Assembly: GCA_965218795.1 (NCBI GenBank) | Contig: OZ244653.1 | Location: forward strand, 4,352,001 to 4,416,000 | Length of the DNA: 64,000 nt | Reading direction: 5' to 3' | DNA from: a bacterium | GTDB lineage: Bacteria; UBA8248; JACPRG01; G963555815 | Shown: positions 1 through 64,000 of the stretch, piece by piece | Numbering within the stretch: the stretch's first letter is position 1 | Layout of the letters: each line of letters opens with the position of its first letter | The notes under the pieces: model-generated | The model's input: the letters and a program-made list of their open reading frames with translations, nothing else | Told to the model about the DNA's origin: nothing | The model's database searches: none | Position numbers and translations under genes: made by a program

Positions 1-2
1 TC

Positions 3-407
3 GTTCTGCTCGATTTCGAGACACCGTTTTTCCGATATCTGATTGAGGAGGCGAAATTGCAGGGTTTCGATGGGCTATACGCCTCGACCCGTTCGGTCGC
101 CGACAACCAGGGCATCCTTGTCGCCTTCAAGCTTCGCTGGCAGAACGACCAGGGGGAGGTCTTAACGGAGGAATTTGTTCCGCTGTTCGCCGCGAAAAAC
201 GGAGAGATCACGAAGAACCCACCATTTCTCGCGGAGTGGCTGGTATCGCCGGTTCCGTCCGCCACGGCGCCAGACCTGCAAATGGCGGAGCGCCCGGAAA
301 TTTACGACCGCTTAGTGGCAAAAGCCAACCGGCTCCTTGCCGCCGAAAGCACCCGCTTCAAGCATCCAAACGGGCTTGTAGAACTCGCGGCGGCGGATTA
401 TAGATAG
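3..407 (+). CDS. C-terminal part of a CDS entering from before the window; product unknown
   Basis: Frame open from position 3 (VLLDFETPFFRYL...) to TAG at 405-407; no diagnostic motif. Confidence 0.6.
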   Translation, partial: VLLDFETPFFRYLIEEAKLQGFDGLYASTRSVADNQGILVAFKLRWQNDQGEVLTEEFVPLFAAKNGEITKNPPFLAEWLVSPVPSATAPDLQMAERPEIYDRLVAKANRLLAAESTRFKHPNGLVELAAADYR

Positions 408-726
408 GGCAGTTCTAGCTAAGGACGCTGTTGCGTGGAATTCGTCCATGTTTTCAATTGGTTAAGCAACTCCTGGTGGTTTCCGCCATTGAAGCGCCAT
501 TCGCAATCCTTCAGGAAGAGGTAGAGCTTTGTCGCGGGATACCGTTGAAACGCCGCAAGTGCCGCTTGGCTTGGTTCCAGAAGTTCTCGATTCCGTTGAT
601 GGGGTTGCCCTCGCCTGAGAGCCGTTTCTGAAAAGTTTCCTTGAACGCTGGGAGACCTCCACGTCCACCGCCTTCAGCATGGCGGCGATGTCCGCCCGCC
701 AGGCAGACGCAAATGATTGAAAACAC
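407..726 (-). mobile_element. IS1595-family transposase 3' remnant with probable terminal repeat
   Basis: INGIENFWNQAKRHLRRFNGIP motif in ORF 511..726; GGGCAGTTCTAGCTAA at 407-422 resembles IS1016-type ends; frameshifted. Confidence 0.75.
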
Positions 727-739
727 GCCGGATACGACA

Positions 740-768
740 AGACCCCGATGGGGTCTCCCTCGGGGTCT
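740..768 (-). terminator. Hairpin downstream of lspA, possible terminator
   Basis: AGACCCCGA (740-748) / TCGGGGTCT (760-768) perfect 9-bp stem; weak U-tract. Confidence 0.45.
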
Positions 769-820
769 CGCGTTAACTGATGGGTCGCCAGAGTTGGCGG
801 TTACAAATTTGGCTGGGCGG

Positions 821-1369
821 TTAAGCCTCTTCTTTGGTTCTCTTGCGAGAGTTTCCTCTCAGGATCATATCGAGAAAGAGAAGCCCCACGCCCGTCGAGA
901 TGGCCGTGTCGGCGATGTTGAAGGCCGGCCAGGGGATGATGGGCGGGAAGTAGATGTCCCCGGCGTAGAATTCAAGAAAATCCACAACTTCCTGAAACCT
1001 CACCCGGTCGATCAGGTTTCCCGCCGCGCCGCCCAGGATGAGCGAGAGCCCCCAGCGGTGGGCACGCTGGCCGGGATTCGACTGCTTATAGTAGTAGAGG
1101 ATTCCGATACCGATGATGATCGTCAGAACGACGAAGAAGGGTATGACGACGGCCGGGTTCCCCGACGCCAGCAGGCCGAAGGCCGCGCCCGGATTCCGAA
1201 CGTACGTCAGATTGAAGAAGCCGGGAATGACGGTGACGGATTCACCCGGAAACAACGATGCCTGGACGACGGCTTTGGTGAACTGGTCCAGGAGGACGAC
1301 GCCGCCGGCGATGAGGATCAGGAACGAAAACCTGACCTTTGGTACGGGTTCTGTCAGGCCGGTCGTCAC
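821..1369 (-). CDS. lspA: Lipoprotein signal peptidase II
   Basis: DQxTK, NxGAAFG, GNLIDR, VVDF and FNIAD motifs; GTG start chosen just after the ileS stop. Confidence 0.95.
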   Translation of the reverse strand: MTTGLTEPVPKVRFSFLILIAGGVVLLDQFTKAVVQASLFPGESVTVIPGFFNLTYVRNPGAAFGLLASGNPAVVIPFFVVLTIIIGIGILYYYKQSNPGQRAHRWGLSLILGGAAGNLIDRVRFQEVVDFLEFYAGDIYFPPIIPWPAFNIADTAISTGVGLLFLDMILRGNSRKRTKEEA

Positions 1370-1373
1370 CCTG

Positions 1374-4160
1374 TCAACCCAAAATTGAAGCGCACCGGCG
1401 GCAGAGGGTCGGATGATTCGCATCCACCCCCACCGTAGGGAGGACCATCCAGCACCGTTCGCACTTCTCCCCCTCCGCGCGCTCCACCCGAACGGTCCAC
1501 GGGGTGTCTCCGTCGCCGCCGGGCGCCGATTCCACTTCCACCCCCGAGACGATGAAGAGCATGGGGAGGTCGTCGCGGTAGGGCTCGAGGAAAGACAGGA
1601 ACTCGTCCGACGCGGAGACGATCGCCTTTGCGTTCAGCGCGCTTCCCAGGCCCTCGTTCGCGCGGGCCCCCTCCAGCGCCTTCAGGGCGCCGTCCCGCAG
1701 TTCGAGCAGGCGGTCCCACCGGGCGGCCAACGCCTCATCCAGATGCGATTCATCGACTTCCGGGAGGAGGGCCAGGTGAACGCTGGGTTCCCGATCCGGG
1801 GACGGGTGAGGCATGAACTCCCAGACCTCGTCCGACGTGAACGGAAGGATCGGGGCCATCAGCCGCACCATGGCGTCGGCCAGCGCGCGCATGACGGTCT
1901 GCGCGCTCCGCCGGGCCTCCGATTCGGCGGCCTCGACGTACAGGCGGTCCTTGATGACATCCAGATAAAAGGCCGACAGATCCACCGCGCAGAAGTTGTG
2001 GAACGTCTGGTAGAAGAGATGGAATTCATACCGGTCGTATGCGGCTCTGACCCGCTGGATGAGCCCCGCCAGCTTGTGGAGCATGAACCGGTCGATCTCG
2101 CCGAGCCGGTCATAGGGGACAGCATCCTTCGACAGGTCGAAATCGTAGAGGTTTCCCAGGAGAAACCGGGAGGTGTTCCGGATGCGGCGGTACGCCTCCG
2201 AGTTGCGCTTCAGGATCTCCTGTGAGATCCGCACGTCCTCGCGGTAATTCTCCGAAGCCACCCACAGGCGGATGATCTCCGCGCCGCTCTGCTTGATGAT
2301 GTCCAGCGGGGAGATGACATTGCCGAGCGATTTGGACATCTTCCGGCCGTTGGCGTCCACCACGTAGCCGTGCGTCAGAACCGTATCGTAGGGGGCCCGG
2401 CCCCGCGTGCCGACCGATGCCAGCAGCGAGCTGTGAAACCACCCCCGGTGCTGGTCGCTCCCCTCCAGGTACATGTCGGCGGGCCAGGAGAGGTCGGCGT
2501 CCGGCTCCAGGACGGCGGCGTGCGACACGCCCGAATCGAACCAGACGTCCAGGATATCCAGGACCTTCTCGAAGTTCGCCGAGCCGCACGAGGGGCAAGC
2601 GAGCCCGTCCGGCGTGAAATCGGCGATGTCCCGATCGAACCAGGCGTCGGCCCCTTCCTTCTCCATCCACTCCGCGGCGCGCTCGGCGATTTGCGGGTCG
2701 ATCACGGCTTCGCCGCAGTCCTTGCACGAGAAGGCCGTGATGGGAACGCCCCAGGTCCGCTGGCGGGAGATGCACCAGTCGGGCCGGTTCTCGACCATTC
2801 CGTAGATCCGCTCCTGCCCCCAGGCGGGGAGCCACCCGACCCGGCGTATCTCTTCCAGGGCCTTTTCCCGGAGTTCGTTGTGCCTCATGGAGATGAACCA
2901 CTGTGGCGTCGCGCGGAAGAGCACCGGGTTGCGGCATCGCCAGCAATGCGGATAGGTATGCTCGATTCGCTCCTGCGCGATGAGGGCGCCGGTCGATTCC
3001 AGGCGCTCGACGATCTTCGGGTTGGCGTCCCAGACGGTCATGCCGCCGAACAGGGGGAGGTCCTTGTAGAACCGGCCGTGGTCGTCCACGGGGCAGAGAA
3101 CCTCCAATCCATACGCCTGGCCCGTCTCGTAGTCCTCCCGGCCGTGTCCGGGGGCCGTGTGGACGGCGCCGGTGCCCTGCTCCAGGGTGACGTAGTCCGC
3201 CAGGACGCCGATCGAATCGCGCTCGATGAACGGGTGACGGAAGACCGATCCTTCCAGGGCCTTGCCGGGATACTTCTGGAGGATCCGGTGCTCGGTGACT
3301 TCGAAAATCTCCATCAGCGCCGGAGTGAGACGCTCGGCCAGGATCCAGTGACGGGTCTCGTCCCGGACTTTGGCTTCGACCAGGGCGTAGTCGTACTCCG
3401 GGTGAAAGGCCACGGCCAGGTTGGCCGGCAGCGTCCATGGGGTCGTCGTCCAGATGACGACCGCCGCGCCCTCGGGGAGGTTCGCCGCCTCTCCGCCCCG
3501 GACGTACGGGAAGGCTGCATACACCGACGGCGAGATGTGGTCCTCGTACTCCACCTCGGCCTCGGCCAGCGCCGTCAGGTCGTACGTGCACCAGTGCACG
3601 GGCTTGAGGCCCCGGTAGACGGAGCCGGCCCGCAGGAATTTTTCGAGTTCCCGGACGGTGGCGGCCTCGAAGCCGTGATTCATGGTGAGGTAGGGCGTGT
3701 CCCATGCCCCGTAGGCCCCCAGCCGCTCGAACTCCTCCCGCTGGATCTGGACGTACTTCTCCGCAAACGCCCGGCACCGCCGGCGCTTTTCCGAAGGGGC
3801 GATGGTGTCCTTTTCCTTGCCGAGCTCGCGATCGACTTGGTGTTCGATGGGCAGCCCGTGGCAGTCCCAGCCGGGGACGTAGGGGGCGTCCAACCCTTCC
3901 ATGGCCTTGATCCGGACGACGAAATCCTTGAGTACCTTGTTCAGCGCGGTCCCCATGTGAATGTGGCCGTTGGCGTACGGGGGGCCGTCGTGCAGGACGA
4001 ATTTTTCCGCGCCCCGCCGGGCCTCGCGCAGCCTTCCGTAGACGTTCAGGTCCTTCCAGCGCTGAAGCCGCTTGGGCTCATTGACGGGGAGACCCGCCTT
4101 CATGGGGAAGTCGGTCTTCGGCAGGTTGAGCGTCGCCTTGTAATCCAGTTTTTCGGTCAT
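1374..4160 (-). CDS. ileS: Isoleucine--tRNA ligase
   Basis: LHDGPPYANG, HMGT (HIGH-like), GWDCHGLPIE, WCISRQR, KMSKS, C-terminal CERCW..CxRC zinc motif. Confidence 0.98.
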   Translation of the reverse strand: MTEKLDYKATLNLPKTDFPMKAGLPVNEPKRLQRWKDLNVYGRLREARRGAEKFVLHDGPPYANGHIHMGTALNKVLKDFVVRIKAMEGLDAPYVPGWDCHGLPIEHQVDRELGKEKDTIAPSEKRRRCRAFAEKYVQIQREEFERLGAYGAWDTPYLTMNHGFEAATVRELEKFLRAGSVYRGLKPVHWCTYDLTALAEAEVEYEDHISPSVYAAFPYVRGGEAANLPEGAAVVIWTTTPWTLPANLAVAFHPEYDYALVEAKVRDETRHWILAERLTPALMEIFEVTEHRILQKYPGKALEGSVFRHPFIERDSIGVLADYVTLEQGTGAVHTAPGHGREDYETGQAYGLEVLCPVDDHGRFYKDLPLFGGMTVWDANPKIVERLESTGALIAQERIEHTYPHCWRCRNPVLFRATPQWFISMRHNELREKALEEIRRVGWLPAWGQERIYGMVENRPDWCISRQRTWGVPITAFSCKDCGEAVIDPQIAERAAEWMEKEGADAWFDRDIADFTPDGLACPSCGSANFEKVLDILDVWFDSGVSHAAVLEPDADLSWPADMYLEGSDQHRGWFHSSLLASVGTRGRAPYDTVLTHGYVVDANGRKMSKSLGNVISPLDIIKQSGAEIIRLWVASENYREDVRISQEILKRNSEAYRRIRNTSRFLLGNLYDFDLSKDAVPYDRLGEIDRFMLHKLAGLIQRVRAAYDRYEFHLFYQTFHNFCAVDLSAFYLDVIKDRLYVEAAESEARRSAQTVMRALADAMVRLMAPILPFTSDEVWEFMPHPSPDREPSVHLALLPEVDESHLDEALAARWDRLLELRDGALKALEGARANEGLGSALNAKAIVSASDEFLSFLEPYRDDLPMLFIVSGVEVESAPGGDGDTPWTVRVERAEGEKCERCWMVLPTVGVDANHPTLCRRCASILG

Positions 4161-4249
4161 GGATTTCGCGGTGGTGGATCGAGGAGCAACACGGCGCAAA
4201 GTTCGGGCGCCCTGCCCCCGCTCAGTGCGCGGGCGTCCGTCCGGCTGCT

Positions 4250-5242
4250 CTATAAGTGCATCGCGGCCTTGGCCTCGTCCAGGGTTTTTCGGGCGTCCTC
4301 ACGAGCCTTCCGGCTGCCTTCTTCGAGGATGTCGCGGATCGTGTCCGGGTTCTGCAGCAGCCTCCGGCGCCGTTCCTGAATGGGGTCGAGGTATCCCGTC
4401 AGGTTCTTGTGAAGGACCTTCTTGCAATCCACACAGCCGATTTCAGCCGATCGGCATCCTTGGGCCGCCCACCCGAGCTCCTCGTCCGATGAGAAGATTC
4501 GGTGGAGATCGTACACCGGGCAGACATCGGGGTCGCCCGGGTCGTTCCGGCGCTTGCGGGCGGGGTCGGTCATCATGGTCATGATCTTCTGCCGCAGGGG
4601 CTCGCCCTCGTCGCTCAGGTAGACGGCGTTGTCGTAGCTCTTGCTCATCTTCCGGCCGTCGGTGCCGGGCAGTTTGGGAACCTCCGTCAGCTTCGGCTGA
4701 GGCTCGGGGAACACGTCGGTTCTGGAAATGAAATTGAACCGCCTGACGACCTCGCGGGCGAGTTCGATGTGCGCGACCTGATCCACTCCGACCGGGACCC
4801 AGTGGGCCTTGTAGATGACGATATCGGCCGTCTGGAGGAGGGGGTACCCGAGAAACCCGTAGGTGCCCAGGTCCACCTCGCTGATCTGCTCCTGCTGCTC
4901 CTTGTAGGAGGGGACGCGCTCCAGCCAGCCCAACGGGGTGATCATGGAGAACAGCAGGTGCAGCTCGGCGTGCTCCGGCACCTTTGACTGGATGAAGATC
5001 GTGCTGCGCTCGGGGTCCAGCCCGGCCGCCATCCAGTCCGCCGCCATTTCCGTGATGAGGGTCTGGATCTCCGCGGTGTCGTTGTAGTCCGTCGTCAGGG
5101 CATGCCAGTCGGCCACGAAGAAGAAACAGCGATAACCTTCCTGTAGATCCACCCAGTTCTTGAGCGCCCCGAAGTGGTTTCCCAGATGAAGTTTGCCCGA
5201 GGGGCGCATCCCGCTGAGGACGCGTTCCGGTTGCGTGGTCAC
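4250..5242 (-). CDS. trpS: Tryptophan--tRNA ligase
   Basis: SGMRPSGKLHLGN, GYPLLQTADI, VPVGxDQ, KMSKS. Confidence 0.97.
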   Translation of the reverse strand: MTTQPERVLSGMRPSGKLHLGNHFGALKNWVDLQEGYRCFFFVADWHALTTDYNDTAEIQTLITEMAADWMAAGLDPERSTIFIQSKVPEHAELHLLFSMITPLGWLERVPSYKEQQEQISEVDLGTYGFLGYPLLQTADIVIYKAHWVPVGVDQVAHIELAREVVRRFNFISRTDVFPEPQPKLTEVPKLPGTDGRKMSKSYDNAVYLSDEGEPLRQKIMTMMTDPARKRRNDPGDPDVCPVYDLHRIFSSDEELGWAAQGCRSAEIGCVDCKKVLHKNLTGYLDPIQERRRRLLQNPDTIRDILEEGSRKAREDARKTLDEAKAAMHL

Positions 5243-5284
5243 TTCCCGTTTTCCTTTATCCGGTCAGGGGTCCCGATGGCCCCG

Positions 5285-5911
5285 TTAGATTCCGTACACC
5301 CGGAGCAGCGTCCGGATGATCGGGAAAATCGTGTAGTCCAGGACCTGGAAAAAGATAAGGCCCAAAAGAATCAAAAACCCATAGGGCTCGATTCGGCTGT
5401 AGGCCATCGACCCGCGCGGGCTCAGCAGTCCGTTCAGGATCCGGCCGCCGTCCAGCGGCGGGATCGGGATCAGGTTGAATACCATCAGCGCCAGATTGAT
5501 CTGAACGCACAGGAAGACGATCAGAAACAGGGGCTCGTGCCCCCAGAACGCCTCTCCCCTCCGCGGGTCGGGAAGGAGGTGGTACATGGCGGCGAACACG
5601 GTCGCGAGCGCCAGGTTCGAAGCCGGACCCGCCAGGGCGACCCACATCATGTCCTGACGCGGCCGCTTCAGGTTTCGGACATCGACGGGAACGGGCTTCG
5701 CCCAGCCGATCATCTGTGTGATCACGAGCGCCAAGGTCCCGATCGGATCCAGATGCCGGAGAGGATTCAGCGTCACGCGCCCAAGCATCCGGGCCGTCGG
5801 ATCCCCCAGACGGTCGGCCATCCACCCATGGGCCGCCTCGTGGACGGAAATGGCCAGGAGGAATGCCGGCAGGATGACGGCGAGTCTCTGAACCAGCAGG
5901 TTGATATCCAC
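5285..5911 (-). CDS. Site-2 protease (M50) family membrane metalloprotease
   Basis: HEAAH zinc motif, AGPxxN and NLIPIPPLDG; start inferred at GTG 5911. Confidence 0.93.
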   Translation of the reverse strand: MDINLLVQRLAVILPAFLLAISVHEAAHGWMADRLGDPTARMLGRVTLNPLRHLDPIGTLALVITQMIGWAKPVPVDVRNLKRPRQDMMWVALAGPASNLALATVFAAMYHLLPDPRRGEAFWGHEPLFLIVFLCVQINLALMVFNLIPIPPLDGGRILNGLLSPRGSMAYSRIEPYGFLILLGLIFFQVLDYTIFPIIRTLLRVYGI

Positions 5912-5980
5912 GAACTGACTACCTTTCGACCCTTCGAGGGGCGGCGAAACGAAAACTCTTACCAAACCGGTTGAACCCTG

Positions 5981-8605
5981 TCAATCCGAGACGTGGAGGG
6001 CCAAGAGGCGGCGCACATAGGCGCGTTCGTGCGCCTCGCCCGGTTCGACGTCTCCGTCCAGCAGCGCGTCGCGCGCGGTGTCCAGCAACTCCCGGTACAG
6101 AGGTCCCGGCTCCACCCCCATCGAGATGAGGTCATCCCCGCCGATCGAGGGTTTCACGTCCTTCAGATGAGTCAGGTAGAGCGAGATGTTCTTCTTCGCC
6201 TGCTGGGAGGACGCGGCGGCCAGGGCGTACAGCAGGGTTTCATGCGCCAACGGGTGCAGGATGCGGTAGACCGTGCTGGCAGCGGTCTCCGGCCGGGTGA
6301 GTTCGGCCAACAGGTTGACTACCTCCCGGCGGGCTTGTCGGGTGCGGTCCCGCAGCCGGCCCGGCATGGCCAGACGCTGACACGCGGATTCCATATCGTC
6401 CGGCGGCAGCTCCTCGCAAAGACCCAGGAGGTACACCAGCCAATCCTCGATGGGGTGTCCTGTAAACAGCAGTTTGTACCAGGCGATGGCCTGATCGATC
6501 CCCCGAAAGCGACGCCTCATGGCCGGTGTTTCGCGAAGCTTCGGGTGGATGAACCGCAGCAGCCTCAGACGGCTCAGGCGCGCAATGTACCGCCAGGGTT
6601 CGGCTTCCGACAAAATGAGCTGCAGTTCGGTGAACAGCCGCTTCCCGGACAGTCGATCGAACAGATTGTTGCGGACGGCGTTCTCCAGCAGCGAGACGGT
6701 TTGGGCGCCGATCGTCAATCCGTACCGCTCCGCGAACCGAACGGCCCGGAAGGCGCGCGTGGGGTCCTCCACGAAACTCAGGTTGTGCAGGACGCGGAGC
6801 ACCTTTTCTTTCAAGTCCCGCCGTGACCCGAAGTAGTCCAGCAGCCTCCACGCGCGGCGGCCGTTCAACTGAACGGACATGGCATTGATGGAAAAATCCC
6901 GCCGGTACAGGTCCGTCCGGATATCGCTCATCTCGACCACGGGCAGGGCGGCGGGCTGATCGTAGTATTCAGTGCGGGCCGTGGCGACGTCGATGCGTTT
7001 TCCGTCGGGAAGGGTGATGACGGCGGTCCCATAACGGGGGTGGGCCCGGCAGCGCCCTTCCTCCCCGTCGGCCAGACGGCGGGCAAAAGCAATCCCATCC
7101 CCCTCGACCACCAGATCGACATCCACGTTTTCGATGCCCAGCAGCAGGTCGCGCACGACCCCGCCCACCAGGTGAACCGTGCAGCCCAACTCATCGGCGG
7201 TCTCCGCCGCGCGCTCCAGAAGCATGAAGAGCGCGCGCGACAGCCGGTCGCGGACAAGCGTCTTGACGCCGCGTGTGTGGGGCTTGGTCCGAATTTCCTC
7301 GGTGCGGCCTTCCTCATGCAGATAGCGGAGGACGTCCCCTCGGGCGATGATTCCCTCGATCCTCATGTTTTTTCCGTTTTTCGTCAGAACCGGGATGAGT
7401 TTCTGCCGACGGCTCAGGATCATTTCGAGCGCCCGTTCGGCGGATGCCTCCGGCGCGAGGGTTTCAAAATCACGGCTCATATAGTCTCCGATCGGCTCCC
7501 GGCCGAGGCCGTGGAGGATGGCCTTCTCCACAACGGGCCGGTTGATCAGCCCGACGACGCGCTCTTTTTCCATGACCGGCAGAACATTGAGACCATAGCG
7601 GGTCATCCATTGTTCGGCATCCCGAATGGCGGCATCGGCTCGAACGGTCCGAACGGTCGTCACCATCATGTCCCGCGCGGTCCGATTCCGGTTGCGTTCC
7701 CGTCGGAGGCGTTCCAGAAGCTGATCCCGCGCCTGGAACAATGTGAGCTCCTTGATGGACGCCGAGGCGGCCGAGGGATGTCCGCCGCCGCCAAAAGCCG
7801 TCGCGACCGCCCCCGCGTCGATCTCCCGAGAACGGCTGCGGGCAACCAGCTGGATCTTGTCACCCATCCGGACCAGCAGAAAGAAGGCCTGGGCGTCGGA
7901 AGCCGAGCGAAACTTTTGGGCGACCAGGGCGATGTCGTCCACGTACTGCTCCCGCGAGGCGACGGACAGAGCGACCGGGGTTCCCGAAATCCGGATTTCT
8001 TCCGCGGATTCCATCAACTCGTGAAGGAGGGAGACCTGGGTCGAATTGAGGTCCCGTTGGAGGAGGTCGGTGACAGCGGTCGGGTCCGCTCCCCGAGACA
8101 GCAGGAAGGAGGCCGCCTCCATGTCCTCCGGCGTGGTGTTGCTCGAGGAAAAACTGCGTGTGTCCTCGTGGATGCCGAGATTGAAGAGCGTGGCCTCCTG
8201 CGAGGAGATGGGAATTTCCCGCTCCCTCAAAAGGCGGACCAGAATGGTGGTGGTGGCCCCGACGGGACGAATGTCCGCGTGAGTTGGATGTAAGTCGCAA
8301 TCCGTCTTTTCGTGATGATCGAACACGTGGATTTCCGTGCTTTTCCGATCCAGGAAAAGGGCGAGGTCGCCGAGCCGCTTCCTGGATTGGGTGTCCACGA
8401 CGATCAGTCGGCGAACCGTATCCGGAGCGATGTCTTTGAGCTTGATGATGTTCAAAGCGCATGAGTCCGACTTGAGATATTGGCGGACAGCGGCTTCCTG
8501 AGATCCCGGAAACATCAGGGAAGCCTTCGGGTAGAGCTTGCCCGCGGCGGCCATCGAGGCCAGACAGTCGAAGTCCGCGCCGATATGGGATGTAACGAGT
8601 TCCAT
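5981..8605 (-). CDS. DHH/DHHA1-CBS-poly(A) polymerase-family tRNA nucleotidyltransferase (A-adding/CCA type)
   Basis: ADFD and DHH, GGGGH, CBS pair, VGGVVRDLLL..DVD, RRDFSIN, EDPTRAFRAVRF. Confidence 0.92.
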   Translation of the reverse strand: MELVTSHIGADFDCLASMAAAGKLYPKASLMFPGSQEAAVRQYLKSDSCALNIIKLKDIAPDTVRRLIVVDTQSRKRLGDLALFLDRKSTEIHVFDHHEKTDCDLHPTHADIRPVGATTTILVRLLREREIPISSQEATLFNLGIHEDTRSFSSSNTTPEDMEAASFLLSRGADPTAVTDLLQRDLNSTQVSLLHELMESAEEIRISGTPVALSVASREQYVDDIALVAQKFRSASDAQAFFLLVRMGDKIQLVARSRSREIDAGAVATAFGGGGHPSAASASIKELTLFQARDQLLERLRRERNRNRTARDMMVTTVRTVRADAAIRDAEQWMTRYGLNVLPVMEKERVVGLINRPVVEKAILHGLGREPIGDYMSRDFETLAPEASAERALEMILSRRQKLIPVLTKNGKNMRIEGIIARGDVLRYLHEEGRTEEIRTKPHTRGVKTLVRDRLSRALFMLLERAAETADELGCTVHLVGGVVRDLLLGIENVDVDLVVEGDGIAFARRLADGEEGRCRAHPRYGTAVITLPDGKRIDVATARTEYYDQPAALPVVEMSDIRTDLYRRDFSINAMSVQLNGRRAWRLLDYFGSRRDLKEKVLRVLHNLSFVEDPTRAFRAVRFAERYGLTIGAQTVSLLENAVRNNLFDRLSGKRLFTELQLILSEAEPWRYIARLSRLRLLRFIHPKLRETPAMRRRFRGIDQAIAWYKLLFTGHPIEDWLVYLLGLCEELPPDDMESACQRLAMPGRLRDRTRQARREVVNLLAELTRPETAASTVYRILHPLAHETLLYALAAASSQQAKKNISLYLTHLKDVKPSIGGDDLISMGVEPGPLYRELLDTARDALLDGDVEPGEAHERAYVRRLLALHVSD

Positions 8606-9092
8606 GAGTCTCCCGATTCGTCATTGTTGAGCGGCTTTTCAGGAATGGTCGAATCGCCGCTCCAGAATTCAGTATAGATGTCCCGTATTGATTTTCCCAT
8701 AGTCGCTCTGGGTACGTCCGGACTCGGCATGAAGAACTTTGGCGCGTGGCGTGTGAGAGTCAAACGCCGACTGGCGTCCGCATTGTCCTTCCGTTCCGCT
8801 CATTCTGGAAGCCGTTCGCCGGTAGCGGTGTGGGCTGCCCGGCCCACATCCTGGAGATACGCAACGCGGCCGTAGCGGAGCATGCGCTTGTCTTGATGCT
8901 TACCTGCGCATGCAAGGCCCTCCTCGGTCACCGGGCCGTTGCCGAAGCCGCATATCTGAAAACCGGCATTGCTCCGGTCCGCACACCGGCGGCTCGAACC
9001 GCCGGTGGGATGTCGATATTCCCGCTTCGCTCGGCAACATCCGTCGGTTTCTCGAAAACCGGAACTGACCTGGAAAATAATAATCCAAATAA

Positions 9093-9105
9093 AATCAATT
9101 GATTA
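9093..9105 (+). promoter_or_regulatory. IHF consensus site in the AT-rich junction between core and accessory DNA
   Basis: AATCAATTGATTA matches WATCAANNNNTTR. Confidence 0.4.
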
Positions 9106-9209
9106 CGTCAATTCTGAGCCCCAGGCAATAAATACAATGAAAAATGTTACTGACATAATCAGATGAAATTATTACATTGATTATTGTTATTGTCATAAAG
9201 GAGTGTTAT

Positions 9210-9896
9210 ATGGCTTCGAAATTTTCCTGGATACTTGATTATAAGGATTGGGAGGGCACGGCTTCGGACTTGGCACGCGTTGTGACCGAGGTGCGTGGCA
9301 GGATCGGCATATTCGATGACGACGTGACCCCCAACGAGCGTCTTATCCGGCACTATGTCCAGCAAGGCGTGCTCCAGCGTCCCGAGAGGCGCGGCAAAGA
9401 AGCGATTTTCGGATTCAGGCAGATTACGGAATTCCTGACCGCCCGAATCCTTCTCCGTGATGGCTGGCCGCTTGCCAAGGTTGCGGAATTGAATCGCGCC
9501 ATGGGTCTGGAGGCGTTGATCGACGTTCTGCCTGAGGAGCGTGATGAGGAGCGTGAGATGAACCAGGCGCAGAAGCTGGTTTCAAGGTTCCAGCAAGATT
9601 CCGCCGCTCCCCCGGCCAGTATGAGGAAGCTGGCGTCTCCGAATGTTTTACTCCGGCAATCGGTCGAGCTGACCAAGAACCGGATATCCCGCCGGGACGC
9701 GCTGGAAGCCCTGGGAAACCTTTCGGCGTCGCCCGAAAGGGACAGTCTGGTTCGCCTGGTGCTGGCTCCCTGGTGTCACGTCTACCTTGATCCGGAGGTG
9801 CTTCGCCGGCTGCCGCCCGAAACCCCCGAGCTCTTGGGGCAGGTTCTGACGCAGTGTTTGATGGATGAACGTATGCGCACAGGAGACAAAAAATGA
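9210..9896 (+). CDS. MerR-like HTH transcriptional regulator
   Basis: NERLIRHYVQQGVLQRP..AIFG..GWPLAKV resembles the MerR HTH; AAGGAG ribosome-binding site upstream. Confidence 0.75.
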   Translation: MASKFSWILDYKDWEGTASDLARVVTEVRGRIGIFDDDVTPNERLIRHYVQQGVLQRPERRGKEAIFGFRQITEFLTARILLRDGWPLAKVAELNRAMGLEALIDVLPEERDEEREMNQAQKLVSRFQQDSAAPPASMRKLASPNVLLRQSVELTKNRISRRDALEALGNLSASPERDSLVRLVLAPWCHVYLDPEVLRRLPPETPELLGQVLTQCLMDERMRTGDKK

Positions 9897-10880
9897 ATCA
9901 ACCAGATCTTCTTCTCACCCCCCGCCGTCCCGCGTTGTTGTCCGGGTTCGACAATCAGCTGGATGTCCTGGTGCGGCTTCAGGCGCCGGCGCAGCCCGAG
10001 GGGGCGCATGCGCGTTCCCCGCTTCATCTGGCCATCGTGATCGACCGGTCGGGCTCCATGTCTGGCCCCCCTCTCGAGGAGGCCAAGCGGTGTGCCCGTT
10101 TCATGATCGAATGAGGAACTCATGATCCAGATGGCTCGCACAGGCCAGGGCAACCCCTATTACGGCCGAACGGCCGAAGATCTGATGGATCCGTTTCAGG
10201 AAGAGTTCGATTTGCTGTCGGCGCTCTGCGCGAAAGAAATACGGGTCTCGCTCTCGCCGTCTGACGGCATGACCGCAAGCGTCCTGAACGATTACGTTCA
10301 GGACGGCGACGGCTCGTATCGCCTGCCGGGTCTTGCCTATGAAGGCGAAGTCTGGGCGGTGGCGAGGGTCGCGGTGCCCGAATCCCGCGCAGACAACGGC
10401 GACGGGACCTCTCTGACGAAGGTCATGACCGTATCGGCGGGCTTTCAGGATATCGAGGGGCGAAGTCATGAGGTGAAGGCGGAATCACTGGAGCTCCCGA
10501 GCCTGTCGAGTCCTGCCTGGAACGCCGTGGCTGAAGACGAGCTTGTCGCCCGGCGCGTTGCCGAGCTTGAAGCGGCCAGAATTCAGGACGAGGCCTATGA
10601 AGCCGCGCGTTGCGACGATTGGGAAGAGGTGCGTCGGCTTCTCGCTGAAGCGCGCGAGAACGCCAAGGGCAACGAATGGCTTGGCGAGGTCGCGGACAAG
10701 CTCCAGGAACTTGCTGCCGTCAAGGATAGCGTGATGTTTCGCAAGGAATCCAGATATTCATCCGCTAAAATGAATTTTCGCCTCGCCTCGGTGAACGAAC
10801 TGGAAGAGGGGTTGGCCGGAGTGCCGCGACGAGCCTACCTGCGACGGAAATCCGAACAGGGCAAGAAGGAAAGGGGCTGA
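9893..10880 (+). pseudogene. von Willebrand factor A domain protein with internal deletion and frameshift near 10110
   Basis: IVIDRSGSM MIDAS motif in 9893..10114 joined directly to the C-terminal part (N)EELMIQMARTGQGNPYY; central vWA missing. Confidence 0.8.
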
Positions 10881-10883
10881 TAC

Positions 10884-11405
10884 ATGAAACGAGTAGGCCG
10901 ACACTTCTTCATACTCACACTGGTCATCGGGTTGGCGTTGAGCTTCTCGGCAATCGCGTCCGCGCAAACCCACTACACCACCATACCGCAGTTGCCAACG
11001 TTGCAGAGCCCTCCGACGAGCTCCTGGCAACCGATCATTCGAGATCTCATGCGCCAGAGGCACGGGAAGGAGATGCTTCTCTGGGAAAGCATCCGGCAAA
11101 GCCAACGGGAACCCACCACCATCCCGACCCCCGGCCTTGGCGGGATCCCTGCGGAACAGCAACGAGCGTGGGAGTGGAGAGCCATCCAGAACGAGCGCAG
11201 CCGCTATGCGGAATGCGCGAAATACTCTTCGGTACTGTACCAAGATGCTGCGATCGTTCGGGAAGTAACACCTCCTTTTGCCATCCCGATCCCGACCATC
11301 AAGACGCCCCGGTTGAATCAAACTCGATTCAACCGGGGCGTCGTCTTTTCGTCTTCCACATTGGCTACGTGCTCGGCAGGATTTTTGAGGGGAGGCCGTA
11401 AATGA
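10884..11405 (+). CDS. Hypothetical exported protein (3' end may be scrambled)
   Basis: Signal-peptide-like N-terminus ending ASA-Q; starts 4 bp after the vWA stop. Confidence 0.55.
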   Translation: MKRVGRHFFILTLVIGLALSFSAIASAQTHYTTIPQLPTLQSPPTSSWQPIIRDLMRQRHGKEMLLWESIRQSQREPTTIPTPGLGGIPAEQQRAWEWRAIQNERSRYAECAKYSSVLYQDAAIVREVTPPFAIPIPTIKTPRLNQTRFNRGVVFSSSTLATCSAGFLRGGRK

Positions 11406-11539
11406 CCGTTGACGAAATCCGAGCGACACGCGGGTTGATACGGCGGGTCCGGGAGCGGACCCGGCCGCGCCGCCAGCGCCTCGCCGGCGAAAGACCTTTT
11501 CGGAGCCGCCCTCGAACGAGCCGCGGCCATCGGCCAGGG

Positions 11540-11720
11540 GAGCGCGCCGGCTTCCGACAGCGAGACCCCGCCATAGGGCGTCGCCACCCCGGCGTTCCAC
11601 GGACCGCCCACGCCGTAGCCGTTCGCCGGCGCTAGGGCGCTCGCGTCGCGCGCTGACCACAGCCGGTCGGCGGAGCCCGCGTCCGCGCCCAAGGCGCGGT
11701 TCACGCAGAACAGTGGAACG
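11540..11720 (-). pseudogene. Remnant resembling the C-terminal beta-barrel of a large surface protein
   Basis: LGADAGSADRLWSARDASALAP..GYGVGG..TPYGGVSLS pattern; no proper start. Confidence 0.4.
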
Positions 11721-11828
11721 GAGCGTTCGGGCGGTGAGTGACAACTCGTCCATGCGGTCATGGTATCTGAACGGATACCGATACTCTAACCTCTAAGCGT
11801 TGTCCAACGACAGTTGAGTCCGAACGAT

Positions 11829-12242
11829 CTATCCTTCCGTCGCCCTTCTTTCGCGGCGCGCGATGCGCCAGTGCAGGAGGAAAAGCATCAGGGAAATCAG
11901 ACCGAAAATGATGCTGCGGATGATGCTCTGCACGCCGTCGCGCCGCTCCCGCTCCAGCGCTTCCTGAAACGCCATCTGCCGTCGTTTTGCGATTTCCGCG
12001 TCCGCGGGCAGCTCGCCGCTCCGCGGCCCGCTCTCGTCTCCGGGGAACCGGCTCCACCGGGACAGGTGCTCCCGGTAGGCATCGTCGGACTGGTAGCGTT
12101 GGTATTCGTGGGAAGGCATCATCACCTCCGGCCACGTCAGCTCGAAGATGCTGTAGATCACGACGCCCCCGGAGATGAACAGCGGGATGATCAGCAGGCC
12201 GCAGACGGCGAGAGCGTAGATGTGAAGAGCGGATCTTTTCAT
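11829..12242 (-). CDS. Hypothetical membrane protein (2 TM segments)
   Basis: Two hydrophobic helices flanking a soluble loop; GGAGG upstream. Confidence 0.75.
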   Translation of the reverse strand: MKRSALHIYALAVCGLLIIPLFISGGVVIYSIFELTWPEVMMPSHEYQRYQSDDAYREHLSRWSRFPGDESGPRSGELPADAEIAKRRQMAFQEALERERRDGVQSIIRSIIFGLISLMLFLLHWRIARRERRATEG

Positions 12243-12366
12243 GACCGGCGCACCTCCCTGGAAGGATTGAGCAAATCCACCCAATTTATAATATAACAAG
12301 AAGACGGCGAGCCGGCTTTCAGCCGGTGGATCGAGCGCGGCGGCACGATAGCGATGAGGGTTTCGG

Positions 12367-12395
12367 TTGAAAACCGGATTGTGCGGATTTAGATT
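12367..12395 (+). promoter_or_regulatory. Putative sigma70 promoter of nfeD-slipin
   Basis: TTGAAA-17 bp-TAGATT. Confidence 0.4.
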
Positions 12396-12425
12396 CTTAC
12401 AATAAGAGACCTTCCCGAGAAGACC

Positions 12426-13766
12426 GTGTTGAGGCTGACCATGAACAAAAGCCTTTCGTTGTTGGTTCAGGTATTCTTTCTACTGCTTCTCTCGGTGTCC
12501 GCCCCCTTTTTCCCCGCGGCGACTTCGCAAGAACGAACGCAGAGCCAGGACCGGACCATCCTGGTGCTGAAGGTCGAGGGCGTCATCAATCCCGCGATGT
12601 CCGAATACATCGTCAAGGGCATCGATGAGGCCCGAAAGCGAAACGCGGGGCTCATCGTTCTGCGACTGGACACGCCGGGCGGGCTGGTTTCGTCCATGCG
12701 CTCAATCATCAAGGCGATGATCGCCTCCCGGGTGCCCGTGGCCGTGTACGTGTCCCCCGGCGGCGCGCGGGCGGCCTCCGCCGGGACGTTCATCACCATT
12801 GCGTCCCATGTGGCCGCCATGGCTCCCGGGACGAATCTCGGGGCGGCCAGTCCGGTGGCGGTCAGCGGCGGGATGGATGAGACCATGAAGAAGAAGGTCA
12901 CCAACGATGCGGCGGCCTACATCCGGTCGCTGGCTCAAAAACGCGGGCGGAACGCCGACTGGGCGGAGGATGCCGTGCGCAACGGGGTCTCGATCGGCGA
13001 GACCGCGGCGCTCAACAAGGGGGTCATCGATCTGATTGCCACCGATCAGACAGCCTTCCTGCGCGCCTTGGACGGCCGCCGCGTGGCCACGGATTCGGGA
13101 GAGGTGATCCTCCGCACCCGAGGGGCGGAAATCGTGAATTGGGAGATGAGCCTGCGGCAGAAGTTGCTGGCCGTCCTCTCCAACCCGAACTTGGCGTATA
13201 TCTTGATGATGCTGGGCGTCTACGGAATCCTCTTCGAAATCATGAACCCGGGCGCCATCTTTCCGGGCGTGGTGGGGGGCATTTGCCTGATCGTGGGGTT
13301 TTACGCCCTTCAGGTTCTTCCCATCAATTACGCGGGTCTGGCCCTCATCCTCCTTGGGATCATCATGTTCATCCTGGAGGTGAACGTCTTGAGTTACGGG
13401 GCCCTGAGCATCGGGGGCGCGATATCGATGGCTCTGGGTTCGATCATGCTGATTGACTCGCCGGCTCCCTTCCTCAGGATTTCCTATTACGTCATTATTC
13501 CTGTAACGCTGTTGACGGGCGGCTTTTTTTTCTTCCTGGTGGGTCTCGGCCTGAAAGTCCAACGGAGAAAGTCCGTGACCGGCCGGGAGGGTCTGATCGA
13601 CCGGATTGGTGTTGCCCGAGGGGTGATCGATCCCGAGGGCAAGGTTGACGTGCATGGAGAGCTTTGGAACGCCCATTCGACCGAGCCCATCCAGGAGGGG
13701 GAAAAGGTCCGGGTTGTCGGGATGGATGGGCTTCGATTGGAAGTGGTAAAGGAGACCGCCTCATGA
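12426..13766 (+). CDS. nfeD: NfeD family membrane-bound serine protease
   Basis: [23 protein letters not shown] bundle, C-terminal GELWNA OB domain; start may be 12441. Confidence 0.93.
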
Positions 13767-14545
13767 TTGAATTCGGAGTCAGCGCATGGCTTACGGTTTT
13801 GATTATCTTCGTCGCCCTGGTGTTGTTCAGCGCGATCAAGGTGATGAGGGAGTACGAACGGGCCGTGGTGTTTCGCCTGGGACGGTTTTTCCGGACCAAA
13901 GGGCCGGGTCTTTTCCTGCTCTTTCCTATCATTGATCGCATGATCCGGGTCAGCCTTCGCCTCGTGACCCTGGATGTTCCCAGCCAGGACATCATTACGC
14001 GCGACAACGTCTCGGTGAAGGTGAACGCCGTCCTCTATTTTCGAGTGATTGAACCCGATAAGGCCGTCATGGAGGTGGAAGATTTCCTCTATGCCACCTC
14101 TCAGTTGGCCCAAACGACGCTCCGGAGCGTTTTGGGCGAGAGCGAACTGGACGACTTGTTGTCGGAGCGGGAAAAAATCAACCAACAGCTTCAGGAGATT
14201 CTCGATAAGCATACGGATCCGTGGGGTATCAAGGTCACGAACGTCGAGATCAAGCACGTGGACCTTCCCAGCGAGATGCAGCGCGCCATTGCCAAGCAGG
14301 CGGAGGCCGAGCGGGAGCGCCGGGCCAAAATCATCCACGCGGAGGGCGAATTTCAGGCGTCCGGCAAGTTGGCCGAGGCCGCATCGGTTATCGGGGCTGA
14401 ACCGACGGCGCTTCAGTTACGGTTCTTGCAGACGCTCACGGAAGTTGCGACCGAGAACAACTCGACCGTGATTTTTCCCATTCCGATCGACTTGCTCAAA
14501 CCCTTCATGGAGACGAAGGGGCAGGCGGGTGACAAAACGGATTAG
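13763..14545 (+). CDS. Slipin/stomatin SPFH-domain protein
   Basis: [41 protein letters not shown]; ATGA overlap with nfeD. Confidence 0.95.
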
Positions 14546-14836
14546 GGGGGAAGGTCAATCGCCGGGTCGCAAGGCCAGACACGGATCTGAAGTCAAGCGG
14601 AACGAGGAAAGGACGATATTTCCTGCCATCCGAAACGCCGAACCGGGGGAAATCCGGTTGCGACTGTCGATTGCTGTGCAATGCTTCCCGCCATCGACGA
14701 GCCGTGCATCATGCTGCCGTACCGAACCCATTGTGCTAGAGGTCCTACACCGCACGATATCGCGGAGCGGGAAATTCCACTACAATTCGCATGTCGCTTT
14801 GGCGCACCCAGCTAACCTTACTTCGGAGATTTGCCG

Positions 14837-15945
14837 ATGCCAATACTGAAACTACCTGTGGCCAAGGTGCAGCAGGGCGATCTGACCCTCTTCTCGACCG
14901 CGATCAAGGTCAAAGTCTTGACCCAAGAGCATTTCTACTCCGTCGAGACCTTGGATCCGAATGAGCTGGGCGACTCCTGAGTCAGGCGCGGGCCAGGAAA
15001 CTGGCAGATTACATCGTGAAGGGACAAGACCGTCAGGATGCGTTCCTGCCGACCTCGGTATTCTTGGCGACTGACAAGGCCCTCGACTTCGACCAAGCCA
15101 CAAACACCATTAGTATCAATACCGATACAATAGGGCCGTTCAGCGTTGTGGACGGGCAGCATCGCTTGGAAGGTCTAAAGATGGCCGCCAAGAAGGATGA
15201 TCGAGTGCTCGAATTCTCGGTGCCGGTTAATATCGCTGCGAACCTACCCAAACTCCATCAAATGTGTCATTTCCTGATCGTCAATACGACACAGAAGAGC
15301 GTCGACAAGGCGGTAGAACAACGAATTGTAGCTCGATTGACCGAAGCCTTGGATGTTGAAGATATCCCAAGTCTACCAAAATGGATTCTCAACGTAGTTG
15401 AGAGAGGCGAAGTGGAGAAAGCTGTTAGACTTGTAGATTTTTTGAATGCGGAATCGGACTCCCCGTGGCTTGGAAAGATAAAGATGACAAACGATTTAAA
15501 CGCCAACATGATAAATCAGAGATCATTCGTAAAGGCTATTGTCAAATATGTGTTGACTGCAAATAATCCAATAGCCGTTCTGAATGATTTCAACAAAGAA
15601 AAGAGAATATTTCTGAATTATTGGAAAGCTATTGCCGATATTATTGATGATGGAAACGCATCCGTGTTGTATATATACAACGGAGTAGAACTGTTCTGCC
15701 GATTCTCAATTCCTTTTTTTACAAAGCTCCAGAACAACGGAAAATTCACGGTGGATATAATGAAGGGGCTTCTGTCGGATTGTCTTGAGAACGTTGAGGG
15801 AGAATTCGCGGGTGTCGGGCACGCACAATGGTGGGCCAGGGGTGGAAAGGCAAGCGGACTAAACGCAGCGGCAATAGGTCAGGTGGCTCAAGAAATGACC
15901 AAGGCACTCCACAAACCATCAATGTCCGCAGATATTGAGCTATGA
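14837..15945 (+). pseudogene. DGQHR (DndB-like) domain protein, frameshifted near 14975
   Basis: VVDGQHR and F..VNTTQKSV motifs; N-terminus MPILKLPVAKVQQG..ETLDP lies in another frame ending TGA at about 14980. Confidence 0.8.
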
Positions 15946-16280
15946 ATGTTCAAGAGCTCAATCCTAGTCCTGAGCATCGGGAAAACTTCCGCCGTGATCG
16001 GCAACGATTCCTTCCCTCTTCTGCTGGATGCTACGTCCTTGTCTCGTTTCAGGACGTTGTGCTTTACGTGGGTCTGACCAAGGATCTGAGGCGACGCTTC
16101 GGCAATCACTTGGATGATCCGAAGAAAACATCAACGACGGACAACGGCAGAGCGGTTTTCTTCTATTGGTTTGAATGCGATGAGCTAGAGAACATAGAGA
16201 GAACTTGGCAGAACGAGTGCGAGACCGTGGACGGCGTTTTGCCGATTTTAAATAGAGTGGCGTCGCCGCTCTCCATTTGA
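15942..16280 (+). CDS. GIY-YIG nuclease family protein
   Basis: GCY..LYVG..LRRRF..H..E..N; ATGA overlap with the DGQHR gene. Confidence 0.85.
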   Translation: MNVQELNPSPEHRENFRRDRQRFLPSSAGCYVLVSFQDVVLYVGLTKDLRRRFGNHLDDPKKTSTTDNGRAVFFYWFECDELENIERTWQNECETVDGVLPILNRVASPLSI

Positions 16281-16402
16281 TCGACTCTCGCGAGATTAAA
16301 GGAATTCTGGTTCCGTTTTGGCGTGCCTTACCGTGGCGGTGCTCGCAGAACGGGCAATAGATTGAGCGCACAAGGACTGGGTTACCAACGATGTTTCGAA
16401 CC

Positions 16403-16600
16403 TCACCGAGCTGTTTTCTTCGGGTTACTTGTCAATCCTCGCTGCATGGCCTCGGCGATGACGCCCCCGACCTTCTCCACCGCCTCGACGAGGTGGCCGT
16501 CGGCGAGGTGGGCATACGTCGCCGTGGTCGTGTGCCTTCGGTGCCCGAGCAGTTGGCCGACCAGGGGCAGGTTCTCGCCCGGCATGGCAGCATGGCCGGC
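16403..16600 (-). pseudogene. Tyrosine recombinase C-terminal fragment
   Basis: GENLPLVGQLLGH..TTATYAHL (box II His and catalytic Tyr). Confidence 0.8.
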
Positions 16601-16751
16601 CGCATTTTCCCGGCAATCTGAATCGACCCTGATGACTCTTCAGTCGCCTCGCTATCCTGATGGCGAAGAGCCATTGACAGGTGACTATTGACGCACTGCA
16701 TTTCATGGATGATACGGAGCTTCCGACATCGCGGGCTCAGGGAGAACCGCC

Positions 16752-17047
16752 ATGTCCATGAAGAACCCGCCGCACCCCGGCAAGGTCGTGCGTGTGTCTT
16801 GTCTGGAGCCGCTCGGTCTCAACGTCACCGAAGGCGCGAAGGTCCTTGGCGTCAGTCGCCAAGCACTGTCTAACCTGGTGAATTGTCACGCTCGTATTTC
16901 GGCCGACATGGCGGTCCGTCTCGCGAAGGCCTTCGGCTCTTACGACGGAGACCTGGATACATTTGCAGGCGGCCTACGATGTTGCGCAGGCGCAAGCGCG
17001 CGAGGATGAGATCGAGGTGGAGCGCTACGAGCCGCAACCGGCATGAA
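16752..17047 (+). pseudogene. higA: HigA family antitoxin, frameshift near 16940; no toxin gene upstream
   Basis: MKNPPHPG..LGVSRQALSNLVN..ISADMAVRLAKAFG; C-terminus TETWIHLQAAYD continues in another frame. Confidence 0.8.
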
Positions 17048-17113
17048 GCCGTGATGGGCATCGCGCAGTCGATTTCCTGGAAATGATACGCTTGACCGGC
17101 CAGGACTTTTTTC

Positions 17114-17362
17114 TGGATTCCCGCTTCCGCGGGAATGACGGGCTGTTGTGCGGGGGCCTCGTTTGTCATTCCCGCCCCCCGATTAAAGCCTTCGAGGGCA
17201 GGCTGCAGCGGGAATCCACTCCCTAACTGAAACACTCGGGGACAAGCCCCCGACTAAAGCCTTCGGGGACAGGCGAGATCCGGTCGCCCCTGCGTGCCTC
17301 TGGGCAGGGGTCCACATCCCCCTCCCTCTGCATCCACCGGGGGGCAGGCCAGCGGGAATCCA
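17114..17362. repeat. Cluster of REP-like GTCATTCCCGC..GCGGGAATCCA palindromes, some with an internal hairpin
   Basis: Units at 17114-17139, 17165-17218, partial unit ending about 17362; CCCCGAYTAAAGCCTTCG occurs twice. Confidence 0.75.
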
Positions 17363-17504
17363 TCACGACGGAGAAATCGACTTGCGCGGCGCCTGACAGT
17401 CTCGGGGCGAGGTACGGGTCCACGGGAATTCCCAGAGAATGATACCCCTGGCTGGTCAAGCGCCTCCTTCCCTTTCCATATGATATGCGGGCCGGTCCCC
17501 AAAT

Positions 17505-18794
17505 TCAGCCCCATCCCTGTTCCGGGATCTTTTCAAACCGGACGGGGTCCAAACGGTCGCCGCGTAGCACGCGCCGCTCGGTGCGGGCCTCGGCCGTCAC
17601 GACTCCTCCCTTGATAACGTAAAGCCGATCGGGCTGAAGGCGGAAGGCGTTCCATACTGAAGTCGTGTCCAGGATCACCAGATCGGCCCGTTTCCCCGTT
17701 TCCAGACCCCAGTCCTCCATGCTCATGGCGCGGGCCGCGTTGACGGAGATCATGTCGTACACGGTCTCGTGCTGATCCGGCAGGGTCAGGTGGGCCGCGT
17801 GCGCCATGAACAACCCCACCTCAAGCTGATCCATCTTCCCGAAATTGTAGTAGGGGTCCATCACGTCGTCCTGGGCGCAGCAGACCGGTACATCCTGGGC
17901 CAGCAACTCCTGCACGCGGGTCAGCCCGCGCGGCTTGGGCTGAGGGTCGAGCCGGCCGCGGCCGCTGAGGCTGACGTGGGGATTGGAGCAGATGTGGATC
18001 CCCGCCTCCTTGATCATCCGGATGACCCGGTTGGCGTGGACATCGTCGTACACGCAGAGAGCCTCCACGTGCCCTGCGGTCACCCGGTTCGGGAACCCTT
18101 CGGTGATCATCTTGTCGGCCAGGAACTCGATGCTTCGGGACGTACGATCGTTATTGTTGTCAATGAGCATATGGATGTCGCGGTCGAAATGACGGGCGAT
18201 CTCGAAGCAGATGTCGATGTGCTTGCGCATGGCCTCGTCGGACCACTCGAGCCAGGGGAGTCCGCCCACCACGTCCGCTCCCATCTCCATGGCCTTCCAC
18301 ATCAGATCCTCGGATCCGGGATCCTTGAGGATCGCTTCCTGGGGGAAGGCGCACACCTGAATGTCGATGACGGGCGCGTACTCCTTTTTGAGCTCGAGGC
18401 CGGCTTCCAGCGGGCGGAGCCCCCCGATGGTGTCCACGTCAACGAAATTTCGCAGGAGGGTGGTCCCGTTGGAGACGGCCATGTCCACGACCCGCCCGCC
18501 CCGATCCAGGAGGTCCTCCATCGTGTAGCGGGCCTTGTATTCCCAGGTCAGCGTCAAGGCGTCGTCCCACAGCCCCGTCCGGTTCCGGGACGGATTTTCT
18601 CCCAGCAGGGCCTTGTCCAGATGGATGTGCGGATTGGCGTAGGCCGCCGTCACCAGCCGTCCGCCGGCGTCAATCTCGCGATCGGCAGGGCCGGCCACGG
18701 TCTCGGCGATGGCGGCGATCCGGCCGTCACGGATACCGATGTCCCTCAGACCGTCCTGCTTTCGAGTTCCGGCGTTTCGAATGATCAAGTCCAT
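17505..18794 (-). CDS. Cytosine/creatinine deaminase-like amidohydrolase
   Basis: NPHIHLDK, IQVCAFPQE, VVGGLP, AGH, QDDVMDPYY; CodA-like. Confidence 0.88.
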   Translation of the reverse strand: MDLIIRNAGTRKQDGLRDIGIRDGRIAAIAETVAGPADREIDAGGRLVTAAYANPHIHLDKALLGENPSRNRTGLWDDALTLTWEYKARYTMEDLLDRGGRVVDMAVSNGTTLLRNFVDVDTIGGLRPLEAGLELKKEYAPVIDIQVCAFPQEAILKDPGSEDLMWKAMEMGADVVGGLPWLEWSDEAMRKHIDICFEIARHFDRDIHMLIDNNNDRTSRSIEFLADKMITEGFPNRVTAGHVEALCVYDDVHANRVIRMIKEAGIHICSNPHVSLSGRGRLDPQPKPRGLTRVQELLAQDVPVCCAQDDVMDPYYNFGKMDQLEVGLFMAHAAHLTLPDQHETVYDMISVNAARAMSMEDWGLETGKRADLVILDTTSVWNAFRLQPDRLYVIKGGVVTAEARTERRVLRGDRLDPVRFEKIPEQGWG

Positions 18795-18909
18795 TGAATT
18801 GTCCCGGCTGCGGCTGCGTCCTCCGGCATGACCGGCCCATGACGCGCCCGTTTCGTCCGAACCAGGATGCTCATTTCCCGCTCGGAACGGATTCAAACTA
18901 AAAGGGAAG

Positions 18910-20349
18910 TTACGGCTTGCCCCCCTCGATCTCGTCGATTATCGGTATCGCCGTCACCGCGATTTCAGTGAACTTCTCAACGAAGTGCTCCGTGATCTCG
19001 CCGTCTTTCGCTTCGCACTCCTGATGCAAATTCCAGAGGCGTGAATCCCAATCCCTTTTGTCCTCATCCACCCAATCACACCGTGGCCACCAGGGGGTAC
19101 TTCTGCCAAGATCGAGCTTGTCCTTGAGCTTTTCATCAAGACGCTCTCGCCGTTCCTGCTCTTCTTCCGTCATGGTGCTTTTGGGCATTGGAGAGCATAC
19201 GCCGACAATCCAGCCATTCGGACCTTGCTCCTGTGCCTGCGCGCCAATACCAGTCCGCCTGTCTGAATCGGATTGTTCTGCTGTTTCGTATTGAGCCCAA
19301 CATTCCCGATACAGCCAGACGGCGCATGAGTACTTGGACTCACCGTCATACTCGTAGTCGACGTGCATGTCGTGGGCGAATTTCTTGAGCTTCTCCGCCG
19401 TCTTGAGCCGGGAACACAGTTGTTCCAGAAACCTTTCACACACGTACTTCCTGACAGCAGGCCAAGATTCATGCACCACCTTCGCGGTTTTCAGATTCTC
19501 CGGATTGAACGGCTCCGACAACAAGAAGGCCAGGAGCTCCTTGGTTTCGCTATCGGTGGTCATGGCTTGGCCTCCAAATCTCCGTTGGCAGAATGTCTCG
19601 GCGTCGCGCAGGAACCAGCGCAGTCGGTCCACTTCGCAGTTCTTCCGGCACTCTCCGAGCCACTCGGCGAGCGAATACGGAATGCGAAAGTCTTCGAATG
19701 CGTCCGCTTGCTCCTCTTGACCCCGATGGTACGGCATGATTGCAAAGCGGCCTTTCCACTTCTCGTCAAGTTCCGTCTTGGGAATGCTCCATTCTGACGG
19801 ACCTTCGCCGGTGGGAGAGAGGTAGATCAGAAGGAACCGGTCGCCGTATTCCCCTCTAAGGTAGTCGAGGTAGTCCTTGACCTGATTCTCCAGGTCGCCG
19901 GCGTAAGGCTTGTTCTCGATGGCCAGGCAGTGGGTTTCTCCATCGTTGCCGACGATCTCAACGGAGACGTCAATACGCCGGTCGTCTGTGATCACCCGCT
20001 CGCCGCGAACGGTAATCCGGATCATGTCGAGGGCACCGCCAGTGTCGAATCTGTTCAAGCTTTCCAATCTCTCCAGGAACATCTGGAGGAACAGCGTCCC
20101 CTGACCATGACTTGCCTCGGGATCGAGCAGATCGGCGATGATCCGGGAAAGCCCCAATTCATCATCCCGCAGGTAGTCGAGGACGTTGAATCGGTGCGCC
20201 AGCTTTCGGTCGAGCTCGCGTTCCAGGGCTCTCGCCATCTCCAATCGGGGGGCCAACCCGTCGAAGAACCGTTGGTACTCCATGCGGTTGGTCTCTCTCA
20301 CTTTGTTCAGCCGCGCGGCCAGATCGGCGAAGAAGCGCTCTAGTTCCAT
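18910..20349 (-). CDS. PD-(D/E)XK nuclease family protein (PDDEXK_4-like)
   Basis: LSRIIADLLDP..SHGQG..FL, RRIDV, IENK..D..NQ..DY. Confidence 0.82.
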   Translation of the reverse strand: MELERFFADLAARLNKVRETNRMEYQRFFDGLAPRLEMARALERELDRKLAHRFNVLDYLRDDELGLSRIIADLLDPEASHGQGTLFLQMFLERLESLNRFDTGGALDMIRITVRGERVITDDRRIDVSVEIVGNDGETHCLAIENKPYAGDLENQVKDYLDYLRGEYGDRFLLIYLSPTGEGPSEWSIPKTELDEKWKGRFAIMPYHRGQEEQADAFEDFRIPYSLAEWLGECRKNCEVDRLRWFLRDAETFCQRRFGGQAMTTDSETKELLAFLLSEPFNPENLKTAKVVHESWPAVRKYVCERFLEQLCSRLKTAEKLKKFAHDMHVDYEYDGESKYSCAVWLYRECWAQYETAEQSDSDRRTGIGAQAQEQGPNGWIVGVCSPMPKSTMTEEEQERRERLDEKLKDKLDLGRSTPWWPRCDWVDEDKRDWDSRLWNLHQECEAKDGEITEHFVEKFTEIAVTAIPIIDEIEGGKP

Positions 20350-20672
20350 AGTGTCGAGTATACCAGCGCGGGCGCGCGAGCGCCCTGTCTCTATATCGTG
20401 GGATCGGCGCATCCTTTATACAGCGGCAGGGTAGTACCTCTCGTCATCATCGTGCCTCTGGGTTTGTCCGGCCCGGCGCGCCACGCGCCAGATACTTCCA
20501 TGCCCGCCACCCCACAATCGCACTTGCATGGGTTGATCTGAGCAATCATGGAATACGGTGTCGGCCTCACGCGCGAGGAAGGCGAGACCGCGGGAGACCC
20601 GCACCCTGACCGGCAAGCTTGCCGACGCGGGACACCTTCGGCCTGAGCGCCGCGCCCTGTCACTGTAGCGGA

Positions 20673-21854
20673 TCAAAATGATTTGCAAACGGCCCGGAAA
20701 CGGGCGTGCATGGACTCTTTCTGATGAGCACCGATTCGGCTTGTCTGGATTCCTGCTGACTGGAGTTGACCCGTTTCAGTGGACAGTTTATGGCTGTCGT
20801 CCCCAGCCCTGAGGTGGGCGACAGCCGGTGGACGTAAAGTCTTCTCCCTATCCGATAGATAGGGTGCCCCCGGGGGGTATGTCTTGACCTTTGGCTCGCC
20901 GCTCTGGGAAGCGCCGGGGACGGCTCGAGCCGGACGATGAGCGTTGCGCACTGCACGTGGCGTTTCCTTCGCCGCGGCGCGTTCGAAGTCGTTGGGGCTG
21001 AGGTAACCCAGGGCCGAATGACGACGGCGTGGGTTGTACCAGCCTTCGATGAATTGGAAGATCGCCATGCGCGCTTCGGCCTGGGTACGGAACGAGCGCC
21101 GGTCGATGAGCTCGCACTCCAGCGTGGCAAAGAAGCTCTCGGCCATGGCGTTGTCGAAGCAATCCCCGGCCGACCCGGTCGAGGGAACCACCCCCATCTG
21201 GCGGCACCGCTTGCCGAAGGCGAGCGAAGTGTACTGCGATCCCCTGTCGGAGTGATGCACGACCCCGTCGGGGCGGCGCTGTCCCAACGCCATGTTCAGC
21301 GCCCCGAGCACCAGTTCGGTGCGAAGATGGTGGGTCATGGACCAGCCCACCGCCCGGCGGCTGAACACGTCGAGCACGATGGCCAGGTACACGAACCCCG
21401 TCCAGGTCGGCACGTAGGTCACGTCGGCCACCCAAAGCCGATCCGGCCCATCGGCCTGGAACTGGCGTTCGACCCGGTCCGGGACCACACAATGGCTCTG
21501 GTCCACGCGCGTAGTGCGCATACCTCGGCGTCGGCTCACCCCGGCCAACCCTGCCTCGCGCATCAGACGAGCCACCCGTTTGCGGCTCACCCGGCAGCCG
21601 CCGGCCATCAGCTCGGCATGGACCCGAGGCGCCCCGTAGGTGCCACCAGATGCCTCGTGGATGGCCCGTATCGTGCCCCCCAACACCTCGTCGCGCTTCG
21701 CACGAGGAGAACGCCCACGGCCTCGCCACGCGTAGTACCCGCTGGGGGAGACGCCCAGCACCCGGCACATCGTGGCCACCCGATGATGGGCCTGATTCGC
21801 CTTCACGAGCTCGAGGACTTCGCCCGGACCGAGCCGGTCTCCCGAGCGAACCAA
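20673..21854 (-). CDS. IS3 transposase OrfB (DDE), probably expressed by -1 frameshift
   Basis: WVADVTY, HHSDRGSQY, DNAMAESFF; the frame reads through the right IR. Confidence 0.88.
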   Translation of the reverse strand: MVRSGDRLGPGEVLELVKANQAHHRVATMCRVLGVSPSGYYAWRGRGRSPRAKRDEVLGGTIRAIHEASGGTYGAPRVHAELMAGGCRVSRKRVARLMREAGLAGVSRRRGMRTTRVDQSHCVVPDRVERQFQADGPDRLWVADVTYVPTWTGFVYLAIVLDVFSRRAVGWSMTHHLRTELVLGALNMALGQRRPDGVVHHSDRGSQYTSLAFGKRCRQMGVVPSTGSAGDCFDNAMAESFFATLECELIDRRSFRTQAEARMAIFQFIEGWYNPRRRHSALGYLSPNDFERAAAKETPRAVRNAHRPARAVPGASQSGEPKVKTYPPGAPYLSDREKTLRPPAVAHLRAGDDSHKLSTETGQLQSAGIQTSRIGAHQKESMHARFRAVCKSF

Positions 21855-22171
21855 GCCGTAGCTTTTGCCAGTATCTCGCGTTCTTCGCGAAGCTGACGAA
21901 CCTCTCGACGAAGCCGTCGCAGCTCCTCAAGCTCGGCGCTTGTCAGACCATCCTCACGACGGCCTTCGTCCCGGTCGGCCTGACGCACCCAGTTGCGAAT
22001 CGCCGAAGCGGAACACTCGAACTCCCGGGCCAGCTCCCCGGGCGTACGGCCCGAGCGAACCAGCTCGACCATCTGGCGCCGGTACTCCGGCGCGTAGGGT
22101 GAATGAGTTTTCGCCATCGGAACACCTCCTCCGCACAGTCTGAAGGTGTCCACTGAAACAGGTCAACTCCA
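20761..22171 (-). mobile_element. Apparently complete IS3-family insertion sequence
   Basis: 25-bp terminal IRs TGGAGTTGACC(C/T)GTTTCAGTGGACA at 20761-20785 and 22147-22171 (24/25 identical); orfA/orfB; no target duplication. Confidence 0.95.
21803..22117 (-). CDS. IS3 transposase OrfA
   Basis: YAPEYRRQMVELV..LAREF..IRNWV..EREILAKA; AAAAG slippage motif near 21865. Confidence 0.9.
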   Translation of the reverse strand: MAKTHSPYAPEYRRQMVELVRSGRTPGELAREFECSASAIRNWVRQADRDEGRREDGLTSAELEELRRLRREVRQLREEREILAKATAWFARETGSVRAKSSSS

Positions 22172-22923
22172 ACGATCTGGTGGACGCCGTTGCGGTCCGC
22201 CCACTTGGCCGCGATGCGCTCGACGCCGGGGCCGCCGCCGTGGACCAGGACCACATCGTCGTACTTCGCCCTGAGCTTCTCCAGATGCCGGATGACCGTA
22301 CCGGCGTCGCCGGCCTGCCTGCCGCCTGCCACCGCGACGAGCGTTCCCTGGGGCAGGAGGGCCTTGTTCTCGCGGTCCCTGCGGGCACGCTGGAAGTCGC
22401 GGGCATCGATCATGGCCGAAGTGAGCTTGCCGGTCTGGCTGGTGTGGGACCCGCGCCGGGGCCGCCAGAGGTCTCCGGTCTCGACCCGGTAGGCCTCGGC
22501 CGCGGTGTCTCTGAGCTGCTCGAAGGCGTCCCGCCGGTCCGTGAGGTTCTTGGTTCGGTCGGTGACGAGTTCGAGCTCTCGGGACCTGAACTCCGAGCCG
22601 TCCTGCTCGCGCTGGAGGTCGCGCATCTCGGGGAGGAGCCTGTCGGCCGCGCGGTCGAGGCGCTGGGTCTGGGCGTCGAGCATGTTGACGAATCCCCAGA
22701 GCAGGCTCTCGCGTTCGTCGGCGAGTTGCGTTCCGTCGGGCGCGACGCCCTGTGCGAGGATGCGGAAGGCTTCCGTGACGGCGGAGAGGGCGTTCTCCGG
22801 GTCCCAGAGCTCCCGGTTGTCGAATTCGTCTTGCTCCGGAGTTGCGCCGAAGAGAGCCGCCCGGTCGCAGACGGTGGCGGTGACGGACTGCGCTTGCGCT
22901 TGGATGTTGTCGATATCGTTCAT
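22172..22923 (-). pseudogene. DUF2493 (SLOG/YspA-like) protein truncated by IS3
   Basis: ERESLLWGFVN, LVHGG..GVERIAAKWA..GV; stops at the IS end. Confidence 0.75.
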
Positions 22924-23447
22924 GATGCTCTCCTTATGGATTGAGTGTAGAGAACCGTTACGGTTCGTTGTGCGGAGAGAGTCTCCGAACGTGATGGTTG
23001 AGTGGCCCACGCGCGCGCAGCAAAGCCACCGTGGCCGCAAGGCCTGGCGCGGCGAGGGGCGCGAGTGGTGCGGGCGCACAAGCGACCGCAGGGAGCGCGG
23101 AGCCTCGGTCGCGTTTCTTGGCGCGCCTAGGCGCTTTTGCGCCGTAGCCTTGCGAGCCAAGGCCGGAACGGAGCGGAGCGGAGAGTAGGACCCCTTGGGG
23201 GTTGGCGCAGCGAGCACGTGTGGGACAATGGGCCATCACGTCGAGAGGGATATTGTTAGCGATTGGCACGGACGCCCTGGGCGGTTCCGGGATTGAGACC
23301 CGGGTCTCGGGCGCCGGCCCGGCAAGCGGAGCGCGCAGCGAGCGCCAGCGAGCGGAGGCGATAGGGATAGAAGCGAAAATCGGAGCGGAGCGGAGATTGC
23401 AGCGGAGAGCCCGGCCCGAAGGGATCGCCCGAAGACGGCATGGCCCG

Positions 23448-23632
23448 TCACCACAACGGATGCGCGAACGCTGGCGCCCCCGGACCGCGAAAATCCTCGT
23501 CGAGATGGATGACGTAATACTGGGATCCGGGCGGAGGCAGTCCGCCAGACGGTAGACCTCGCCGACGGGATCGACATCGTGGTAGATCCTCGACGCATAC
23601 GGGGTGATGCACTTGAAAGTGACGGATTGCAT
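23448..23632 (-). pseudogene. Small hypothetical ICE gene, frameshifted; homolog at about 36207-36290
   Basis: AAGGAG followed by MQSVT.. in both copies. Confidence 0.5.
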
Positions 23633-23709
23633 GGTGCGGTTCTCCTTGCGTGTTGTCGATGCCCGGGGCCCTCTCTCTCCCTCCTCGCGGCGTTCGCCCC
23701 TCTCCCGCT

Positions 23710-23898
23710 TCACGCTCCCCTCCGTTCCGCCAGAACGGAGGCCGCCCATGCCGCGGCGCGGGCGAGGACCTGCCCATGGCAGGGCAGCGGCGCGCACCGG
23801 CAGGCCAGCGGCTTGCCGTGAAGGGCGGCGAGTTCGTCGAGCCCGACCTCGGCGGCGCGAATGCGGCGCCAGAGATCGGCGCGATAGCGCGCGATCAC
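23710..23898 (-). pseudogene. DUF4326-like protein, C-terminal half
   Basis: IARYRA.L..LHGKPLACRCAPLPCHGQVL. Confidence 0.7.
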
Positions 23899-23899
23899 T

Positions 23900-24916
23900 T
23901 CATCGCGCGGTCCGTCCGGGCCGATGCGGCGTACGGAACAGGGCGGCGAGCCGAAGGGCCAGGGCCCGGGGTCCGAGGGCGACCAGATCGTCGTTGAAGT
24001 CGCCGTATTCGGAGACGATGACGTGGGCGGCGACGCCCGCCCGCGCGCAGCGCCGGGCGAGGCGTTGGGCGGCCCGCTCTCCCTCGGAATCGTTGTCCCG
24101 GGCGATGACGAGGCGCGCGACGCCGCCAGGCGGAGCGAACGCGCCGAGGCTTCCGGCCGAGAGCGCGGCCGCCGAAATGACCCCGGGCGCCGCGGTGACG
24201 ATCGACAGAACGGTCTCGATGCCTTCGCCGACGAGCAGCGAAGCGCCGTCGGCGGGCCTGCCGAGGCGCACGGCGCGTCCGTGGATGCGGCCGAGCGCCT
24301 TGCGCGGGGCCGCGACGTCCGCCTTGGCGGGCAAGCGCGGATCGAGCCAGGTGCGCTGCACGCCGTGAAGCGCGCCGTCGGCGCCGGTCACGGCGGCGAC
24401 CAGCGCCGGAAAACGGCGCAGGGAAGAGCCTTCGCGATAGCGAAGCTCGGGATGGAAGCGCAATGCCGGGAACCGGCAGCGCGCGAGTCCGCGGGCGCGG
24501 AGATAGGCCTCCGCATGGGCGCCGTCGATGGCGCGGCAACGCCGCCAGAGGCGACGGGCCGCCCGGGTGGCGTCGTAGCTCTCGCCCGACGCCGGCGGAG
24601 CCGGCAGGGCGAGGAAGGCCCGGGCCTCGGCGAGCGCCGCGCGAAGCGTGGGCGCGCCCGAGCGATGCCGGACGAGATCGAGCAGGTCGCCGTGCTCTCC
24701 GGTGGCCGCGTCGGCCCACTTGCCCGGGACCCCGGGACCGTGCAGGCGGACGAAGAGCAAGCGGCCGCGAGCGCCTTGGAGATCGCCGGCGACCCAGTAC
24801 CGGCCCTGCTTGCGGCCCTGGGGCAGGTAACGCCGGCAGACGGCCTCGGCGCGCGCGCCGAGCGCGGCGGCGATGTCGGCGGCGGGAGATGCGGAACGGG
24901 ACGATGGGGGCGGCAT
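23900..24916 (-). CDS. Toprim-domain primase-like protein of an ICE/plasmid backbone
   Basis: GKWADAATGEHGDLLDL, AEAYLRARGL, VGEGIET, IARDND..G, GDFNDDL. Confidence 0.85.
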   Translation of the reverse strand: MPPPSSRSASPAADIAAALGARAEAVCRRYLPQGRKQGRYWVAGDLQGARGRLLFVRLHGPGVPGKWADAATGEHGDLLDLVRHRSGAPTLRAALAEARAFLALPAPPASGESYDATRAARRLWRRCRAIDGAHAEAYLRARGLARCRFPALRFHPELRYREGSSLRRFPALVAAVTGADGALHGVQRTWLDPRLPAKADVAAPRKALGRIHGRAVRLGRPADGASLLVGEGIETVLSIVTAAPGVISAAALSAGSLGAFAPPGGVARLVIARDNDSEGERAAQRLARRCARAGVAAHVIVSEYGDFNDDLVALGPRALALRLAALFRTPHRPGRTAR

Positions 24917-25109
24917 GACGGGCCTCCTCTGGATGGACGGGGAACGCCCGATACCGGCCGGCCTCCGCTCTCGCCGGCGCCGGAGGACGAAGCGCCGCGC
25001 GTAGCGCTGGCGCGATGCCCGAACGGGTACGGACTCGGAACGGGCAGCAAAAAGATGGGCCGACGCGCGAAGCGCCGGCCCAGGTGGAGAGAGGAAACGG
25101 AATGCGCGA

Positions 25110-25535
25110 TCAGAACGGGATGTCGTCGATGGGCGCTTCGGCGGACGGCGTCTCCGTCTCCGACACCGGCGCGCCGTTGCCGTTGGGCTTGTCGAGGAAC
25201 TGCACGCGCCCGCCCGGAACCAGCAGGATCTCGGTCGAGAACCGGTCGGAGTCCTCCTCGTCCTTCTTCCAGCGACGGGTCTGCAGCTTGCCCGCCACAT
25301 AGACCAGCCGGCCCTTCGTCGCGTGCTTTTCGAACATGTCCACCAGCCCGGGCTGGAACGTCACCACCCGGTGCCACTCGGTCTTGTCCACCCGCTCGCC
25401 GCTCTGCTTGTCGATGTAGCCCTCGTCGGTGGCGATGGACAGGTTGGCCACGCGTCCTCCGGTGGCGAGGTGGTTGACGGTGACGTCGGCTCCCAGGCGG
25501 CCGATCACTTCAGCGCGATTGAGTCCGAAGGCCAT
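25110..25535 (-). CDS. ssb: Single-stranded DNA-binding protein
   Basis: LNRAEVIGRLGAD, TEWHRVV, GKLQTRRW, acidic DDIPF tail. Confidence 0.95.
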   Translation of the reverse strand: MAFGLNRAEVIGRLGADVTVNHLATGGRVANLSIATDEGYIDKQSGERVDKTEWHRVVTFQPGLVDMFEKHATKGRLVYVAGKLQTRRWKKDEEDSDRFSTEILLVPGGRVQFLDKPNGNGAPVSETETPSAEAPIDDIPF

Positions 25536-25955
25536 GATCATTTCTCCTTAGAGTTAAAGGTGTGGAAGACAACGGGTGATGGAAGAGCCTCTCTCTCCGG
25601 CCCCCCTGGTTCACCCTAGAAGAGCGCCTCTTCTTCTCCGGCTTCGATCCGGAACCTGCGGATGGTGCGGGCATCGAGTCCGATCTCTGCGAGCAGTTCG
25701 TCAGTGGTGGTGACATCGAGTTCGAGGTCTGGGTCGAGCATGGGCTGGTCTCCTGTTCCGGGGTTGGCGCTTCCGGCATCGGAACCGGGAGACCGTCTCC
25801 CTCTTCCATGCCGGGCGTTCGCCCGGCCCTTGCTTCCCTCTGGCTCGATGGACGGAGACGGGAGACGGGACAGGCTCAGACCGCGTCTGGGCTTGAGTCC
25901 GGTCCGGGATTCGGGTCAGATGAGGCAGATGCTGTCTTGTTGAGAGGATCCCTAC

Positions 25956-26732
25956 ATGGAACGTGACGGCTTGATTCCAGTGGCGAAAGAGGCCTGGAAG
26001 GCGTTCGAGTGCGCGGCTCCGTCTTCCCGCGTCTCTCCCGCCATGCCGATCCTGTTCTTCGGCGATGTTGAGGCGTACTCCGCCTCGCCGTTTCGGGTGG
26101 TGACCGTAGGATTGAATCCGTCGCTGAAGGAATTCCCTGAGGATTCGCCGTTTAAGCGGTTTCCAAGATGCACCGGGATCACGGCAGCCGACAGCGAGCA
26201 ATACCTGCAAGGCCTGTGTTCCTACTTCCGCGTCCACCCCTATCGCAGATGGTTCCAGTCCTACGAGGCCGCGCTCGGAGGAGCGGAGGCCAGCTTCTAT
26301 CCGGGCAGGCCGTCAACCGCTCTGCATACGGACATTGCCTCGCCTGTCGCCACGAATCCGACATGGAGCCGGCTCGGAGAACGGGAGCGCAGTGCGCTGC
26401 AGGAGAAAGGCGGCGCCATATGGCGCCGATTGCTGGACATGTTGAAACCGCAAATCGTCCTGCTGAGCGTCGCGAGGGAGCACCGCGGGCGCATCGACTG
26501 CCATTACCCGGCATTGAACGACTGGCGGCCGATCCGGGAGTTCGGATACAAGGAGAGCGGGGAGCGGAGAAGACGCCCTTACCCGGTTGATGCGAGGTGG
26601 TACGAGATCATGGGCGATGCTTCGTTGTTCGTATCCGGCGTCCCCTCCCAGACGCCATTCGGATCACTGAGTGACAACCAGAAACGGCAAGTGGGAGAGC
26701 TGGCACGCCGAACATACTGCCAAGGCCGGTAG
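25956..26732 (+). CDS. Hypothetical protein with uracil-DNA glycosylase-like motifs
   Basis: VVTVGLNPS and LKPQIVLL resemble UDG-superfamily motifs. Confidence 0.6.
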   Translation: MERDGLIPVAKEAWKAFECAAPSSRVSPAMPILFFGDVEAYSASPFRVVTVGLNPSLKEFPEDSPFKRFPRCTGITAADSEQYLQGLCSYFRVHPYRRWFQSYEAALGGAEASFYPGRPSTALHTDIASPVATNPTWSRLGERERSALQEKGGAIWRRLLDMLKPQIVLLSVAREHRGRIDCHYPALNDWRPIREFGYKESGERRRRPYPVDARWYEIMGDASLFVSGVPSQTPFGSLSDNQKRQVGELARRTYCQGR

Positions 26733-26841
26733 CGTCCGTCCGGCTTGCCACCCCCCGGCTGCGCGGCAAGGCGGCGATGCCCCCCGCTGGCGGACGGCGA
26801 GCCGGCAGTATGTACCCCCGGCGAGCCGGCACAGACCGCGT

Positions 26842-27651
26842 TCACTGTCCAGTGAACGTCGCCATCAACGACGCATCCGAGATTATCTCCACCTGGTCGT
26901 GAGACAGCCGTGCGAAGGCCAGGCACATGGCCACCTCCTCCCAGCTGTCCCAGGTCCCGTGGTCCTCGCCCGTGGCAATCTGGATCACGGTGTACCGCGG
27001 CGGAAGGATCGGAAGGCCCCGGTGCTGGCCCGAGCGCACCCAGGACCGGTGCGCGCACGGCACGCACCGAGCCGCTCCCTGCGAGGGAGTACCACAGTCG
27101 GTGCAACGCCATCTCTCCCGCCTTTGGGCGTAGCGCCTCCGGCTGGCAGCGTTCTTCTTTGAATGGCGTCTAGCCTCAATGGTGGCACAGGGACCGCAGC
27201 GGGAGGCGCCTTCAAAAGAAGGTCTCCCGCACCTGCCGCACATACCCTCGGCCCGCCGGGCGGCGTATTGCACCCGTTCGCTTTCACGTCGGGCGTCACG
27301 GCAAGCCCGGCAGGTCGCGCCGCCCTGGACGGGGGAACGGTGGCCGCAACGCGTGCAAAGACCGGCGTCCCGGTATGCCCTGAGGCGCTTCCTGCTTCTC
27401 TCCCGTCCGATCCTCCGGCGGTCCTTGGGATCCCGGCCTCCGTAGAGCCTGCCTTCGGCCTTGCCCCTGGCGTACCGGGCGCGCTCGGCCTTGCGCCGCT
27501 TCTCGCCACAGGTATGGCACAGGCCGCGGCCGGGAGGAAGGGACTCTCTTCCGCATTTGGGGCACATCCCGCTGGCGAGGCGCTCTCTGGTGAGCCTGCG
27601 GTAGCGTTCCCGATCTTGCTCGCGGGCCTTGTTGGGGTCCTTAAAGGGCAT
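26842..27651 (-). CDS. Arg-rich protein with eight CxxC motifs (putative four tandem C4 zinc fingers)
   Basis: CPKC/CHTC, CTRC/CRAC, CGRC/CGPC, CTDC/CVPC separated by basic helices; GGAGG upstream. Confidence 0.75.
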   Translation of the reverse strand: MPFKDPNKAREQDRERYRRLTRERLASGMCPKCGRESLPPGRGLCHTCGEKRRKAERARYARGKAEGRLYGGRDPKDRRRIGRERSRKRLRAYRDAGLCTRCGHRSPVQGGATCRACRDARRESERVQYAARRAEGMCGRCGRPSFEGASRCGPCATIEARRHSKKNAASRRRYAQRRERWRCTDCGTPSQGAARCVPCAHRSWVRSGQHRGLPILPPRYTVIQIATGEDHGTWDSWEEVAMCLAFARLSHDQVEIISDASLMATFTGQ

Positions 27652-27738
27652 CTGTGGACGCCTCCCATCGGGGCTGGAATCGGGACAACGGACGCCCGGC
27701 CGGCGACGGGCCGGCGGGACGTCCCTAGAGAATGCCGA

Positions 27739-28056
27739 TCAGCGCTGCAACATGTTCCGCCACACGACAGATTCGCCCCAGTACTGGACCCCGGAGTTCC
27801 GGAGGTTGATTCCGGTTGCAACGATGATCTCGTCGCGCGCGGGCCGCATCTTCCGGACCGCCTGCCGGGACACGGTCGTCTTCGCCGCCTTGGGTCGGTT
27901 CCTGGTCCTCGGCCCCCCGTTGGGCAGAGGTCGGATGTCGCCGTCGGCCATGGACCGGAAGCGCTCGACCACGTAGCGGTCGTCATCGAGGCCTTGGCCG
28001 AACAGGTGGGTGAGGAAGGTGCTTGCGTTGCCGGGATGGGTCTGGACCGTATGCAT
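27739..28056 (-). CDS. Hypothetical protein, possibly a fragment
   Basis: AAGGAGG before ATG 28056; no motif recognised. Confidence 0.4.
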   Translation of the reverse strand: MHTVQTHPGNASTFLTHLFGQGLDDDRYVVERFRSMADGDIRPLPNGGPRTRNRPKAAKTTVSRQAVRKMRPARDEIIVATGINLRNSGVQYWGESVVWRNMLQR

Positions 28057-28305
28057 GACGTTGTCCTCCTTCAGGCCGGTGGTTGAGACAGGCGGCGACG
28101 TCCTCCCCCGGGACATCCATCCGCCGCCCCCCTCACGGCCCGGCTCGGCCTCTCGGTGGCGCAGGAGTCGGGTCTGTGGACATCGGCTCGGAGGAGTGGC
28201 ACGGTGATCTGGGGTCCGACCCAGCGTTTTGGACGGCGTCAGGAAGGTCGGAAAGGCGGCATTCCATGCCGCTCACGGTAGGCATCGATCGAGGAGTAGA
28301 AGCGA

Positions 28306-28944
28306 GTGCTCGAATTTCTGGAACGAATGATTTCGTTATCCGAGATAGTCGAAGGCGTTACGATCGGCATCACGATCTCAATAATCCTGGGGATATGCGC
28401 GTGGATCAAATGGCGTGTGACAAGACGGAAGCAGGTCAATCACCTACGGCATCTGATCTCTCATGGATACGATAGAATCATCGGGGAGACCGGCTTCGAG
28501 CATCGGGAGAAGGTCAGTGCGGCCAACCGAAACGGCTTCACTCAGGCATGGGCCCGCGGTGAGTCGCCTTGGGTGAATCTGGAGGACAGCGAGCTCGAGG
28601 GGACAGTGACCTGGAACGGTGACCTTCTCGGCTTCACGCCGGGCGCCTCAGCCGTCACGGGCGACGCTGAAATCTCTGTTGACCTGTCCAGGCTTAGCGG
28701 TGTTGCCTCGTTCGACCAGCTGGAGTCATGGGCGCCGGGACAGGCGCCAGGCGCTGTTGGAAGCGGCTCGATGTGGGGTGACGGGGACCTAGGCTACACC
28801 ATCGCCGTGCGTGGTAACACGTTTCGGGAGACCGGAGGGGACGATGGAATCCTGACGGGGATCTTTGTCGGCCAGAATCACGAAGGCGCTACGGGTACAC
28901 TGGAGAGGGAGGACTTGACAGCGGCGTTCGGGGCTAAGAGATAA
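28306..28944 (+). CDS. Probable chimera: TM-anchored N-terminus fused to a transferrin-binding-like beta-barrel fragment
   Basis: Composition changes near 28515; GTVTW.G.LLG..G.F.G..HE...GTL..LTAAFGAKR C-terminus. Confidence 0.5.
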   Translation: MLEFLERMISLSEIVEGVTIGITISIILGICAWIKWRVTRRKQVNHLRHLISHGYDRIIGETGFEHREKVSAANRNGFTQAWARGESPWVNLEDSELEGTVTWNGDLLGFTPGASAVTGDAEISVDLSRLSGVASFDQLESWAPGQAPGAVGSGSMWGDGDLGYTIAVRGNTFRETGGDDGILTGIFVGQNHEGATGTLEREDLTAAFGAKR

Positions 28945-29057
28945 TGTTTTGCGAGGGGGCACCCGCAACGTTCCTGCCAAGAAACGTCAATTCAGGGCGG
29001 ATGCCCCCAAGCATCACTCTATGGTGGGTATCAATAGCCCGCATCGGCATCACCTCC

Positions 29058-29436
29058 TTATCCTCATACCCACACGCGATCGCGAACATGCGGAACCGCA
29101 GCATGGCCGGCAGGGTGTGGACCACCCGCTCCGGGTCGCGCCACTCCCGGATGCAGCCGGCCAGCGCCTCGGCCAGGCCGACCCGGCGCTCCGCCGCGCG
29201 CAGCAGCACCAGCCCGCCGTCCGACGAGATCGACTCGCCCTCGAAATCGGCGGTCACCTTCTTGCGGCTGACGGCTGGAAGATCGAACGGGAGAAGGGTA
29301 TCTTCGGTCATGGCGGGTGTGGCGCTTTCGTTGCTTCGGCAGAAATGCGCTGGGAAACGAATTTCTACCCGATGACAACGACTTACGCCACGTTCGCCAT
29401 CACATCTCCTCGCCCTGAGGAATAAAGCGGGCTAGG
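29058..29436 (-). mobile_element. IS1380-family left end and truncated transposase
   Basis: LPFDLPAVSRKKVTADFEG..SSDGG..R.FAIACGYED, then unrelated sequence; CCCGCTTTATTC-type end near 29431. Confidence 0.85.
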
Positions 29437-29823
29437 AGACCTCGTCGACCGAGGACCTCGAAGTGTGGACGCACTCGGGTGAATCGTGTAGGGACGAATC
29501 ACACTGAGTATCCGCTGGAACGCGTCGAGACCGAAATCTCGGAGGAAGACCGCCAATGGTGGCGAAAATGGTGGACGAGCCTCCGGTTCGGAGCCAGTCA
29601 CGAGGACTACCCGCAGCACCACTGGTGAAAAAACGGCGACGAACACCGCCGATGTCCGGCGCCGCCGAAGGGGGAGCGGGAGGCGCGAGACGACGCGCGG
29701 ATGCGCTTCCGTTCAGACCCATGAGGCAGCCCCGACCCGGAACGCCCGGGAGTAGGAGAGGATAGATGTGCTTCCGGCACAAAGCGTGACCGACTTGGAA
29801 GGTGACAATCACCGGAGGAAAGA

Positions 29824-30663
29824 ATGAGCATCGCGGAGAGCATCTGGCAATCACTGTTGTCACAGGGAACGGCAATCGCAGTGCTCATTGCTGTTGCTTA
29901 TCTCTTCCGTGACGCCATCCTTCGATTCATAAATGACAAAATCTCTCTGGCATCAAAGAAAGAGCTGCAATCGCGAGAGCATGAGTTCAAGACACAGTTT
30001 GACGAAGTGCGGAGGGACTTCGAAAGAATTCAGTCGACGCAAGAGAAATTCTTGACAGCGTTTCTTGAAGTGTCGTCAGAGCGTGCGAAGGCAGTTTCGA
30101 AGCGGGAGATAGAAGCGGCTGAAGCCATCTGGGCATCGGTCGAGACACTGAATCGACTCCTGCTTTCGGCCACGACCGCAGATATGCTGAAATTTGATGC
30201 CATCGAAAAACTCGGAACTTCAGATCGGGCGAAATTCGGACAACTCGCCGGGATTTTCACGAAAGAGCTTACGCCGGAATTCATGGCGAAGGTCAACTGT
30301 CAAGGGGCAAGGCTTTATGTGAATGACACCGCGTGGGCCTTCTACCACGCGTACTCGATGATAATTCTTTCCGGTGGTCTTCGGATGATGGCCTTGGAGA
30401 CGGGGGTCCCTTCATCCGTTTTTGATGAAACCGCGCTCAAAAAAGCAATACTTGACGCACTGCCCCATCAGAAGCCCACGTTGGAGAAATATCCGAATAT
30501 GATGAATTCTCTTTTCCTGGACGAATTGAGGGAGGCGCTACTGAAGGAGCTCAAAAGGTCGATACGCGGCGAGCAGTCCACAGAAAAGGAGACAGCCATA
30601 GCGCGTGCGATCCTCAGCGAACTGCCGAGCGAAGTGCCCATGCCAAAGACGGGCCAGGCATGA
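29824..30663 (+). CDS. Hypothetical protein with N-terminal TM and coiled coil
   Basis: 279-aa ORF, GGAGG upstream, lower GC than the flanks. Confidence 0.75.
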   Translation: MSIAESIWQSLLSQGTAIAVLIAVAYLFRDAILRFINDKISLASKKELQSREHEFKTQFDEVRRDFERIQSTQEKFLTAFLEVSSERAKAVSKREIEAAEAIWASVETLNRLLLSATTADMLKFDAIEKLGTSDRAKFGQLAGIFTKELTPEFMAKVNCQGARLYVNDTAWAFYHAYSMIILSGGLRMMALETGVPSSVFDETALKKAILDALPHQKPTLEKYPNMMNSLFLDELREALLKELKRSIRGEQSTEKETAIARAILSELPSEVPMPKTGQA

Positions 30664-30735
30664 TCCGCACGATTGGAAAGCCGCATGGCGCCGCCCAACG
30701 CGGGGCCCCCTGAACGCATGGAACGAGGACGGCCC

Positions 30736-31071
30736 ATGGCTCACAAACCATCGCTTGCGCGCCGAACCGAGGAACGTCGGCTCAACAAGATCCGGGAGGC
30801 CGTCGCCAGCGTCGTCGGTGAGGAGGACGCGGCCCATCTCTGGGACTACTACCTGATCGAGAGCGGCGACTGCAACGCGGAGGTCCCGACCGCAGAGGAG
30901 GCGCTCGCGGGCAAGCTCGACGAGGAGCGAGCAGCGAGGCTTCGAACCCGGGGGCTCTGGGTGCACGGACCGAAGCACGGGGATGCGATGTGGCTTGAGC
31001 CGACCGAACCCAAGAAACCTGATCGCCACATCCATGATAGAGCTGCGGGCGATTTTCCAGAATTGCGATAA
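30736..31071 (+). CDS. Hypothetical protein
   Basis: GAGG before ATG; plausible codon usage. Confidence 0.5.
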   Translation: MAHKPSLARRTEERRLNKIREAVASVVGEEDAAHLWDYYLIESGDCNAEVPTAEEALAGKLDEERAARLRTRGLWVHGPKHGDAMWLEPTEPKKPDRHIHDRAAGDFPELR

Positions 31072-31480
31072 TGGATCATCCGACAGGAGGCCTCCGGCCT
31101 CCGGCCGCCGAACCCCCAAATCCGCCGCGAGAGCGGCTCAAGGACAATTCCCGCGACCTCACAGACGGTCATTACCTCGAGATAAGAGATCATAAATCCG
31201 CTCCACATTGGACAAGCTCGTCGGCCATGTTCGCTGCGCTTACCTGCCAATCGTTTCAATGGACCCGTACAGCGCTCGAAATCTCCAGGACATCGTGTCC
31301 CATCGGATCGCGTCTCCAGCAACGAAATCATCGCTCAGATCACGATTTGGTCGCCGAATGCCGCCGGAGTCCATCAAGTGATCGAGATTTCTGCTCGCCT
31401 ATCTAGAGGCAACTTGCGGACGGCTTGGTTGACACACATGGGAGATATGCGGTGCTGGCCGTACATGGAGACCACGACGA

Positions 31481-31762
31481 ATGAGCTTGAGAGAAATGGT
31501 GGAGTTCGAAGAAGTCTGGACAAGGATACAGAGCCATGCCGGTGAGGTGTTCGTCCAGATCCGTGGTGGGGAGTTCACCTATATTGCGCACGATGGCTAC
31601 ATTGTGCCTGACCGTACAAACCAGAATTTACCGCGGGCGCATTTTGAAGAAGCGTTCGAACTTGCCCCTCTCCAAGACACCAAGGCGGTGCAGCACCTGA
31701 GAGGTCCCTCCTACGTATACGCGATATTGATGGACCGCAGGATCCGTCGTTCAGATTGGTAG
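31481..31762 (+). CDS. Small hypothetical protein
   Basis: 93-aa globular-looking ORF ending PSYVYAILMDRRI; GGAG upstream. Confidence 0.6.
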   Translation: MSLREMVEFEEVWTRIQSHAGEVFVQIRGGEFTYIAHDGYIVPDRTNQNLPRAHFEEAFELAPLQDTKAVQHLRGPSYVYAILMDRRIRRSDW

Positions 31763-31938
31763 CTGGTCCGCTTTCTTGCTGTTTGTCGCGCCGGGGCGAA
31801 ACGGATACCACTGCCGTACCGGTTCGGCTTGGCCGGGAATAGGCGTACATGGCCGAGGGGTAACCTGAGGATGGAAGCCAGCGAGCGCTCAGGGTGCGAC
31901 CGGTACCTCCGGACCGGCATGTGGGGGTGATTTCGACG

Positions 31939-32285
31939 ATGAAGGTGTCCATCGTCGTGGCGGTGATCACGTTGGTGGGGGTCGCTCTTACGGCCTTCGT
32001 GACGTGGTTGATCGCTCAACGGCAAATTTTGGCGAAGCACGTTACCGCAGAGCGCGCAAAGTGGCGAAAGAACGTCCGTGCGCAGGCTTTGGAGGTGCAC
32101 GACGCCATCTTGTGCGGGGACGGGGAGAAAATCGGGCGTCTTCGGAGCGAGTTCAGGGCGCTATTGAACCCGTTCGACTGTCAAGACCAGGCGATATTGA
32201 AATGCATGACAGTGGATGGATCGCGTGAGGAGGTCACGGAGGAATTCGCCGGGCGAATCAGCCTTCTGCTCAAGCATGACTGGGA
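31939..32285 (+). pseudogene. TM-anchored hypothetical protein, 3'-truncated at LLKHDW
   Basis: The frame runs into the antisense strand of an MTase fragment at GGGATCCC (32282-32289). Confidence 0.55.
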
Positions 32286-32621
32286 TCCCTTGTCCCAAAC
32301 ATGGCAACTCCGGTATTCCCATCCCAGCTCCAACAAAATCGGATGGACTGTGGCCCATCCGATCTCCGAATTCCAAAACCAGAGTGTGGTCTCAGGGGTG
32401 GCTTTAGCAGCCCAGGCACTTATATGGGGTCTGTACCAGTCGACCAGACCCTTCACGGCCGGAAGGTCGCCGGGAAAACCGTTAAGACCATAGGGGCCGT
32501 CCGATATGATACACATGGGAACGGGCCAGTCATCATACAGATGTTCGGCGTGCCCAAAGCAGAGCGCGACCTTTCCCCGGATGTATGACTCGTTGGCAGA
32601 CCAATGCTGGACTTGTTTCAC
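32283..32621 (-). pseudogene. N6/N4 DNA methyltransferase N-terminal fragment
   Basis: IISDGPYG (DPPY-like motif IV) and HVWDKG; remainder missing. Confidence 0.7.
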
Positions 32622-32743
32622 GATAATTCCATCTTCAAAAGTGGGGCTTGACGTTCATGGGCGGAATTATACAATGCATCCGTTCCCAATTCCCACCAAA
32701 TGAAATCGACTGGGGCGAACTTCATTACTGAGGAGTAGAAACG

Positions 32744-32944
32744 ATGACAGTTCCACACTGTGAGCGGCATGACAGCGTAAACCTGAATGAGAAAGAGCGA
32801 CCTATCTTGAGTGGGATTCTGGAGAGATTACCTATCACACAGGCGGACCCTGCACGTCATAGATGCCCCTTTTGCGCCTACGAGCAGGGCCTGAGAGATG
32901 CCAGGTTATCAGAAGAAGAAATCCTAGACAGAATGAACCGCTGA
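32744..32944 (+). CDS. Small hypothetical protein with CPFC motif
   Basis: GAGGAG upstream; LP.TQ...RHRCPFCAYEQG. Confidence 0.5.
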   Translation: MTVPHCERHDSVNLNEKERPILSGILERLPITQADPARHRCPFCAYEQGLRDARLSEEEILDRMNR

Positions 32945-33204
32945 ATCAAAAGGGGGAAAGAGAAGCGGTGTCGGCCATACGGTGGGAGGGAGACAAACGG
33001 TGAGGCTGGGTTGTTGTGGTATTATTTTTTTCATTTTGATTGTGATTTGGTTTATCTATATAATGGGTATTAACTGGTAAAAAAGAGGCGACTCCTTCCA
33101 GTCGATGGAGGATGCCAAGAGGCTGGCAGCTTCCTGCACATCCGCTCAAATTTTACACCTCCTATGGATGTGCGGCCTGTCCGAGGACTGAAAATCACCC
33201 CCCC

Positions 33205-34646
33205 TCACTCCAGCCCCGCGTCCCCCGAAAGATGAGCCGTGAACCCGTTCCGCTCCAGGCGCTTGACGAGCTCCCGGTCGTTCAGCTCGGGCAGGACCTC
33301 CCGCAGGGTCGACCTCAGCTCCTCGAAGCTCCGTGATTCCTCCGCGGCCTTGAGGATGGGCTCGACGATTGGCCCCATGAGCAGCTCCCACTCGCCCGCG
33401 GACCCGTCGCCCGCCCGGTCCAGGGCGTCCAGCAGGGCTTCTTGGTAACGGGCGGCCATCCGGGCGCTGTTGTCCCCGCCCCCGCCGTTTCCGCCGCGCC
33501 CCCCCTGTCCGGGAGGCCCCGCGTCCATGGGCTCGTGATCCGGGTGATCCGCTCCTCGCGCTCGGCCCGCTTGTCCAGGTCCTCGGGCGGCTCGGCGTCC
33601 CGCAGGATCACGGGCGTCTCGGCGCCGGGGAAGTTCCACTCGGTCAGCCACCTGGAGAGGGTCCGGTTCAGGGCCCCGTCCAGCATGCCCGCGTCCGCGG
33701 CCACCACCTCGTCCCGCACGTCCTTCTGTATCTCGGCCGTCCCCTTCCACGGCCCCTGGTCGGTGGTGGACGACTGCCCCAGGAGCGTGGTCGTGATCGC
33801 GTTGTCCAGGTAGGTCACGAACTCCTTGAAGTCTCCGCCCGACCGCTGGGCCTTCTCCAGCAGCTCGATCTGCTGGTTCTCGGGAATGGCCACGCCGCGC
33901 CCGGTGGCCATGCCGCTCAGGATCTCCACGAACCGCTGCCGCTCGATCTTGGTCGCGCCTGGCGGGTACTTGCCCAAAGGCGTGGGGGAGCCGAACTTCT
34001 CCAGGTACACGGCCCAGGCCTTCAGGCCGTTGCGCTTGAGCCACGTGGGCCAGTAGCACCACCGCGCCAGGCCGGGGCCGTGCGGGATGTCGCCGTGGTC
34101 GCTCGGCCGGGTGATCTCGATGAACTTGGCCGGCGGCACGGGCTCGCCGCGCGGCTTGCTGCGGGTCCTGAGCATGAGGTTCATGTCCACGTCCCAGCAG
34201 AACCGCTCGGGCGCGCGCACCTTGATCGCGTCGATGACCACCCGGCTTCCGTCCCGGGCCCAGAGGACCTCGGCCACGGCGTATCCGAACCAGACCGAGT
34301 GCAGGAGCTGCCGGCAGACCGGATCGAAGTCGATGGCCTCCAGCATCTCCTTCAGGCCCTCGGCCGCGGCCTCGTCCGCGCTGCTCTCGCCGCCCGGCTC
34401 CACGGTCCAGAGCCTGGAGGTCACGGCGTCCAGCCGCTGGTCCAGGGCGGCCTGGCACCGCTCGTCCCGCAGGATGTCCCGGTACTCCAGCAGGACCCGG
34501 GCGTCCTCGTCGTGATCGTAGGCGTAGCGCGCCCGCTTCTGGGGGTCGGCCGGCAGCTCGCCGATGAAGTCGGCCAGCAGCCCGCCGATGTTCGCGCCGG
34601 CGATCTCTCCGGCCGGAGGATTTTTCGGGATTCTTTCTTCAGGCAT
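33205..34646 (-). pseudogene. Mu-like phage portal protein (gp29/DUF935), deletion/frameshift near 33450-33530
   Basis: GYAVAEVLW, P.G.GL.R..YW, W..YLEKFG.P...GKYP, LLGQ; C-terminal SFEELR..L..P.L in another frame. Confidence 0.85.
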
Positions 34647-34883
34647 GACGATCCCTCACGAGAACTTCAGTCAAACTGCGGCCGTCGCCGCCCCTGTATC
34701 ACCCCACCCGGCGACCGGACGGTTGCCGAATGGTAGGCGCGGTGACGCGTGCGCTGCTTGGGAGCGACGCGTTCACGGTCGGCACCTCGTGTTGCTAGGG
34801 TGTTGACAATATTTTTGGATCGAGCCCTTACTTAATATAAACGTAGTTATTACTGTATATTACACTCCTGAATATTTCTTACT

Positions 34884-35120
34884 GACATGTTCGAGAAGCA
34901 CGCGACGAAGGGCCGTCTGGTCTATGTGGCGGGCAAGCTGCAGACCCGGCGCTGGAAGAAGGACGACGAGGACTCCGACCGGTTCTCGACCGAGATCCTG
35001 CTGGTTCCGGGCGGGCGGGTGCAGTTCCTCGACAAGCCGAACGGCAACGGCGCGCCGGTCGCGGAGGCGGAGACGGAGACGCCGTCCGCCGAAGCGCCCA
35101 TCGACGACATCCCGTTCTGA
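34884..35120 (+). pseudogene. ssb: 5'-truncated ssb, near-identical to the 3' half of the 25110-25535 copy
   Basis: MFEKHATKGRLVYVAGKLQTRRW..DDIPF. Confidence 0.85.
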
Positions 35121-35314
35121 GCGCGCATTTTGTTTCCTCTCTCCACCCGGGCCGGCGCTTCGCGCGTCGGCCCTTTTTCTTGCTGCCCGTTCCGAGTCCG
35201 TACCCGCTCGGGCCTCGCGTCGGCGCTACGCGCGACGCTTCGCCCTCCGGCGCTGGTCGGAGGCAAAGGCCGGCCGGTATCGGGCGTTCTCCGTCCATCC
35301 AGAGGAGACCCGTC

Positions 35315-36010
35315 ATGCCGCCCCCATCGTCCCGTTCCGCATCTCCCGCCGCCGACATCGCCGCCGCGCTCGGAGAGCGCGCCGAGGCCGTCTGCCGGCG
35401 TTATCTGCCGCAGGGCCGCAAGCAGGGCCGGTACTGGGTCGCCGGCGATCTCGAAGGCACTCGCGGCCGCTCGCTCTTCGTCCGCCTGCACGGTCCCGGC
35501 ACCCCCGGCAAGTGGACCGACGCCTCTGGCGGCGTTGCCGCGCCATCGGCGGCACCCATGCCGAGGCCTATCTCCGCGCCCGCGGACTCGCGCGCTGCCG
35601 GTTCCCGGCATTGCGCTTCCATCCCGAGCTTCGCTATCGCGAAGGCTCTTCCCTGCGCCGTTTTCCGGCGCTGGTCGCCGCCGTGACTGGCGACGACGGT
35701 GCTGTCGATCGTCACCGCGGCGCCCGGGGTCATTTCGGCCGCCGCGCTCTCGGCCGGAAGCCTCGGCGCCTTCGTGCCGCCTGCCGGGCTCAAACGGCTC
35801 GTCATCGCCCGCGACAACGATTCCGAGGGCGAACGGGCCGCCCAACGCCTCGCCCGGCGCTGCGCGCGGGCGGGCGTGTCCGCCCACGTCATCGTCTCCG
35901 AATACGGCGACTTCAACGACGATCTGGTCACTCTCGGCCCCCGGGCCCTGGCCCTTCGGCTCGCCGCCCTGTTCCCCGCGCCGCTGCGGGTCAGGGAGAG
36001 GGAGGGATGA
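35315..36010 (+). pseudogene. Second toprim primase-like gene with two internal deletions
   Basis: Colinear with 23900-24916 except for gaps at about 35522 and 35700. Confidence 0.85.
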
Positions 36011-36049
36011 ACGGGGGAGGGATGAACGGATCCAAAGGAGAAAGGGAGC

Positions 36050-36130
36050 ATGGCGCACATCGTCAATCTCAGGCATGCGCCCGCCCTGCGGGCGGCGCTC
36101 GACCGAAAACCCGATCACGGCGGGACCGTG
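36050..36130 (+). pseudogene. Probable N-terminal part of the DUF4326-like gene
   Basis: GGGAG + MAHIVNLRH.. in the slot the C-terminal half occupies in the other copy. Confidence 0.45.
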
Positions 36131-36633
36131 AAGCGGGAGAGGGGCGAATGCCGCGAGGAGGGAGAGAGAGGGCCCCGGGCATCGGCAACACGGAAGGAGA
36201 GCCGAAATGCAATCCGTTACCTTGAGGAGCATCGCCCGTACGAGTCGAGGGTCCACCACGATGGCAATCTCGCCTGCGAGGTTGCGGAGCGACTCACTGG
36301 GCGGACAATCCGCCTCGTCCCCATGGGCGATCTTCCCGCCTCTAATCAAATAGAGAAATGTGTGGTATTATGACATATGTACACCCAAATCCGAGTCGAC
36401 TCGTTCGAGTCCAGAATCAATCTCAATGAGGCGTTCTCGGGATTTTCCTCTCTTGGGTTTCGATTAACGGAGGATGGCCATTCAGTTTCCTTTATTTTTG
36501 TTTGCCCACATCCGTGCCTTTGCGGGAGGTCCGAGCTCACGGCCTGAAATCCAAGTCCTTAGCACTGCATGATACCGGGGGAAGTTTATGGAGCACCCTC
36601 CTCTCCTGCCCCGGGAATAGGGTTTATCAGTTG

Positions 36634-37638
36634 TTATTCAATCGGCTTTTTGCCCAGATAAGGAATCTTGAGCTTTCCGCTCTTGATTCTGCTCTCGACT
36701 GCCCGCACTTTTTGGGCGACTTCGGGGGTGACCTTCGCGTTGAACGGGGCCAATTGTGACCCGCCGCCGGCCAATCCGACAAGATAAGTTTTCTCGACTT
36801 TCCCCTTCTTCAGGTCCAGGACAATCCGCTTCATGATCCCATGCCACACGTACATCGTGCTCGTGATCACCGTATCAGGAGCCAGCGGGTTCCAATTCAT
36901 ATAGGTCCCGATCCCCAAAATTCCTTTCTCATCCGCACCCTTGATTCCTCCTTTTCCCATTGGACCAGCGCTCGTATAGATGACGTCCACCCCTTGCTCG
37001 GCCATTGCGATGGCCGCCTCTTTCGCCTTGGTCACATCGAACCACGAGCTCACGTAGACTTCCACAACGTTGATTTTGGGGACGACGGAGCGGGCACCCA
37101 TCTTGTAAGCGTTGTGTTCGGCGATCTGGTTCGGGACAGGGTATCCACCAATCACACCGATTTTCTTCCCTTTACTCATCAGCGCGGCCAGGACCCCGGC
37201 CAAGTACACCGACTCGTGGGACTGCGCGCCGTAATTTACCAGATTAGGATGCTTCCCTGTATCGAAGAAAAAAGGCACAGCGAAGACTGTGTTCGGGAAT
37301 TGCGGTGCCAGTTTTCGAGCCGGCTCGCCGAACTCGAAACTGTGCCCAAAGATCAGGTCAAAACCCCTGACCGCCCATCGCCGCATGACCCTCTCCATTT
37401 CGGCCACTTTGACTCGCTCCTGGTAGGCCACCTCATCGACTCCGGGGTCCTCCTTGAGCTTCATGACGGCCTCATATCCCCCCTGATACCAGCCAAAGTC
37501 CTTGATGGAACCGTTGACGGCGATGGCCACACGAAACTTCTTATCCGCCGCGATTGCGGAGGTACCCAGAAGGCCCACCATCAATGTGACAGCAAGTCCA
37601 TACACGAAACTGAGTGTTAGACGCCTCGCCCTGTTCAT
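36634..37638 (-). CDS. BMP-family ABC transporter substrate-binding protein (nucleoside-like)
   Basis: D.GWYQ..YEA, DLIFGHSFEF, YLAGVLAA, SWFD..KAKEAA. Confidence 0.92.
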   Translation of the reverse strand: MNRARRLTLSFVYGLAVTLMVGLLGTSAIAADKKFRVAIAVNGSIKDFGWYQGGYEAVMKLKEDPGVDEVAYQERVKVAEMERVMRRWAVRGFDLIFGHSFEFGEPARKLAPQFPNTVFAVPFFFDTGKHPNLVNYGAQSHESVYLAGVLAALMSKGKKIGVIGGYPVPNQIAEHNAYKMGARSVVPKINVVEVYVSSWFDVTKAKEAAIAMAEQGVDVIYTSAGPMGKGGIKGADEKGILGIGTYMNWNPLAPDTVITSTMYVWHGIMKRIVLDLKKGKVEKTYLVGLAGGGSQLAPFNAKVTPEVAQKVRAVESRIKSGKLKIPYLGKKPIE

Positions 37639-37730
37639 GGTTTCACCCCTCCAGCAAAAAGCCATTCGGGACAGCCCCTCGGTTGGGATCCGAGGCGGTG
37701 TTTCCCCAGCCGAACTTCATCGCCATCTCT

Positions 37731-38666
37731 TTACCTTGTTCCACGCACGTAAGGAATACAAAGCGCCGCCGGCAGCCTTGCACGGCGAGAGGTGCTCATT
37801 AAAGATAAAATAGGTAGTATGTATGGTAACATTTCCAGGGTCTGGAAGGCAATGGCCACCCCCGCCGCCTGTAACCGCAACTGCAGGGCGTCTGCTGCGC
37901 CGAAGATGAGGGCACCAACGAGCATCCGATAGGGATTCCAGCGGCCGAAAATGACGCAGGCAATAGCGATCCAGCCCCGCCCCACGGTCATCTCCTCGAC
38001 GAAGATGTTCATATGTCCCAATGTCAGGAACGCCCCTCCCAGGGACGCCATCGTTCCGCCAATGATCAAACACGTATAGCGCACGCCTTGAACGCTCAGT
38101 CCCACGTTGTCCACTGCCTCGGGGTTCTCTCCCGCGGCCCGGACCTTCAGTCCGAACCGGGTTCTAAGCAAGAGATAGCCTGCAACGGGCACCAGCAGGA
38201 GGGCGCCATAGATCATGAGATTGTGCTGGAAAAGGACCGGCCCCAACACAGGGATGGAACTTAAATAAGGGATGGGCAGGATTTCGAACCCTTTGACCTT
38301 TATCACCTCTGGAAGGTCGCCATAAATCAGGCGAAACAGGAAAGATGACAGGCTGATCAGGCCGATGTTCGCTGCAAGACCGGCCACAATCTGATCGAGT
38401 CGCATGGAGACAAAAAGAACCCCCAAAGCCAAACCCAAAAGGGCCCCCGTGGCAATGGCCACCCCCAGAGCGAACCACAGGCCGTTTGTCCTCTCCACTG
38501 CCCAGTACGCCATGAAAGCGCCCATCAGCATGAGCCCTTCCACGGCGAGGTTCAATACTCCGGAATTCTCTGCGAAGAGCTCCCCCAGCGCCGCGAAAAC
38601 CAGAGGGGTTGCCATCCGAATCGCAGCCGCCAAAAAAGCTAAAAGGAGAGCGGATTCAACCCACAC
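37731..38666 (-). CDS. ABC transporter permease (BPD_transp_2)
   Basis: ATPL.FAALGE..SGVLNLAVEG, GRGWIAIA..IFGRW.P. Confidence 0.92.
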   Translation of the reverse strand: MWVESALLLAFLAAAIRMATPLVFAALGELFAENSGVLNLAVEGLMLMGAFMAYWAVERTNGLWFALGVAIATGALLGLALGVLFVSMRLDQIVAGLAANIGLISLSSFLFRLIYGDLPEVIKVKGFEILPIPYLSSIPVLGPVLFQHNLMIYGALLLVPVAGYLLLRTRFGLKVRAAGENPEAVDNVGLSVQGVRYTCLIIGGTMASLGGAFLTLGHMNIFVEEMTVGRGWIAIACVIFGRWNPYRMLVGALIFGAADALQLRLQAAGVAIAFQTLEMLPYILPILSLMSTSRRARLPAALCIPYVRGTR

Positions 38667-39711
38667 GGTGACCCCTCCGACCCAGATAGCTCCAGATGGC
38701 GCGCAGATTATCGCGGGCCAGAACAGAAAGGACCGCAAGCACCACTACGATGTCTGCCAGCGTAGCCGGAACCCGCGTGAGCTGCTCCACGTTGTCCACC
38801 CCCACCAGGAGCGCCGCCACAAAAATCGATGCCACCACCACACCCCCGGCCTGTAGTCGTCCCATCAGCGCGACCAAGATGGCAATATACCCATACCCAG
38901 GCGAAAGCGTCTCGATGAGACGATAGTGGACTCCTGCCACCTCGCCCATACCGGCCATCCCCGCCAATCCCCCGCTGAGGAACAGGGTGAACACCACATA
39001 TCGACTGATGGGAATGCCCCCAAGACGGGCCGCCTCCGGGTTGTCCCCAATGACCTGGATGCGGAAGCCCAAGACCGTCCGGGACATCACGAAATAAACG
39101 ACCGCTGCAAGGACAAAGGCCAACAGAATACCTGCATGAAGGCGACTTCCCGGAAGAATGACCGGAAGCCGTCCGACCTCGGCAATGTAGGCAGACTCGG
39201 GGAAAAACTGCTTCGAACCCTTCATCGGACCATGGACAAAGTAACTGACGGTCTTAATCGCCACGTAGTTCAACATGAGGGTAGAGATGATCTCATTGAC
39301 CCTGAACTTTTCTTTGATCACCCCGGCCAGGGCTGCCCATAGGCCTCCGCCAAGAAATCCTGCGAGGATCGCGGCCGCGATCAGAATGCCGCCGGGCAGG
39401 CCCTCCAGGGCCAAGGCCACAGCTGTTGCGGCAAGCCCCCCAACGTACATCTGTCCTTCCGCGCCGATGTTCCAGACACGGGCCTGAAAGGAAATCGCCA
39501 CTCCCAAGGCTGCCAGGAGGAGGGGTGCGGTTTGCAGGAAGGTCTCTCCGAGACTATTCACGCTGCCGAAAGCCCCTTGATAAAATGCGGTCCCTGCCTT
39601 GAGCGGCGAAGACCCGATACCCAGAATGAGGCAACTACCCAGAAGCAAAACAAGGACGATACCCCCAATGGAGGGCAAGATCGTCCAGAGAAGATTACGC
39701 AGGCGGCTCAT
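38656..39711 (-). CDS. ABC transporter permease (BPD_transp_2)
   Basis: WNIGAEGQ, NEIISTLMLNY, GYGY.AILVAL. Confidence 0.92.
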   Translation of the reverse strand: MSRLRNLLWTILPSIGGIVLVLLLGSCLILGIGSSPLKAGTAFYQGAFGSVNSLGETFLQTAPLLLAALGVAISFQARVWNIGAEGQMYVGGLAATAVALALEGLPGGILIAAAILAGFLGGGLWAALAGVIKEKFRVNEIISTLMLNYVAIKTVSYFVHGPMKGSKQFFPESAYIAEVGRLPVILPGSRLHAGILLAFVLAAVVYFVMSRTVLGFRIQVIGDNPEAARLGGIPISRYVVFTLFLSGGLAGMAGMGEVAGVHYRLIETLSPGYGYIAILVALMGRLQAGGVVVASIFVAALLVGVDNVEQLTRVPATLADIVVVLAVLSVLARDNLRAIWSYLGRRGHRVG

Positions 39712-41267
39712 TTTCCGTCTGTTCCTTCAGACCGATCGGACACCAGAGCCATGGGGGAGCCTCCCATCAGGAGACCCACTTCTTCGGGCTCGGCTTCCGA
39801 TCCTTTGAGAATGCCCCGGATCTCCCCTTCAAACATCACGGCGATCCGATCACTCAGGCGCAGAATTTCCTCCAAATCACTCGAGATGAGGAGAATTGCC
39901 CGACCGCGTCCTTTTTCATCCAAGAGACGATGCTGGATAGCGTCCATGGCCGCCACATCCAAACCACGAGTGGGCTCTGCCGCGACAATGATCAGAGGGT
40001 CCAGGGAGAGCTCGCGGGACAGAAGCAGCCGCTGCTGATTCCCCCCCGATAGTAGTTTGACGGGTGCCCGCGGCCCCGGGCAACGGATATCGAAATCTTG
40101 AATCAAGCGTTCTGCATATGCGTCTATCGCGCGCGGGTTGAGAACAAAGGCACGGGAATAGGGAGGAGAAGCGTGGGTCTTCAGGATTAGGTTCTGGGCC
40201 AGACTCAGATTGGAGCAGAGGCCACTGCGAAACGCCTCTTCTGGGATATAAACAAGCCTTTGCTTGATCCGGTCGGCAATCGAGGCGTCTGTGACGTCCT
40301 GACCCGAAAGATAAATTCGGCCCTGGGCGACCTTCCTCGAACCCACGATCACCTCGGCCAGTTCCCTCTGACCATTTCCCGCCACCCCCGCCACACCCAC
40401 GATTTCTCCTGCGTGAACTGTGAGCGACACGTTGTTGAGGGCGGGGAGGCCCCTGTCTCCCAAGGCATGGGCACCTTCCAAGGTGAGCAGAGGCTGGCCC
40501 GGGTTGGAAGCCGACTTCTGGAAGGCGAAGGAGAACTCACGCCCCAGCATCATTCGCACTAACTCGTCCTTTAAAGTCTGTTTCGTCGAAACCGTGCCAA
40601 CCACCCGCCCTTCGCGAAGGACCGTGACCCTGTCGGATGACGCCATGACCTCTTCCAGCTTGTGAGTAATGAAGATGATCGTGAGCCCCCTGGCTGTCAT
40701 CGACCTCAACATCTCAAACAATTCGGCGCTTTCCTGAGGGGTAAGTACCGCGGTGGGCTCGTCTAGGATCAAGAGTTCCGCCCCTTGAGATAGCGCCTTG
40801 AGGATCTCCACCCTCTGTTGCTCACCCACAGAGAGTTGCCAGACGTACGCATGCGGATCCGTCCAGAGGCCGAACCGCTCAGCCAGCAGGCGGACTTCCT
40901 CTGCGACCATCTCTAGCCTTAGCCGCTTTCCACGACCCTTTCGATGGCCCAACGCGACGTTTTCCACGACTGTGAGGGTAGCTACGAGCAGGAAATGCTG
41001 ATGGACGAATCCGATCCCGTGGGTCAGGGCATCGCGCGGAGAACGAACGTCCACCACCCGACCTTTCAAATAGATGTGGCCCTCATCGGGTCGAAACAGA
41101 CCATATAGAACATTCATCAGGGTGGTCTTGCCGGCACCATTTTCCCCCAGTAATGCGTGGATCTCCCCACGCGCAACCTCAAAATCGATGCGATCATTGG
41201 CCACAACGCCGGGGAATCGCTTTGTAATCCCTTTTAAGCAAAGGAGAGGAGACTCACACGACGACAC
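39708..41267 (-). CDS. ABC transporter ATP-binding protein (two NBDs, CUT2 type)
   Basis: GENGAGKT, LSVGEQQRVE, LILDEPT, LSGGNQQ; start inferred at GTG 41267. Confidence 0.93.
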   Translation of the reverse strand: MSSCESPLLCLKGITKRFPGVVANDRIDFEVARGEIHALLGENGAGKTTLMNVLYGLFRPDEGHIYLKGRVVDVRSPRDALTHGIGFVHQHFLLVATLTVVENVALGHRKGRGKRLRLEMVAEEVRLLAERFGLWTDPHAYVWQLSVGEQQRVEILKALSQGAELLILDEPTAVLTPQESAELFEMLRSMTARGLTIIFITHKLEEVMASSDRVTVLREGRVVGTVSTKQTLKDELVRMMLGREFSFAFQKSASNPGQPLLTLEGAHALGDRGLPALNNVSLTVHAGEIVGVAGVAGNGQRELAEVIVGSRKVAQGRIYLSGQDVTDASIADRIKQRLVYIPEEAFRSGLCSNLSLAQNLILKTHASPPYSRAFVLNPRAIDAYAERLIQDFDIRCPGPRAPVKLLSGGNQQRLLLSRELSLDPLIIVAAEPTRGLDVAAMDAIQHRLLDEKGRGRAILLISSDLEEILRLSDRIAVMFEGEIRGILKGSEAEPEEVGLLMGGSPMALVSDRSEGTDGK

Positions 41268-41702
41268 TTCACCCCCCTTTCCCCTTTGGCTGAGGAGTTG
41301 CTCGGCCCTCAGCCCATTACTCTTTTGGGCGATGGCCGTTTGGTGCATGGAACGAAACCGGGATCTCCTATAATCTCGACCCAAAATGAGTTCGTGCAGT
41401 CCAATTTACCGACGAAAACGATCTCACCCCCTTCTCACGACCGTGTCAACAATTTTCAATACCCCTGTACCAGGGCGTTGACGACCTGTGCTCTGCAAAA
41501 AATCTATCCACATGTCGTGCTGGAAGCTACGCCAAGCCATACGCGTGGTGGAGGCCCTACAGGCCCGGCTTTCAAACAACATTTGATCGGTTCGCAATTC
41601 GATTTCTATGAGGAAGAAAGCGGGCTGGACTCCCCCCCTTTGTGGCACGGGAACCCCCGGCCCGAACGCGGAATGGGATCCCGCTCCCCCGCCGGACGGC
41701 GG

Positions 41703-44009
41703 TTATCCCATCCTCCCGAGCGCCCGGAACACCTTTTCCGCGGTGAGAGGAATCTCCGCCACCTGGACCCCGAGGGCGTCACATACTGCGTTGGCGATTG
41801 CGGGGGCCGTCGGAACCAGTACGGCTTCCCCCACGCCCTTGGCGCCGAAGGGGCCAACGGGATCCCCTTTCTCAATGAAGTCGTACGCGATGGTGGGCAC
41901 ATCCAGGATGTTGGGAATCTTGTAATCCACCATCGTCCCGTTGGCCAGCACACCCTCCTCAAATACCATCTCCTCGACAACCGCATAGCCGAAGCCCTGC
42001 GCGACGCCCCCTTCGATCTGTCCCTCCAGACCCCCCCGGTTAATGGCCTGGCCGATATCGTGCGAGCAGACGAGGCGAAGAACCTCCACCTCGCCTGTCT
42101 CCTCGTCCACCTCCACTTCGGCGATGTGGGTCACAAAGCCGTGGGTCGGGAAGGCTTCGGGCGGCATGCCCCATTCCGTGAATCCCGATTGATGGGTCGG
42201 GTTCTCGGAGTTGTAGGCCCCCTTCCCGAGGATGGGGCCGTCCCGAAAGACGTTGGCCGCCTTGGTCACCTCCGCGTAAGAGAGGCCCCGTTCGGGTGCC
42301 GAGGCGAGAAAAACCCGCTCATCCTCAGTCCGCAAGTCGTCCGGAACCGCCTCCAGCATCTCCGCCGCTCGCTTCAGGAGTCCCTCACGGGCGTCTTCTG
42401 CGGCCATGCGTACGGAATTGCCCATGTTCAAGGTCGACCGGCTGGCGGCGGTGTAGGCCTCGACCGGGGTCCCGTCCGTATCGGCCGCGATCACCCGGAC
42501 CTTCTCGTACGGAAGCCCTAGGGTCTCGGCGGCGATCTGCGCGGCCACTGTGTACTCTCCCGCCCCGATCTCACAGATGCCGGTGAGAACCTGCGCTGTC
42601 CCGTCCGACATAAGCTTAATGACGGAAGAGGATCCCATCCCGCCGGTGGGTGCCGAACCACAGGCGATCCCGACACCCCGCCTGGTTCCAGTCCGGCCTC
42701 GGGTCTTCGAGGTCTCCTTCGCCTCCGCCCATCCGAACGCGGACGCCGACTGTTCCAGGGTTTCCCGAAGGAAGACGCCGGGATACGAACTGCCGTTCAC
42801 CATTGGGTCGCCCGGGCCCATGGCGTTCTTGCGCCGAAGCTCCAGCGGGTCCATGCGCAGCGTGCGGGCGACGGCGTCCATCTGGCACTCCACGGCGAAG
42901 GCGGCCTGGGGGTTTCCATATCCTCGGAAAGCCCCGCTCATGGATTGGTTGGTATACACGACGCGCGCATCGATCGACACGTTGGGGATCCGATAGGGCC
43001 CCCGGGACTGAAACGCGCAAAGCGCCGCCACAGAGGGGCCATGGTCAGCGTAGGCCCCCGTGTCCAAAAGGATCTTCAAGTCCCACGCCGTGAGCGTGCC
43101 ATCCCGTTTGACGCCCGTCCGGACGTTGGCCACGCTGGGATGACGGCGGTATGTGGTCGCCAGGTCCTCCTCACGGGTGAGGACAATCCTCACGGGTCGT
43201 CGCAGCTTGTACGCCATCAGGGCGGCGTATGGCTCAACGCGGGGTTTCTTGCCACCGAATCCTCCCCCAACGGTCGTCGAAATGACCCGGACGCGCGACA
43301 GCGGCAAATCGAGGAGGGCGGCGATGAGTTCCTGAGAGCCGAAGACCCATTGGGTCGTCAACCAAACCGTCAGCCGGCCGCCGGTGTCGACCTCCGCCAG
43401 CGCGGCGTGCGTCTCCAGGTACAAGGGATGGTGACCCTGGGTCTCAAAGCGATTCTCGATGATCTCGTTCGCCTCGGCAAACCCCGCCTCCAGTTCGCCG
43501 TATTCGTAGCCGAGCCGGCAGACCTGATTCCCATGACGCTCCTCGATCTGGAAGTTGATCTTGTGAGTGCTGAATTCCTCGTGCACGAGGGGAGCCTCGG
43601 CCTGAAGCGCCTCCTCCGGGTTGAAGACCGCCGGAAGCTCTTCGTATTCCACCTCGATCCGGTCCAGAGCCTCTTGGGCCGCGTCTTCACTGCTCGCGGC
43701 CACTGCGGCCACCTCGTCTCCGGCGTACCGCACCTTGTCGGCCGCAAAGAGCGTCTCGTCCTCCACCCAAAGACCGAACGGACGGTTGGGCGAGTTCCTG
43801 GCGGTGAAGACGCCCTTGACATCCGGAACGGCCTCGGCCTTCGAGGTGTCGATGTTGCGGATTCGAGCGTGGGGATACGGGCTGCGCAGAATCCGCCCGT
43901 GCAGGCAGTCGGGCGACCAGAGGTCAGCACCGTACTTCGACTCGCCTGTGGCTTTGGGTTGGCCATCGATGCGTGGAAGATTTTTTCCCAGGACGGCGAA
44001 TTCGGTCAT
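41703..44009 (-). CDS. Xanthine dehydrogenase-family molybdopterin-binding subunit
   Basis: RSPYPHARI, VGGGFGGK, AFRGYG.PQ, GQIEGG..QG.G, GAKGVGE. Confidence 0.93.
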   Translation of the reverse strand: MTEFAVLGKNLPRIDGQPKATGESKYGADLWSPDCLHGRILRSPYPHARIRNIDTSKAEAVPDVKGVFTARNSPNRPFGLWVEDETLFAADKVRYAGDEVAAVAASSEDAAQEALDRIEVEYEELPAVFNPEEALQAEAPLVHEEFSTHKINFQIEERHGNQVCRLGYEYGELEAGFAEANEIIENRFETQGHHPLYLETHAALAEVDTGGRLTVWLTTQWVFGSQELIAALLDLPLSRVRVISTTVGGGFGGKKPRVEPYAALMAYKLRRPVRIVLTREEDLATTYRRHPSVANVRTGVKRDGTLTAWDLKILLDTGAYADHGPSVAALCAFQSRGPYRIPNVSIDARVVYTNQSMSGAFRGYGNPQAAFAVECQMDAVARTLRMDPLELRRKNAMGPGDPMVNGSSYPGVFLRETLEQSASAFGWAEAKETSKTRGRTGTRRGVGIACGSAPTGGMGSSSVIKLMSDGTAQVLTGICEIGAGEYTVAAQIAAETLGLPYEKVRVIAADTDGTPVEAYTAASRSTLNMGNSVRMAAEDAREGLLKRAAEMLEAVPDDLRTEDERVFLASAPERGLSYAEVTKAANVFRDGPILGKGAYNSENPTHQSGFTEWGMPPEAFPTHGFVTHIAEVEVDEETGEVEVLRLVCSHDIGQAINRGGLEGQIEGGVAQGFGYAVVEEMVFEEGVLANGTMVDYKIPNILDVPTIAYDFIEKGDPVGPFGAKGVGEAVLVPTAPAIANAVCDALGVQVAEIPLTAEKVFRALGRMG

Positions 44010-44162
44010 TGTTTCCGCTCCAAAATGCACGGGAAGTCAGAGTCGCGCATGCGGGAAAGTCCCACTCGTTCTTGGTTTCGCGCTCGCGATCGACGATCAG
44101 TGGCTCCAATCGAACCAGTGAGGGAGCCCGACCCCAACCACTCAATCCGGCAAAGCTATCGA

Positions 44163-44203
44163 GATTGACCTGCCCCCACCAACGAGACCATCCACTACGT
44201 TAG
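44163..44203. mobile_element. Isolated IS3 (IS407-group-like) terminal repeat
   Basis: GATTGACCTGCCCC; perfect 14-bp inverse at 48201-48214; similar to TGCCCTGCCCCC at 56787. Confidence 0.55.
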
Positions 44204-44273
44204 ACACGGGACCATTTGAAGTCCACTCCAGGGGACCGGCGCCCAAGGCTTGGGAGCTTGGGAAACTGGCCTC

Positions 44274-44553
44274 GGGTGCCGGCTCTCGGAAATCCAGAGG
44301 CTACGCTGGGAGCATGTGGACCTGGAGGCGGGCGAGCTACGGCTTCCCGACACCAAGACCGGCACCAAAGGTGGTGCATTTGGGAGATCCGGCGATCGCC
44401 GTGTTGCACGGCATTGACCGGCAGGATGGCAACCCCTGGGTAATCGCGGGATGCAAGCCGGGGAGCCATCTGACAGACCTGCAACATCCCTGGTGGCGCA
44501 TTCGGGCGCACGCCGATCGCGACGACGTGCGGATCCATCACCTGCGTCATTCT
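44274..44553 (+). pseudogene. Tyrosine recombinase internal fragment
   Basis: GCRLSEI..LRW..VD..DTKTG..DVRIHHLRHS; one frameshift. Confidence 0.8.
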
Positions 44554-45059
44554 TGTGTGGTTCTATGGAGTTTCCACGCTCTCAAATATCGTTTATCTAT
44601 TTGTTTTCAATGTTGTTTCCGTGTTCACTGCAACCCGCCCGATAATGTCCTACCGGGGTGTGTAATCGTTTCGTAGCCGGATTTGCTCAATATCTAGGCG
44701 CGACATGTCCGCGCTTGTCGGTCATCGCTCCCCGGACACCTGATTTCAGCCCCCCAGCACTGCTGCGCGAGCGCATCTGCTCGACCATCTCGCGCCGGTA
44801 TTGAAGATGAGATCATGGAGCTTGCGCGGCTCATTCAGCACGCCTGGACGGATCACGAGTCCGCAAGGAATGCCAGCTAGGGCCTATTTGTGATAGGCAA
44901 GACAAGCCTTTGCCTGTCCGAACACGTCATCGATATCTAGAGGCTCGTCAGCGGGCCGCAGGGGATTCAACAGCGCCTTCGTTCTGATCCGAGCAAAGTG
45001 TTCTTCGTAGTCTTCGCGAATCTGCTCCATGCGCTCAGGCTGTCAAGCTCTACAAGCAA

Positions 45060-45846
45060 CTCGCCCTAGCACCAGGTGAACGGCGAACCGTGTGCGAGGG
45101 CGCTCTTCCCATATGCTTTGGCTTCCTCGAACGCCTCGGGACGTTCCGCCCGTAGCAGCGCTGTCCCAACGCCTTGTTCAGCACCTCGATCAGCAACTCG
45201 GTACGAAGATGGTGGCCCATGGACCATACCCACGATCCGGCGACTGAACCCATCGAGTACGTTGACCAGAGCCACGAATGCCACCCAAGTTGGAACGTCG
45301 GTGATCGCGGCGACCCAGATTCGGTTCGGCGCATCGGCCTGGAACTGACCTTCGACCCGATCCGGCGCCTGCACGGCATGGACCCAAGGTACTCCAAGAA
45401 GCCTTGTGAAGGGCCCGCTAGGGGACACGCTCGGCACCCGGACCATCGTGGACACCGCATGCGCGGCTTGGTTCACCCTCACGGGCTCGAAAACCTCCGG
45501 GGCACCATCGCGGTCTCCCGAGCAAACCAGACCGCGGCTTTTGTTAGGATCTCGCGCTATTCGCGAAGCTGCCGAACCTCTCGACGCAGCCGTCGAAGCT
45601 CCTCAAGCGTCGGTACTCGTCAAAACGTCTTCACGACGACCTTCATCGCTATCGGCCAGCCGCACCCAGGTGCAATCGTCTGCGCACTGCATCCGAACCA
45701 ACCTGCCAGCACCCCCACCGAGCGGTCCGAGCGCACCCGCCCGACCTTCTGACGTCGGTACGCCGGCGCGGAAGGGGGATGGGTTTTTGCCATTGGGACA
45801 CTTCCTGCCCACAGTCTTGAGGTGTCCACAGAATCGGGGCACTCCA
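45060..45846 (-). mobile_element. Degenerate IS3 element related to 20761-22171
   Basis: End TGGAGTGCCCCGATTCTGTGGACA at 45846; MAKTHP, F.AD.PNRIWV; many indels. Confidence 0.85.
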
Positions 45847-46073
45847 GCACGACGCGCACGGTCTCGTCGACGAACTCCCGGGGGGGTGTCTTCGGCCACG
45901 CGAATGAGCGGCGGGTCCGCCGCGAATCGCAGCAGGAGACCGTCGGGAAACAGGTGCTCGTCGAAACCCGCCTCGGCACCGGCGAGCACGTAGGAAAGCG
46001 CGTCCTCGTGCAGATAGGCGAAGGGTCCGTCCATCCCCGCGACGATGCGTGGCCATGTTTCCCTCCCGATTGT

Positions 46074-46380
46074 TCAAGAGCTGCCTCCGTCGTCTTCCAG
46101 AATCTCGCGCAGGTAGGCGACATGATCTTGAAAGGCACGCCGTCCCGGTGCGGTGATGCCGACGCGGGTTCTCGGCTTTCTGCCCACGAAATCCTTGACA
46201 CTCTTCACGTAGCCCGCTCTCTCCAGGGTCGTCAGATGCGATCCCAAGTTGCCGTCGGTGGCACCGGTAATGGCCTTGAGCCGGACGAATTCCAGCATTT
46301 CCTGGCGCGGCAGAGCGTTCAGCGCAGACATAATGCTTGAGGCGCGTCGACTGGTGAACGATCTCGTCGGGCGCGCTCAC
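46074..46380 (-). pseudogene. Winged-helix DNA-binding protein, frameshift near 46335
   Basis: DEIVHQSTRL / ATDGNLGSHL..LE.AGYV..K.F.G.KPRT. Confidence 0.7.
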
Positions 46381-46943
46381 CACGCCCGCCTCATCCACAG
46401 ACCGCCGAGAATGAGGGCGCCGCCGCCGAGGAGCGGAACGATGAACGGCAGGTGAGCCGGCGCGAGGTGAAAGACCCCGATGGAGAGGGCGGCCAACACC
46501 GCCCCGACGACCGCATAGCGGAGACCGACCCAGCATCCGGCGACCATGTAGGCCGCCGCGACCAGCATGGTGATGAGCGTCTGAACCTCGACGCTGGTCA
46601 CCGGTGCGAAAACCATCAGCGTCATCGCGACGAACGCCAGGAGGACGGTGGCCGTCGCAACGCAGCGAAACATGCGGATACGTCCGCCGCCTTCGCCGTA
46701 GCGCCGCGCCTGTCTGGAGACCAGATAACCAGTGCCGACGAATCCGATGATGTCGACGATGAGCCATCCGATGCCGGCATCGTTGGGCGAAAACGCGCCG
46801 ATGACACCGGCGACGATCCACAACGCGCCCCACAGCAGCAGGTAGGGGCTGGCCAGCCCGTACTGAAACAACGTCCGGCTGTGGCGCCGCGCCGTATCGA
46901 TGTCGTGCAGCCGCGATGCGGCCTCATCCCTGGTCACGGTCAT
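46377..46943 (-). CDS. Hypothetical multi-pass membrane protein
   Basis: About six hydrophobic segments; coupled to the winged-helix gene. Confidence 0.8.
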   Translation of the reverse strand: MTVTRDEAASRLHDIDTARRHSRTLFQYGLASPYLLLWGALWIVAGVIGAFSPNDAGIGWLIVDIIGFVGTGYLVSRQARRYGEGGGRIRMFRCVATATVLLAFVAMTLMVFAPVTSVEVQTLITMLVAAAYMVAGCWVGLRYAVVGAVLAALSIGVFHLAPAHLPFIVPLLGGGALILGGLWMRRAW

Positions 46944-47465
46944 GGATGTCACCCCTCCTTCCCCCAATAAGAATCCTCTTGCCGCGATCCGGCCACGTTC
47001 CGGGTCACGGTCATGGCATCATGCTCCGCTCTTGCAGACATCTGACGTCGACCAGCTTACGAAGAATTTAACTCAGTAGCTCAGAGTACTCTGTAGTACT
47101 GCCTTGTTGGTTGCCCGGCACGGCGCTGCCATGCGCGGAGTTGTCGCATAACATATTGAAATAACCAGGCGAATCCGTTGGCGCTGTTTCCTTTCCAGTG
47201 CAGATCACGTCCTTTACCGACGTTGTTTTTCAGGAAGGGGTGGAGCATGATCGACGCGATGGGTAGCCGCGCCGCTTTCGAGCGGAGAAGTGGCGGCGAC
47301 GATGGGGGTCCAGCGCGACAGTCGCCGGGCATGGCGGCGCAAATGGAATTCGATGCCGGCCCGGAAACGGTTGGTAGCTGTCGTGAGCGATTTGAAATAG
47401 GGCTGAAGAAGCTGCACGGAAGTGACCGGCAGCCAGTGGCCGCAAGCGATGGGAGGAGATGCGAG

Positions 47466-47807
47466 ATGGCGACATCCGGAAACCGCAGGAACACGGCGCT
47501 CAAGGAGGCGATGACGAAGACCCAGCTCTTGAACGCGCTGTCCGAATCGACGGGGCTTCACAAAAAGGAGGTGGCCCTGGTGCTCGACGAACTCGGACTG
47601 GTCATTGAGCGTCATATCAAAAGACGCGCCGTGGGAACGTTCACGCTTCCCGGCCTTCTGAAAATCAAGGCGGTGCGCAAGCCGGCAAGAAAGGCGCGCA
47701 AGATGATCTCGCCCTTCACCGGCGAGGAAATCACGGTGACCGCGAAGCCGGCCTCACGGTCGGTCAAGGTTCAGCCGCTGAGCGGGCTCAAGCGCATGGT
47801 GGAATAG
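47466..47807 (+). CDS. HU-family DNA-binding protein
   Basis: MTKTQLL..L...TGL.KKEV, FTLPGL.K, PARKAR...SPFTGEEI...AKPAS. Confidence 0.88.
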   Translation: MATSGNRRNTALKEAMTKTQLLNALSESTGLHKKEVALVLDELGLVIERHIKRRAVGTFTLPGLLKIKAVRKPARKARKMISPFTGEEITVTAKPASRSVKVQPLSGLKRMVE

Positions 47808-48200
47808 GCCGGACGCAGCGGGCAGCGGGACGGGGGCACTGTTGCGCTGTGCAGGTAGCATAGATATTCGACAAAACTGCGCCTGGACGAGCAGTGAACC
47901 GCCCAGGGTATCGGATCCTGTCAACAGCATATATCAGAATAGGGGTTCACTATCAGCCCCTTTTCTCGTCAATTTCCAGGCCATTTCACCCGGGATTTTC
48001 CGCCGCTTTTCGAGGGTTTTTGACCCGGAAACCCTTCGGATGGTCCAACCGATCTCGTGCGCCTTTTGCGGAGGGAAGAGCCTAGTTGACGGCGACACGC
48101 CCGAAGCAACCCGGTTGAACTCGGCGGAGCACAGCGCAGCCGGGTTCAACGACCCCTTGTCAGCATCGAGTTGCTGAGATAGCATGGGGTGCTGAACGGA

Positions 48201-48214
48201 GGGGCAGGTCAATC
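48201..48214. mobile_element. IS3-like terminal repeat, inverse of 44163-44176
   Basis: GGGGCAGGTCAATC. Confidence 0.5.
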
Positions 48215-48669
48215 AACACCTACCAGTTTCTCCGGCTGAGCATGGAAAAACAGGGGAGAGACCCCGCCAAAGAGCTTTCGGTCTTCTTGGCGGTCGATTA
48301 TGGAATGGACACCTATCCAACGGGCTCACCGTCCGTGACGACATGATTCAAAGCAATCCCAACGTGGTCCGTCGCTGGGTGCGCGCTACCCTGGACGCCT
48401 TCCGAGACACGGTCAAGAATCCCCAGAGAACGCTGGACAACTTCACGACCAAAATGCCCGAGGTCACCAAGGACGCCGCCGCCGCGGAGTTGGACGCCAT
48501 GATCCGGTCTCTCCTCTCGCCCGAGGCGCGGACGACCGCCCTGGGCTGGATCAAAGAGGATAAGGTCAAAAACACTCAGGACATGACCTTCGAGACGGGC
48601 AAGGCGAAAGGGAACAAATGCCCTAGAAAGACCTGTACACGAACGAGTTCCTCGAAAAGCGGCCCGTGA
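48212..48669 (+). pseudogene. 5'-truncated NMT1/THI5-like substrate-binding protein
   Basis: DYGMDTY/NGLTVRDDMIQSNP parallels DWGVKVYSNGVIVRDATIESNP of 55519-56544; begins at the IR. Confidence 0.7.
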
Positions 48670-49146
48670 CCAAGGGGGAGATACCGGCCCGGTTCCAGCG
48701 GATGGGTCTTTTGTAGCCGCGAACATCAAGAGCAACGTGGAGCGGGGGGCTCGTGAACTCCACGCCGCTCGAATCCAGGGTGAGTTAGCGCCTCAAAGCT
48801 TGTCTTTGTGCACCGGTGAAGCCCTTTTGGGAACCTTCTTAGGAAAAACGCTGCGCTTCCGATTCTCATTCCTCAAGGGAGGGTCGCCGACCCTCATGTG
48901 GGACAGTCGAGCTCAAGACCCGTGTTGATTGGAGGGGCGTAGGGTAGAAGGTCAAATCGGGAGAGATTTCTCGGTTCCCTCCTCGCTTCCCTCAGTGGGG
49001 CCTCCAGAATGACTCGATCAGACCATTCGGTCGTCTCAGAGTCGTCTTTCAGTAAACGGTGGGTCAGGCACCGAGGCCCTTCCTTTTGCAAAATCCCGTG
49101 AATTTGCTTCTCTTCATTCCGACCATTCTGCCGAGGAGGTTCCCTG

Positions 49147-50547
49147 ATGCTGTTCAAGAATGCCACCGTCATCACGGTGGACGCCAAACGTCGCATTATT
49201 CTGAACGGTGCCGTTGCCGTCCGCGGAAGTCGAATCGAGTCTGTTGGTAAGTCGAAGGAGCTCAGTCGCAAGTTCTCGACCGACGAATCGATCGATCTTC
49301 GGGGGGGGCTGCTCCTGCCGGGATTGATCGATTCCCACGTTCATTTGGCGGAGGGTCTCCTTCGGGGATGCGCGGAGAACCTTTCCCTCGTCCCGTGGCG
49401 GGTTGAGCGCGTCTGGCCGCTACAGGGCTCCCTGGAAGGCGATGATGGAAAAATCTCGGCCGAGATTTGCATCCTCGAGATGCTCAAGTCCGGAACGACG
49501 ACCTTCATGGAAACGTTCCTGGCCGCTCGCTATGGCCTCGACGGGATCATGGAGGTCATCCGTGATTCCGGCATCCGTGCGTGCGTGGCCAAGCTGATCA
49601 TGGATGACCAGGACAAGGAAGAACTGATGTTCCGGGGTATGCGGGAGGATCTGGAGACGACCCTCCGACAGGCACGGGAGATGCACACCAAGTGGAACGG
49701 GGCGGAAGACGGGCGGATGACCGTCTGGCTGGGTCCTCAGGCAGTAGACACCTTGATCGGTGCTCCCGTGGAACGCTTTCAAACAGAGAGAGGTCTCCGT
49801 GCTGTCGTTTCCTTGGCGAACGAGCTCAAGACGGGGATCAACATTCATTTCTGCGAGATCAAAGAGCAGCGCGATTTCATCGAACAGCGTTATGGATGTA
49901 CTCCGACCGAGTTCATGGAGCGTGTGGGCATGCTGGGCCCCAATGTGCTGCTGGTACACACCGTCTGGTTTGATCAGCAAGACATCGAACGCGTAGCAGC
50001 GACCGGGACCCACATCGTTCACAATCCCTCCGCGAATACCAAGATGGGGTCGGGTATCGCCAAGATCCCGGAAATGATTCGTGCCGGGGTGAACGTGGTC
50101 CTGGGTTGTGACGGCGGTCCCAGTAACAACACCCTCGACATCATTCGTGAGATGCGAATGGGTTCCTACATTCACAAGGGTTCCCGTCGGGATGCTTCCA
50201 TCATGACGGCGGAAACGATGCTGGAAATGACAACCATCAACGGCGCGAAGATGCTCGGGGCGGAGGACGAGATCGGATCGATCGAACCAGGGAAGCGCGC
50301 CGACCTGACCGCGGTCGACCTGCGTCGTCCTCACCTGATGCCCGCGCCCGACCCGGTGAGTACGCTGGTCGCATCGGCCAATGGATCGGATGTCTCCCAT
50401 GTCATGGTGGATGGTAGACTTTTGGTCAAGAGAGGCAAGGTTCTCACCATGGATGAGAAGGGAATCCTCAAACGCGGCGCCCAGGCGACCCAACGTCTGT
50501 ACAAGAGAGCGGGCCTCCAGCTCCCCATTGCTTGGCCTGTCGAGTGA
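49147..50547 (+). CDS. Amidohydrolase, MTA/SAH deaminase-AtzB-like family
   Basis: PGLIDSHVH, IHFCE, HNPSAN.K..SG, LGCDG. Confidence 0.92.
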   Translation: MLFKNATVITVDAKRRIILNGAVAVRGSRIESVGKSKELSRKFSTDESIDLRGGLLLPGLIDSHVHLAEGLLRGCAENLSLVPWRVERVWPLQGSLEGDDGKISAEICILEMLKSGTTTFMETFLAARYGLDGIMEVIRDSGIRACVAKLIMDDQDKEELMFRGMREDLETTLRQAREMHTKWNGAEDGRMTVWLGPQAVDTLIGAPVERFQTERGLRAVVSLANELKTGINIHFCEIKEQRDFIEQRYGCTPTEFMERVGMLGPNVLLVHTVWFDQQDIERVAATGTHIVHNPSANTKMGSGIAKIPEMIRAGVNVVLGCDGGPSNNTLDIIREMRMGSYIHKGSRRDASIMTAETMLEMTTINGAKMLGAEDEIGSIEPGKRADLTAVDLRRPHLMPAPDPVSTLVASANGSDVSHVMVDGRLLVKRGKVLTMDEKGILKRGAQATQRLYKRAGLQLPIAWPVE

Positions 50548-50641
50548 AGGGCCGAATCCCGACCCTCCCCTCGTCGCGAGCAGGCCGAGCATTCGACTGA
50601 GCGTTCTGGAGTTGACGCGCGAACTGGGCAACGTGGCCGAC

Positions 50642-50812
50642 GCCTGCCCCTGCATGCATTCGGCAGGCCAGCGGGAATGACAAGACGGAGGGTCTGCATG
50701 GTCTCCTGTTCTGTCATTCCTGCGCAAGCAGGAATCCAGAGCGTCCGTGCATGACAAGGACCACACGGGTTCGTGGCGTCAGGGTTCCCCCCTGTCTGCC
50801 GGCCAGGCAGGC
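50642..50812. repeat. REP-like palindrome cluster
   Basis: GCGGGAATGAC 50671-50681; GTCATTCCTGCGCAAGCAGGAATCCA 50713-50738; CCTGTCTGCCGGCCAGGCAGG near 50790. Confidence 0.7.
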
Positions 50813-50907
50813 ATCACGTGACGCAGCCGGCGCAATCGCAGGCAGGACACCCTTGGGGAGATGAGGGTTTTGTTGGAAGGCTTGAGGAGGCACGGGGCCG
50901 TATCCTG

Positions 50908-51498
50908 CGAAATCCCACGAGCTCGAACTCGTGACCGACCGGGCCAAGAACCTCACGGACCGGCGCGACGCCTTCGAGCAACTCAGAGATACCGCGGCCG
51001 AGGCCTACCGCGTCGAGACCGGCGATGTCTGGCGACCCCGGCGCAGATCCCACACCTCCCAGACCGGCAAGCTCACTTCGGTCATGATCGACGCCCGCGA
51101 CTTCCAGCGTGCCCGCAGGGACCGCGAGAACCAGGCCCTCCTGCCACAGGGAACGCTCGTCGCCGTTACCGATGGCAAGCAGGCCGGCGACGCCAACGCC
51201 ATCATCCGCACCCTCGAGAAGCTCAAGGCCAAGTACGACGATGTCGTCCTGGTCCACGGCGGCGGCCCCGGCGCCGAGAAGATCGCGGCCAAGTGGGCGG
51301 ACCGCAACGGCGTGCATTAGATCGTGTGCAAGCCCGACTGGGACGCGCCCGGCAGGGCAGCTCCCTTCCGGCGCAATGACGAGCTGCTCGATCTCCTCCC
51401 CAAGGGCGTCATTGCGTTCCCGGGTTCGGGCATCACGGACAATCTGGTCGACAAGGCGCGCAAGCTCGGGATCCCGGTCCAAGCGGGTCGCGGCATAA
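50908..51498 (+). pseudogene. Second DUF2493 gene: 5'-truncated, nonsense codon at 51318
   Basis: Closely similar to 22172-22923 and keeps the C-terminus AAPFRRND..VIAFPGSGIT.NL.DKA..LGIPV. Confidence 0.85.
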
Positions 51499-51883
51499 GC
51501 CGCACGACCTCGCGGGTCGCGCCGTCACCCGGCGACGCGGCCCGTTCTTCTTGCGCGTTGCTCACGGCTGCACCGCCCGCCGCGCTTCCCACCGCACCGG
51601 TGCGGACCCCACTGCTCACACCGCCCCGCACAGCTCCATGCACCATGCTCCGCACGGCCGCCCGCTCAATCGCCGCGGCGGCTCCCCCGCGCGTTCAGCG
51701 CCCGCGGAGATTCTCCCTTCGTTCCTTTTACTGAATTCGGTCTGTCGGACGCCAGTCGGCGTTTCACTCTCACCCCTGACGCACCCGGGGTGCCCTCGCA
51801 AGCCCGCGCGCGCTTGTCAGGTAGTGTCTTGCGCAAACAACGTCAGGGTCCGTCCGGTTGTTGTTGGATCGAGCGCATGTCGC

Positions 51884-51995
51884 ACCGATACACGTCCCCA
51901 ACTCATTGATATATAATGATATTTGCCTGGACCGATACACGGCCGCTACCAATCCGGGTGTGTGCGGGAATGCGCCGGGTCGATAGCGATACACG
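51884..51995. repeat. Three CGATACACG direct repeats around an IHF consensus
   Basis: Repeats at 51884-51894, 51931-51941, 51986-51995; TATCAATGAGTTG on the minus strand at 51899-51911. Confidence 0.55.
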
Positions 51996-52370
51996 CCAGG
52001 ATTCCCCGTGTCCGCGGCAATGTCACGATGTTCCCGCCGGGCCATGATGCGCACCGGGGTCACACGTGATGTCCAGTATCGCTGCCAAGCTGCCGTTTTT
52101 TCACCGAAAGAGGTGATGGAAATGCCCGCTGATCTTCCGCCGCAGTTCATCTACTGCCCGTATTGCGGGGAGCCGAAGTATCCAGGGATGGCTTGCCCGG
52201 GGTGTAAATCCCGAAAAAGTGTTTTTCCGCAACCTGCTAATGAAACGTCCTGTAGCGCCCCGAGGTCTTAATGGAGGGTACGATAAATCTGCTCAAGCCG
52301 ATCCTCCCTACGCCGGCATTCTTTGATCTTGGACTTTTGACCTGGCAATCTCAGTAAGCCAACGGATTTC

Positions 52371-53612
52371 TTATCCGATTTTTAGCTCCCGCTCACACCG
52401 GTTAACGACCTCGGCGCCGTTTTCGGTCACGTACAACATGTCTTCCACAGAGGCCCCGCCCACCCCCTCGACAAACAGACCGGGCTCGATGTTGGCAAAG
52501 GTTCCCGCCTGATATGGGCGGTGTTCGCCGCCGTGCATGAAGGGAGGCTCCGAGTTGATAATCCCCGTTCCGTGGCCCAGCCAAACGTGGTTGATAAACT
52601 TTTCATAGCCGCTTTTTTGGGCTACCTTGACGGCCAGATTATACAATTCCTCACCCGTCACTCCTGGTCGCATGGCGTCCAACAACGCTTGATAAGTCTC
52701 CTCGACGACCCGAAAGAGGTCCTTCTGCTTACGGGAAGGCTTGCCGATGCTTACCGTCCGGCACATGTCAGCGTAATAGCCCATATAGCTGGAGGTCAGG
52801 TCGATAAAAAAGAGGTCCCCCTTCTCGAGCTTCCTGCCCGTATAATCAAAGGGCCTCACGTTGCTCATCACCCGGCTGGAGGAGGCGACGTACAGATGGG
52901 TTCGAGCGGTGCAGACGCCTACCTCCGCCCCCCGGGAAACCATGGCCCGCTGGGCCTTCAGGCCGACGTCGTACTCCGGCACACCCTCCCGGCAGGCCCG
53001 TAGGGCGGCGGTCATTCCTGCATCGGAATTCCGGGCGGTTTGCCGGATCATCTCCTTGTCATAATCGGTCTTCGCAGCGACGAAATCGAATAAGAGCCCG
53101 GTGATGTCCTTTATCCGGGTCGTGGAGAGGGCCTCTCCCAAAACCTTTCCGTAGAGGCTGGGGAGGTCTCCCTCGACGATACCCAGTGTTTCAGTGCGCC
53201 GAAAGAGGCTCCGGAAGAGCTTCGTCAGCTCTCTTTGCTGCCATTGAAACTCAACGTATGGGAAGGTCCGGATATCTTCGATCCAGCTCATCTCGCGCGC
53301 GGTATCAAGGAACCAGGGCCGGTCGATGAGAAGAACCGGAGGTTTAGACAGCCGAAGAACCAGAAGGGAGTACGCCACGGGGATCGGATGCACATAGTTG
53401 GCCAAGTATCGGACCCAGTTGGGCTTGTGGGGGGACCCATAAATCAGCAGCGCATCATATTCCCTATTCGCCATGAGTTTCTGGATGCGGTCAAGCCGTT
53501 CCCTCCAAACCTCCTCGGGGACCTTGGGGGTGAGACCCCGTGCCTTGCGGAGCTCGTCCTGATAACGGTCGCGGCGCACGCTTTTCGGCTCTTTCTGTCT
53601 ACGCATTCCCAT
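52371..53612 (-). CDS. M24 family (Xaa-Pro peptidase-like) metallohydrolase
   Basis: Creatinase_N-like N-terminus; ligand motifs ID, ADM.RT, GHG.G, EPG, VED. Confidence 0.88.
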   Translation of the reverse strand: MGMRRQKEPKSVRRDRYQDELRKARGLTPKVPEEVWRERLDRIQKLMANREYDALLIYGSPHKPNWVRYLANYVHPIPVAYSLLVLRLSKPPVLLIDRPWFLDTAREMSWIEDIRTFPYVEFQWQQRELTKLFRSLFRRTETLGIVEGDLPSLYGKVLGEALSTTRIKDITGLLFDFVAAKTDYDKEMIRQTARNSDAGMTAALRACREGVPEYDVGLKAQRAMVSRGAEVGVCTARTHLYVASSSRVMSNVRPFDYTGRKLEKGDLFFIDLTSSYMGYYADMCRTVSIGKPSRKQKDLFRVVEETYQALLDAMRPGVTGEELYNLAVKVAQKSGYEKFINHVWLGHGTGIINSEPPFMHGGEHRPYQAGTFANIEPGLFVEGVGGASVEDMLYVTENGAEVVNRCERELKIG

Positions 53613-53762
53613 GTTGCTCTCCTTAGGATGCTTTGAGAATCAGTTTCGGCGGGAATTCATTGGCATGGATCTCCTTGAGAGATACCGGGCGCTCCAATTT
53701 CATTTACTGTGTGAGTTGACCTTTGCGAGGGAAGAGATCCTGGGCTACGCGCTCCCTGGATT

Positions 53763-55292
53763 TCAATGCAGGTTGTACTGATAGCGCGCTTTGCTCGGCA
53801 GGCCGAGGTCCCACTCTCCGTAAAGTGTTTTGATTTCCGCCTCTACCTCCCGGAACAATGGACGGAGGGCCGAAAGACGCGGGTAGTGCTTTCCCATGAA
53901 TTGGTCGATCTCTTTCGCGATGGCCTCCTCATCCAAGGTCAGGACTGTTCCATCCCGCATGACAGCCTTGCCATCCACAAACACGGTGCGGACATCTCTG
54001 CCCAAACCCCGCTGCATCAGCAGGCTCAAGGGATCTACATCGGGGGAGATGGATGGGTAGCGGAGACGTCTCATATCCAGCAGGATGAAATCGGCCTTCT
54101 TGTCCGGAGATATTGAACCCAAGGACTCCGCTTGGAGAAGGGCCTGCGCCCCTCCCAGAGTGGCCATCTTGATCCACTCTTCCGGCGGGATCCGAGGCGT
54201 CAGAGCACCTGGTAGGCGCTGCAACAAATCTCCTAGGCGAAGGTCCATGAGGAGGTCATTGTCATCATTGACGCCGCACCCGTCGGCTCCGAAGGCCAGA
54301 TTCACGCCGATTTCGCGCATGACGTGGATGGGGGCGATGCCGCTCGAAAGCCTCAGGTTATTGGCGGGGTTGTGGACAATCACGGTGCCCCGTTCCTTGA
54401 GAATCTCGATGTCCTCCCATGTGAGCCAGACCCCATGGGCGCACGAGACATCCTCTCCCCAAAATCCCATCTCATCCATCCAGGCAACCAGGGATCTCCC
54501 GCCTGTCTTTGGGTCCGCAGCCCGTTGATAGGCGGTCTCAAGCAGGTGAATTTGAATGCCGGTGCTTTGTCCCTGCGCGGCGTCCTTGATGCGGGACAGA
54601 AGTTCATCCGAACACCACCGTGGCCCGGTAGGCCCCATAAAAATCCTCACCCGCCCGTCGGGTTCATGGAGATCTTCGAAGAACGAATCCCAAACCTCAA
54701 AAAATCGGTCGATATCCGGAAGACGGCGGAACCCACTTGCGGCCTCTTGCACATCGGTGGGAAGCTGACTCAGAATCTCCTCATCGCCTCCGTAATAAAG
54801 GCGGTTTCTGTCACCGATCCCGACACAAAACCCGACCCGTATCCCGCTGTCTTTGTAAGCCTGAACGGCGGTGGGGATTCCCAGGCGTTCCTGCTTCGGG
54901 ATTCCGACGTGGTGGTCCACCGCCGCAGTGCACCCCATCCGGATGAGTTCGATGCAGGCCCAAGCGGTATTGAGATAGACCTCCCGTTCCGAGAAACCTG
55001 CCCGGTAAATCCCTTGGAGGAAGGGGAGCCAGCACTCGAGCATCTGATCGCTATTCCCCCCCCGGAACGTGCGGCCTGGGGCGTGGTGGTGGGCGCTGAT
55101 CAGGCCCGGCATCAGGAGGTCGTCCTCCAGGGACCCCACCTCCTCATCGAATGGCCCGTGTCGGGATAGCACCTCGTAAGGGCCGACCTCGGATATGGTG
55201 TCGCCCTCAATCACTATCGCGCCGCGAGGGATAACCCCAAAGGCGTCATCCACCGTGACTACAAAGGATGCTTTGGCGAGAAATTTCCCCAC
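53763..55292 (-). CDS. Amidohydrolase family deaminase
   Basis: PGLISAHHH, IHLLET, AHGVW, HNP.NNLRL.SG, FGADG. Confidence 0.9.
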   Translation of the reverse strand: MGKFLAKASFVVTVDDAFGVIPRGAIVIEGDTISEVGPYEVLSRHGPFDEEVGSLEDDLLMPGLISAHHHAPGRTFRGGNSDQMLECWLPFLQGIYRAGFSEREVYLNTAWACIELIRMGCTAAVDHHVGIPKQERLGIPTAVQAYKDSGIRVGFCVGIGDRNRLYYGGDEEILSQLPTDVQEAASGFRRLPDIDRFFEVWDSFFEDLHEPDGRVRIFMGPTGPRWCSDELLSRIKDAAQGQSTGIQIHLLETAYQRAADPKTGGRSLVAWMDEMGFWGEDVSCAHGVWLTWEDIEILKERGTVIVHNPANNLRLSSGIAPIHVMREIGVNLAFGADGCGVNDDNDLLMDLRLGDLLQRLPGALTPRIPPEEWIKMATLGGAQALLQAESLGSISPDKKADFILLDMRRLRYPSISPDVDPLSLLMQRGLGRDVRTVFVDGKAVMRDGTVLTLDEEAIAKEIDQFMGKHYPRLSALRPLFREVEAEIKTLYGEWDLGLPSKARYQYNLH

Positions 55293-55377
55293 GTCATCCC
55301 CTCCGTGTCTTCCTTACCCCGGCGGAAGGCAAAACCTTTCTCATTGACCTTAATTTACGCTTAATTAGGCATTTGTT

Positions 55378-55405
55378 GGGGGCGGGTACGGATCCCCGCC
55401 CCTAC
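55378..55405 (-). repeat. GTAG-type REP-like palindrome
   Basis: Minus strand GTAGGGGCGGGGATCCGTACCCGCCCCC. Confidence 0.55.
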
Positions 55406-55431
55406 AGTTGGAGGGAAGAAAAGGGATCGCG

Positions 55432-55470
55432 AAAAAGGAGCCCCGGAGGGGATACTCTCTCCGGGGCTCC
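55432..55470 (-). terminator. Rho-independent terminator of the binding-protein gene
   Basis: GGAGCCCCGGA..TCCGGGGCTCC stem followed by TTTTT on the minus strand. Confidence 0.8.
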
Positions 55471-55518
55471 GTCTCGACCCTTGTCAGGCTAAAGATGGCG
55501 TCCTCTCCAACCGCTGGC

Positions 55519-56544
55519 TTACATTGCCTTGTCGCCCAGGGCGGCCTTAATGGCGGGCCACTGGGGGAGGAACCGGTTGGTGTACATGTCTCCCGTCGGA
55601 ACGCGTTTCTTCAGCTTCTGGAGCTTGGTGAGCAACTCGACGGTATTGTCCATTTTCTCGTGGTCCATGTATCCCAAGCCGTGCAGCCGGACTCCCTCGT
55701 CGAACATATACTCAGTATTGATGGCGAAGTGGTGGCGGATGATGGGCTTGCTCATCCCCGGGGCGTACTTGAGGAAGTTCTCGATGGCCTCGTCCGGGTG
55801 GAGGAGCGACCACCCAAAGGCCTCCATGACGGCCTTTACGGCATTGCGAACAAACTTGGGGTTGGACTCGATCGTGGCATCGCGGACGATGACGCCGTTG
55901 CTGTAAACTTTCACGCCCCAGTCTCCGTAGGAGAAATATCCGAGCTCCTTTCCAATCTTGGCGACCGCGATACGGAGTTGGGGTATCTCGGTGACATAGT
56001 AGAGGGCCACATCCTGCTTCCCGCTCAGGAAGGAGGGGAGGACCTGCCCATAACCGATGTTAATCCACTCGATGGTCTTATCGTCGAACCCGTTGGCGGC
56101 GGCAAAGGCCGGGAAAATGACGCGGACGGAGGTGGCTATCGGCGAGCCGATCGTAGCGCCTGCCAAGTCCTTGGGCGTCTTGTAGCCCTTATCTTTGAAG
56201 AAGACAGCGATCATGGGCGTCTTGGCGTGGATCATGGCCACTTCTTTGACCTTGACGTCGCTGTTGCCCCGCGCGTTGACCAGCGAACCGGCATCGGCGA
56301 ACCCGATAGGGGCAATCTTGCTGGCAACGTCCTTGATGGTTCTACCCGAACCGAAGCCCCGCTTGTACTCCACGTCCAGACCCACCTTCTTGTAGAAGCC
56401 CTTGTCCTGGGCTGCGAAGAAAGCCGCGTGTTTTCCATAGACGATCCAGTCCAGCAGGAAGGTGGTTTTTCCAGCGACGGCCTGCCCCGTCAGGCCCCCC
56501 GCCAAGAACAGAAATGCGGCGACGACGACCAAAAGCTTTTTCAT
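55519..56544 (-). CDS. NMT1/THI5-like ABC substrate-binding protein
   Basis: Signal peptide; LDW...G.HA.FF.A..KGFY...GLDV, TPKDL.G, YTNRF. Confidence 0.9.
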   Translation of the reverse strand: MKKLLVVVAAFLFLAGGLTGQAVAGKTTFLLDWIVYGKHAAFFAAQDKGFYKKVGLDVEYKRGFGSGRTIKDVASKIAPIGFADAGSLVNARGNSDVKVKEVAMIHAKTPMIAVFFKDKGYKTPKDLAGATIGSPIATSVRVIFPAFAAANGFDDKTIEWINIGYGQVLPSFLSGKQDVALYYVTEIPQLRIAVAKIGKELGYFSYGDWGVKVYSNGVIVRDATIESNPKFVRNAVKAVMEAFGWSLLHPDEAIENFLKYAPGMSKPIIRHHFAINTEYMFDEGVRLHGLGYMDHEKMDNTVELLTKLQKLKKRVPTGDMYTNRFLPQWPAIKAALGDKAM

Positions 56545-56675
56545 GTTTGCACCCCTTTGCCGGTGAGACGGAAATCCAATCCCGGAAAACCCTCTGCCGA
56601 CCTCCCGTTGACACCTGGTTGAACGGAAGTTTCCCATTTCAAATTCAGACAGCCCTCTATTGACCACTCATTGCT

Positions 56676-56714
56676 GTCTAACCCGATTAGACCCCTCTTT
56701 GCCGGGGCCGTCAA
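56676..56714 (-). promoter_or_regulatory. Putative sigma70 promoter with overlapping palindromic operator
   Basis: TTGACG-17 bp-TCTAAT on the minus strand; GTCTAA-N5-TTAGAC at 56676-56692. Confidence 0.5.
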
Positions 56715-56786
56715 GAGGCTGTCCCATTCTTAGTTGAAGGTTGAAAAAAAGAGGTGGCGGTTCACTCCTGCCGACTCGGTTAGAAT

Positions 56787-57323
56787 TGCCCTGCCCCCTT
56801 TCAAGGGAGTCCAGTTTATAAAAGAGTATTCCTGGATTGTAGAAGGAGGCGAAGGCTGGCCAGGAAGCGGTTTACGGCCGAGCCGATCATCATCAAGCTG
56901 CGAGAGGCGGAGGTGTCCCAGTCCCAAGGGAAGACGGTAGGCCAGGAGTGTAAGCAGATCGGGGGTGACTGAGCAGACCTACGACCGGTGGCGGAAGGCG
57001 TACGGGGGTCTGAGGATGGCCCAGGCCAAGCGTCTGAAGTCCTTGGAGAAGGAGAATGGCCGGCTGAAGAAGCTGGTGGCGGGTCTGTCTGTGGACAATC
57101 AGATTCTGAAGGAAGTCTCCTCGGGAAACTTCCAGGCCCGGCGAAGAGGAGAGGAGCCGTGGTATGGGTACGAGAGCGGTTCGGACCTGAGCGAGTCTGT
57201 GAGCGTCGGGCCTGCCGCGTGCTGGGACAGGCTCGATCGACCCAACGAAGAGTCCGACAGATTTCCAAGGAAGAGGGACAATCTGGTGCTCCGGATGGTA
57301 GAACTGGCCAGTCAGTATGGCCG
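56787..57323 (+). mobile_element. IS3 (IS407-group-like) element, 5' part, degenerate
   Basis: End TGCCCTGCCCCC; IIKLREAEV, TEQTYDRWRK.YGG, RLK.LEKEN.RLKKLV, VCERRACRVLGQ.RST. Confidence 0.85.
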
Positions 57324-57349
57324 TGTATGGACGCCCCCGTGAATGCAAG

Positions 57350-57560
57350 CGTTTTCTTCGGACAGTTCGGAGCAATGTGGTCAGGTGCAGTCGTGTATCC
57401 GGCCTTCTGATGCGGCGGGTCACACGCCGCGGGCCCGTATGGAGATGCGCGGACCAGGTCCAAATCGGTACGGCGAGCTCGAGGGCTCTTGGCCATACCC
57501 TAGGTTTTCCCGATCCCGTCTCGTTGACCGTTGTCCCTTACCCGTCCTCCGACCTGCTCA
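57350..57560 (-). ncRNA. Putative bridge/seek RNA of the IS110 element; boundaries approximate
   Basis: Non-coding end with 8- and 9-nt matches to both target strands flanking a hairpin, plus donor-junction matches. Confidence 0.75.
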
Positions 57561-57590
57561 CATGTCCGACGTCATCCGCGCGCCTGTCGC

Positions 57591-58615
57591 TCAGACGGCC
57601 GGCGCCGGCTCCCGATAGACCGCTTTCTTCGTCATCAACGCCCAGGCGGTCCGCGCCATTCGATTCGCCAGCGCCACCGCGACCAGCATCCGCGGCTTGC
57701 GCGCCAGCATCCGAGCCAGCCATGAGCCTGCCGGCGCACCGCGCCAGGCCGCCCAACGGACCACCGCCATCGCGCCCGTGATCAACAGCCGCCTGACATC
57801 GCGCTGGCCCATCTTCGATATCTTGCCCAGCCGCGGCTTGCCTCCGGTGGAGTTCTGCCGCGGGACAAGCCCGAGCCAGGCCGAGAAGTCACGGCCGCGC
57901 CGGAAGCTTTCCATCGGCGGCGCGAAGGCCTGGATCGCCATCGCACTGATCGACCCGATCCCCGGGATGGTCATCAGACGTCTCGCCTCTTCGTCCTGGC
58001 GCGCACCCGTGTGGAGTTGCCTGTCCAACTCCCGAATCTTCTCGTTCAGGCCGGCAATCTGATCAAGCAGAACACCGCCCAGCTCGCGGACCGCCTCGGG
58101 CAGCCCCGAGCCCGGCTCTGCAAGGGCCAACGCCAGCCGGCCCACATACGCCAGTCCCTACGGAGCGATGACCCCGAACTCCGCCAAGTGGCCCCGTAGC
58201 GCGTTGATGGTCTGCGTGCGCTGGCGCACCAGCAAATCGCGCGTGCGGAACAGCATCCCGTGGGCCTGCTGGCCCTCCGTCTTCACGGCCACAAAGCGCA
58301 TGGTCGGGCGAGAGGCCGCCTCGCAGATCGCCTCCGCCTCCGCGGCGTCGTTCTTGTGACGCTTGACGAAGGGTTTCACATAGACCGGCGGCATGACTTC
58401 ACCTCATGGCCAAGCTTGCCGATCTCACGACCCCAATAGTGCGCGCTCGCACATGCCTCCATCGCAACCAGACAGCGTGGGTGCGAGGCCAGAAAGTCCA
58501 GCACTTTCCCCCTGGTCAGCTTCTTGCGGAATGCAACCGATCCGTCCGTCCGCGCACCGTGCAGTTGAAAGCCTTGTTTCGCCAAATCGATGCCGATGAT
58601 GTTCACTTGTTCCAT
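57591..58615 (-). pseudogene. IS110 DEDD recombinase with frameshifts near 58397 and 58160
   Basis: IGIDLAK, VAMEAC, KND..EAEAI, IPGIG, SAWLGLVP...STGG, ISK.G...RRLL; split over three ORFs. Confidence 0.92.
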
Positions 58616-58695
58616 GGACGCTTCCTCCTTCAGGGGTTGAACACGACACCACCTTGCCACAACGTGATGCCGTCGGGAGGGGGCGTCCACCCCAT

Positions 58696-59020
58696 CGGTA
58701 CGGCTACCGGAGGATCACGGCGATTCTTCGCCTTAGAGGGGTGGAAGGTGAACCCCATAGGGAGTGGAAAGGCTTTGGAGACAGGAAGGGCTGAAGGTCC
58801 CGTCCAGACAGCCGAAACGAAGGAGACTGTGGCTCCATGACGGGTCCTGCGTGCGCCTGAGACCGACTCATCGGAACCATGTCTGGAGCTATGCCTTCAT
58901 GCATGAGCGTACCCAAAAGGGGAGGGCTTTCCGGCTGCTGACCATTTGGATGCGTACAGCCGGGAATGTTGTTCCATTGATGCCCCAAGGCAGATGAATC
59001 ACCAGGATGTGCTGGAAAGG
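58696..59020 (+). mobile_element. IS3 element, 3' part, truncated
   Basis: RYGYRRITA.LR.EGWKVN, ERLWRQEGLKVP..Q.KRRRL, NHVWSY. Confidence 0.85.
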
Positions 59021-59135
59021 ACCCGACGAAATCTCCAGGTTGATGGAGAATCTAGGTAAGACTAGCCGGGCGTGTTAACGAAAAAGCGAATGAACGCTTT
59101 CGTCGCTTCTCTTCTTCGAATACCATCGTCGGGCT

Positions 59136-59893
59136 TCAACCTTTTCCGTCATTGCCCAGGACGTCACAAGACGCCAATAACTGTTTTGCAATAGCTTCCG
59201 CCGGCACTCGGACCCATTCCTGGTGTACAAACGTGAATGCGAGCATATGTACGAGAGTGAACAAGCAGCCGGCCCATGTGGGCTTATCGATAGCCTGGAG
59301 CATGATGTAGCGTCGCCCTTCCATGAGACGGCTATGGCAGCCACTATGGCTGCAATGACCAAACCGTCGACAAGAAGTGCAAGCGGTTTGAGCGCCCATA
59401 TATTTCGCCGAAAGCCGTAGTTGACGTTCTCCTCGAAGATGAGCCGGAACCTCTCGCGATCCGTCACTTGAGCTAGCAGCCAAGCCGTGGCACTCTCGTA
59501 TCCTTCGTCGGCCTTTGTTGGAGACCTCTTTTCGTCTTGCGGCGTCGCCAGCTTCAGTTGGGGAACGTTGCGCTCCAAAAATGCCCGATACCGATCCTTT
59601 GCCGCCGTCGGGATGCGCGCATCACGATGCCGTAGCATCACTACGGACGGCTTCCCGCCCCACGCTTGAAACAGGTTCGGTTCAAGTGCTTTCCCTCGAT
59701 CCCGCCCAAACTGCGTCAACCACGTTGCGCCACCGCAATAAACCACCAATCCGATGACGGCCGCCCACGTTGACTGAAATTCTGGAACAAGAAGCGCGAA
59801 GACAACCAAGATGGGCAGCAGGGTCAGAAGCGCTGGCTGAAGCCGGGCCTTCCGATTGTAGGGGTCGCTGATGAGTGTTTCGATGTTGAGCAT
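59136..59893 (-). pseudogene. Multi-TM membrane protein, last gene of the MBL/E2-E1-JAB operon; frameshift near 59310
   Basis: D.YN.KARL.PA, EN.NYGFRRN; final TM helix and stop lie in ORF 59136..59483. Confidence 0.65.
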
Positions 59894-62194
59894 TTAGGCG
59901 CTCCCAACAGCAGCGTCTGTTGCATCAGCAAGAAGCGCATGAATAGCGGCCGGCGTTTGGATCAACAGAATTGCCGGCGTCAGGCGTGCTACCGATACTG
60001 CGGTTGCCGTCGAGCGATCCATCGGGGATGGGTCACTGGGAGAAAGATGACTGTGCCAAGTGCCAAGGCAATAGAGCGACCAACCGCTTGACTCCGAATA
60101 GGCTTTTAGACGTTGGCGAAGCCCTTTCGTCCCGAGGACAAACTCACTCGCGGAGCGGGTACTATCCTCAGGCGCTTCCAGTACATCAACCACATGGAAG
60201 GTGTGGGACACTTCTGACAATCGTCCAACGAGCACGCCGCCGGTCTCGACCTGGGGCCGGTTCGCAGTTTCCTCCTGGATTTTTGCCAGTGCACGCGAGT
60301 GAATGCGAACGCGCCAGGCTTCTCCATTGATTGTGCCAACTTCGGTCACCGGAGGGACTTTGTGTGCGCGCCACTTGAGACCAATCTCGCGTTCGGACAG
60401 CTGACCTAAAAGGACTTCACCGCTGTCCCCAGGGAGGCCGTCGCGTTGCTTTCCCAACAGGTATTCGGACATGCCGGCCGCGAAAAGCGAAAGCCGTCCA
60501 TCGGACATGGTCATCGTCAGGGAGCCGCAGCCTTGGCCGAGAGCCTGCCGGGATGCCGTGTCATCGGCTCCAAATATGAGTGACGCCATAGTCGCGTCCT
60601 CCCGAATGAGGGCGTAGCACTCTGCCATGAGGTCGCCGGTGTTAGGGTTGCGCTCAGGTCCCTCGACAGTGACCATCCCGACGGCGCCGCCAGCGAATAG
60701 GGATGTTTCGATCACGCGGGCAGGCAGCCGGTTATTTGAGGCAAGCGCTTCTCGGACAACAAGCGATGCGGTTATGTTTACAACTGCCCACGACCGCTTC
60801 GACCAGGGACGGCTGACCTTGCATTTAGACTCCAAGATTCTCACGGCGTTCGCAAGGATCGGCGTTGCTTCCTGTTCAAGTCCATGTAATGCCCCGCACA
60901 GCGACCGGGCTTTGGCATCCATCCAGAGGAGCTGCATATCCCCCGTCGTGGGGATGAGCGCATGCCGCGCCGCGTTGTGCGGCGTCATCGACGACTGGTC
61001 GATGACAACCTCGGGGCCGTTCCCGGCGCGCGCGAGATGGAGCGCCAACTTGGATCCCAGACTATCGGCACCAATCAGTGTCCACCGTGGCCGTTCGGAA
61101 GTTGCCGCGTGGCCTGCCATCTGGGCGAGGAGGGCGCGGGTTATCGCATTGCGATGTGCGGCCGGTCGCACTGGTGTCGCGCCATCATCAGAAGACAAGT
61201 CGGGCGAGTAAATGTCCATGACATACGGGCACAACTCGATGGGACTCTGGCTGCCGATAACCTTGTAAGGTCGACGCGCCAAAAGCACCACGGCGAGCGG
61301 GAATGGCCCCATCTTGGAAACTCTGGATAGGCATCGCTTGAGCCACTTGAGCCCGTTATCGAGTTCAGCGGCACAGCCATAGAGCTTAGCGCGATCTCGA
61401 AGCTCATCGACATTGGTTACGGCTTCGGGAAGGTATGTATCGCAGACAATCAACTTGCCAGACGGCTGTTTTCCAGGCCACACGACCATTGCCAGCGACC
61501 GGCCGTGTCGTAGTTGGGCGTCCTTGCCAACCGCCGCTTCTCTGAAGATACTCGGTACGGTTTTGCGGTTGATTTGAGGGATTACGGTTTTAATCTGGCC
61601 GTGAATGGCGCCCAATGCGCCGTTAGTGACAAGTCGCAAGTAATCGAGTTCAAAGAAACTGTATCCGCCGTCACGGTTCACCAATCCGCGCAGCCCTTCG
61701 GCGTCGGCGATGAGGTCATCTTCGAAGCTATCACGCCGAACAGGTTCCCAACCTTGTTTCGGGTCGATGAGTGTGCCCATGGCTGCACGTTCAAGCCAAA
61801 CTGCGGTCTGATTTAGGATGCCGGCTAACCCTTCCAGCTGGAGCAGTTCGGCCAGGTTGCCATCGTAGAGGCAGGGCACGGGCCGCCCATCCGTCAACCA
61901 CGGCTGCATGTGTGGCAGATTCCGGTTGAAGTCAGGGCGCAGCGATACTTCGGGTGGGTCAAGCGGGAATCCACTCGGAAAGTCGAAGCGCACGACCTCC
62001 TGAAGCCTGACACCCGATGGACTCGAGCCCTGCCGCTTCCAGCGGCTTGGTAGGTGCACGTCGAACGTCACGTCCACCGCGGTTGTCCCAGTCACTTTGT
62101 CAAAGGATGGAATCCCGACCAGAGATACGGCAGGATGGTCGGACACCAGAGCCAGCGCTCGCAAGATCGTTTTACTGGGCCGGACGTCCGCCAT
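59894..62194 (-). CDS. Prokaryotic E2-E1(ThiF)-JAB fusion protein
   Basis: E2: FP..FP..PP.V.LR.DF...PH..PCLY; E1: IGADSLGS, HN.ARH, GCGS; JAB: ETGG..WHSH..PS..D. Confidence 0.88.
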   Translation of the reverse strand: MADVRPSKTILRALALVSDHPAVSLVGIPSFDKVTGTTAVDVTFDVHLPSRWKRQGSSPSGVRLQEVVRFDFPSGFPLDPPEVSLRPDFNRNLPHMQPWLTDGRPVPCLYDGNLAELLQLEGLAGILNQTAVWLERAAMGTLIDPKQGWEPVRRDSFEDDLIADAEGLRGLVNRDGGYSFFELDYLRLVTNGALGAIHGQIKTVIPQINRKTVPSIFREAAVGKDAQLRHGRSLAMVVWPGKQPSGKLIVCDTYLPEAVTNVDELRDRAKLYGCAAELDNGLKWLKRCLSRVSKMGPFPLAVVLLARRPYKVIGSQSPIELCPYVMDIYSPDLSSDDGATPVRPAAHRNAITRALLAQMAGHAATSERPRWTLIGADSLGSKLALHLARAGNGPEVVIDQSSMTPHNAARHALIPTTGDMQLLWMDAKARSLCGALHGLEQEATPILANAVRILESKCKVSRPWSKRSWAVVNITASLVVREALASNNRLPARVIETSLFAGGAVGMVTVEGPERNPNTGDLMAECYALIREDATMASLIFGADDTASRQALGQGCGSLTMTMSDGRLSLFAAGMSEYLLGKQRDGLPGDSGEVLLGQLSEREIGLKWRAHKVPPVTEVGTINGEAWRVRIHSRALAKIQEETANRPQVETGGVLVGRLSEVSHTFHVVDVLEAPEDSTRSASEFVLGTKGLRQRLKAYSESSGWSLYCLGTWHSHLSPSDPSPMDRSTATAVSVARLTPAILLIQTPAAIHALLADATDAAVGSA

Positions 62195-62202
62195 TGATCT
62201 TC

Positions 62203-63366
62203 TTAGCCGTGAGGTAGAGGCTGGCGACCGATCACACCGGGCCCCACCCCAGCAGCCGCCGTCATCAGCTTCGTTTTCAGTCGCGGGCCGTTGTCTCCCA
62301 TTTCGAACTCCATAACGTCAGGAGACTTCTCGGACGGATACTCGCCGACGCACTTGTAAGGTGCCGCTCACGCCGTTCGCAATCTCTACATACTCGCGCT
62401 TCGCGCGGATGCAGGGGGGATCGTTATTATCGTCCCTGATCGGATTGCTGCTGGCGACAAGGGTCGCGCCCTCGCGAGCTTGAGAAAGAGCGTTACGCGC
62501 ATCCTCACAAATCTCAGCATCTTCGCCCTTGTCGCTCCAGCTATCGTAGGACAGGCTGCGCCACGAACAGTGATGTGGCGTCTGCAAAATATCGAATGAC
62601 AGCCAGTCGGCCCGTCGGTGGTGGCGCCGCCAGAGCTTCTCTCAAATCGCGACTTCCGCATCCCCGCCGGTCAAGAACCGGCAGCTGTCCACCGTCTGAT
62701 CGCTGGCCAACGTAAACTGAAGGATCGTGCTGGACTGATTCTTGGAGAGCGTGTCTTCCTCGTCGTCGTCGCCTTTGGGGAGCGGTCCCAGCAGCCGTGC
62801 CGTCATCGACTGGTCGTCCCGGCCGTTGACGCGCGAGAAGGTCTCGTCCACGCGAATGAGTATGGCACCCAGGTCATCGGTTTTGCCGTTCTCGTCTTCT
62901 CCGAGGATGAGGATACGGTCACCATCGCCAACCACTCCCCCGGTATCGCGAAACTTCTGAACCCGGCGACGGGCCTCGGTGTTGAATGCCTTTGCATCAT
63001 CGCAGAGAACGTGGTTGCGCGACGCACGCCGAAACACCATTGGCGAGGACCACACCTCGCGAACGAAGATTTTGTTTGCCTTCTCGGACCATTCGTCAGG
63101 CGGCCCGAGGTGAAAATGATTCCGAAGCCCGGTGCAGTGGTCCTTGTCGGGATGGCTGAGGAGCAGAACGCGTCCACATAGAGTCGCCCCTCGGAGTCGC
63201 GCTCGAGCCGTTCTCGGAGAGCGGTGGCCACATCGGGCGCGTCTTCGTCGGAATCGTCAGCGGAACTCCGAATATTGAGATCGATCAGGATGTTGCGGCC
63301 GTTTTCGGTCTTGACGAGCGTCATGTCGCCGTTGCCAACCGGGAAAAATGACAGAGTGCCAGTCAT
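62203..63366 (-). pseudogene. Metallo-beta-lactamase-fold hydrolase with three lesions
   Basis: FFPVGNGD, SHPDKDHC, LTGGDAE, PHHCS; frameshifts near 63167 and 62358, TGA at 62642-62644; reconstructed end ..QPLPHG-stop. Confidence 0.85.
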
Positions 63367-63537
63367 AGTATGGAATCTCCAAGATTCAAGTTGATTTCAT
63401 CTACCTCGTCTCTATTTATGTTCGATATTCACACTGTAAAGGCAATAATTTGACATATAATGTGTGATCGGTCATAGTCAGATGTATTTAGGCACGGGGG
63501 AAAAGGCCCTCTGTCAGAGATCAAGGAGATATCAGTC

Positions 63538-64000
63538 ATGGACCCGACCAAGCTTGGACGTCGACTACGATTAGCCCGCGAAGCCCGGGGGCTCAGCCAG
63601 CAGGCGGCGGCCAATGCAATCAGTGCGCCACGGACTGCAATCACTCAGATGGAGGCAGGAAACCGTTCCGTCTCGACGCTGGAGCTGACGCAGCTCGTCG
63701 AACTCTATCGCCGCCCCGTGACTTACTTTCTTGAAGAGGCCGTTCATGCGGAGGAAGAGGACGTTCTTGTTGCTTTGCATCGGGTGGCCCCTGGCCTGGA
63801 ACGGGACCCAGGTGTCCGCGAACAAGTGGACCGATGCCTCAGTCTATGTCGCGAAGGCGTAACTCTGGCAACCGTCTTGGGTCTGAGCCCTCGATCCGGA
63901 CCCCCGGCGTATGAGATGCGCATTCCTCGCACGGCGGGTGAGGCAATCACCCAAGGAGAGCAGGTGGCCCATGATGAAAGACACCGCCTCAGCATTGGAG
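63538..64000 (+). CDS. XRE-family HTH protein, probably fused to an ImmA/IrrE peptidase; runs off the window
   Basis: LGRRLRLARE.RGLSQ..AA..RTAITQME.G.R.VS..EL; GE.VA..ER.RL.IG linker; HEXXH not within the window. Confidence 0.75.
   Translation, partial: MDPTKLGRRLRLAREARGLSQQAAANAISAPRTAITQMEAGNRSVSTLELTQLVELYRRPVTYFLEEAVHAEEEDVLVALHRVAPGLERDPGVREQVDRCLSLCREGVTLATVLGLSPRSGPPAYEMRIPRTAGEAITQGEQVAHDERHRLSIG

What the first reader, a model, noticed from the sequence alone, without database searches (positions are those of the whole stretch)
57315..58704. IS110/IS1111 element whose non-coding end carries guides to both strands of its target, a conserved IS3 transposase motif
Seen: removing 57324-58695 plus one CG rebuilds CAGTATGGC-CG-GTACGGCTAC, the QYGRYGY codons of the host IS3 OrfB. 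Inside the element, CGGTACGGC (57466-57474) equals core plus right flank, and GGCCATAC (57491-57498) is the reverse complement of the left flank GTATGGCC (57315-57322). A GAGC..GCTC hairpin (57475-57488) lies between them. Established: IS110/IS1111 recombinases use a bridge/seek RNA whose target loop pairs with both target strands, and some are known to target other mobile elements. Inference: this element is programmed to insert into and disable IS3-family elements, and gives a natural guide/target/recombinase set with a CG core.
Basis: partly seen in the sequence, partly recalled or inferred. Interest (0 to 1): 0.85.

Follow-up and report, generated by a model that had tools for sequence, protein, structure and literature searches.

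The report
Dead RNA-guided IS inside an IS3
A decayed IS1111-type insertion sequence sits precisely inside the transposase gene of an IS3 element, and its non-coding tail carries two short guides matching both strands of that site, as the published bridge/seekRNA mechanism predicts, so it is a clear but ordinary new member of a known kind.

Summary
Window 57324-58695 (minus strand) is a 1372-bp IS1111-type element with CG at both junctions. It splits the QYGRYGY codons of an IS3 orfB, and other IS3 copies in the genome have the site uninterrupted. Its recombinase gene carries one frameshift and one in-frame stop.

The 267-nt non-coding region (NCR) downstream of the gene holds GTATGGCC (57498-57491) and GCCGTACCG (57474-57466) either side of a conserved hairpin. 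[quoted passage not shown]

Relatives 76-95% identical occur in 19 other genomes. Exactly these two blocks are hypervariable and follow each copy's flanks (17 guide pairs; 0 of 20000 permutations as good). A third block equals the tip of the element's right end (RE) in 24 of 24 NCRs, so the RNA looks like a two-loop bridge RNA.

Novelty is low. RNA guidance in IS1111 elements is published, and so is an IS110-family element (ISEc21) that targets IS3 transposase codons.

Relatives home into an IS66 terminal repeat and into a sibling's own guide-RNA gene. At targets with a CA core, the left junction reads CG and the right reads CA.

The parts
56787..57323 (+). Host IS3-family element, left part: orfA and the 5' part of orfB up to the QYGR codons
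   Evidence: HTH_Tnp_1 hit. 89% identity to uninterrupted 1272-bp IS3 copies of the same genome. An intact copy has orfA HTH_Tnp_1 and orfB HTH_21 plus rve.
57322..57323 (.). CG copy at the RE junction of the inserted element
   Evidence: Reading. 2-nt overlap of flank matches in empty sites.
57324..58695 (-). IS1111-type (IS110 family) insertion sequence, 1372 bp
   Evidence: Full-length relatives at 76-95% identity share exactly these ends. Precise empty sites.
57328..57338 (.). Subterminal inverted repeat, RE arm. 57324-57327 is the 4-nt terminal extension.
   Evidence: 11 nt, 100% complementary to 58679-58689 (pair I4).
57343..57348 (-). TTGCAT, a possible -35 of a promoter completed only in the circle junction. 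17 nt further on, CACGAT spans RE-CG-LE.
   Evidence: Junction printed. GCTTGCA is near-invariant in the 24 NCRs. This is inference by analogy with published IS110/IS1111 junction promoters (PMC11187229, section 4).
57391..57400 (-). Donor (RE) guide GGATACACGA: identical to the RE tip plus CG plus the first base of the element's left end (LE)
   Evidence: The 5 nt before CG equal the last 5 nt of RE in 24 of 24 NCRs, across 5 different RE tips.
57401..57435 (-). Inner stem-loop of the donor loop (GGCC/GGCC closing a GCGGC/GCCGC hairpin)
   Evidence: Helices 6 and 7 are 100% and 99.2% paired. Pair 173-208 is GC 19, AU 3, GU 2.
57436..57444 (-). Candidate donor (LE) guide CTCCATACG
   Evidence: Near-invariant. 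It can pair with CG+ATGGGG of LE only with one bulged A and one G-U. There is no consistent covariation. This is inference.
57451..57458 (-). 3' strand of the stem that closes the target loop. It pairs with 57509-57516.
   Evidence: Helix 2 is 100% paired and 2 pairs have compensatory changes.
57464..57474 (-). B guide GCCGTACCG (57474-57466), identical to left flank plus CG and so complementary to the bottom strand. It is followed by AT, the first two bases of LE.
   Evidence: 9 of 9 contiguous in the window. The block covaries with left flanks across relatives.
57475..57488 (-). Conserved inner hairpin GAGC-loop-GCTC between the two guides
   Evidence: Three pairs invariant in 24 of 24.
57491..57498 (-). 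[quoted passage not shown]
   Evidence: 8 of 8 in the window. The block covaries with right flanks across relatives.
57509..57516 (-). 5' strand of the stem that closes the target loop
57591..58615 (-). Recombinase pseudogene. It is one base shorter than intact relatives at about 58395-58396 (frameshift after GHEVK) and has an in-frame TAG at 58160-58158.
   Evidence: ORF fragments. DEDD_Tnp_IS110 and Transposase_20 hits. Intact 341-aa relative P0001 scores 321.7 bits on NF033542.
58679..58689 (.). Subterminal inverted repeat, LE arm. 58690-58695 is the 6-nt terminal extension.
   Evidence: pair I4.
58696..59017 (+). Host IS3 right part, beginning with the second CG copy (58696-58697) and the RYGYRRI codons. 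The reading frame is itself disrupted further on.

Best explanation
Window 57324-58695 is a dead copy of an IS1111-group (IS110 family) insertion sequence. It once inserted by RNA-guided recombination into a 17-nt site (GCCGTAC-CG-GCCATAC on the transposase strand) inside orfB of an IS3-family element.

Shown here:
- The insertion is precise, with CG at both junctions.
- The recombinase family is established, as are an 11-bp subterminal inverted repeat and a long NCR downstream of the gene.
- Two hypervariable blocks in an internal loop, flanked by conserved stems, track the right flank (by complementarity) and the left flank (by identity) across relatives.
- A third block tracks the element's own RE tip.

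Inferred from published work on IS1111 seekRNAs and IS621 bridge RNA:
- The NCR is transcribed on the transposase strand.
- The RNA binds the recombinase. Its target loop pairs with both strands of the IS3 site and its donor loop with the RE-CG-LE circle junction.
- Strand exchange occurs at the core.

The consequence for the host IS3 copy is a split orfB upstream of its DDE (rve) domain.
For: - **Family.** PF01548 and PF02371 hit the fragments. The intact relative P0001 scores 321.7 bits against a cutoff of 140 on NF033542, 'IS110 family RNA-guided transposase', and hits both Pfam domains. The GLVPRQNSTG motif is read.
- **Anatomy.** The sTIR is 11 nt and perfect. The NCR is 267 nt downstream of the gene against 80 nt upstream.
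- **Precise insertion.**
- **Guide order.** The top-strand guide lies 5' of the bottom-strand guide, as reported for IS1111 seekRNAs (PMC11187229, section 9).
- **Covariation.** There are 36 distinct places and 17 distinct guide pairs. The cognate T match averages 7.12 nt against 3.39 for 272 non-cognate pairings. Cognate B identity is 4.76 of 7 against 2.25. In each case 0 of 20000 permutations reach the observed sum.
- **Natural retargeting.** L030 and L059 lie in one genome. They have different guide blocks and correspondingly different flanks (T match 9 of 9 in each).
- **Donor guide.** It equals the RE tip in 24 of 24 NCRs.
- **Structure.** 96.3% of cells are paired against 21-37% when partners are slid. 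4 pairs show compensatory changes.
- **Strand.** G-U pairs (for example 41-265 UG in 24 of 24, 42-264 GU in 22 of 24) would be C-A on the other strand.
- **Chance in the window alone.** 13 of 200000.
Against: - No RNA evidence was obtainable. No RNA run is listed and only contigs could be laid.
- This copy cannot act: the recombinase has two lesions, and no other full copy is in the genome.
- Guide/flank agreement is imperfect in the family. 13 of 34 places with a right flank have a T match of 6 nt or less, including the closest relative L028 (T 4 contiguous, B 2 contiguous). L038, L060, L062 and L068 sit at non-cognate flanks.
- Structural covariation is thin because the sequences are close. 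One proposed helix (157-161/221-225) is only 76.7% paired.
- The LE guide needs a bulge and shows no clear covariation.
- The single-sequence fold is not better than shuffles (z = -1.03).
- No Rfam 15 family matches.
Confidence: 0.88

Rival explanations
1. The element is RNA-guided, but IS3 is not a recurrent target. One ancestral insertion produced an IS3::IS1111 composite. The composite then spread by IS3 transposition in trans, duplication or transfer, which would explain the same site being occupied in two genera.
For: - G004 has one full and two identically truncated copies (bases 1-160) at the same site, with near-identical flanks. This looks like copying of a composite.
- The exact guide-bearing 26-mer is found in only one other species genome, and 0 times in metagenome contigs. 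A junction 20-mer is also found 0 times.
- The other IS3 copies of the window's genome are empty.
Against: - Flanks are more diverged than the element between the two genomes: 88.4% over 536 nt and 93.5% over 324 nt, against 95.0% over 1373 nt.
- The two hosts are different IS3 subtypes at the site (CGGTACGGCTAC against CGATACGGGTAC).
- The window guides match the window site at 17 of 17 paired positions.
Confidence: 0.3
2. The internal copies of the target and end sequences act as DNA, not RNA. For example they could be protein-bound or DNA-paired sites that synapse with target and ends.
For: Nothing here shows a transcript. Identity or complementarity to DNA can be read either way.
Against: - The blocks lie in internal loops closed by stems with compensatory changes and many G-U pairs, which only make sense on one RNA strand.
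- For related IS1111 elements, NCR RNA co-purifies with the transposase and is required and reprogrammable (PMC11187229, abstract and sections 9, 10).
Confidence: 0.05
3. The matches are chance. A GC-rich hairpin has arms that happen to resemble a target that is itself a direct repeat.
For: The two blocks pair with each other in the single-sequence fold, and the two matches are not independent within the window.
Against: - 13 of 200000 random NCRs reach both matches.
- Across 17 guide pairs, 0 of 20000 permutations reach the observed agreement.
- The one G-U in the arm pairing is exactly where the two flanks differ.
Confidence: 0.02

Closest known systems
IS1111-family elements with seekRNA (ISEc11, ISKpn4/ISPst6, ISPa11; Siddiquee et al. 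2024, PMC11187229)
   Same: A DEDD recombinase of about 340 aa with the GL-P----(S/T)G motif. An 11-bp subterminal inverted repeat. The long NCR lies downstream of the gene. Two short segments match top then bottom target strand and overlap at the insertion point. Close relatives are naturally retargeted by replacement of these segments.
   Different: Terminal extensions here are 6 and 4 nt (CG not counted), where the paper gives 7 and 3 or 6 and 3. The target is IS3 orfB codons. A second loop that tracks the element's own RE tip is evident here, whereas the passages I read of that paper describe target matches only. The copy in the window is dead.
ISEc21 (IS110 group), which targets IS3-family transposase genes (PMC11187229, section 12)
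   Same: An RNA-guided IS110-family element whose target is a conserved coding stretch of IS3-family transposases.
   Different: ISEc21 has an upstream NCR and the opposite guide order. [quoted passage not shown] I could not see its Supplementary Fig. 11.
IS621 bridge RNA (Durrant et al. 2024, PMC11208160; Hiraizumi et al. 2024, PMC11208158)
   Same: Two internal loops, each with one guide identical to the left side and one complementary to the right side. The core is included in the pairings. Durrant et al. predict bridge RNAs in the RE of 93.0% of IS1111s.
   Different: The RNA is at the other end of the element and the guide order within loops is reversed. The core is CG or C(G/A), not CT. 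The recombinase is only distantly similar (E 2e-11 to 8wt6 over the C-terminal part).
IS4321/IS5075, which target Tn21-family terminal repeats, and the attC-targeting IS1111 group (cited in PMC11187229 and PMC11208160; the original papers were not read)
   Same: IS1111 members that home into conserved sequences of other mobile elements. A relative here (L029 type) does the same to an IS66-family terminal repeat.
   Different: The host elements and sites differ.

Membership tests
IS110 family, IS1111 group | N-terminal DEDD (RuvC-like) domain | tested here: met
   PF01548 hits window fragment 58161-58394 at E 3e-09 and intact relative P0001 at E 1.8e-15. The individual catalytic residues were not mapped.
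IS110 family, IS1111 group | C-terminal Transposase_20 domain with the GL-P----(S/T)G motif | tested here: met
   PF02371 at E 6.5e-23. GLVPRQNSTG is read in the 57591..58145 ORF. The motif definition comes from PMC11187229, section 6.
IS110 family, IS1111 group | Curated family model NF033542 (IS110 family RNA-guided transposase) | tested here: met
   Relative P0001 scores 321.7 bits against a cutoff of 140. The window copy is fragmented and was not scored as a whole.
IS110 family, IS1111 group | Subterminal inverted repeats of about 11-13 bp | tested here: met
   11 nt, 100% complementary, 57328-57338 with 58679-58689.
IS110 family, IS1111 group | Asymmetric terminal extensions of 7 (or 6) bp left and 3 bp right | tested here: inconclusive
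   The extensions are 6 nt left and 4 nt right if CG is excluded. Assigning the CG changes the numbers, and neither assignment gives 7 + 3.
IS110 family, IS1111 group | Longer non-coding region downstream of the recombinase gene | tested here: met
   267 nt downstream (57324-57590) against 80 nt upstream (58616-58695).
IS110 family, IS1111 group | Site- and orientation-specific insertion without a target duplication beyond the shared core | tested here: met
   Empty sites differ from the occupied site only by the element plus one CG.
seekRNA / bridge RNA | Guide segments to both target strands that covary with the flanks; top-strand guide 5' of bottom-strand guide in IS1111 types | tested here: met
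   (0 of 20000 permutations for each guide). The order is read.
seekRNA / bridge RNA | Donor-binding loop that pairs with both element ends | tested here: inconclusive
   The RE-side guide is met in 24 of 24. The LE-side guide needs a bulge and shows no consistent covariation.
seekRNA / bridge RNA | The RNA is made, binds the recombinase and is required for movement | not testable with these tools
   No RNA holder is listed and only contigs could be laid.
IS110/IS1111 | Circular intermediate with abutted ends that creates a promoter | not testable with these tools
   Only -35-like TTGCAT and, 17 nt on, CACGAT across the junction are seen. Each matches 3 of 6 consensus positions.
Rfam RNA families | Match to a curated covariance model | tested here: not met
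   Scanning 56500-59500 at E up to 1 gave only an unrelated xrRNA match at E 0.18.

The most novel reading that the evidence does not exclude
This small clade of near-identical IS1111-type elements may be a natural hyperparasite series. The swapped guides direct them into other mobile elements: IS3 orfB, an IS66 terminal repeat, and the donor-guide segment of a sibling's own bridge-RNA gene.

The clade also carries an in vivo footprint of strand exchange. Where the empty target core is CA (7 of 7 empty sites), the T guide carries UG while the B and donor guides keep CG. All 7 occupied places with both junctions read CG at the left junction and CA at the right.

That would mean either of two things. 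Only the first core base may be truly shared, with the crossover lying inside the dinucleotide. Or the core heteroduplex may always be fixed in favour of one exchanged strand. The second matches the first-strand product of the IS621 model if the IS1111 element is viewed in flipped orientation.
Probability: 0.25. Interest if true: 0.55.

Novelty: new member of a known kind. Interest (0 to 1): 0.35.

Why it matters
For the window itself it matters little. It is a fossil of a mechanism published in 2024, and an IS110-family element targeting IS3 transposase codons is already in print.

The value lies in the relatives. There are 17 natural guide pairs on an almost constant scaffold (76-95% identity), several with intact recombinases and multiple copies. 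This gives a ready-made natural reprogramming series for IS1111-type bridge recombinases. It includes targets whose second core base differs from the donor's, with both junctions and empty sites readable.

The relatives also suggest that conserved sequences of other mobile elements are the favoured landing sites of this clade. That bears on how such elements persist without harming the host.

Tried and rejected
- **Rfam**: nothing relevant.
- **Single-sequence fold**: not better than shuffles, and it pairs the two guides with each other. I rejected this in favour of the alignment-based structure.
- **My proposed outer helix of the donor loop** (columns 157-161 with 221-225): only 76.7% paired, so dropped.
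- **RNAalifold's alternative** for the donor region (73-76 with 172-175, 80-83 with 162-165, 206-210 with 217-226) is not excluded. I preferred 172-175 with 206-209 because pair 173-208 shows 3 double changes. But 75-173 is also compatible (UG 21, UA 3).
- **Exact-pattern scans.** The guide 26-mer found 1 stretch in genome contigs, a contig whose length equals that of G004:C7, and 0 in metagenome contigs. A junction 20-mer found 0 in metagenome contigs.
- **Order-level genome search.** Only 7 genomes are held, and 2 have a match.
- **RNA evidence.** No RNA holder is listed.
- **Laying contigs of 4 runs**. It showed contigs that cross the RE junction without differences (for example 57219-57453). 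It also showed joints that skip the element; these fit the uninterrupted IS3 paralogues and so show no excision. Depth and gaps there mean nothing.
- **Plasmid search with the intact relative**. The best hits are about 70% identical and are called only 'IS110 family transposase', with no element name.
- **Literature searches** gave no paper on an IS1111-type element in the QYGRYGY codons of IS3, in an IS66 terminal repeat or in a sibling's NCR. This covers only those four searches and the listings shown.
- **Supplements are closed.** Supplementary Fig. 11 of PMC11187229 and the supplementary tables of PMC11208160 may bear on targets already catalogued.
Full report
**What is there.** The window between 56787 and about 59017 holds an IS3-family element on the plus strand. 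orfA has an HTH_Tnp_1 hit, and orfB has the RYGYRRI stretch of HTH_21. Intact 1272-bp copies elsewhere in the genome have orfA HTH_Tnp_1 and orfB HTH_21 plus rve.

This element is interrupted at 57324-58695 by 1372 bp that encode, on the minus strand, an IS110-family recombinase in three pieces.

In the window's own genome, the left and right host flanks each match many IS3 copies, and there the two matches overlap by exactly 2 nt. Ten uninterrupted sites are printed and a closer paralogue (94% over 1631 nt). The insertion is therefore precise, with CG present once in empty sites and at both junctions of the occupied one.

None of the empty copies has the exact site:
- Five read CAGTACGGC-CG-ATACGGCTAC, one change in each guide footprint.
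- One (L014) differs in the T footprint only.

**State of the element.** An intact relative gives 341 aa. It scores 321.7 bits on NF033542, 'IS110 family RNA-guided transposase', and hits PF01548 and PF02371.

Against that relative, the window gene is one base short just after the GHEVK codons (about 58395-58396). It also has an in-frame TAG at 58160-58158. No second full copy exists in the genome: there is only a 173-nt LE fragment at 89% identity (L002) and a 56-nt piece.

The host IS3 copy is also decayed. Its orfB frame is broken after the insertion point. It resembles the standard 1272-bp copies over only 858 bp.

The element has a perfect 11-bp subterminal inverted repeat. It has 80 nt upstream of the gene and a 267-nt non-coding region downstream. 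This is the IS1111 layout described by Siddiquee et al. (PMC11187229, sections 4 and 6).

**The guides.** Read on the transposase strand, the non-coding region contains GTATGGCC, a GAGC/GCTC hairpin and GCCGTACCG followed by AT.
- The second is identical to the left flank plus CG, so it is complementary to the bottom strand.
- The top-then-bottom order is the one reported for IS1111 seekRNAs (section 9).

In the window alone, both matches arise in 13 of 200000 random non-coding regions. They are not independent, because the target is a direct repeat and the two blocks pair with each other.

**Comparative test.** A DNA search of 61 genomes (relatives, own genome included) found matches in 20, mostly one genus of the same class. 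There were 29 full-length copies at 76-100% identity.

From all loci, a pattern-based extraction gave 36 distinct places, 26 of them with both flanks, and 17 distinct guide pairs.
- T block against right flank: the cognate longest match averages 7.12 nt, against 3.39 for 272 non-cognate pairings.
- B block against left flank: cognate identity at the 7 variable positions is 4.76, against 2.25.
- In each case 0 of 20000 permutations reach the observed sum.

L030 and L059 lie in one genome. They have different blocks and correspondingly different flanks (T match 9 of 9 in each).

The agreement is not perfect. 13 of 34 places with a right flank have a T match of 6 nt or less. Four of these (the L029 type) are explained by a one-base bulge. 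Others (L028, L038, L040, L060, L062, L068) are real mismatches or non-cognate places.

**Structure and strand.** RNAalifold puts the two blocks in an internal loop. The loop is closed by an 8-bp stem (57516-57509 with 57458-57451) and holds the small hairpin between the blocks.

In my model, 96.3% of cells pair, against 21-37% when partners are slid. 4 pairs show double changes, and one helix I had proposed is weak. The many G-U pairs fit only the transposase strand.

A third block, GGATACACGA (57400-57391), equals the last 5 nt of RE plus CG plus the first LE base. It follows the five different RE tips in 24 of 24 regions.

A near-invariant CTCCATACG (57444-57436) could pair with CG plus the LE start, but only with a bulge. 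I treat that as inference.

The RNA thus resembles a two-loop bridge RNA. Durrant et al. predict such RNAs in the RE of 93.0% of IS1111s (PMC11208160, passage in section 12). No Rfam family matches, and no RNA data could be had.

**Is IS3 the programmed target?** The guides fit the occupied site at all 17 paired positions.

A second genus of the same family (G004) has a 95% identical copy at the same orfB position, plus two copies truncated at base 160. Its IS3 flanks are of another subtype and are more diverged (88.4% and 93.5%) than the element (95.0%). This favours at least two insertions. But the two truncated copies look like copying of a composite, and in G004 the guides fit poorly (one T mismatch, three B mismatches).

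The fragment L002 in the window's genome has a non-IS3 left flank ending GGCGTACCG, and its guides are lost.

The exact guide string is otherwise absent from the collections scanned. Homing into IS3 is therefore supported, while repeated homing is only suggested. 'Disabling' follows from the position (HTH_21, upstream of rve), but no purpose is shown.

**Comparison with what is known.** RNA guidance, natural retargeting, and IS1111 members that home into other mobile elements are all published. [quoted passage not shown]

The present element is a new member with a new site in the same kind of host gene. It is not a new kind.

**Seen in the relatives.**
- The L029 type sits 7 bp inside the terminal repeat of a 3.3-kb IS66-family element. 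One copy of that element is occupied at both ends, and another at one end.
- L035 and L031 are inserted in the non-coding region of sibling elements, at the start of the sibling's RE guide. Their joined flanks rebuild a 272-nt region 91.5% identical to that of L038.
- For targets whose empty form has a CA core (7 of 7 empty sites), the T block carries UG while the B and donor blocks keep CG. All 7 occupied places with both junctions read CG on the left and CA on the right. L037 and L049 share flanks, and the four G035 places may not all be independent, because a copy inside an IS66 repeat could travel with it.

In IS621 the top strands are cut just after the core and exchanged first (PMC11208158, passages). 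The pattern here would match that first-strand product if the IS1111 element is viewed in the flipped orientation. It would equally fit a crossover inside the dinucleotide. I could not decide between these.

**Verdict.** This is a new member of a known kind. Interest is modest for the window itself and somewhat higher for the natural guide series in the relatives.

Noticed in passing
L097 (G035:C1:276150-279560); L029, L047, L058, L080: A relative of the element (85% identical) is inserted 7 bp inside the terminal inverted repeat of a 3.3-kb IS66-family element. That element has 24-bp repeats and a 772-aa DDE_Tnp_IS66 protein (E 2e-56). One IS66 copy carries the relative at both ends, another at one end only. 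The IS66 element also carries a 304-aa passenger with a DruA (Druantia) domain (E 1e-36).
   Followed up: partly
L035 (G030:C139) and L031 (G013:C139): Two family members are inserted into the non-coding region of a sibling element, exactly at the start of the sibling's RE (donor) guide. The joined flanks rebuild a complete 272-nt NCR (91.5% identical to L038). Their T guides match this site 9 of 9 (L035) and 7 contiguous with one bulge (L031).
   Followed up: partly
L029, L047, L057, L058, L036, L037, L049 (occupied); L080, L087, L088, L092, L093, L094, L096 (empty): Where the empty target core is CA, the occupied sites read CG at the left junction and CA at the right. The T guide encodes UG while the B and donor guides keep CG. 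Only the C of the 'CG core' is constant in targets.
   Followed up: partly
L060, L062, L063, L051, L061 (G037): Six near-identical copies in one genome carry two T-guide variants. Two copies (L060, L062) sit at the flank that fits the other variant, and each lacks one base at the RE junction.
   Followed up: no
L002 (own genome, G000:C1:3129925-3133098), about 1501-1680: A second copy of the element (89% identical) is cut off after 173 nt, where another IS3-like orfA/orfB begins. Its left flank is not IS3 but ends GGCGTACCG, one base from the window's B footprint.
   Followed up: partly
window 58396; runs X4, X5 (table 4): Contigs in two metagenome runs carry one extra base at the place where the window's recombinase gene is frameshifted. 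Unbroken close relatives probably exist in those samples.
   Followed up: no
L088, L092-L096 and right flanks of L036, L037, L049, L069, L071: The target of the L036/L037 type lies at the edge of a conserved stretch of more than 50 nt. This stretch recurs in five genomes next to unrelated genes (in L093, a 456-aa ORF that looked to me like a protease with Sel1-type repeats; no domain scan was run). It may be another repeat or small mobile element.
   Followed up: no
window 59894-62194 (minus): A 766-aa ORF lies just beyond the IS3 remnant. Parts of its translation reminded me of E2-like, E1-like and JAB-like modules. No domain search was run.
   Followed up: no
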